From contig CT868208.1 in the NCBI GenBank assembly GCA_000165425.1, positions 496,001-534,934 of the forward strand: a DNA stretch of 38,934 nucleotides. The letters run 5' to 3'. Under the pieces are notes generated by a model. The model was given only the letters and a program-made list of their open reading frames with translations, was not told where the DNA came from and ran no database searches. Positions 1 to 38,934 of the stretch are shown here, piece after piece (position 1 is the stretch's first letter; each line of letters starts with the position of its first letter). This DNA comes from Paramecium tetraurelia. Taxonomy: Eukaryota. The position numbers and the translations under genes were made by a program.

Positions 1-3000
1 TCAAGAAAATATTGCATTGCATATTCTTCAACTTTTAAGGAATGCTGTTCAAATATATAAGTGTCCTTAGCTTTATCAATGACTTACTTATAAACTTCTG
101 ATTTCAAAGACTCTAGATAATAGGTTTTTTAAATTGTTCTACTGCTTGTAGATGAGAATACAAATTGCTTTTTTTACCTAGATAAAATTATCAATTATAA
201 TATACTCGTATTCTAATTTGTTGAATAAATCAATAAATTGAGTGAAATTGTATCTCTGAATGCATGAATACTAAACAATAGTTCCAAATTTCTTATGAAT
301 GTCTGATTCAAATTGAATTTCCTCTAACTTTTTACTAGCCTCATAGTACTCTAACGCATATTAAATAGATTGCTTCCTTAGAGTTTATTTTCTAAATCCT
401 CTAAAAAACAAACCTTTGTATCTAAATATTTATACTTTTCTACAGTTTAACCAAGATCTCTTCTCAATAAAGTTCTGATATTTATAAACTAATTCATTGT
501 ATTCTTTGACTTCTTCAGATGTGAGAGTATTACCAAATTATTGAAATTGTTTTCTAAATTTGAGCATAGCCTAATTTCTATAGTATTCGTGTTGTTTGTC
601 AAAACTCTTTTTCAAAATTAAATACCTCTTGTAATCCAAATTATGAAATAAATGGGATTTCCTTTAAATATAACTTTGAGCAATAAATAATCTATAATCG
701 GTCCAAAACATATTATAATTAGAGAGAAGATTCAATCTAAAGAAAAATCTCCAAATTTTGGTTCTGACTTGAATGAGTTACTTTTCCCCCTTTGAAGAAG
801 ATTGAATTCTAAAAGCCCAATGAATGGATCTATTTGAGTAGTATTTGAACAGGAAATCATAATTCAATTTCTAGACTTATTTTATTTTTTTCATGCTATC
901 CTTTATTTTCGATTTCATATTTCTTCGAGTGTATGTCTCTTGTTTTACAAACTCATTGACAGGGACAATTATTTAGTTACTTGATTAGTCAAACGAATCT
1001 GCCTATATTTTCTTTTGAGTATTTTAATTGGTCGTAAGAAATTGCTGCTGCTATTACGACTTATTCTTAAGATTTAATTGATTCATCTTGAAATTAAACA
1101 TTTCTTCTTCATATACTAATCTCTTAGAAATTTATTTACTATTCTTAGTGTAATAGTCAGCAATTTCATCTTCAGAACTAATCGTTTCGAAACGTTCATA
1201 TTTACGATAGATAGATGATCCAAACACTTTAAAAAGTGGACATCTTTACAATTTGTATTTGTTATCTTGCTGGGACAATCTGTTTAATTTTGATTTGCTT
1301 TAAATATTGCTTTTAAATATATATTGGCTTCTTTTCACAATTTGATCCAATATGATAGGAGAATTACCGAATATGGAATTAGTAAGGTATTTAATAAAAA
1401 AGTTATAAAACAACAGTGCTAAAAATAGAATGATGACTTGATCTTTCATTGTTTCGTAATAATACATGCAAATCAACCCTGTATTACTTAGGAGTGTCAT
1501 ATAATTAATCAACTAAAAAAAGTCATCCCAAATCCCTAAAGAACCATCTCCTTTTGGCCAAGGTCTTTGAGAAATGTAGAGTAGTCGTAATTTAGATATC
1601 TACACTTGTAAGATAGTCCAAATCCAAAATAAGGTTACGCTAAATGGAAATAAACAACCGAATATATTTATTAAAGTTAATTACAAAAAAAAGTCCATGT
1701 GCTCATCTATGTTTCCATATTTTTCAACACTTTTTTAAAAAGGAATTCTTTGTTCTTAAATTTCAATAAAATCACACAAGCTTTGCTGGTTGTTTGGGTA
1801 TAACTTTTAAGGGTTCTTCACCATATCGTTTTGGAATGTCATTAGGAATTTAATCACTTACATCAAAAACATCAACATCATCGTAGTCCCAAAATAATAC
1901 TCAACATTATGTCTACAATTTTCTTCCTTGCAATACAACTGCAAAGGGGAATTCAGAAAACTAACCATCAACAATGGGACAACCTGAGAGGAACAATGTA
2001 ATGTGTATTTTTTTATGATATAACTAGTTTCATATTGATAAGAAGTCTAGAAATTCTCGAAATCTGTTAAAATAGTAGCAATTTGTTCATAAAACGAACT
2101 GATTAATAATTAAATGACATAATTGAGTGAAGCTGTCACTATGATCTCAAAATATTAAAAGTAATTTCCTAAATCTATGAATTCTGACTTTAGATACAAA
2201 TTAAAGAAGTATAATCCAATTATTCTTCCAATATCAGATCCAATCAGAAATATTAAGATGAAAATAGATATAACCAATCTCTGAATGAATTTCGAGTGTA
2301 TAACTCCAATTGAATTCAATTCATCACTCTCAATTGACCTTACATTTTATCCTTTAAATGAACTACGTATAATGCTCTCTTTAACATTTCTATTTTATCC
2401 AAACTTGAGATTAAAAGTTAACTACTATTAATGCCAGCAGTCTGTTTAAAAGGAATTCCAATGGACTATTAAAATGGAAAAAACCGATACGGTTGCTGTG
2501 TATACTTCATTATTGTAGTTCTATGATATGTACATTAACACACTAAATAACAGTCCTAAGGCTGCCATAGGAGTTGAAAATTTAATGAAGTAAGAAGTAA
2601 ATTCAAAGTACAATCCTATCTTCTCCCCAAAATAGGAACAAATGTTATCAGTTGGTATAATCCATGGATGTAAATAATCCAGATTCCATTCACTTGCAAT
2701 ATCAAAAGGCTTTTTCTTATAGTTATGCTTTTCTTCACTTACTGCTTTTTAGATACTTTTACATTGGCCAAACAACTCATATTGATCATGCAAACTGAAT
2801 AGTTGTTTGACAAACTATAAATTGATTAAAGTATTTAAATTAATTGTTTGAGTAATAACGGAAGATGCTAATTTCAATCTTTCATTATTTGGAAACAATG
2901 TAATTTAGTTTTATTCATTTTTAATGTATCTGCACCATTTAAGTTTGTATTTGGCAATGTTCTTTAAGGATTCCCCAATGAAATTAATTTTAAAAGGCAC

Positions 3001-4739
3001 ATATAATTCAAAAGGTTTTTAATGGTACCTATCCCAAATTGTTTTTATATAGTGTTGAGAACAATTGGCAACCTTAAGAGCCTCTTGAAATATGTTCAAA
3101 TAATTATGAGCTAATTATTGCTATTTGATCAATTTGATGGATTTTAATTTTGGTAGATCAGCTATCAAAGGAACATTGTACGAGAGATCTATTAATTCTC
3201 TTACTTTTTCATACATTTCACTTATTTTGTCAGAGGCGTCGTCGCTTAAATCAGTAAATTAATTAATCTATTCTTTTCTATTAGTTCTAATTCCATATAG
3301 TTGTTCAACTGTCTTTTATCCATCTACACATAGAGCAATGTCACTATCTATTTGATGCTTACTTCTTTCAATCTATATATGCTTATTTAAATGAACCAAA
3401 TATTTATAATATGCTGTCCACTCCTCATCCGTTGGCCCATCCTAATCTCCATATAAATCAGACTTTCCATATTCAAATAACTCAATATTTAAACCACTTT
3501 GGCCTACTTCTCTAGCCAATCTTTTGAAATTAATCTATCTTATTTAATCAATGATCAGGGGTCGTAAGTATTCTAAATAAGGAGAATTATCATATTCATC
3601 TGGTCTCCAGAGTCTGCCATTCAATCTTAAAGGACGATACTATTTGTCCACAGGTTCTAAAGACAGAAGATCTGTGAAACAAAAGCTTAATTTCTTTGGC
3701 AATGCGAAATTTTCAGCAGCAATTTCGAGCATCTTTTCTGTCATATACAAACAAAGATAGATGGTTTATCCATCTTTGGATATAAACGATTTCACATTGA
3801 ATCCTTTTCTAGATAGTTAAATTATCAAAGCATTTCTGATGAGAGTCAAAATATCTTGGGTTTCATTTCTTGTTCGAAACCAAGATTAACCTTATCTTTT
3901 GAGGTATTCTCCTTAACTGTAGGCCTTCTTTTAAACGTATTCCAATTTATGCATGTCAATTTATAAACAATCAGTGATATTATGTAAACTGCCTGCATAA
4001 TGTGAGATGTTATCTTTTAAATAATTTCTAAACTTTTTCACTAATTTACTCATTGGATCTTCTTTTTTATAAACAGGGAAATCGGATGTTCTATTCAACT
4101 AATTGACGATGTTCTCCACAAGAATTAGGGAATTGGGACTTCTATCTGGGGATTTTTGAAATAATTATTACGAAGTTCCAAATTATACCAAAGTATTTCT
4201 TTGTTATTGTTGATTTGAGTCTATATTTCTTGTTTTTAATTCAAATAACGAATATATTTTGCGATCAGCGAGGTGAGTGAAGGCATTTTCCAAAGCCTTT
4301 ATAAATAGTTTATCATAAATTGACTTATCATCTATCTAAAGAGACTTTACAATTTATTCAAAAATTTCAAATTGCTTTATACTGTAATCGTATTCATCTG
4401 GAATCAAATCTGGGTTGGGAAGACTTTGAAATTCATAAATAAAATTACATTATACCTTATGACTGCTTCTGGTAAATCAAATTCCATTATTGTATTTTCA
4501 TCTATTTATGGAATATTGTTGAGAGCATAAAATCGTTTTTCATCTGCACGCCCAATATCTTGACCCAGAAGCATTTTCAAGTAGATTTCGTATATCTTGA
4601 CATAATCTTCTATTTAATCTAGTTTTTTTTATCTTCTAGTTTTTTGTGTTATTTCTGGAATCAGTTATTGAAAACACTAAATTGAGAGTTTGGAGGTAAA
4701 AGCATGCATTTTGCTTTATCTACTTTATCTTTAATTCAT
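1..4739 (-). CDS. Anoctamin/TMEM16 family membrane protein with long N- and C-terminal extensions; 3' end lies beyond window start
   Basis: Ciliate-code translation from ATG 4739 gives anoctamin motifs NICSYFGEKIGLYFEF (~2590-2650), ILTDFENFQTSYQYE (~2030-2075), GNIDEHMDFFLQ, ISQRP and SLGIWDDF, with hydrophobic TM segments. Introns are needed at ~4424-4455 and ~178-205. The frame stays open to position 1. Confidence 0.88.
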
Positions 4740-5184
4740 GAGAATATAAAAATTCAACTTAAGAATTTTATTATTAGAATTATAAACTTTCCAGCAATGA
4801 ATCTTCAATTTCTTTAAAAAGAGTATATTAATTTAAATTAAATTAAATCGTAACACGAATTGTATATATTAACATTATATTAAAGTACATCAATTTGATT
4901 AATATTAACTTCAAATTCAGAATTTAACCATAACATTATAGATTTAATGCCAACAAACACCAACATTTCATTGAAATTTAGCGACTCCTCCTCGATGATT
5001 GAAATGTTAAAATCTTTAAAAATTGAATTAATAAATCAAGTTTAATTAGAGAATTAATAAGACAAGAAATTAATATTATTATAAAACTAATACAAATTAA
5101 TTTATTTATAGAAATTTACTGATTTGATTATTGATAGGATTTAAAATCAAGTTAGGAAGAACTAGCGATATATATTAATAAGAA

Positions 5185-7083
<1,899 letters not shown>

Positions 7084-7573
7084 TTCCAATTAATTTTAAT
7101 AAGAAAGTTAATTATTTATAAATTCAACATATGTCAAATCAGTATCATGTAATAATTAGAAATTCAAATCTTTATATCGATTTTCCAAAAGCATTCCTTA
7201 TATTCTCATTGCAAATTTAAGAATTCGATTAGTCTCTCTCAATCTCAATCAAAAGATTTCTTAATTTAAGAAACAATCCAACGACTTGTACTATTAGAAC
7301 CACAATTTAACATCATTTTATTAGATAAATTGGCTTAGATCTGAAATGCAAGTGAGAGTTATTGTGTAATAATTCAAAATACTTTGTTTATAAAATATAT
7401 TATTGAACTGATTATTTATGCAAGTCTATTCCTTCAAATTGAGGTATCTATGCATTAAGTCTATTGCATATATCTATTTTGGAAGCAATGAAAATCACGT
7501 TTAGTTAACTTTAATTTTGATTGTTTTTAATTTTGGAAATTTTATTAATTTCTTAGAAATTATATAAATAATT

Positions 7574-8353
7574 ATGCAAAAAGCTATTAACACAGGGGAT
7601 TAAGATTATAACATCGTTAAGGCTGACAACCATCATGATTCTGATGAGGAATTATAAGGGAGGCAGGAGAAGAGTTCAAAGTTAGTTATTGAGGACGATG
7701 AAGAATTGAAAGAGGTTCCCCAAAATCAATCGAACAATACTAATATCAAACAAGAAGTCTAATCATAAAAATAAGTTCAAAAGTAATAAGAAATCTAATA
7801 GTCAACTAATGAATAACCAAAAAAGGTTGTAGCTTAAGTTTACCCGAAATTCATTAATTTTGATTATTAAGACATTAATATTAAATTCAAGCCAGAATGG
7901 AAAGATAAAAGGAAAATCCCTGAACCCAATAAAATTGAAAAGAAATCCATGATAGAAATTAAAGAGCCTATTTTATACACTTTGAATAAGCAAAAAACAA
8001 AGCATGGAAGATCAATTTTCACTTCTTTATTTTCTACAGATTATAGATACATCTACCTCACTGATGGATACATGTACATTTTGCAATTGAAGAATGAAAA
8101 GATGTTCGTAAAGAGTGTGAACTCTTTGTAGAGATTATTTAAAATAATTCTTAAGGGAGATTAAATTTAATTATGCTTTATCAATGCCAACCTAGATAAA
8201 ACTAAACCACCTAATGTATGTATTTCTATTCTTATATAAAATTAGATAAAATCATATGAATTCTTAAAGGGTAAAGAGTAAAAAGAGAAACTCTTGATGA
8301 GGATGAGAGGAGAGATTAATAAATTAGGGTATGATTTTGATTTAATGAAATGA
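7574..8353 (+). CDS. Hypothetical protein; acidic/Gln-rich N-terminus, beta-rich (possibly PH-like) C-terminal domain
   Basis: Open in ciliate code from ATG 7574 to TGA 8351-8353, with a candidate 30-nt intron at 8216-8245. The PH-like call is only an impression from RYIYLTDGYMYILQLK. Confidence 0.75.
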
Positions 8354-8417
8354 ATTTTATTGATAAATTTATTTAATTAATTATAATCGTTATTTTTTAA
8401 ACATTTTCACCTGCTTT

Positions 8418-9218
8418 ATGAAGAAAAGAGAAAGTATTTCTGAACCTCCTCTAGATAAATTGGAACAAATAAGATAGAAGTTTTCAAAATAATTAATCAA
8501 AGTAAAATCCAAAGGTTTTGTGACATGTAGCATTGGAAAATCAATATAAAATGATGCTGGATCAAGAATTTCATATGGGAAAAGTTCCTTCCTGGAAAAA
8601 CTCTAATCAATCAATTCATTTGAAGACGATGAGAAAACTCTACTAAAATCTATTTAATTTGATGTTCAATTGGCAATTAAAAGATATTAATAAAGAATTG
8701 AGTAAATCGGACAGTTGCAAGTCGAAAGAAGTTCATTGCGATCCTGCTAATAAGATATTATGCAATACTTTACAACTCCTTAATAGGAAAAAACTGATGC
8801 CCATTTGGATTCTTTATTGTCCTCTAAGAGATCTACTTGCAAAAGTACTTAATAGAATACAATTATTAATCCTAATTCAAATAAATTGATGCCATTTAAT
8901 AAAAATGTTTTTGGAAATAAGAATTCAAACAAGACCTTCAAAATCATATCTGAGAAATAGAATAAAGTAAAGTAGAATAAAAAATCAAGCAATTAATCTC
9001 TTACCGAAATAAGCATGCATAAAAAGAAGCAATCTAAAGATGGAACTCTTAGTTAAAAATCTGTTTCAACTCGCTAGCCAAGTGTAAAGGAAATAGCAAT
9101 TAATTTAGAATAAAGAAGATCTACTGGAATGATATTACGAAATCAATCAAGATAATCAAGAAATTCTATTAATTCCTTTGATAACAAGTAACCTGCTAAA
9201 AAACTTTAGGTATTTTGA
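8418..9218 (+). CDS. Hypothetical basic Ser/Lys-rich protein (266 aa, intronless)
   Basis: 801-nt uninterrupted frame in ciliate code from ATG 8418 to TGA 9216-9218. No recognised domain. Confidence 0.75.
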
Positions 9219-9641
9219 ATACAGTTTAAATGTTTGCTTTTTAATTGAATTTATATCAAATATTATTAAACGAATAATTTTCGGTTTTCAATAACGAAAT
9301 AGATTAATATTATTGAAGATCAATTTATAAAAAGAATATGATTCTTAAGATTATTTTAAGTTCAAATTGAATTTCATATTACATCCCATTTAAATAGTAA
9401 AGTAATTTTAGAATATTTAAAATCATTATAATATCAATTCCATTATTGAAATTTCATCATTCTCAACAACAAAATATGTAAGAATGGCTAAAGATTAAAT
9501 CAGTGATTATTTCAATTTATGAGCTGAAACCAACCTCATACACTTCCTAAACAAACACATAAAAAATGGTCGATCTTAATGTTGAAGAATTATTGATTAT
9601 ATATATTTCATAAATTCAAAACTTATTGTTATTATAAAAAT

Positions 9642-10699
9642 ATGAATACGCTTCATGAATATTAATTATAAGTGCCTTTAACTAAGCAACACGAAAAAAC
9701 TAATGAACAGTCAAACCTTGAAGGAAGTCTCACATTAAGTAGGGAGAGGTTTATTTAAAAATAAAAGAAATTAGTAATTGATATCTTTTCCCTTAGTAAA
9801 TTAATACAACCAGATTGATACCTATTACAAGTGAAAAATTACCCAGATTATCTCAAAGCAGATCTCCAATCTAATAAAAAATGGCCAGAGCGATAACAGA
9901 GTATCAAGCACCATCAAAATAATAAGCAATGAAATTTTTTAAAGCGAATACAAATACAGAAAATGAAGGAATCATCTATACTGATGATGAAAGAGCAAAA
10001 TTGAAATTAAGGAGAGAGGAGAAAAAACCAAAAACTACCAATTATAAAGCAGGCCTTTATGAAAATACTTAAAATAAAAAATTTGCAGAGTTTGCAGAAT
10101 AGATCAGAAAACTCAAAGACTAATTGGATTCTTTATAGGTATGTTGATGTATATAACCAAGAAATATTTGAACAATTCAAGAAAGTTGTTTTTAGTAGTT
10201 AGGAATATTGTTGAAAAAAGAAAAAACCTTAGGAAAATTCTATTAAAGAATGGGAAAGATGAACTTGTAGAATTGTCTGACATAGAAAAACTTTGCAGTG
10301 TAAAAGAATTCGTCAACATCAATGGAGAATAAAAACTTATTGATAAACTGAATATCTCCCTATTAGATGACATTATCTATGCTAATGAAGTCTTAGAGAA
10401 TTTAAAAATTTAGAATGAAATTCTAGATATCAAGGAAATGGCTGATTAAGTATGTTTTAATGAAAATTATGATTATAATAGAAAAAAATTAAATAAACAG
10501 GCTGAACAAGATTTTAAAAATCAATTAAGAGGAAGATTTGAAGTTATCCTTCACATCTATCGCAATGTCAAGGTACAATTTGCACGAACAAATTGAAACC
10601 TTCGAATAGCGATTAGGTCCTCTCTAGTCAATCAAAAAAAATTTAAAGCAAACCTCTTAAGCTATTACCACTTTTGTAAAATTGTTATGTGATAAGTGA
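9642..10699 (+). CDS. Hypothetical coiled-coil protein
   Basis: ATG 9642. The frame is maintained with three small introns (~9775-9797, ~10139-10161, 10454-10481). TGA at 10697-10699. Confidence 0.7.
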
Positions 10700-10774
10700 A
10701 TGATTTCTATATTTTTGGATTATCTATTTAATTTTATAAAAAGCTCTAATATAAATTATTATTTATACTTTACT

Positions 10775-13700
10775 ATGATTCTCGAAGAAGCTGTAATATA
10801 AGATATTTCTATTTCTAGCTTGGAGTAGAGGATGATTATGTAAGATTGCAAAAGATTGCCGAAGGGATTAAGCAGATTTCATAAAGCTTGAAAACCTAAA
10901 AAAATTTCAACAGTCCTTCTCTAATTAAACAATGTAATTGGAAATTGCTATATAAGTGATTTGCTCATATCCATTTTCAGACGTCACCATTGAGATGCTC
11001 TTAGATGAGTGTTTTGAATAGCACAAAAGCGACCCCAAATTCATTATGGCATTCCATAAGGCATTACAAGAAGTGGCTATTCTTTAAGAATTCAGACAAT
11101 TTTTAGGCACAAGATCCTTATTCAATAAATAAAACCGTCAGCTATCACATAAGTAAGTAAATGAGTATAATTTTTAGCAATAATATTACCTCAATACTTA
11201 GAGAGTAACTGAAACAAGGGTCAATCCCTTTTAGCAGAGAAGTCATAGAAAGATTAATAATTGCAAAACGATTTTCAGTAAAATTTATTATCCCAATATT
11301 TACTCTATCCAAAGAGTACAAATTTGATCTGGAATAAATGGCATCTATATTTAAACTTTTCCTAATGCATACCAAAAATGAAGAATTCTAACTCCAAATT
11401 ATTGATATCTACGAAGAATTAAAATTGTCAGTACTTAAAGATCTCGAATGGATTGAGGAACACAATTAAGAATTAGAAGATTGTAATTTATTATTTGTAA
11501 TCTTAGATTTCATATAAAATAAAATTAAAGTCCCTTAAAAATTAATCTAAAGTAAATTGATGCATATAAAAAATAAAAACAAAAAATTGCTGCACCAACA
11601 TTTCATTAAGAAATGCAACATGAAGAGTGAAACAGAAAGTGATTCTTTATCTGTTAGTCCAGAACAACCAAAAATAATAGATTACAAAACTAAGATTTAA
11701 TAATGGCTTTGTACAAAAGAAACCCCTGTTATTGATTTGGATAATTATGTCTATTTTACTAACTCCGAAAATCTAAACTCTCTTCTTTCTTTTATTTTGA
11801 ATCCATGTAAAATTGATTTAATTGCGGATTGGGTATTATTAGAATTCATTATAATAGGAATTGACATTCACAGATCTAGAGGCCACATTCAAAAAGAAAC
11901 ACTTTAAAAATCTTCCCATTAAATTAGATAAATTGCAAATCATTAGATCATATAAAACTGTCTTATTATTTCAAAACTAAAACAATATTCGTCAAATTGA
12001 TAAACTATTAACCACCTTTGTTGAAATTTCATGTATAGATTTAATCTTAAAATAGTTAGAAGAATATATGATTCCTTAATTAATGATGAAATTAACTTAA
12101 ACATTAATCACTTAATTAATTTCCTTGAATAATTGATACTTTTAAATCCATAAAAGAGTGCCTATTAGATCTTAGAATACAATCTATTATTTACCTTCTC
12201 ACTTTATATTTATAACCATTAAATGACTACCTTCATAGGAGACATGTTGAGCTTATGGATAGATAAATTTAAATTTGGTTTTTATTTATAAGAACAAATA
12301 TGGAAATATTTAGATTATACAAATTGGTTTAACTTCCTCTTTCAAATTTTATTGAAACAACCTTAAAGAAATGAGTAATGCTATTAGGAATACAAAACAT
12401 TAAAAATTGTAAAATTTTCAATTATTAATTTAAGGATGGCATATTGGCTTTTGTTAAATTGTTAAAATAGCCTGAAAAAACCTAATAGACATAGAATGAC
12501 TTCTAGAATTCTGTCACCAGTCGATAAGAACCGCTCACTCCGATCGAATTTTCAGAAGAATAGCAAATCTTAAATTCCTCATAGTGGATGTTGGACAATA
12601 ACTCTACAGCAAATTAAATAATGGAAGATATGAGTTAGAAAGATATAGACAATCTCAAGTACTTTAGCATTGAGAAGAACAAATCAATTATGACAGAATT
12701 ATAGGAGTCTTCACCTTTAAGAATTAGAATTTTATAATCCTCTTATAATAAGGGATTTTATGGCTAATCATCAGACATAACTAACAAAGCTATCCTCTCT
12801 CCAAAGGGGAAGATGAATCATAGTTCAGTTAGTCTGCCTTCAATAGACAATAAAGCACACAAGAGTGAAAGTGTTGATTCCTAGAATTGCCAAAATTATG
12901 CATCAAGATAAAGGAATAAAACTTATATCATATCACAAGATGGGTTTTCTACTACAAAGCTTATTTCAATTTATCCAAGAAGAAATATCGATTTATAGTT
13001 CACTCACTTTGAAACTGCTTAATCATTCTTTATTTACAATAAGCATACTTTAAAAAGTTGTACTAGAGTATTTAAAATTTTGAATGACTCTATATTCAAC
13101 TCTCTTTATTATTAGGATAATTTGGTAAAGGATTCTTTTTAGAAATAACAATTCTTAAATCTAGCTTAGAGAAATTTCATTAATGAACGAACTATCCTAA
13201 CGTTATTTCAAATTTATTTATATGGAATTTTCGATGAGGAAAGTAAAGTGCTTTAGAAATCGTCAATTGAATGTGGTCTTATAATAAATGAGATTTATAA
13301 GAACTCCTTATCATTGCAAGAAAAATCATTAAATAATTTACTCAAAAACTGTTTTAGTTAAGTTGCTGATTTTGTGAGTAAGAAATTAATAGAATTAAAC
13401 AATTTTACATAGCTAACTGACTTTAAATTCAAATAATTTTTATTATTTAGCACTTTAGTAAATGGCTTGCAATATTTTGATCTTTATGATCCTAATAGGG
13501 ATGAGAAGAACATTTATAAGTACTTAAATGAAACTGTGATGCATATACTAATAATATGGTTTTTTAATAGTCATTAAAATAACATTTTCTAATCGAACTT
13601 TGTTAAGTAATTATGCTTCTTAATAAAAGATTAATCGCCATCCTTTTTTCTCGGGCACCTCAATATTAATTGTAGAATCTATTGTTCCATGTTGGTTTAT

Positions 13701-14195
13701 TGACATCACTTTTTAATGGGTATAATACATATAATAGAAATGGATGCAAAAATATAGACTATGTTGAAAGTTTATACATGAACATTATGTATTTAATATA
13801 CATAATAAATGCTAATGTTTACTCAAGATAACTAGCATAATTAATTTCAAATTTAGAATCATCAGCATCATGGAAAGGCATTTAATAAACTATTTGTGAG
13901 GTGTAAAACAATTACTTGAATCAATTAAATTAATTAATGAAATTGGACAGATCCTATTCAGTTAAAAAAATAAAATCTAGTTAGAAGATCCTTCTGTAGC
14001 CAAACTCTAAAGATTCAATTAGGCCTAAAAATGACTCTAAGAATGATAATTCTTAATTAAATGAACTTTTAAAATAAAAGTATTAGTAAATTATTATTTA
14101 TTAGATCAATAACTAAGGAATCATCACCTGTTAAACAGTAAATGTAGATCAAGAAATTAATTAGATATAGAACTAAAAATAGCATAAAAGCATGA
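10775..14195 (+). CDS. Large (~1050 aa) helical protein, possibly SAPS/SIT4-associated (PP6R-like) in its C-terminal part
   Basis: Continuous frame after removing ~9 small introns, TGA at 14193-14195. ILIIWFFNSHQNNIFQSNF (~13545-13600) resembles the SAPS LFFxYxWNNFLH motif. The gene is well supported but the family call is weak. Confidence 0.6.
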
Positions 14196-14463
14196 TTGAT
14201 TTGAAATCAAATTTATTTTATTTTCGAAATTCTCACTATGGATTAAAATCCAATATTGTTATATGTATTGTGATTAATCAATCATATGATGTTTTCCATT
14301 TTATTTAATAATGGAGGTATTACTCTTTGTTATTCTTACAACTTTCAATGGATATAATGTTATTATTCTTGTATTCCATTTTGATAATGTTGTTTTATTT
14401 AATGATAGTAAATGTATAAATTAAATAAAATAATAATTAAAATTAATATTCTTATCTTTAATA

Positions 14464-15240
14464 TCAAATTACTTAATAATATTACTCAAATGTGTCAATA
14501 ATTTTGGATAGACAATTAGATGTACTTAATTAATATCTCGAAATTGAAATACAATCATTACTAAACTTACATTCTAAGCCAGGATTGCCTTTGGCTACAG
14601 CTCCTATCACAAAAACCAACTACAATAAAAGGCTATTTTTACATTATGCTTTTTTTAAATATATTCTTTTAGGTCAACCAATTTCGCTTTGTGTGATGTG
14701 GCTACAATGTAAGCTTCATTGGAGAAATACTCTTGAACTGTGTCATTGTGAATTTGGAGTAAAACTTGGTCCTCTGATTAAATTTTGGCTGTCTCCAATA
14801 ATTTGGCGATCATTCCACTAAACCTTTTAAAGGTTCTGGGTATTTTAGTGACTGGATTGATTTCAATTAATCTATTGTCTTCTGTCCTTATCAATACTTT
14901 AATTAATCCTGCTTTATTAAGAGGACTATCAAGTAGTGTTAACAAACTTTGATGTACTATGTCTGGCCTTTTGCTTAATTAAATTATACCTGAAATCTTC
15001 TGGATTTCTTCCTAATCGCTTCGATATAAAATGAGAGTGATCTTCGAAATTCAGCAACACTTTTGATGATTTCAATTATCCCAATTGTAAGACTGCTCCG
15101 TCAAGTATGAAAGTTACGATTTCTTTATTCAATTTTTCTTGAACTTCTAACTCTGGGATCGGGACTTCATTATTAAGAGATTTCTGGATGGTTTTCTTCA
15201 ACTTCTTGATTTACTTTTTGTTTGAGAGTTGTTTGAGCAT
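14464..15240 (-). CDS. EMG1: Ribosomal RNA small subunit methyltransferase Nep1/EMG1 (SPOUT family)
   Basis: Motifs [49 protein letters not shown] and ISISRYQLS. Two small introns. TGA at 14464-14466. Confidence 0.96.
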
Positions 15241-15282
15241 AAATTAAAATTATATTAATTAAATAAAACTGAAAATACTTTG

Positions 15283-15600
15283 TCATTTATTATTAGCAGG
15301 ATTGTTCACTGACTTTATTTTGTTCTGCTTTTTTAGAAACTCCTTAATGTCTGCTTTTAATTGACTGTATTCTTCTTTCATACTTAAAATCATCCCAGAA
15401 GTCTCTTCTCTCTTTGTATGAGAATTTTTTATTTTTTTTTTGAGTAAGATGAATTGCTAAAATCAAATGATATCAAATACAGGACGTAGCTCTGGGTTTT
15501 TTTCGATTTCATTCCATAACTTTTCGATTTTTAATTATTTTCTTTGTTAAGCCTATTCTTTGTAACCTTTTGCATCACTGCCAAATTATTGATTTTACAT
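15283..15600 (-). CDS. Small (97 aa) basic coiled-coil hypothetical protein
   Basis: ATG 15600, a 24-nt intron at 15457-15480 carrying an in-frame TGA, and TGA at 15283-15285. Spliced length is 294 nt. Confidence 0.7.
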
Positions 15601-15801
15601 TTTTAATATTTATTTAATTACAGTATGAATTTGAATGCCTCCTCAACTTGTAACCAAATAAATCTAAACAAAAATACATAATATGCAATTCTAAATATCA
15701 ATTAATCTTAATAATATTGATTATTTTGACATTTGTGATGGTACTTAGTTATATTTTTAATTAAAAGCAAAGTGAATAAAATAATATAAAATATCTACTC
15801 T

Positions 15802-17103
15802 ATGAGTCACTTTGATGACATTGACTTCGGCTAGAATTCAAACTCCAGTAACGTGCATTTTGAATAAGAGGCAGACTCTGGAAAGAAGTAAGCTTTTGAT
15901 TTAAAAAAGAAAGCCCAAATAAAACACAAAGAATACTTATATAAAGAAGATATCATCGCTTATAAAAATGACCAATCAAGAAATCTTAGATGAAAAGTAA
16001 CATTCCTTTCTCAATAGCATAATTAGTTAAGAAAAAAAATAGACTGTCCACAAAGTCTAAAGCCAATAATTTCCTGGAAATAATTTAGGAGATAAAGAGG
16101 ATAAACTAGCGAAAAACAGAGAGTCTGCTAGAAATAGCAGGAGAAGAAAGAAGATTTATCTAGAATTATTGGAAAACAAAGTTACAAAATTATCAGAACA
16201 ATTAGATGTTTTTAAGAATGTTAATGAGAGAACTCAACAATTAGCAATTAATCTATAAAATAAAATAACACAAGTATTCATCATCCTAATTATTAAGAAA
16301 AGAGAGCAAGATTCAACTAAGATGATTTTATTTTCCAATCTCTAAAATTCCATCAATGGAAATGCTGGAGAAATGAATATCGATGCAATCATAGATTCCT
16401 TGAATGTATATTACAATCTATACATCCATAGAAAAAATTTGGTTCTGGATCGCAGGAAAGACATTAGTTAATCGATCATTATGCAAGACAAATTTATGAA
16501 AATTGTTTGGCTCCATATATAAATTATATCATTGGAGTAGCTAAAACTGATTAAGACATATTCTCTAATTAAGAGTAAATGAACCATTTATCCTTAGGCA
16601 AACTGATAATACAATCTTAAGAAATCTTAAACTTACCGATAAGCAAAAACAAATACTATAAAAAAAATAATAAAAATTAATAAGACATCAAAATGAATTA
16701 GCTAAGTATTTTGATTTAATTTATAATAAGTACATTATCCTCAATTTAGGAAGTAAAAAATTAAATTTAAGCCGAACTAAGTTCATTTGATTAAACTTTA
16801 GAATAGTTAAGAAGAGAGTTGAAACCAAGTCAGGTGGCTAGATTCTTATTATCTATTGAAAAAAAGGATATGCAACATCACTTTAAAGAATAGTTTGAAA
16901 AATGCTTTGGATCAGAAATTGATGAAGATGACTCTTTGGAATTATATTAATTTATGACTGAGCACAATCAATGTAATTCACTTGGAATAGATATCCAATA
17001 AACTTACGAGATATATAGAGCATCCAATGATTTTTTAAATGGAAAAGCTGAATCGGAAGATTAATAGCAACAATAATTGTAACAATAAACTAAAGTTGAA
17101 TGA
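15802..17103 (+). CDS. bZIP transcription factor
   Basis: Basic region plus zipper KLAKNRESARNSRRRKKIYLELLENKVTKLSEQL (~16103-16204). Multiple small introns and a Gln-rich tail. TGA at 17101-17103. Confidence 0.9.
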
Positions 17104-17376
17104 ATTGATATAGATATGACCTATATAATTGATTATTATATATATTTACATATATAATCATCATTAACAATAGTTAAATATATTTGCTATTTCTTAAACA
17201 AAATGTTTATGCATTTTTATTAACTTAATAAATGTATTCATATATTAAAATATAGGATTTGTATGAATTCAATAAATAGTTTAGTTTACATCATTCGAAA
17301 GTTTCATAAGTAATGGATTAAGATGCTTAATAATATAGAATGAACCCATATGATATAATGTTATGATAAATTAATT

Positions 17377-19616
17377 TCATGTCATCTTTCTTATCTTTAT
17401 GGCATTCGAGAAAATATTTTTAGATAGATCCTTTTTATATGTTGCAGATGAGATTCTAAGCTTGGAACTAAATGATTTTACTAGGGTTGGAGTCTAAAAA
17501 ACTTCACTAGCCTTTTTTCTCATAGACATCTATTTGGTATATTCTTCATTGACGTATGGCACTTGCTCGGGGTCAAGTTTACCAGATACTATATCAGAAA
17601 TAACTCTAATTTATTCCTCTTATTCAACGATTTGCTAATCGAAATCTTTAAATTTCTAAAATGTTATTTTATAAATACTGGTTTTTCCACAGGTTTATAA
17701 TTGATGGAGGTAACAAAATTGAATTTAAGTTATTTTTTGCCATCCTTAATTTCATAAGCATCATCTTTTGAAACTTTTTCTATAATATCTACTATCTCTC
17801 CTTCCTCATTTACATACTAATTATATTTACAAGTAATGTAACCTTTAGCAATCATCTAAAGTACCTATAATCGTTTTTGCATTTTCTTTAATTATTTGAG
17901 AAAGTATTCTTTTCTTAATTGATTATCTGTTTTGCTTCTGGGTTCAAGTTCAAAAAAATTCCCAATATTTTCTTATTATTTTTTCATGAGAAGTTCATAT
18001 TCACTGTTTAATTACTTGGAGTAATTTGAAGATGCTTCCATAAAGTTGAGATTTTGATATTTAACATGAGAAGCATAACTTTTGATTGCATTGTAGAATT
18101 ATTCTTTGAGTTCTTGATTTCTTCTACTCGAATTACCTCCCCAGTTGATAACTTCATCATTTACAACATTTTGGGTTTTGACAAAATTATCCAATTGAAC
18201 TTCTGGTTATTCATTGGTTGTTAGTTCAAAATTAAAATGGGAAGATATTTTAGTGCTTTTAACATTTGGATTTATTATTTTCTACAAGACTCTTCTTTTG
18301 GGTTATTACTCACTATTTTTAGGATAATTATCTGCTAACTTTGTTTATGCATTTGTATGTGTTTTCTCAAAGGATAAATTTTTATTTGAATGTTACGCTT
18401 TGCATGTTTGATGTTAAAAGAATTGATTAAATTATTAGGTATTTTGGATAATTAAAGAATTAGGCAGAATTTTAGATTTTTATTACTTAATCCCTTTATT
18501 TGATTTTAATTGATTGCTAATGTTTTTGGGATTAAATTCAGTCTCCTATAATTGAAAATTCAATTTGCAAGTACTAATCTCTTCTAAATAGGCTAAGTGA
18601 GCTTTTAGTTCTTCTGTATTAATTGGTTATTTAGACAATTCAACAAATCTCTTCAATCTGAAAATCCATTTCTCTCCAATAAGGAGAAATAATATGTTCC
18701 TTGACTCTCTTTGCCAAACTTTCTTCTCGAATTCTACATTTGAAATTCTAAATAACATTGCTGAATCACAAAGACACTTAATATTAAAATACCTTTTATC
18801 ATAATTCAAAAAGCTCTCTTCTCCAAAGACTTCTCCCTCAGCTAATCTAGTCAATTAATGTTCAGTTTAGTTCTCATCTCTTTTTGTGAGTGAAAATTCT
18901 CCCTTAAAAACAAAGTATGCCCAATCGCATTCCTAATCGCCTTCTTAATAGATTGTTTCATTTTTCTAAGGTTTGATAACTTCTAATTTGTATGCGAAAT
19001 ATTTAATTTCATTATCGGAGAATTGTTAAATGTAGGTGAGCTGTTTCAGAAATGCTATTTTTTCATTATTTTCACTCGATTTGATATTTGAGTTTAACTC
19101 GATGATAAATTTAAAATCTAGACAGGCTACATCTGTTTGTCTTAGTGTAACTGCAGTAGATTTCTAAACATCCTGTAAGCCAAATTCATTGAATGATTAT
19201 CCAAATGTCATTTCAGAGACTTGAGAATATTGTTGAATATCCGAAATATCTGTGAAAGTCTTTGGTTTGGTGGAGTCAAGTTCTTAGGTTACTAATACTC
19301 TACCACTTAGGATGATGTAGGTGGTTCTGTTAACTGATATATTCTAATTAGGCCCAAATGTTTTTAAATAAAGGTGTTTGCATAGTTGTTTCATAAAATC
19401 TGCATTGTATTTGGCTTTTATTTTCTCAAAATATTGAAAACAAGACATATATTCTATTATCTGTGAGAAATCTTATTCGGTTCTAGATAAATAATCTTTT
19501 TATAAAACTTATTTTATTTTTGAGATATCTTGAGGTTGATTGCCAATCTTTGATAAAATATTAGAGGCTGAGATAATATGAACAGCATGTTAAAGTAATT
19601 GAGATTTGCTTTTCAT
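17377..19616 (-). CDS. Tandem cyclic-nucleotide-binding (cNMP) domain protein with long low-complexity C-terminus
   Basis: N-terminal RTEQDFSQIIEYMSCFQYF. Domain A: YIILSGRV..GQSFNEFGL. Domain B: IYQEGD..AYFVFKGEF..LAEGEVFGEESFLNYDKRYFNIKC. One 23-nt intron at ~17656-17678. TGA at 17377-17379. Confidence 0.85.
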
Positions 19617-20223
19617 TTAGATAATTATTTATTTTAATGACGATATTATATATTAGAACCAGGAATCGCACCGTCAGGATGTTTATAAAAATTAGAACTA
19701 TATTCAGGAATATGATAAGCCTTATCTCCTAAAAAATGCGTTCTAATTCCATTTCGATTGTCGTTAACTCGCACTTTTCTTTGCATTTCATCTTCCAATA
19801 TGTAACCTTAATAGGTTTCCTTATTGGCATGCTACAATACTATTGGAAATAAATGACCTCGAAGGTTTTGATGCCATAATCTACATCTTCTAGATGGCCA
19901 TCCTTTTCCTAGCGCAAATGTTTCTTTTCAAAGTAAATTTATCTGTCCATGGGTTCAAATTGCTTTCGAAAATTGGGTTCTGAATAAAACTTCTCCAATC
20001 TCGATGACTCTTAATTATTGAGTGACTGTTTCACAGTAGGAGTATTCAAGATCTGGAATTAATTTTATATTAAAGATTTCTAGACTTTCGGTTACACTTA
20101 GCCAAAGAATGTATCACTTTCCCTAGGAGTGATAATTTCTAAGGCTTGTTATTCGAACTTCTTTCTTCCTTTGTCCCTCCATTTTTAAGGTTTCAATCCG
20201 TCCCAATCCATATAGGAATACAT
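19613..20223 (-). CDS. SPATS1/SASRP1-like protein (probable ciliary/centrosomal)
   Basis: RNGIRTHFLGDKAYHIPEYSSNFYKHPDGAIPGSN matches my recollection of the SPATS1 RNGI..GD.Y..PE.S..F.K motif. One 26-nt intron. TGA at 19613-19615 overlaps the next gene's ATG. Confidence 0.7.
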
Positions 20224-20239
20224 TATATTAATATTAATT
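20224..20239. promoter_or_regulatory. 16-bp intergenic spacer between divergent ATGs (putative bidirectional promoter core)
   Basis: CAT(20221-23)-TATATTAATATTAATT-ATG(20240-42). Contains the perfect palindrome ATTAATATTAAT at 20227-20238. Confidence 0.55.
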
Positions 20240-21021
20240 ATGTAAATTGAATCAGACAATTAAGTTACAAATCAGAGTTACTCTTTTTTTAGGTAAGAGA
20301 ATACGATTTTGGATGATAAAAAGTTTATGGAAATATTGTAGAAATGGGGTCTATAACATAGCATCAAAGTGAGCACATTTTTATTTGATATCAAATTTGA
20401 TCATCTAAATCCAAATCAATTTTTGTTGGATTTATTCAATTCTAAGGACGTAAGAGGTTCATTGCATTATGTTTCATTTAAATAGAATGTGTTGCTATCA
20501 TAGATTAAATTTTAACCTTTGACATGCAAATCCATAAAATTGGACTTATTCGATAAGTTAACAGAAGATAAAATTGTTGTCAAGGGTCACATCAAGTAGT
20601 GTTTCGAGGAATAATTTGAAAATATTCAGATAGCTGATGAATTACGTAAAGCACTTGTTTTGGAAGATTCGGAACAATATTGTGTATTCAATGAAGCTGA
20701 CAGATAAGAATTATTATTCAAATTATTCCAAATTCTAGTTCTGGGGGGATAGCTTTGTTAATATGAAGATGAAATACAAGCCTATTTAGATTGGACAAAG
20801 TATTTATACAAAAACACAGTCAAGTATCATGTGAATTAATATAAAGTGCTCGAAAATATGCAGATAAGGATGAGATTTACATAGATTCTTATGCTTATGA
20901 CATTAGGAAATTAGAGAACTCTTACAGTTCAGATCATCCATAAAATGTAATGTATGTCGTTGTGAACCCATCATTAAGAATTGTTAATATCATAGAAAAC
21001 TAATGGTTAAAAGTATGGTGA
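20240..21021 (+). CDS. CFAP300: CFAP300/C11orf70 dynein-arm assembly factor (DUF4498)
   Basis: Motifs [59 protein letters not shown] and HPQNVMYVVVNP. One 23-nt intron at ~20824-20846. TGA at 21019-21021. Confidence 0.92.
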
Positions 21022-21077
21022 TTCTATTGAATTAAATTGTGATTAATCATGTTGAATATTTATAAATAAATATTATA

Positions 21078-22251
21078 ATGAATCGAAACACGACCTAGGG
21101 AAAAAGCTTTAACATAAAACCATTGGTTTTTAAAGTTAAAGGCACCAATTATGCAAGTTAAAAAACATCATTTACAAGTTTATCTCCCACTTCTAAAATC
21201 GGATCTCCAAGGTTTGCTGATAACTTAAGGAAGCCCCTCAATCCTATCTTAAGTCCCAAAATCAATAATAAACCTTATGATAATACTCACATCTTTAGAT
21301 CCACAAGATTCCACTCAGAATTCAAAAAGCCAACTCTTGAGAAATAAACTGAAAATGTTACTTTAAAGTTTTCAATCATGAAAGAACTTCATTTACAGAA
21401 ATAACATACTCACCATAGTGTTCATTGTTCCACATAAGTAGTTAAAAAAGATAATATCAATTTATTCGTTTTATGTGAGGGTCATGGCAAGTTTGGAAAG
21501 GAATGTTCCTAATATGTTAATCAAAAGATGATAGAGAAACTCACTAATAACAATTTAAACAATGTAGTTTAGAAAAAAATTGATTAAATAAATCTTTTAT
21601 TTGAAGACCTCTTTTCTGAAATCAATAAAGAAATGGTAATTAATTATATCTATACCTTAATAGCAATACTGCCAGGATCTAGACTCCTCCTAGAGTGGAT
21701 CCTAAGCTCTTTGCATTTTGATATCTGAAATGAAATTGATTTGTTCAAATTTGGGAGAAAGCAAAGTAATGTATTTCTTTTTACAAAAAAATAACTTAGT
21801 TTTCAAATAATTAAATACTGTTCACTCTATCGAAAAAATGTCTGAACAACAGAGAATACTGAATCATGGCGGAGAAATAGAACAAGAATACATTAATTAT
21901 GTAAAGTCTGGTCCCTTGAAGATATGGCTGAAACAAAATAAATCTTAAGGCATCCAATTAACCAGATGCATAGGGTACAACCACTGGCAATAAATTGGAA
22001 TTACTTGTCAACCAGACACTTCAGAATAGGTTCTTACTCAATAGGGATATATAATAATTGGGAATAGTCAATTATTCGACTTAATTGATACTATTGATAT
22101 ATCAAAGGTCTTAGAAAAACATATGGTTCCACAATCTTAATAAGAAGTCAGCAATATATGTGAATAACTATTACATTTGGCAAAGAGTAGAATTTCTAGT
22201 AATTTGCATATAGAATAAATTCTGATGATCATTTTATTCATTGGAATTTGA
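21078..22251 (+). CDS. PP2C (PPM)-fold protein lacking catalytic aspartates (probable pseudophosphatase)
   Basis: PPM motif scaffold LFVLCEGHGKFG, SGSQA, CSNLGESK, EQQRILNHGG, GPLKIW, LTRCIGY and YIIIGNSQLFD. Intron at 21636-21663. TGA at 22249-22251. Confidence 0.85.
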
Positions 22252-22445
22252 TTGTGTATATAAATATATAATAAATCATCTTACAACCTAATTGATTTTT
22301 CTTGGTTTCCCAAGCAAATGAAACTCCTAAATTGTGCTGATTAAATTCGATATTAAATTATTTTATATTTCTTAATGACTAAATTCTTTCTTAATTTTAT
22401 GATGATGATGAAGATTTGAATTCTGTAATTTGCATTATTGTTTTG

Positions 22446-22912
22446 ATGAAAAGTAATTAAAATAGCAATTTGGCTGAGACTAGCAATTTGAATGAGGACA
22501 ACTAATAAATGAAGTCTCTAGTCAATCAAATCATGCAGTAAAATAGTAAAATACACAAATAAAAATCCAATATCAAAAGAGTTAAATGGAATTAAGAAAG
22601 CTCAGAATTATTCAATAAACTATATCATATGTTTTTGGGAGACCTCAACATGATACACTCATATTTTTAATAACACACTGACTATAAATTTACCAAAAAA
22701 TAAATCAAAGTATCAATTTTGTATATTTTAAGAAACAATTCACCTAGCAGGTTCACACCCTTACTAAATCGAATAGTAAATCAATGGATGAAGAATTATA
22801 TGCTAAGATATTTGATTCCTAACAGCAAAGTCTTTCAAACAGTAATTATTGCGAAGATCCAGAATAAAGTGCAATAAGTGATATAAAGAGTTTTCAATCA
22901 AGCAGTTTTTGA
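22446..22912 (+). CDS. Small SANT/Myb-like (Bdp1-type) domain protein; start codon uncertain
   Basis: RVKWNQESSELFNKLYHMFLGDLNMIHSYF..FTKKQIKKQF resembles the Bdp1 SANT pattern W..EET..FY..L..FG.DF..I..R.QIK.KF. 23-nt intron at 22710-22732. TGA at 22910-22912. Confidence 0.6.
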
Positions 22913-22969
22913 ATTTGACAATTTATATCATTAATTTATTCTCTTTATTCAAACAAAATACAAAACATA

Positions 22970-23759
22970 TCATTCTCCATTTAAGGGTATCTTATAAATT
23001 GCCATTGCAACAACTCCCAAATCAACTCCCATATGAAATAACGAAGTTGTTAACAATCCAAATTTGTCCCTAGTAATGAAAAAGATTCTTCCTCCTATTG
23101 CTATCATTATGAATCCAATTAAGGAAATGATCATTAATCTAAGATATAAATCAATGACTTTAAAAAACATACTTGGTAAGAAAATAAATAACAAAAAAAT
23201 GATACAAGGCATAATGCAAAGCCAAATACCACTTTAGCTATTCATTATATTTTATTTCTTCATGTGTAGTATATTAATCTGGCAAATAAACCCTCCAGAA
23301 AAATTCCTCCAAAAATGGATTGGTAATAGATAATAATATCAACGCTAAAATTAAAGACAATTAGTTTCCTTTTAGTGTTTTAATTGCTTCATAATCCAAA
23401 ATATCATAGTATTGAAACACAACATACCCAAAGATTACAGTTGCCAAAAAGGAACCAATTAAAAATAATAAACCGTAACCAATTTCACTAATGTACAAAT
23501 CGGTTTTTATTAGTTTTGAAAAATGCTTCTTCTAAATTTATAAACTAATTAACGGTATTGCTAATAAGGTTATAATTTAAAATGCTAATTAACACCCCAA
23601 GGGCATTTTCAATACCCACAAGAACAACAAAACCCAAATAACAGGAGATATCATTAATAACTCTAAGAGCAAAAGTTTCACAAATGTCAACTTTGGTTTT
23701 TAGTCAGAAAGCTGTACTGTTTCATCATTTTATTCTTCATCATAAACTTTTGAATCCAT
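22970..23759 (-). CDS. CPBP family intramembrane glutamic protease (Abi/type II CAAX protease)
   Basis: Multi-TM protein with NPFLEEFFWR (EExxxR), YALYH (FxxxH) and FHMGVD (HxxxN/D). One 34-nt intron at ~23139-23172. Confidence 0.85.
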
Positions 23760-24464
23760 TTATAAAATAATTATATAAAACAAATTGATGTAATTTATTT
23801 CTGATCATCTTTCGAGATAAATAAGAATCCCTGCCATTAGAATAAGATTCCTTGTAAGAACTCTTGACAAAAAGATCAAAAATTACAATTAAAGTGTTCA
23901 TTGAGATAAAGTATTAGAAATGAAATAAAACTAATGAATTAAGATAATTATAGAATTTAATTTAAGGAAATTTAATGTTTTATCAAATTGATGAACTTCT
24001 TGTTATACTTACTAGTTTTATTATGTTATCTAATAGATAATTATTATAAAATGATAGATCACTCATTTATTGCAAATAATTAATATTAAAATAATTCTAA
24101 ACTAAATAATTGTTGAAACTATAATTTTATGTTGTAGACTTATTAAAAAAGATAATAATCTTTATGTAAATGATATTTTTTAAACTAATTCATTTGAGAC
24201 AGAAATATATAATTATTGATGAATGTATATATTAAAGTTACATGAAATGAATTAGTTAAAAAGTGAATGATATTTCTAATTATTATTTAGTATGCTATCC
24301 TAATGGGATAGTAAAGATTTGAGTTGAATTAGTATTTGATGGATATATGTCAAAATAATTTGAATTTAAATAATGATTAATGAAGTAACTTTTATTTTGT
24401 ATAATAAACGATTAATAGTTTATCTAGATAATACTTAATTGGATTGCTGATAGAATATTAATAA

Positions 24465-25313
24465 TCAAAGTTTGTAATGAACAGCTTAGTTATAATTTAA
24501 GGGAATAGGATTTCTTTGCTTTTGAAACATTCCTCCATAGTCTTTCGATAGTTCTGATTTCTTGACGTATCTTTACAGATAAGATATATCAGATAAGGGT
24601 AAAATCAAGTAGGAGTATGAACCTTAACTCAACATGCCTATAACTTCAGAAGAGATTTTTTCTAAACTTATGTTTATTAAAATGAGTTTGCTTACATTTA
24701 AAAAATAATGTTTGTATGTTAAGTTGGCAATAAAATTGAGAAAAATAGGGTTGGCTGATTCTTACTATAAGTCATAAACAATAATTATATGATTATTTAA
24801 CTTGTTATTCGTTGCCATTTCATAAAACAAATACTCCAGGAAATATAAGAAATATTATTAGACATACTCCGTGTTTATTTTATCAAGTTTTACACTCAAG
24901 ACTAATCCTTTCTTAAAGTCAATGCCGATTATTTAAATTGCTTGTCTTAAAGGTTCATACTCAATTGGTCTTATACTTTATCGGAATTCTTAATTTTCTC
25001 TAATTAGCAAATTGATTTTCTCAAAATTGTAGTTTTGACTAACTAATAGATATCTACACAGGCTCAAATCCAAACAATGGTTATGCTTAGATAATTGAAT
25101 AATTTGTGCAGTGAGTGAAGCAGAAAAAGGATCAAAATTGTTATCATACATTTTAGAATAGTATTGAACTACTTTGATTGAGATTGGATGGAGAAAAGAA
25201 TTTCTTGTTTTTTCTGAAGCATGCTATCTCTAAAATTAAGAGGGTCTGTCTTTGTTGTCTTAAATTTTGATTGAATTTTCTCTTGACAAACAGGTGTTTT
25301 CAAGGTTTCCCAT
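24465..25313 (-). CDS. Sec14/CRAL-TRIO lipid-binding domain protein (282 aa, intronless)
   Basis: Motifs LCRYLLVSQNYNFEK, IIIVYDL, KHYFLNVSKLILIN and YVKKSELSKDYGG. 849-nt open frame. The N-terminal MGN is a possible myristoylation site. Confidence 0.8.
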
Positions 25314-25419
25314 TAATATATATATTAATTAAACTAAAGTATAAAGTTTAGAATATTTTGCTTGGTCTTTTTATTTCGGTGTTATTTGTTGGGCATTTAT
25401 TATAATTTTTTTATTCAAT

Positions 25420-28400
25420 ATGTCTAATAAGGGAGAATCTTTAAAATTTGGATAGGTGATCTCAATAAGTCCATTAGCCAATTAATCCCTTTTTGTCTAT
25501 AGCGACGGATTAGTTAAAACGGATGCCAAGGTAATTGTAGAGAAATAAGATTAGTTAGTCGAAATATCGCCTGACATAATGGCTGCAGGTTCACTCTATT
25601 ACTACAGTTTGTATAGAATTTACCCTGATTTCATTACAACCAAATTGCAAATGGCTATAAATTTTAAAGAAGAAACCATGCAGGATGATAATTCAAAAAA
25701 AATGTAGAAACTCAAAGATCTCCAAACCAAAGTACAAATCTAAACTTAACAATAGATTATAGCAGATTATAAATCGAACATAGATGTTTCAACCAAATAT
25801 AAGGATAAGCCATTATCCTTCAATAATTTAATTTAGTTTATGCATGTAGCAACAAATCGATTTTTGTCTTTATCTAGTAAGGAAGCAAAGGACGAAAAGG
25901 AAAACTTTCGCTTGGAACTAGTAGAATATCCTTCCTCAAAAACGGTATTTCAATTATAACCTGCCTTCGTACATTAAAAGGAATCGAATTCAGAAGTTTA
26001 TGCAGGCGATAGTGTATATATCATGTGTGATCACATTTATTTGGGAATCAAGCCGAAACTAAGAGCCACACTTAAGTACGGTGTTATGGATACATATGAG
26101 TATCTACAGGATAGATCTATCTACGCAGTTCCCAATTTAAAATTGCTCAAGAAAATGACAGACCAACTAGCACAATAATAGGATGTCTTAGAAATCACTC
26201 CAACTATTCAGAAATTCTAGAAAGTCGCCAGTTTAGCCAAAGGGTAAAGCATTCGAAGACAAACAACATGTAAATTTGAGTGCTAAATTATTTAGTAAAA
26301 TAAGAAGAAGAAGTAAAGCCTGTCGGGTAAACGAGTGAAGTCAATATTTCATTGGAACATCAGAGTCCTTGGGTATTAACGGTGTTCTGTAATTAAAATG
26401 ACAATGAACAAATTATAAGTTTTAATGATGTTATATGGATTCATCATATTGAAGAAAATTCACTTTTAACTTTGGGTAGAAATCAGGATAATGAACTAAT
26501 AATAACATTTTAGAAATAGTCAAATGAATAATAGAGCGAATTTAATGGCGACTCCAATGGAATGTTTTAAATTGAAAATGAAGATCTAAACAAAGGAGGA
26601 TTAGTTGAATGGGGTTAGAGTCTGAGGTTGAGACATTTCATTCTTGGCAAATATTTAGCAATAAATTATGAACCAATAAAATCGGGTTAATTGTTGTTAT
26701 ACTTATCTGATCAACCCACACCCAATACTCTATTCTAATTTTTAGCAGTACCAACTATGGGATCCAATACAGTAAGCTAGAAATATGTCACTAAAGATGC
26801 CTTTATGAAGATGAAAGCAGTGGGTAAATCCTCATAATGGGTACATCTAGAATAAAAAAAAATTGTAATTCAATATCTATATATGTTATTAGTTATAAGC
26901 AAATAGTAAATACAAGGACACTGTTGTTGAGGAAGATAAATCAGTAATTGTTATTAGATTAACTGATAATACTGAGGATGATGACGTATTGAAATTGTAC
27001 AAGGCAAATTATAGTGATGTTCTAGAAACAAACTTTCTAATTACAGGTTTCCCAGTTCTTAGAAGAGGATTAACTAAACTCAAATCCAATAAAGATATGA
27101 CTAAGGAGGCACAGAAATAACAAATGATCAAAACATATAAGAAATTAACTACTACTATTGAAAAGTTAGAAAAGTTTTGTAAAAATTCTTTAATCAACAC
27201 TTAACTTGATATTAAAAACACCAAAGTGGCGATATTATAGAGATAGAAAATACTAAGAGAATAATACTTCATTGATCTCCTAATAGAAATTATGAAATAA
27301 ATTACAAACGAAGATGAATTAAGATAATATAGTGAGTATTAGTTAGCCCAGCATAAGGCAGCTTTAGAAAAGCAGACGAAGACTACACTTGCTGTTTCTT
27401 AGAGATCTCATATTGGTTCAGATATCAGTCCCTTAAGAGCAAAAGATTCACAAATAAATTCCTTAAGTATTGTATGACTCTATTATTTTCAGATTAAATT
27501 GCAGTTGGGAGATCGGCAGCTAGTTAGTTAGTTTCATCCCATCAAATATAATCTTAGCAAAGAACTTAAGCAAGAAAAAAGAAAATGGAAATGGCATTTT
27601 TGTCTGAAAAAATGAGTGTGCTAAAAGTTATATATCGATTGCTTAGAAGCATTTGTTAGGACAATCCAGAGAACTAATTTTATATTTACAAATTGTTTCC
27701 AAACTTTCTCTATTAAATCAAGTATTTCAAAGAAGCAACTGATTGTATCATAACAGTTCTTAGTGGTAATGAACAAATTTTAATCAATTTGTGTGATCAT
27801 ATTAAATTAAATGAGAAATTAAAAGCTCGACAATAAGTGGATAGTGATGAGTCCTAATTATCAGATGAAATGGATATTCAATTTAATTCATCTGCTGATG
27901 AAAAGAAAAATATATTATTATATTATAAAAATTTGACAGAAGATAGTTAAGGATAAAGGAATATTCAATATTTATAATTTTTCAGATGCATATGCAGATT
28001 AAATGACTAAAGTATATCTGTAAATTAAGAAATGATATTCAAATTTATCAAACAAAATGAAAATTTTAAGGGTTCTTTGTTTATGCCAATCATCATGTAA
28101 TTATCTTTAATATTCTTAGTGAATCCACCAAAATGAAAATATGTGTAGATTAAACACAAATTGCATACATTACCAGTATCAAAGAGTAAATAATTATATA
28201 TTATCGTAGTCCTTTAATTTAAAATTATTTAATAGAATAATTATTTTTATATGCAGATTTGGCATATTAGCGAAACTTTTTGTGGAAATCTTATTTGGAA
28301 CGTATCTTTCCAACCCAATTTGTATTTAATTAAATTTTTGACGAAGACAAAGATTAAAGCAAGTAAAGTTTAGGTAATTCTGATTAAGTATTTGACAAAT

Positions 28401-31400
28401 CAATGTAAATCAATTATAAGTCAGCATTCTGCAACATGGCAATAACAAGTAATAAATCACTAAAATCTAGTATTTGTCGACCATGAGCCCTTCAACAAAG
28501 CAATTGTTCCTAACTTATGTAGATTATATACAGAAACAAAACCAATTTCAAAAAGTGTTTAATCAACTAATAAACTGACCAAATTAGCATCCACATATAC
28601 TCCCCTAGTTGACAAGACCTTTAAATTTTTAAATGATCTTTATGATTAAATAAATCTGGATCTAGATTACAAAAAGGAGTAAGCAAGAACCAAAGGCTAA
28701 TTAATAAACTAAGACCCTGACGATAAAAAGAGGTAAGCAAGAACCAAAGATTAATAAAATGATCAAGACTCCTTTATCAATCCATTGGTACTTGATATTA
28801 CTAAATTAATCTCCATAATGATTAGATTTGACATGCTTAAAATAATGAAAAAAGAAGAATTGTATGTTAATATTGTACCCAAACTCATTTCCCTTTTAGA
28901 ATATGACAAAAATAACATGCTATATTCATATATACTTAAATCAGTCAGAGAATCAAAAATTAAAAAGGCAACTGAAGGAATCAATTTAAATGTGATAGGA
29001 AAAGTAACTGCACAATCTTAATTTACAAAACTGGCTAAAGACTTAGCATCATCTATTCTAGGAATTCCACCAAAATAATAAGGTTCATTAGAGGATGAAT
29101 TTTCAGATTATGATACAACTGTTATTGCCAGAAATCCAATAGTTTCTAGTCTTATCTCCATAATCACTTATATGGACACTCTTGGAGTCTAAGAGACAAA
29201 CTCAAAAAATTAGAGTTAATAATAAATACAAAATAACTTCGAAATTGAAATTTAAAAAGAAGTGTGTGGAATCCTTTTATACTTTTAGGATCAAAGATAA
29301 GATTTTTACGTCTCAAACTTTATTTAGTTTTATAAGAACTTCACAAATAAGTTTCAATAATTTAGTTGGAATAATACATTATTAAAGGATAAGTTTTTAA
29401 AAGACTTAGAGTCTGAATTGGTGCAAGCCTTACCACCATTTTTAAAGACTGGAATTGAAGCCATAGATAAATAAGCATAAACCAGCATAGAGGCCATATA
29501 TAAATCGAATGATATGAATGAACTAATTGGAGTAGGAAATCTACTGGCACAATAAAAGAAATTTTAGATCTAAAATCCATAATTAACTGAGACTATGGAT
29601 CTGGATAAATTGACATGTGGAGAATCATAGGCTGAACTCTAACTATTGCCTACCTTAATTGTAACATTTTTTGTCACAAATGACTTTGGATTGTAAAATG
29701 AACTTATTGAATTAATGAGAAGGTCCTTCTCCCAAGTTTCTGAAATGATGTATCACTTAAACAGAATTGAATTACTATTTGATAAGGTAGAGATTGGTTG
29801 TTATCAATTTCTAGAAGTTTCAATATAAGAATTAAAAGTAATTACTGAATGTTCTGAAGTTTGGTTGGTTGATTTCTTAGCATCTCCACAAGGAGAAGTC
29901 AAAGAAATCCAAAAGATCCTAAAGATATTGGCAGATTTGCAATTATTATTGAAACAAGGCACATCCATTGATCATAAAAGTAGAGTTATTAATGGAACTG
30001 ATTAAATATCAGTATCTAGATAAAAAATATTTAACTTCTTAAATGCCTATGAACCTTTACTGAATTTCATAAGAGATACTCAATAACAATTAGTAAAGGT
30101 TTTGGATGATCCATTTTATTCAATGGAGACTAAGAGCTACGTTATCCAACTATTGAAGGCATTATTTGCTTTACTAACAGATTTTTGTGATAAAAATGAT
30201 GAAAATTAAAAAATTATGCATAAAAATGCAAGTCTATTTATGGATGAATTATAACATGACTATGGATAAATGAATTTGTTAAGTGCAATATATAGAGATA
30301 ATAAATAATTATGTTAAAAAATTGATGAGATTTTATTAAAAAAAATAAAATCATTTATCTATGCATATGGAAGATAAGCAAGATTTCTCCACTTATATAA
30401 AAATATTTAAACCTATAAGAACAACCCAATTATTGAGGTATAAACTAAAGTACTTCAATTGTTTATTCCATAACACATCAGCACAGAGGATTATACAGAT
30501 ATCAACGAATTTTATCTTTATGGTGAATTCAAAGCAATTGATGGTAGAAAAGTACTTGAATTCACATTTGAAAGATCACTAGAAACTAAATTGAGTGATC
30601 AACCATTTCTTTATCATAGTGAAATACTGTAGGTCTTATTAGCCACAATTATTGGTGAGGAGAGCTTTAAAATAAATTCTCCTAAATTAAAAAAATTATT
30701 TAAATTACATTATTTGCTTGAATTATTATTACAGCCAGATGATTTTTTATCGGAAGAAGCAAACATTTTGGAAGGATTGGTTGACGTTAATCTGGGTATG
30801 GTTAATGGTATAAAGCACATAAAGCCACAAATTATTGAAATGGCAAATCTATTATATGTGAATAATAAGGTCACAGACTTATATTTATTCATTAAAGAAT
30901 AACATAAATTTACTGAGTTCTTTGCTTAAGAAAAAGGCAGATTAGTTAAAATATAATCATTACAAGGTGATTTCGATTAATACTTGTAATACTTTTTTGA
31001 TTATGTGATTGTTTTGATGAAATATTATTCAAAAAAAGTCATTACAAAAGATTCAGGTTCAGAATATAGAGAAAGATCAGATTATATGGAATTAAAAGAT
31101 ATCATGAACATCATTTTAGGAATGTGCAATACATTGATTCAGCATAAGTTAAAAGTGAATTAATATAATAATTTAGTAGAGTTTGTTCATTCACTTGATG
31201 AATAGACTCTAACTGATAATGCAGGATAGATATCTTAGTCACTATAATAACAAGAATTTGCTAAACCTTAAGTCGAGGAAGAAAATTAAACAATTTTCAC
31301 TTAAAAAAAAAAGGATTCTCCATTAATTCACAATGATAAGGACGAAAAATTAAAACGGACTAATAATAAAACTGATATTGATTAACTAAATTAGGAAATT

Positions 31401-34400
31401 GTAGATTGGAATACAAAAAAAGCTTGGGAAAAATTCTTAGAAGAATGTTAATCACTTTAATCGACAAAAAAAACACAATCTATTGAAATGAGAATCTTAA
31501 GTCAAACATTTTAAGAAGTGCATAAATTTATACCTGATGCTATGATCAAAGAATTAGGTTTGTAAAACTTTTGCTTTAAGGATTTTCTAAAAAAATTAAT
31601 CCGATTTATCGAGGTAGGTATTATTAATAAAGCGAATAAATCGAATTTAATATATACATTATAACTTTTAGAAGATATTTTAGATTCAAAAGAAGATTTA
31701 GAAAAAATTCAAAATGAGTTTGATTCATGCTAAGCTACAAGAATGTTTTTAAATTTATTAGCTGACTTTTAGGTTTATCCTTTTGATGATGATCTCTTAA
31801 TATAATTATTTAAATTTGCTTTAAAGCTAAGTAAAAATGGTAATCAAAGAATACAAACTACTGTATTTAATTATTTTAGTAATTTTGAAAAATCTGAGAT
31901 GATCTTTTTAAAAATGAATCAAATTATTTATGAAGTAATTAATGAAAATAAAAAAACATAATAAGTATTGATGCAATAAAAAAGCTAAAAAGATAAGGAT
32001 TAACATTAAAAATAACTTTATTTGTCTAGTATTTAAGAGTAATAAAATGAAGATGAATCTACCTCAAAAGAAGCTTAAGATGCTAGAAGAAGTAAAATGA
32101 GTATACTAATCTATTTGCTGAAATACTTTTAATTAATATGTGAAGGTCACAATTTATAAATCTAAAACTATCTTAGATAGCAATACAATAGTAGAAACAA
32201 TTATAATATTGTCTAAGCTATGGTTGAATTATTATGCGCTTTTGAAAATGATTTGTAAAGAGATTCTTTTGAAGTGATTATGAACACATTAGAAACATTG
32301 ACAGAACTTGTCTAAGGTCCTTGTTCACAAAACCAATAGGATATTATTGATTCGTTATTTTTAGATGTTGCATCTAATTATTTAAATATGCATATTGAAT
32401 CAAAGAAAAAAAAAGATTAGGATGGAGTTTAAGAAAAAGAAGAACATTCTATTAGAGAAAGATCAAATTCATTGCAGTCTAAAAGTACTGCAAAAGCAGG
32501 TGCAAAAGTTAAAACAATTTAAATTGATAGATGGATGTTAGAAAGATTAAAATATAAGTGCATGGTTTTAGTAAGTTCTTTGTTAGAGTTAAACTCAGAT
32601 ACGAATGCTATTAAACGAATTCTAAGATCCTTGCCAATTAATGTGCTTAAAAAGAACTTAATTATAATTTACAAAAAGCATTAAAAAATGTACAAAAAAT
32701 TAGGATACAATAAAGAATCATTAGGACATGTAATTATTTATATTAATAGTATAGCTTGAAGAAAATCCTCATGATTCAACAAAACCTCCTGAATATCATG
32801 AATTAATTTTAGAAACTGGATTTTTGATTTACTTTTTAATCAATCATTATGCAAATTTGGATACAAAAGAAATAGATCCAGCAACTAGAGATGAACTTGA
32901 GGAAATAAAAGAAAGTCAAAAAAATTCTGATAAAGAAGATCCTTGGGCTTAGTTATAAAATTCTCTTATTGGTTAATTGGCGAGCTTAGTGTTTTCTTTA
33001 GTTGGAGGAATTTTAGAAATGATAAATGAATGGAGAGAGTATGCTTAATAATAATTAATGAAATAATTTAAAGGTAAAGAAAGTGCAGAAGAGGAAGAAA
33101 AACGAAAGGCAGCAAAGAAATTAGCTGCTCAATAGCTGTTTAATGATAGTATCACTTTTTTTTAAAAAAATTCTGCTACTGTTGAAGTTATTAGGGAATA
33201 GTAAATAGAAAAAATCATTTTCTATAAATTATCTTTTTGTAACTACTTACCTTAAGAAACTAAAACTGAGTTTCATGAAACTGTAGATAGAGATTCTACT
33301 AATTCTAAAGTGAGTGCTCTAGTTGAAAATATGCCAAATTTCATGGATGTTGCTAAACATGAAGAAGAACTTACACAATTTTTTAATTAGAATAAGTTTG
33401 TAGCTTTATTTGCAAAGTATGTTATTTTGTGGAAAGACTTATGCTTTTTATTGACTCTAGTGTTAAACGTATTTATTGTTCTTTCTTACTATGAAGGGGA
33501 TTCTGATGATCCAGATTAAAGATTTTACGATAGATTAAATTCACCAAAATTTTTAAAAATGTTATCTGTTGAGGAGACAATGTCAATTTTTCGATATTGT
33601 GGAATTGGCATGATTGTTTGTTCGTGCTTTGTTGTTTCGTTTTTTATTCTTAAGAAGGGACCATTGTATGTTAAAGAAGCTTGGAATCAAAGTAAGGATT
33701 TAATCAAGGAGGATCAAATTTGGATTATTAGATTCTTTTTAAAGTTGTATATGGTTGGTTTTTGTTTGGTTAAGGTGTTATTGAACATAGATATGATCTA
33801 TTATTTGGCTTATGGTGTTTTGGCTTTCATTGCAACTTTGGTTCACCCGTTCTTTTTTGCTTTTCATTTAAGTGAAGTGGTCTTAAGATATCCCACACTT
33901 AGAAATATTATAAAATCTTTTTGGGAACCCAAAGTGGCTTTAGGTTTGACATTCATTTTGGTATTGTTAATGAATTACTACTTCACTCTGATGGCATACT
34001 TATTGTTTTACGATATATACACAAATGGTATGATAATCATAATATTTAGGAAAATGTGATTCGTTATTAGTGTGTTTCCTTTCGACGTTTGATTATGCAT
34101 TTAAAAATAATGGAGGTATAGGAGGTTGGTTTGATGGAAATTTTCCATAAGATCCAGCAAATTATAGTTATGGCAGATTTTTCTTCGATTAATTGAATAA
34201 TATCCTCATTCAGATGATTAGTATTTAAATATTTTCTGGTATTATTATTGATACATTTGGTGAATTAAGAGAATAGCAATTAGCTAAAGAGGATGATAAA
34301 GAAAATATTTGCTTTATTTGTGGTCTTGACAGAGAAATTTTTGATATGAAATCCGATGATGGATTTAATAAACATATCAAATAAAGTCATTATATGTGGA

Positions 34401-34691
34401 ATTATGTTTTTTATATGGCTTACATGGATAACAAAAATAAAAGTGAATATAATGGAATAGAAACCTATATCGCAAATAAAAGAAAAAATTAAGATAATTC
34501 TTGGTTCCCTATTGGGTAGTCATTAGAACTTCAAGAAGAATTAGAAGATTAATAAATGATTGAGGAAAGGAAGATATAATCTTTATAATTAAGAGTAATA
34601 AATATTAATATTGTAGATTGATGGAATTAAATAATAGAGCGAAAAAGTACTCTAGATTTTAAATGATATCTAAGAATAAGTAGGTTAATGA
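25420..34691 (+). CDS. IP3 receptor/ryanodine receptor superfamily Ca2+-release channel (IP3R-type architecture, ~3000 aa)
   Basis: N-terminal suppressor-like LKFGQVISI..SDG, MIR GGLVEWGQSLRLRHF..GKYLA, RQKILREQ, SAFCNMAITIFVDHEP, RIH-associated LICEGHNLQIQNYLRQQ and LTELVQGPCSQNQ, TM region, pore NNGGIGG, gate IFSGIIIDTFGELRE, CFICGLDR, HYMWNY and WFPIG. About 8-10 small introns. TGA at 34689-34691. Confidence 0.96.
28671..28772 (+). repeat. Imperfect in-frame 54-bp tandem duplication inside the IP3R-like CDS
   Basis: Units start at 28671 and 28725. The 17-mer GTAAGCAAGAACCAAAG is identical at 28679-28695 and 28733-28749. Protein units are KKEQARTKGQLINQDPDD and KKRQARTKDQQNDQDS. Confidence 0.85.
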
Positions 34692-34788
34692 ATTAATATA
34701 AATTATAATATGTTTAATATTAAAGAGACTAAAAAATTTTATTATTAATAAATAAAAAATGATGGAAATTTAATAAAATACAAGCTTA

Positions 34789-37517
34789 TCACTTGACTTT
34801 TTAAAGCTATCTGTATCTAATCTGAAGTTTCATTTTTTCATCTTCAATGGCTAATCTTTAGCCCAACTTTAAAAGGGATTATGAGACCTTCTCAGATCTC
34901 AGTTATTTTTCAGAATTCCTCAATCTACAATGCTCGACCATAGAAGAGTTCTCAAATATCAATTAAGCAGGTTGTTATTCAGACTTTTCTAACAGATGTT
35001 CTTCAGGATGAAGCATCTCCTTTGTAAGACCTATTTATGACTAATTACCCTTTTGAGTTTTGTGCAAATTTAAATTATTTTAGGGAGAGTTTGTGCTTCT
35101 GAAAGAGGAATTATAATCAAATTTATCAGAATGAACCGATTTATGTAGAGATCCTACTAAAGAGGCAGATCTATTTTCATAAATATCTTGTTATTAACTC
35201 ACAACTTGAGATTCTTTAACACCATCTTTCAACTTTTGCTGCGAAGTTTTACTTTAATTTAATTTTCTATCTTAGTAAAATATAAATACGGCTAACTGTA
35301 CTAGCTCTGATTATGCAAGATTTAAGATCCTTTTTAGGTCTTCGAATCTTGACCTGGAACTTTCAATGCTACATTTTGATGAGAAACACTTAAATTTGGA
35401 ACTTCAAATTGAGCATTCCATAATTCTTATTTGGGAATTTTTTCAAACAAATTTAAAATTTTTTCTTTTTCTACTCCTTTTCTGTATACATTTGATAATG
35501 ATGGAAATAAATTTACTAAACTATCAAAAATCTTAAAGATCTACACAGTTGTTAATATTTGATCTGATGAGTTTTGTTGTTGTTCTTGTGTAAAAACCTA
35601 AGCCGAAACCAAAATTTCATCTAGAAAAATAATCTATTTAATTTACTTCTGAAACATTTGATAATAACCTTTTAGTCACTCCACTTTCTCTTTTAATCAT
35701 CCATAACCTAGACAGGAGATAATTTGGCAATTTTCTCGCCTCTCCAGACATCATACAATCTTACTTCTGACTCAGCATCTTATACAACTGCTATTCCTGA
35801 ACTGCTTACGGCTAATGACATTATTCTCCATAATCCTTGCTTTTATTCATCATAGTTTATTTTTGTTCCTTTGCGGAATTAATTTGTTCTTTTGCACAAC
35901 GTAATCCCTTCAATCGTATTATAAATATGGATGCTCCCATCATAAGAACAGCTAACTATTCTCTCATTCTCACAAAATTCTATATGGCTTACAATAGTTT
36001 AATGTTTATCAAGATAAAATCTTTCCTATTAGAAAACCAAATCATATATTAGAATTGACCCTTACTATAATCCTAAGCCTAACAACGAAAAATTTTTAGA
36101 GACGGCTAAACAAGATAGTGGGTATATCAATGGAATTTCAATTAATCGGGTTTCATTTTTTTTATTAATTATTGGTAATTGAAATTTCATTTCTTATTCT
36201 TAAGTAAACTATGCGATAAGATATTATGGTAAATTATTTCTCTTTGGTTAATTAAAGTAATGAAGTTCTAATTTTGTTGTGTTTGACCATCCAACTACTA
36301 TACCAACAACAACTTCAAATTATTTAAACTATGAAATATAACAATGATTACCTTGTCAAAGGCCTTTTATCCGTTTTAAACGTTAACTGTCTCATGTATA
36401 AAAGCAAAATATGGCTTAAATTTTTATATGGGATATTCCTCACTTATATCATAACCATCTTTAATCTGATGCTTAATTATTAGTTGGTTATTATTTTCTT
36501 CTAAACCTGATTCTTCTTTTACTTATTGAATTACTTCCTATTTCTTTTATGGTTAAGCATTAGGTTATTATTTTTTTTTATCTTCTTTCACTTCAACTTC
36601 TTTTGGGAGATTTTATTCTTTAAATGAATTTATGATTTCATTAAATTTTTATTCTTTCTTTAATCCTTAAAATTTAATCTGATAAAATAGCTCAGTAATT
36701 TCAGTTACTGCAACATCAGTTTATGGATTTAATGGGATTTATTGTTTCAACTATTCTTTTGTAGCCTGTTACTTTTAATTTTACAGCGGAGGCAATAGAG
36801 TATTCTAATTCTACTATGATGTTGCCTATGTTGGCTGTTATGATTCCACCTTTAATTCAGGTATTTTATAAATAACCACATTACCATTATATTAAGTTAT
36901 TAATATATATTGCGAATACTTGCTGATTTCTATATCCATAGGAAGCTCACCAATACCAGTTGCATTTTTAGTGACTTATATAAAATGGATTTAGCTGATT
37001 TTGTTCTCTCCTGGTTTATATTTGAATATTTGTACTACTGGATCTAAGTGACTTATTACTCCGATTCTAAAAATGGTGGAAACTGTTACATGCAAATATT
37101 TTTTTATTCATCATTCGCTCCATCTCTAATTCCTAAGCAAACTTTATTTATTCTTTTTGGGCTGACCTCTTTTTTACAAATTTTCGTTTTCTTACTCATG
37201 TCTAATATAAAAATGTTTCCTTGTAAATCTCCTGCTGCAATTTGTAAATTCGAGCTATTTGAGCTTATAGATGTAATATTCGAAATGTCAAAAATACCCT
37301 AAGGAGGCAATGTTCTCAAGGGACCTTCATAATTTGGATCCGACCTGTATTTTTCAATTAAGAACACCTTCGAATATACTTCCAAAAGAATATCCTTTTA
37401 GATGATTTTATTAATGAATCTTGAAGCTAAATGTTATCATTACCTAAAGGGCTCAGGTAATTTATCAACAAAATTGTTTGGATTGCAAAAATCCCAATCA
37501 TTCAACTAATCGTTCAT
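34789..37517 (-). CDS. WD40-repeat protein, WDR93 (CFAP297)-like
   Basis: N-terminal DWDF..FVDKLPEPFRFINKII resembles the WDR93 DQLPQPYRMINK motif. WD blades include LGLQQGSILIYD and RIVSCSYDGSIHIYN. The first intron (24 nt) carries an in-frame TGA. TGA at 34789-34791. Confidence 0.78.
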
Positions 37518-38786
37518 AATAATTTATTATAATATATTTTATTCATCAATAATTTTAATTCAAACTACTAGCCTGCCAACTCGTATGTTGCCTAATTATA
37601 ATGTTGAATTACTTAATACAAAGTTGTATAGTCCAAGAGCTGCCTTTTAAATTTTTTTGAAATGTATTAATAACAATCTGAACAAGCTTTATCTTTAGCA
37701 ACTAATTCAATAATTTATTAAGATAAATCATCGAAATCCATTATTTCATCCAAAGGTTTTTGTTAAGTTTTATCAATTAGACTCATCTGTTATTATTGCA
37801 TATAAAATAAGCTCGCTGCTAAATCGATATCAAAATCTAGTTTCTATCTAAGCCAAATTAACTAATTTTATATTCCTTCTTGTTGTTATTTGTACAATTT
37901 TAAATTCTATAATTATTCTTTTAGATTAGCAATATCATTTCTATGTTCTTTCATCAATTAAATTGCAAATTTTGATACTTACATCTAAATTTGGTTTTCT
38001 TATTTTAATTATAACCCACTAGGTCCAAGAACTGCTTAAGAGTTTAATGGAATTGGAGAGGTAACTATGTTCTTGTTAACAACATCTTTCACTTGTTTAT
38101 CAATTTCAACTTTATCAGTAATCTCCTCATTGTTATCCTTTTAATCTGTTTGTCTTTATTTATCCATTTAAATTGGATCATTTGAAAAATATTATTATTA
38201 TTTTTTTTGCTTATGATATGGAAAGTGATTTGTTAATAATTCTTTAGCTTCTTAAAACACTCTTTACAAATTTTAATGATTAAACCAAAGCTTGGCTTCT
38301 GTAAGGTAAGTGTTTAAAGATATCCATTTTTCACCTTAAGATGAATGAAAAAAGGATGATAATTTTATGTCCTTATCTAAAAAAGTTAAATTTATTAGTT
38401 ACCATCAAGACTTTTATTTTCTATACAAATGTCGAAAATTTGTTAAGGGTAATTTAAAAAAAAAGAAAAATTCATAACTATTTAAAAGGATTTCTACTTT
38501 ATCAATATATTAACAAACCCAGAAATTCTCAAAATAGATTCATCTGCACTAATTAATTATACTATCTACCTTAAATATATATGTCTATATTATCATTGCA
38601 GAATTCATTAATAATGAATGTTGCATCTTATATTAATTTCTCTGGGTATTAAAAAAATTCATTCATATTGATTAATGAAGTCATCTAAGATAACTTTTGA
38701 GATCTTTTTGGAACTTCTGTCTCAGCTTATTATTAAGTATCGTTTTAACTTTAAGGGTAGATTAAGTTTAATATTCTTTAATACAT
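37514..38786 (-). CDS. TSG101/Vps23-like ESCRT-I subunit (UEV domain, coiled coil, Vps23 core)
   Basis: UEV-like LRISGFVNILIKQKSFQIVMNFSFFLNYPQ and a central coiled coil. C-terminal LDEIMDFDDLSQQIIELVAKDKACSDCYQYISKKFKRQLLDYTTLYQ|ATYELAGQQFELKLLMNKI aligns with the Vps23 core/SB pattern. Three small introns. TGA at 37514-37516. Confidence 0.75.
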
Positions 38787-38934
38787 TTATTATTTTTCTA
38801 GCAAAATAATAAAAAGAATTTAATTTAGAAATGACATTTTATTTTGATTTTCAAAATTTGAAATAAATCAAATATCAATTTTAGATGAAGATGTTTGGAT
38901 AGCGGCTTGTGTTCTAAATTTTGGACTTAAGGAA

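What the first reader, a model, noticed from the sequence alone, without database searches (positions are those of the whole stretch)
19590..19660. Second ATGA overlap: SPATS1-like stop overlaps the cNMP-binding gene start
Seen: the minus strand reads ...AAT AAA TAA TTA TCT AAA TGA AAA GCA. TGA 19615-19613 overlaps ATG 19616-19614. The cNMP frame has no upstream ATG before an in-frame TGA ~45 nt upstream, and its next ATG lies after the RTEQD..I helix that precedes the cNMP domain. The only plausible-size GT..AG nearby is 33 nt and cannot change frame, so splicing does not fuse the genes. The last ~25 coding nt of the upstream gene look like a typical AT-rich pre-ATG leader. Inference: two such junctions within 18 kb suggest a recurrent architecture, not a one-off. 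A less likely alternative is a +2 frameshift at AAA-TGA, analogous to the stop-codon frameshifting known in Euplotes, which would give a SPATS1-cNMP fusion.
Basis: partly seen in the sequence, partly recalled or inferred. Interest (0 to 1): 0.72.

Follow-up and report, generated by a model that had tools for sequence, protein, structure and literature searches.

The report
Four-base overlap of two Paramecium genes
In Paramecium tetraurelia the stop codon of a small gene shares three bases with what is very probably the true start codon of the next gene, a cyclic-nucleotide-binding protein whose public gene models are cut short at the front.

Summary
The window is Paramecium tetraurelia macronuclear DNA. 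On the minus strand ATG 19616-19614 and TGA 19615-19613 overlap exactly as described. The TGA is the real stop of a 194-aa protein: P. tetraurelia and four sibling species all have 194 aa ending KQLSK. The ATG is very probably the real start of the tandem cNMP-binding gene. Residues 2-56, all upstream of every annotated start, match the N-termini of a P. pentaurelia paralogue and an unnamed ciliate ORF; both begin MK at the same aligned position. The public models (starts at residues 24, 57, 75) remove confidently modelled helices of the first cNMP domain. RNA contigs of two runs reach 128-161 nt upstream of residue 57, but none reaches the ATG or bridges the junction, and two shallow raw-read runs leave 19432-19639 uncovered. 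Best reading: two separate, overlapping transcription units in a genome already known for overlapping genes, with truncated annotation. A frameshift fusion is unlikely, and "recurrent architecture" was not shown. This is a new member of a known kind, of moderate interest.

The parts
19613..19616 (-). ATGA: start codon ATG (19616-19614) of the cNMP-binding gene overlapping stop codon TGA (19615-19613) of the upstream 194-aa gene
   Evidence: sequence; stop position conserved; start position supported by homology
19858..20223 (-). Upstream gene (GSPATT00011349001, SASRP1/SPATS1-like, sub-threshold), exon 1, 122 codons from ATG 20223
   Evidence: P0011 = 194 aa, P. tetraurelia annotation matches this model; names
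19832..19857 (-). 26-nt intron of the upstream gene (GTC...TAG)
   Evidence: table 4: 26 letters left out at 19832 in the RNA contigs of X3 and X4; (sequence)
19613..19831 (-). Upstream gene exon 2, 72 codons plus TGA; holds the conserved GDKAYHIPEYS..FYKHPDG block and the tail ..QNKQLSK
17679..19616 (-). cNMP-binding gene (GSPATT00011348001), exon 1 as re-read here: 646 codons from ATG 19616. The public model P0001 starts at residue 75.
17656..17678 (-). 23-nt intron of the cNMP-binding gene
   Evidence: derived from P0001 against the window
17377..17655 (-). cNMP-binding gene exon 2 (92 codons) with stop TGA 17379-17377. The whole re-read protein is 738 aa.
19548..19613 (-). Codons 2-23 of the cNMP-binding gene (predicted N-terminal helix), coding by homology but absent from all public models
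   Evidence: local score 39 and 40; 2 of 5000 and 0 of 5000 shuffles reach it; other two frames score 12-18; helix 4-23, pLDDT 55-60
19545..19547 (-). ATT (Ile24), the position where the P. sonneborni model has its annotated start Met
   Evidence: no other letters in the RNA contigs over this place
19446..19448 (-). ATG of residue 57, the annotated start in P. octaurelia, P. pentaurelia and P. primaurelia
19392..19394 (-). ATG of residue 75, the annotated start of the P. tetraurelia record P0001
19586..19588 (-). Out-of-frame ATG, the first ATG met by any transcript that starts between 19613 and 19589. It opens a 65-codon frame that ends at TGA 19393-19391.
19674..19676 (-). In-frame TGA that closes the cNMP frame upstream of the ATG (19 codons, none of them ATG)
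19610..19640 (-). Smallest stretch covered by no RNA record in any of the 4 runs laid. X3 contigs end at 19641 and 19609. About 10% G+C by my count.
   Evidence: tables 2 and 8

Best explanation
These are two independent protein-coding genes on the minus strand of P. tetraurelia macronuclear DNA, and their coding sequences overlap by four bases. The upstream 194-aa gene stops at TGA 19615-19613. The downstream gene encodes a 738-aa protein with two cyclic-nucleotide-binding (CNB) domains and starts at ATG 19616-19614. Shown: both codons are the real ends of the two reading frames. Inferred: each gene has its own mRNA. The downstream mRNA would start inside the last roughly ten codons of the upstream gene, because Paramecium leaders average about 22 nt. 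ATG 19616 would then be its first AUG and would be used by ordinary scanning. The upstream mRNA would be polyadenylated some 45 nt into the downstream coding sequence, so the two transcripts would overlap by a few tens of bases. TGA is the only stop codon in Paramecium, so any last codon ending in A creates such an ATG. This is therefore the easiest overlap to evolve when a spacer shrinks to nothing. The public gene models start at residues 24, 57 or 75. I read them as truncations, possibly because the annotation pipeline (TrUC is run with -no_overlap) cannot place a start inside the preceding gene.
For: The organism and genes are identified.

Stop codon. P. tetraurelia P0011 and the P. octaurelia, P. 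primaurelia, P. pentaurelia and P. sonneborni proteins are all 194 aa and end ..KQLSK.

Start codon, closest relatives. In a phmmer search of 1.84 billion representatives, P0014 is the only full-length relative outside the orthologue cluster. It is a P. pentaurelia paralogue of 744 aa on another contig (36% identity), and it aligns query 4-621 to its own residues 5-627. The unnamed ORF P0019 aligns query 4-95 to its 5-95. Both begin MK.

Start codon, N-terminal segment alone. BLASTP of residues 1-56 gives E 2e-9 to P0019 (3-56 against 4-56) and E 3e-7 to P0014 (2-56 against 3-56). Residues 1-23 alone score 39 and 40, reached by 2 of 5000 and 0 of 5000 shuffles. The other two frames of the same DNA score 12-18.

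Start codon, wider family. 25 of the 150 listed hits have their best stretch starting at query residue 56 or earlier. A family-wide motif lies upstream of residue 57. P. sonneborni is identical at 31 of the 33 residues 24-56. No other in-frame ATG lies between the upstream TGA 19676-19674 and residue 57.

Structure. The AlphaFold model has mean pLDDT 84, with helices 30-39, 47-57, 61-69 and 72-80 at about 90. Starts at residue 57 or 75 would delete them. The fold is a tandem CNB-A/B as in PKA-R and PKG (Foldseek E about 1e-17).

RNA. Spliced contigs of X3 and X4 (the 26-nt intron is left out, so they are RNA) carry the cNMP transcript unbroken up to 19609 and 19576. That is 161 and 128 nt upstream of residue 57, against a mean 5' UTR of 21.7 nt (PMC5485702, passages). 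Such a long leader would contain the out-of-frame ATG 19588. Contig depths differ between the two genes (47.6 against 14.2 in X3; 41.6 against 25.1 in X4).

Literature. [quoted passage not shown] Intergenic regions are 'sometimes simply absent' (PMC12716044, passage). The sibling species were annotated with TrUC plus EuGene (PMC8354472, passage).
Against: No transcript end was mapped. The two cNMP RNA contigs stop at 19609 and 19576, short of the ATG. The upstream-gene contigs stop at 19641 and 19664, short of their own stop codon.

In the two stranded raw-read runs (58-nt reads; 17 and 19 reads laid), no read lies on 19432-19639, although the flanks stand at depth 1-4. In X20 about ten reads would be expected over 19432-19613 at the neighbouring depth. 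In those samples most cNMP transcripts may therefore start near 19430-19450, which would fit the old model starting at residue 75.

All five public models start downstream. I could not see the DNA of any sibling species, so conservation of the overlap itself is inferred only. The codon-usage score for codons 1-23 is undecided (+0.8 bits; coding mean 3.0, sd 2.8). Base -3 before the ATG is T.
Confidence: 0.68

Rival explanations
1. The ATG at 19616 is not used in P. tetraurelia. The cNMP mRNA starts further downstream and the protein begins at Met57 (19448) or Met75 (19394), as in the public models. The spacer would then be an ordinary 164-218 nt, and the ATGA would be a chance in-frame ATG in an open leader.
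For: Public models start at residue 57 (three species) or 75 (P. tetraurelia). Raw reads of X19 and X20 give no coverage of 19432-19639 beside depth 1-4 on 19276-19405. ATGA with long frames on both sides is common in this TGA-only code (34 in the window). A frame stays open by chance for tens of codons in DNA this AT-rich.
Against: Residues 2-56 are significantly homologous to the N-termini of a paralogue and of another organism's ORF, including residues 2-23 alone. Residues 24-56 are 31 of 33 identical to P. sonneborni. The starts at 57 or 75 cut through helices modelled at pLDDT about 90. RNA contigs of two other studies extend 128-161 nt above residue 57. The raw-read runs are very shallow (17 and 19 reads laid).
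Confidence: 0.17
2. Both genes are read from one bicistronic mRNA. A ribosome that terminates at UGA re-initiates at the overlapping AUG, as in translational coupling in bacterial operons or termination-reinitiation in some RNA viruses.
For: The AUGA arrangement is the classical coupling signal. Both genes lie on one strand, and both are transcribed from the minus strand in the stranded runs. At most 57 nt separate the ATG from the frame's upstream TGA, all of it inside the upstream gene. The neighbours have cilia-type matches (CFAP300; an axonemal tandem-CNB chain among the fold matches).
Against: Contig depths differ 1.7- to 3.4-fold between the two genes, though depth is a poor measure. Paramecium mRNAs are described as one gene per transcription unit with very short leaders (PMC5485702, passages). 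My one search for ciliate plus termination-reinitiation gave 4 papers, of which 3 were listed, and none has a title about ciliate genes. The paralogue P0014 has the same N-terminus; whether it has an upstream partner is unknown.
Confidence: 0.07
3. A programmed frameshift at AAA-UGA (Euplotes-like) or an unseen splice fuses the 194-aa protein to the cNMP protein.
For: AAA followed by a stop is the Euplotes-type shift site (recalled, not tested here). The cNMP frame is open for 19 codons upstream of the ATG.
Against: The relatives' proteins begin with Met at the aligned position, so the ATG behaves as a start and not as an internal codon. P0014 has no SASRP1 match. The upstream protein is 194 aa in five species. 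No fused form appeared in the 'longer' search (weak evidence) or among the 150 hits listed. The only nearby GT..AG is 33 nt and keeps the frame. The X3 contig is gap-free over 19250-19609.
Confidence: 0.02
4. Translation starts at the near-cognate ATT 19547 (Ile24), the place of the P. sonneborni Met, after loss of an ancestral ATG.
For: P. sonneborni has Met where P. tetraurelia has Ile24, one base apart. The X4 contig's 5' end at 19576 lies 29 nt upstream of it.
Against: Residues 2-23, upstream of it, are homologous to the relatives' N-termini. The out-of-frame ATG 19588 would lie in the leader of the X3 transcript. The P. sonneborni Met may simply be the first ATG that an annotator could use without overlapping the previous gene.
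Confidence: 0.03

Closest known systems
Overlapping or abutting transcription units of the compact Paramecium macronuclear genome (Arnaiz et al. 2017, PMC5485702; Aury et al. 2006 as cited in PMC12716044)
   Same: Same organism. The genes are tightly packed, with 5' UTRs of about 22 nt and 3' UTRs of about 45 nt. The papers state that genes and UTRs sometimes overlap and that intergenic regions can be absent (passages seen).
   Different: The passages I read speak of overlapping UTRs or genes in general. I saw no description of a stop codon sharing bases with the next gene's start codon, nor of this gene pair. A search for the six gene identifiers gave 0 papers. One search found 51 papers, of which 12 were listed, and none has a title on this.
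ATGA stop/start overlaps in bacterial and archaeal operons (translational coupling)
   Same: The same four-base arrangement on one strand (established knowledge).
   Different: In those cases one polycistronic mRNA is the rule. Here separate capped mRNAs are the likelier reading and no bridging RNA was seen. The mechanism was not tested.
Multi-gene and overlapping transcripts in other compact eukaryotic genomes (microsporidia, nucleomorphs)
   Same: Loss of spacers forces promoters and termination signals into neighbouring genes (recalled; nucleomorph papers appear only as titles).
   Different: Those are reduced parasite or endosymbiont genomes.
Tandem CNB-A/CNB-B regulatory modules of PKA-R and PKG
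   Same: Residues 1-340 fold as two CNB domains. The best Foldseek matches are PKA regulatory subunits and PKG (E 5e-18 to 1e-13). Pfam cNMP_binding scores 54.1 bits against a cut-off of 27.5.
   Different: Pfam reports only cNMP_binding: no kinase domain and no docking domain. There is a long Q/K-rich C-terminal half. An extra conserved N-terminal helix (residues 4-23) is shared only with close relatives.

Membership tests
Same-strand coding-sequence overlap (stop/start ATGA) between two real genes | The TGA is the functional stop of the upstream gene | tested here: met
   Five species' proteins are all 194 aa and end KQLSK. The intron of this gene is confirmed in RNA contigs.
Same-strand coding-sequence overlap (stop/start ATGA) between two real genes | The ATG is the functional start of the downstream gene | tested here: met
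   Tested by homology only. Residues 2-56 match the N-termini of P0014 and P0019, which start MK at the same aligned position. It is the only in-frame ATG upstream of residue 57. Not confirmed by a mapped 5' end or a peptide.
Same-strand coding-sequence overlap (stop/start ATGA) between two real genes | The downstream mRNA contains the ATG | tested here: inconclusive
   RNA contigs reach 19609 (X3) and 19576 (X4) but not 19616. Raw reads of X19 and X20 are absent from 19432-19639 at depth 1-4.
Bicistronic termination-reinitiation | A single RNA molecule spans both coding sequences | tested here: inconclusive
   0 of 4 runs gave a record that bridges 19610-19640. The tool itself warns that a hole proves nothing.
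Euplotes-type stop-codon frameshift fusion | The fused product is conserved, with no independent start in relatives | tested here: not met
   Relatives start with Met at the junction. No fused forms were found (and the 150 rows listed).
Pfam PF00027 cNMP_binding | Score above the curated cut-off, with a CNB fold | tested here: met
   54.1 bits against 27.5. Tandem CNB fold matches to PKA-R and PKG.
Pfam PF15160 SASRP1 (SPATS1) | Score above the curated cut-off of 27 bits | tested here: not met
   22.3 bits for exon 2 alone (E 1.2e-4) and 20.3 bits for the whole protein (E 4.9e-4). The ESM Atlas gave no named neighbour at 0.9 or above. The label 'SPATS1-like' is a lead only.

The most novel reading that the evidence does not exclude
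The two genes are expressed from one mRNA, and the ribosome that ends the 194-aa protein at UGA restarts on the overlapping AUG. This would be operon-like translational coupling in a ciliate nucleus, made easy by the UGA-only code and possibly widespread wherever Paramecium spacers have vanished.
Probability: 0.06. Interest if true: 0.8.

Novelty: new member of a known kind. Interest (0 to 1): 0.4.

Why it matters
If the reading is right, the public models of this protein lack a large N-terminal piece in every species examined: 74 residues in P. tetraurelia, 56 in three sibling species and 23 in P. sonneborni. The missing piece includes part of the first cyclic-nucleotide-binding domain. The likely cause is that the annotators cannot place a start codon inside the previous gene, so the same blind spot may truncate other Paramecium genes.

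It also gives a clean natural test case. Here RNA polymerase II would have to start one gene and finish another within a few tens of bases that are all coding. That bears on the open question of where promoters and terminators lie in a genome with almost no spacers. It is not a new mechanism unless the bicistronic reading proves true.

Tried and rejected
- Own genome: none is held, so no genome-wide count of ATGA junctions and no search for the P. tetraurelia copy of paralogue P0014.
- Earlier findings of this scan: nothing relevant.
- Sequencing runs: no RNA holder is listed as on record. I laid two runs guessed to be RNA (X3, X4; shown to be spliced) and two raw RNA runs (X19, X20). No record bridges the junction, no joints, no loose ends and no clustered starts or ends were reported. 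The hole is not evidence of absence.
- Sibling-species DNA: the metagenome scan with the upstream-protein alignment gave 177 pattern matches and 0 relatives. The genome-contig scan gave one locus, L001, a Bacteroidetes MAG contig at about 40% G+C with long PKD-type repeat genes. The match is an off-frame coincidence, so I rejected it. The overlap in other species could therefore not be read directly.
- Fused forms: the 'longer' search with P0011 gave 138 candidates and none significant. This is weak evidence.
- Codon-usage log-odds, trained on four of the window's genes, cannot decide a 23-codon stretch.
- ESM Atlas for the 194-aa protein: no named neighbour at 0.9 or above, and the Atlas model has pLDDT 0.35.
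- Papers: the gene identifiers occur in 0 papers. The supplements of PMC3091696 held as text do not contain them, and two PDF supplements could not be read. Co-expression during reciliation was therefore not checked.
- Splice fusion: the 33-nt GT..AG (19641-19609) keeps the frame. A 16-nt GT..AG after ATG 19588 does not restore the cNMP frame and is absent from the RNA contigs.
Full report
**What the window is.** It has 25-31% G+C. Long frames appear only when TAA and TAG are read as glutamine. The downstream protein is 100% identical to a Paramecium tetraurelia macronuclear record (P0001, GSPATT00011348001), and the upstream one to GSPATT00011349001 (P0011). No whole genome is held for it.

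**The observation.** On the minus strand the sequence reads ...TCT AAA TGA AAA GCA.... ATG is at 19616-19614 and TGA at 19615-19613. The next in-frame ATG is 19448-19446, residue 57. The 33-nt GT..AG is 19641-19609.

The pattern alone means little in a code with one stop codon. 34 ATGA sites in the window have at least 60 open codons ending at the TGA and at least 100 starting at the ATG. The question is therefore whether both codons are real gene ends.

**The upstream gene.** It starts at ATG 20223. Exon 1 runs to 19858, a 26-nt intron covers 19857-19832, and exon 2 runs to the TGA. The intron is left out of the contigs of runs X3 and X4, which shows those contigs are RNA.

The 194-aa product equals the P. 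tetraurelia record P0011. The P. octaurelia, primaurelia, pentaurelia and sonneborni proteins are also 194 aa and end ..H-Q-(N/Y/F)-K-Q-L-S-K. The stop is therefore old and fixed, not a recent stop-loss.

The SASRP1/SPATS1 label is below Pfam's cut-off (20.3-22.3 bits against 27), and the ESM Atlas added nothing.

**The downstream gene.** The public models disagree about the start:
- residue 75 in P. tetraurelia;
- residue 57 in P. octaurelia, pentaurelia and primaurelia;
- a Met at the position of Ile24 (ATT 19547-19545) in P. sonneborni.

P. sonneborni is identical to the window at 31 of the 33 residues 24-56, so that stretch is coding.

A phmmer search of 1.84 billion representatives with the frame read from ATG 19616 gave 480 hits at E up to 0.001. 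Outside the orthologue cluster, the only full-length relative is P0014, a 744-aa P. pentaurelia paralogue on another contig (36% identity). It aligns query 4-621 to its own 5-627. An unnamed 95-aa ORF, P0019, aligns query 4-95 to its 5-95. Both begin MK.

- Residues 1-56 alone give BLASTP E 2e-9 (P0019) and 3e-7 (P0014), aligned from residues 2-3.
- Residues 1-23 alone score 39 and 40, reached by 2 of 5000 and 0 of 5000 shuffles. The other two frames of the same DNA score 12-18.
- 25 of the 150 listed hits have their best stretch beginning at query residue 56 or earlier.
- An alignment of 26 sequences shows a family-wide motif upstream of residue 57.

An AlphaFold model of residues 1-340 has mean pLDDT 84. 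It places helices 30-39, 47-57, 61-69 and 72-80 at about 90, and a weaker helix at 4-23 (pLDDT 55-60). Its fold is the tandem CNB-A/B of PKA regulatory subunits and PKG. Starts at residue 57 or 75 would cut through this domain.

ATG 19616 is the only in-frame ATG upstream of residue 57, and homology reaches the codon right after it. It is therefore very probably the start. Using P0001 to place the 23-nt intron (17678-17656) and the stop (17379-17377), the re-read protein has 738 aa, close to the paralogue's 744.

**RNA evidence (one lay call, four runs).** The table gives the outermost positions reached by RNA records.

| Run | cNMP transcript reaches up to | Upstream-gene transcript reaches down to | Depth of cNMP and upstream-gene contigs |
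|---|---|---|---|
| X3 (contigs) | 19609, no gaps or other letters | 19641 | 14.2 and 47.6 |
| X4 (contigs) | 19576, no gaps or other letters | 19664 | 25.1 and 41.6 |

The cNMP contigs reach 161 and 128 nt upstream of residue 57, whereas Paramecium 5' UTRs average 21.7 nt (PMC5485702, passages). A leader that long would also contain the out-of-frame ATG 19588. This fits a start site upstream of 19616.

Neither contig reaches the ATG, and no record bridges 19610-19640. This stretch has about 10% G+C by my count, and even the upstream gene's own last 26-50 coding bases are missing from its contigs.

The two stranded raw-read runs confirm minus-strand transcription of both genes. They are shallow (17 and 19 reads of 58 nt laid) and leave 19432-19639 empty beside depth 1-4. 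In X20 roughly ten reads would be expected there. This counts against my reading, or it points to a second, downstream start site in those samples. I cannot tell which.

**How it most likely works.** I read this as two mRNAs. The downstream one starts within the last codons of the upstream gene, so that ATG 19616 is its first AUG. The upstream one is polyadenylated some 45 nt later (mean 3' UTR 44.6 nt, same paper), inside the downstream coding sequence.

This is inferred from the organism's known UTR sizes and from published statements that its genes and UTRs sometimes overlap and that spacers can be absent (PMC12716044, passage). Because TGA is the only stop, any last codon ending in A offers an ATG. 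That makes ATGA the cheapest overlap to evolve.

The sibling genomes were annotated with TrUC and EuGene (PMC8354472, passage), and TrUC is run with -no_overlap. The pipeline did pick the MK start for paralogue P0014. That suggests, but does not show, that in the orthologues the MK start is hidden by the same overlap.

**Rivals.**
- A downstream start (residue 57 or 75) is favoured by the raw reads and the public models. It is contradicted by homology, the fold and the longer contigs.
- A bicistronic mRNA with reinitiation is not excluded, but nothing supports it.
- A frameshift or splice fusion is unlikely. Relatives start with Met at the junction, the upstream protein is 194 aa in all five species, no fused form was found, and the only nearby GT..AG keeps the frame.
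- Initiation at ATT 19547 is contradicted by the homology of residues 2-23.

**Novelty.** Overlapping genes are acknowledged for Paramecium. I found no description of this pair: 0 papers hold its identifiers. My two searches turned up no description of stop/start overlaps in ciliate nuclear genes. I file it as a new member of a known kind, with a practical consequence for annotation.

"Recurrent architecture" was not shown. The other candidate I glanced at (36190-36187) joins two frames, the downstream one with WD40/beta-propeller matches. It may be one gene with an unseen intron.

Noticed in passing
window 19392-19616 (-): Public models of this cNMP-binding protein start at three different places in five Paramecium species (residue 24, 57 or 75 of the frame). 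All are downstream of the start supported by homology.
   Followed up: yes
window 19391-19588 (-): An out-of-frame ATG at 19588 opens a 65-codon frame that ends at TGA 19393-19391. That TGA again overlaps an ATG (19394, residue 75, the old annotated start). A 4-codon frame from ATG 19405 ends at the same TGA. Probably chance, but it would matter if a downstream start site is used.
   Followed up: partly
window about 20330-20870 (+): A CFAP300 gene (Pfam 206.9 bits) lies head-to-head with the 194-aa gene, with about 100 nt between the two starts. Together with an axonemal tandem-CNB chain among the fold matches (9fqr_Xk), the three neighbours may all be cilium-related.
   Followed up: no
window 36187-36190 (-): Another ATGA between a 306-codon frame and a 275-codon frame with WD40/beta-propeller matches. 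It could equally be two exons of one gene. Not resolved.
   Followed up: partly
window 17817-17864 (-): A 48-nt in-frame segment bounded by GTA...TAG is coding in the P. tetraurelia, P. octaurelia and P. sonneborni models but absent from the P. pentaurelia and P. primaurelia proteins. It may be an optional or mis-annotated intron.
   Followed up: no
window 19548-19607 (-), residues 4-23: The N-terminal extension is a predicted helix. Its hydrophobic spacing (L/F, A, V/I, I, L) is kept in P0014 and P0019, so it looks amphipathic and could be a docking helix. This rests on the pattern only.
   Followed up: no
window 76-4476 (-) and 25168-34059 (+): A large anoctamin-type channel gene (233 bits) and a very long multi-exon gene with an RIH_assoc domain (IP3/ryanodine-receptor type) flank the region.
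   Followed up: no
L001 3872-4273: The only genome contigs 'relative' of the 194-aa protein is an off-frame coincidence inside a Bacteroidetes PKD-repeat gene.
   Followed up: yes

What the first reader, a model, noticed from the sequence alone, without database searches (positions are those of the whole stretch)
37490..37560. Operon-like ATGA stop/start overlap joining Vps23-like and WDR93-like genes
Seen: the minus strand reads ...AAT AAA TTA TTA TGA ACG ATT AG. The Vps23-like TGA (37516-37514) overlaps the WDR93-like ATG (37517-37515), leaving no intergenic DNA. Both ends are anchored by family motifs. The Vps23 core ends QQFELKLLMNKI-YYNKLL*, and the WDR93-like DKLPEPFRFINK motif starts 16 codons after this ATG, with the next in-frame ATG far downstream of it. 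Known: ATGA overlaps typify translational coupling in prokaryotes and termination-reinitiation in some viruses, and are not expected between monocistronic nuclear genes. Inference: there are three options. (a) A bicistronic mRNA with reinitiation. (b) The downstream promoter/TSS lies inside the upstream CDS while the upstream 3'UTR lies inside the downstream CDS. (c) The upstream gene lost its stop and, since TAA/TAG encode Gln, extended through G-poor spacer DNA to the first available TGA, the one in the neighbour's ATGA.
Basis: partly seen in the sequence, partly recalled or inferred. Interest (0 to 1): 0.8.

Follow-up and report, generated by a model that had tools for sequence, protein, structure and literature searches.

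The report
Overlapping stop-start gene junction in Paramecium
Two unrelated Paramecium nuclear genes are packed so tightly that the stop codon of one overlaps the start codon of the next, most likely because each still makes its own mRNA with the second gene's start site lying inside the first gene's last codons, and gene-prediction programs hide such junctions by inventing introns.

Summary
The ATGA overlap is real (P. tetraurelia; TGA 37516-14, ATG 37517-15). The upstream end is fixed by a complete Vps23 core, an ungapped match to human TSG101 and two orthologs; the downstream start is the only ATG before a motif conserved across distant homologs. Public models in four species each sacrifice one end, in three different ways. 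The last 26 coding bases are pure A/T (0 of 456 gene ends, 24 of 456 gene starts) and coincide with where Paramecium transcription starts (-26 to -11). No TURBS motif or structure was found; in P. sonneborni the two genes are annotated on different scaffolds. Best reading: two separately capped mRNAs with overlapping ends, not an operon (0.72). Stop-loss extension is not needed: the tail has family length. RNA reads (140) show both genes expressed but do not cover the junction, so a dicistronic RNA and a competing 28-nt intron remain open. New: a 869-kb sample gave 2-3 further ATGA junctions among 243 tandem pairs (CDPK to farnesyltransferase alpha; Cdc6-like to unknown, kept in an old paralog pair), all mis-modelled by a no-overlap gene finder, implying roughly 170-250 (20-720) genome-wide.

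The parts
37514..38786 (-). Vps23-core (TSG101-like C-terminus) gene, about 397 codons; introns 38569-38544, 38402-38377, 37612-37592
   Evidence: Start and first two introns from own gene model reproducing public protein P0026; end from Pfam 7-64/64, PDB 6vme_B ungapped (with the pentaurelia ortholog), orthologs P0002 and P0025
37592..37612 (-). 21-nt last intron (GTA...TAG), in frame, no stop
   Evidence: Removal gives the ortholog sequence YQ-ATYEL and the TSG101 spacing; used in the primaurelia model; not seen in RNA reads
37592..37619 (-). Competing 28-nt intron of the public model, giving an off-frame end with TGA at 37548-37546
   Evidence: P0026, P0024; preferred by about 11 log units ab initio; truncates Vps23_core to 7-42/64; donor G is A in primaurelia
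37544..37546 (-). Nearest upstream ATG (-29; Met of LMNKI in the Vps23 frame); a WD40 mRNA starting above it would carry a uORF ending on the ATGA
   Evidence: Sequence; consequence is inference
37518..37543 (-). 26 bases of pure A/T coding for the Vps23 tail; inferred transcription-start zone and 5' leader of the WD40 gene
   Evidence: 0 of 456 gene ends vs 24 of 456 gene starts have this; P. tetraurelia starts lie at -26 to -11 (10.64898/2026.09.19.752804); start site itself not mapped here
37514..37517 (-). ATGA: last base of Leu codon plus Vps23 TGA = WD40 ATG plus first base of codon 2
37444..37513 (-). Rest of WD40 exon 1; inferred to double as the Vps23 3' UTR (median 44 nt would end near 37470)
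   Evidence: UTR median from PMC5485702; composition is coding-like, 13 G+C in 44 against 6.6 for ordinary 3' flanks; poly(A) site not observed
34789..37517 (-). WD40 (WDR93-like) gene, 869 aa; introns 37443-37420, 37089-37067, 36351-36329, 35646-35621, 35289-35267
   Evidence: P0003, own model of the same length, structure match to WDR93 cluster TM 0.47/0.59, N-terminal motif conserved in distant homologs

Best explanation
Two unrelated genes are each transcribed into their own capped mRNA, and the transcription units overlap. The WD40 mRNA starts about 9-28 bases above its ATG, inside the last nine Vps23 codons, which are written in A/T only and so serve as start zone and 5' leader; the Vps23 mRNA ends inside the WD40 first exon or shortly beyond. 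Each mRNA is read from its first AUG by ordinary scanning; the ATGA needs no ribosome hand-over. It is the end point of spacer loss in a genome with 19-nt leaders and 44-nt trailers: any TGA preceded by A is a ready-made ATG, so -4 is the natural landing place. Shown: both coding ends, the overlap, the composition signal, expression of both genes, further cases. Inferred: position of cap and poly(A) sites, monocistronic translation, the route of origin.
For: Both ends anchored. Pure A/T tail unlike any of 456 gene ends, like 24 of 456 starts (Fisher p 9e-8); the three other junctions have 2-4 G+C in the 26 bases before ATG. Published start sites at -26 to -11, peaks -9, -11, -18 fall in this tract and below the -29 upstream ATG. 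Median UTRs 19 and 44 nt and the statement that genes sometimes overlap (PMC5485702); 60 of 244 modelled tandem gaps are under 60 nt, so overlapping units are routine. Separability: sonneborni orthologs are annotated on different scaffolds; three WD40 paralogs start at the same residue behind an ordinary A/T leader; at another junction the upstream copy is intact while the downstream copy has decayed. No TGGGA upstream, fold z -0.24 to +0.47. Read depth falls towards the junction from both sides, weakly.
Against: No cap or poly(A) site was observed; no listed joints or ends. The 44 bases after the stop are coding-like, not a typical A/T-rich trailer, so where the Vps23 mRNA ends is unexplained and read-through RNA is possible. 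The depth dip is not diagnostic: an equally empty stretch lies inside the Vps23 gene (38384-38647) and only 140 reads were laid. The sonneborni argument rests on annotation. The ab initio model prefers the 28-nt intron. Exact -4 conservation in other species could not be read from DNA.
Confidence: 0.72

Rival explanations
1. In P. tetraurelia the Vps23 mRNA mostly uses the 28-nt intron (donor 37619), ends at TGA 37548-46 and leaves an ordinary 28-nt spacer, as in the public model; the coding overlap would be absent or a minor isoform in this species.
For: Both donors are GTA; 28-nt introns are far commoner than 21-nt (103 vs 12 among my modelled introns) and this path scores about 11 log units higher; 28 nt lies in the normal gap range; octaurelia is annotated the same way.
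Against: It removes the last helix of the core (Pfam 7-42 vs 7-64; TSG101 alignment). The donor does not exist in primaurelia, and 8 of 9 visible differences to primaurelia, including 3 of 3 in the last exon, are explained by single changes silent in the Vps23 frame. The last exon is 24 of 25 identical to pentaurelia in the Vps23 frame against about 77% for the rest. The single last-exon difference to octaurelia is silent in the Vps23 frame and not in the annotated one (my reading of the codons).
Confidence: 0.1
2. A dicistronic mRNA is made and ribosomes that finish Vps23 reinitiate on the overlapping AUG (translational coupling), supplying all or much of the WD40 protein.
For: Geometry equals the AUGA of caliciviruses and influenza B (PMC10275272 passages). 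No ordinary trailer follows the stop. The two genes have similar mean depth, about 5.4 and 5.6 summed over three runs (my sums). At the Cdc6-like junction 35 bases around the ATGA are identical between paralogs of about 50% protein identity. Public models conflict at this junction in four species.
Against: No TURBS motif or structure. ESCRT-I-type and WD40 proteins have no evident link; the other pairs are equally unrelated. Genes appear separable. The A/T tract is what a separate start site predicts, and dual use as promoter and coding DNA explains the conservation. No read covers 37526-37591 in any of three runs, though depth is patchy.
Confidence: 0.09
3. Origin by stop loss: the Vps23 gene lost its TGA (a change to TAA gives Gln in this code) and ran through a G-poor spacer to the neighbour's ATGA. 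This concerns origin and is compatible with separate mRNAs.
For: Read-through of 61 short tandem gaps would land at exactly -4 in 11, against 13 spread over all non-negative gaps; tails at all four junctions are A/T-rich; two of them have TAA codons just before the stop.
Against: No extension is visible: 6 residues after the core here and in sonneborni, 5, 5 and 6 in three paralogs, at least 8 in TSG101; the CDPK case ends 1 residue after a complete EF hand. Deletion of the spacer with capture of the latent ATG fits as well: the overlapped WD40 orthologs begin MND/MKD, one residue longer than the MD of the paralogs, though distant homologs have variable N-termini.
Confidence: 0.25
4. Assembly error or a single fused/frameshifted gene.
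For: The assembly is an early one and an A-run differs by one base at a paralogous junction; raw reads do not cover the site.
Against: Eight contig sets hold 0.99 of sampled words; five species give two separate proteins with matching ends; WD40 paralogs and many distant homologs are free-standing.
Confidence: 0.02

Closest known systems
[quoted passage not shown]
   Same: Unrelated neighbours; transcription signals moved into the adjacent gene; a transcript carries one whole ORF and part of the next; not operons
   Different: Free-living ciliate with 40,000 intron-containing genes; here the coding sequences themselves overlap by a fixed 4 bases on one strand; transcript ends not mapped here
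Overlapping UTRs of neighbouring Paramecium genes (PMC5485702; promoter elements overlapping the upstream 3' UTR suggested in 10.64898/2026.09.19.752804)
   Same: Same organism, tiny UTRs, overlapping transcription units
   Different: Those texts, in the parts I read, describe UTR or promoter overlap, not stop-start codon overlap with the start site inside coding DNA
ATGA translational coupling in bacteria and archaea (PMC6728339, abstract start only)
   Same: Identical -4 geometry, and the same built-in bias that ATG+A contains a TGA
   Different: No polycistronic transcript shown, cap-dependent scanning, spliced genes, unrelated functions
TURBS termination-reinitiation of caliciviruses and influenza B (PMC10275272 passages)
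   Same: AUGA overlap after a long ORF on eukaryotic ribosomes
   Different: No rRNA-complementary motif or structure found upstream; an A/T start-like tract instead

Membership tests
Vps23/TSG101 core-containing proteins | Vps23_core (SB) domain at the C-terminus | tested here: met
   PF09454 39.2 bits, cut-off 26.8, 7-64/64; ortholog aligns ungapped to 6vme_B, E 0.059
Vps23/TSG101 core-containing proteins | N-terminal UEV domain (full TSG101 architecture; feature recalled) | tested here: inconclusive
   No UEV family listed for full-length orthologs at E up to 1; no fold test run
WDR93 | Match to PF21030 or WDR93 fold | tested here: inconclusive
   No PF21030 hit by sequence; predicted-structure match to a WDR93 cluster, TM 0.47/0.59 over 487 residues, meets the Atlas bar for a name
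Overlapping monocistronic transcription units of compact eukaryotes | Downstream start site inside the upstream gene | tested here: inconclusive
   Composition and published start-site range fit; no cap data available (Cap-seq table too large to read)
Overlapping monocistronic transcription units of compact eukaryotes | Upstream poly(A) site inside the downstream gene | tested here: inconclusive
   Required by geometry, but no loose ends listed and the flank is coding-like
Overlapping monocistronic transcription units of compact eukaryotes | Functionally unrelated, separable neighbours | tested here: met
   Different families; different scaffolds in sonneborni by annotation
TURBS termination-reinitiation | Stop and start within about 20 nt, out of frame | tested here: met
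   -4 overlap
TURBS termination-reinitiation | Upstream motif complementary to 18S rRNA (UGGGA, motif letters recalled) | tested here: not met
   Only TGGGA in 37401-37720 lies at 37496, downstream of the stop
TURBS termination-reinitiation | Structured RNA upstream of the stop | tested here: not met
   z -0.24, +0.47, -0.88 for three stretches
TURBS termination-reinitiation | Both ORFs on one mRNA | tested here: inconclusive
   58-base reads, no depth at 37526-37591 in three runs, patchy coverage
Prokaryotic-type translational coupling | Downstream translation depends on upstream termination | not testable with these tools
   Needs reporter or ribosome profiling

The most novel reading that the evidence does not exclude
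Paramecium nuclear genomes carry a hidden class of some hundreds of ATGA-joined gene pairs, and at some of them the upstream mRNA, lacking a normal trailer, runs through the neighbour and ribosomes reinitiate on the overlapping AUG without a TURBS, giving bacterial-style translational coupling between spliced nuclear genes.
Probability: 0.09. Interest if true: 0.88.

Novelty: new variant of a known kind. Interest (0 to 1): 0.52.

Why it matters
It shows how far a eukaryotic Pol II gene boundary can shrink: about 70 bases would act at once as coding DNA of two genes, start zone of one and 3' end of the other. Because promoter and poly(A) signals of Paramecium are still undefined, such junctions are natural minimal test pieces: whatever signals exist must be written into codons. 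Practically, about 1% of tandem junctions may be mis-annotated, with truncated EF hands, Vps23 cores and Cdc6-like ends in public proteomes and invented introns in intron statistics. It also offers a neutral route to the -4 peak without translational coupling, a useful null for the prokaryotic case.

Tried and rejected
RNA lay: 140 reads from three oligo-dT runs, all from minus-strand RNA; no joints, ends or loose ends listed; the contig run X4 laid nothing. No holder on record as RNA was listed. Metagenome scan for relatives' DNA found 41 pattern matches, none confirmed, so other species' junction DNA was not seen. No recent duplicate of either gene: the sister scaffold C94 ends before this region. 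My gene finder with overlaps allowed at a flat prior did not recover the index case and gave 3 overlaps of 245, two being split genes and one unverified; with a strong overlap bonus it gave 226 mostly spurious splits, output cut and not used. Of 8 junctions with an alternative end in -40..+10 I accepted the index and three others, dropped C25:409872 (split gene) and the pair C25:475322/C147:286243 (current short last exon conserved), and left C147:344455 untested. 54 of 1099 introns and 3 of 21 junctions flagged for fused or mis-started models showed no convincing further case on inspection by eye only. A +1 gap behind an older paralog on C4 was dropped: the ORF there has no alignment to the C102 downstream gene. 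Ortholog distances could not tell whether the sonneborni copies are reciprocal survivors of the duplication. PDB searches gave only generic WD40 hits and nothing useful for the Cdc6-like end. One search was an uninformative self-comparison. Earlier-finding look-ups gave nothing for this genome or sequence and only bacterial ATGA repeats.

Full report
Setting. The window is the last 38.9 kb of contig C225 of a 72,094,543-base, 697-contig genome, the size given for P. tetraurelia in Table 1 of PMC5485702; the window's proteins are public P. tetraurelia records. Code 6 applies: TGA is the only stop.

Observation. On the minus strand TGA 37516-37514 overlaps ATG 37517-37515. Upstream, the frame ending there matches Vps23_core over positions 7-64 of 64. 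Downstream, the ATG opens the 869-aa WD40 protein P0003; the frame has no other ATG from the previous TGA to Met99, three paralogs in this genome start at the same place, and distant homologs conserve the D-x-L-N-x-W-x-x-C-N-P motif from residue 3 (pattern read off by eye). The WDR93 label rests on a predicted-structure match only (no PF21030 hit).

The public Vps23 model (P0026) uses a 28-nt intron and ends off frame 28 bases before the ATG. My self-trained gene finder reproduces both public models and prefers that path by about 11 log units. Homology says otherwise. A 21-nt intron with the same acceptor yields the ending seen in pentaurelia (NKIYYNKLT) and sonneborni (NKIYFNQQQ) and aligns without gaps to human TSG101, whereas the public ending loses a third of the domain. 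The off-frame primaurelia model lets its DNA be read indirectly: 8 of 9 visible differences are single changes silent in the Vps23 frame, and the 28-nt donor G is an A there. In the four species where the genes have neighbouring accessions, the annotation sacrifices one end each time, in three different ways: off-frame Vps23 ends in tetraurelia, octaurelia and primaurelia, an off-frame WD40 start in pentaurelia. That pattern is what a conserved overlap would produce in a predictor that forbids it; the exact gap in those species was not seen. Which donor P. tetraurelia uses was not observed.

Background. I fetched 869 kb, including three duplicated scaffold pairs, and modelled 244 tandem junctions: median gap 142 nt, 60 under 60 nt, none under 13; the 58 junctions with both ends supported by a paralog start at 23 nt. 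With median 5' and 3' UTRs of 19 and 44 nt, overlap of transcription units is routine, but coding overlap lies outside the modelled range. The model is blind to it, so I re-examined the 64 junctions with a last intron near the stop. This exposed further ATGA junctions. (1) C147:417115: a calcium-dependent kinase whose fourth EF hand is complete only without the invented intron (EF-hand_1 2-29/29 ending at residue 270 of 271), followed by farnesyltransferase alpha matched to solved structures from residue 6. (2) C36:448710: a Cdc6-like gene (Cdc6_C weak, below cut-off) followed by a 192-aa unknown; an older paralog pair on C65, about 50% identical in protein, keeps both genes and 35 identical bases across the junction, with one A fewer in a run just upstream as assembled. 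(3) C102:347018: upstream frame confirmed by a 79% identical copy on C657 that also ends on ATGA while its downstream copy has decayed; the downstream start is less well anchored. That is 2-3 of 243 unselected junctions, 0.8-1.2% (95% range 0.1-3.6%), or about 170-250 (20-720) of the 20,233 tandem pairs counted in PMC8997360. The sample contains duplicated regions, and the method finds only one kind of mis-model.

Mechanism. The 26 bases before the WD40 ATG are pure A/T: 0 of 456 modelled gene ends, 24 of 456 starts. P. tetraurelia transcription starts lie mostly at -26 to -11 in A/T-rich DNA, and the nearest upstream ATG is at -29, so a start in this tract makes the WD40 AUG the first on its mRNA. 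The other three junctions have 2-4 G+C in the same 26 bases. Nothing points to reinitiation: no TGGGA upstream, no unusual folding, unrelated partners in every pair, and the sonneborni orthologs annotated on different scaffolds with no second copy found. RNA reads show both genes transcribed from the minus strand at similar low depth, with near-zero depth at 37394-37657; but 140 short reads, and an equally empty stretch inside the Vps23 gene, make this weak. Against the tidy picture, the 44 bases after the stop are coding-like (13 G+C against a mean of 6.6), so the Vps23 poly(A) site is unexplained and read-through RNA remains possible.

Origin. An A precedes the stop at 111 of 244 junctions and the resulting ATG is in frame and open at 19; read-through of 61 short gaps would stop at -4 in 11. 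So -4 is a mutational sink from either side, with no selection for coupling required. At this locus the tail is not lengthened (6 residues; paralogs 5, 5, 6; TSG101 at least 8), so plain stop loss is not needed; spacer deletion with capture of the latent ATG fits equally. This step is inference.

Comparison and novelty. It works like the overlapping transcription of microsporidia (PMC2474625 passages) and extends the UTR overlaps noted for Paramecium to the coding level. It fails two TURBS features (definition from PMC10275272 passages). Six searches turned up no report of stop-start codon overlaps in Paramecium; subscription papers, ParameciumDB's later annotation and unread supplements could hold one. 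Papers seen: PMC5485702 parts 1-2 of 6 and its supplement list; 10.64898/2026.09.19.752804 parts 1-4 of 6, supplements closed; passages of PMC8997361, PMC8997360, PMC10275272, PMC2474625, PMC11334263; abstract start of PMC6728339.

Verdict. Real, probably conserved, one of a small hidden class, most likely two overlapping monocistronic units rather than an operon. New variant of a known kind; interest 0.52.

Noticed in passing
G000:C147:415667-418049 (L076:7115-7118): ATGA junction between a calcium-dependent protein kinase and farnesyltransferase alpha; a no-overlap model cuts the last EF hand with an invented intron; upstream ATGs at -14 and -17 would force a start site within about 11 bases of the ATG
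   Followed up: yes
G000:C36:448707-448710 (L089) and G000:C65:64304-64307 (L114): ATGA junction Cdc6-like gene to 192-aa unknown, 35 bases identical in an old paralog pair; the C65 copy has one A fewer in a run (assembly error or a shift to a -14 overlap)
   Followed up: yes
G000:C102:347015-347018 (L094) and G000:C657:61055-61058 (L116): Probable fourth ATGA junction; the sister copy keeps the upstream gene and the ATGA while the downstream gene has decayed
   Followed up: partly
window 19613-19616 (-): Latent ATGA: the stop of a 194-aa gene is in frame and open to the next gene, which would gain 56 N-terminal residues; no paralog to test
   Followed up: partly
G000:C25:475322 and C147:286243: A 103-nt tandem spacer conserved without indels between duplicated scaffolds
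   Followed up: partly
window 25420-34691 (+): 3018-aa gene with motifs of an IP3/ryanodine-type calcium-release channel (name recalled, no family hit on the one fragment tested), convergent with the WD40 gene across 97 bases
   Followed up: no
window about 16000-38934: No recent-duplication sister found: the sister scaffold C94 ends at 84,216 and the window is itself a scaffold end
   Followed up: partly
proteins P0018, P0019 versus P0011, P0012, P0020, P0021: A WD40 paralog is annotated fused to a C-terminal HIT-type protein in two species and as a separate 111-aa neighbour in others, another sign of very tight junctions or fusion errors
   Followed up: no
G000:C94:75996 and C225:461996: Genes split by apparent frameshifts relative to their duplicates (pseudogenes or assembly errors)
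   Followed up: no
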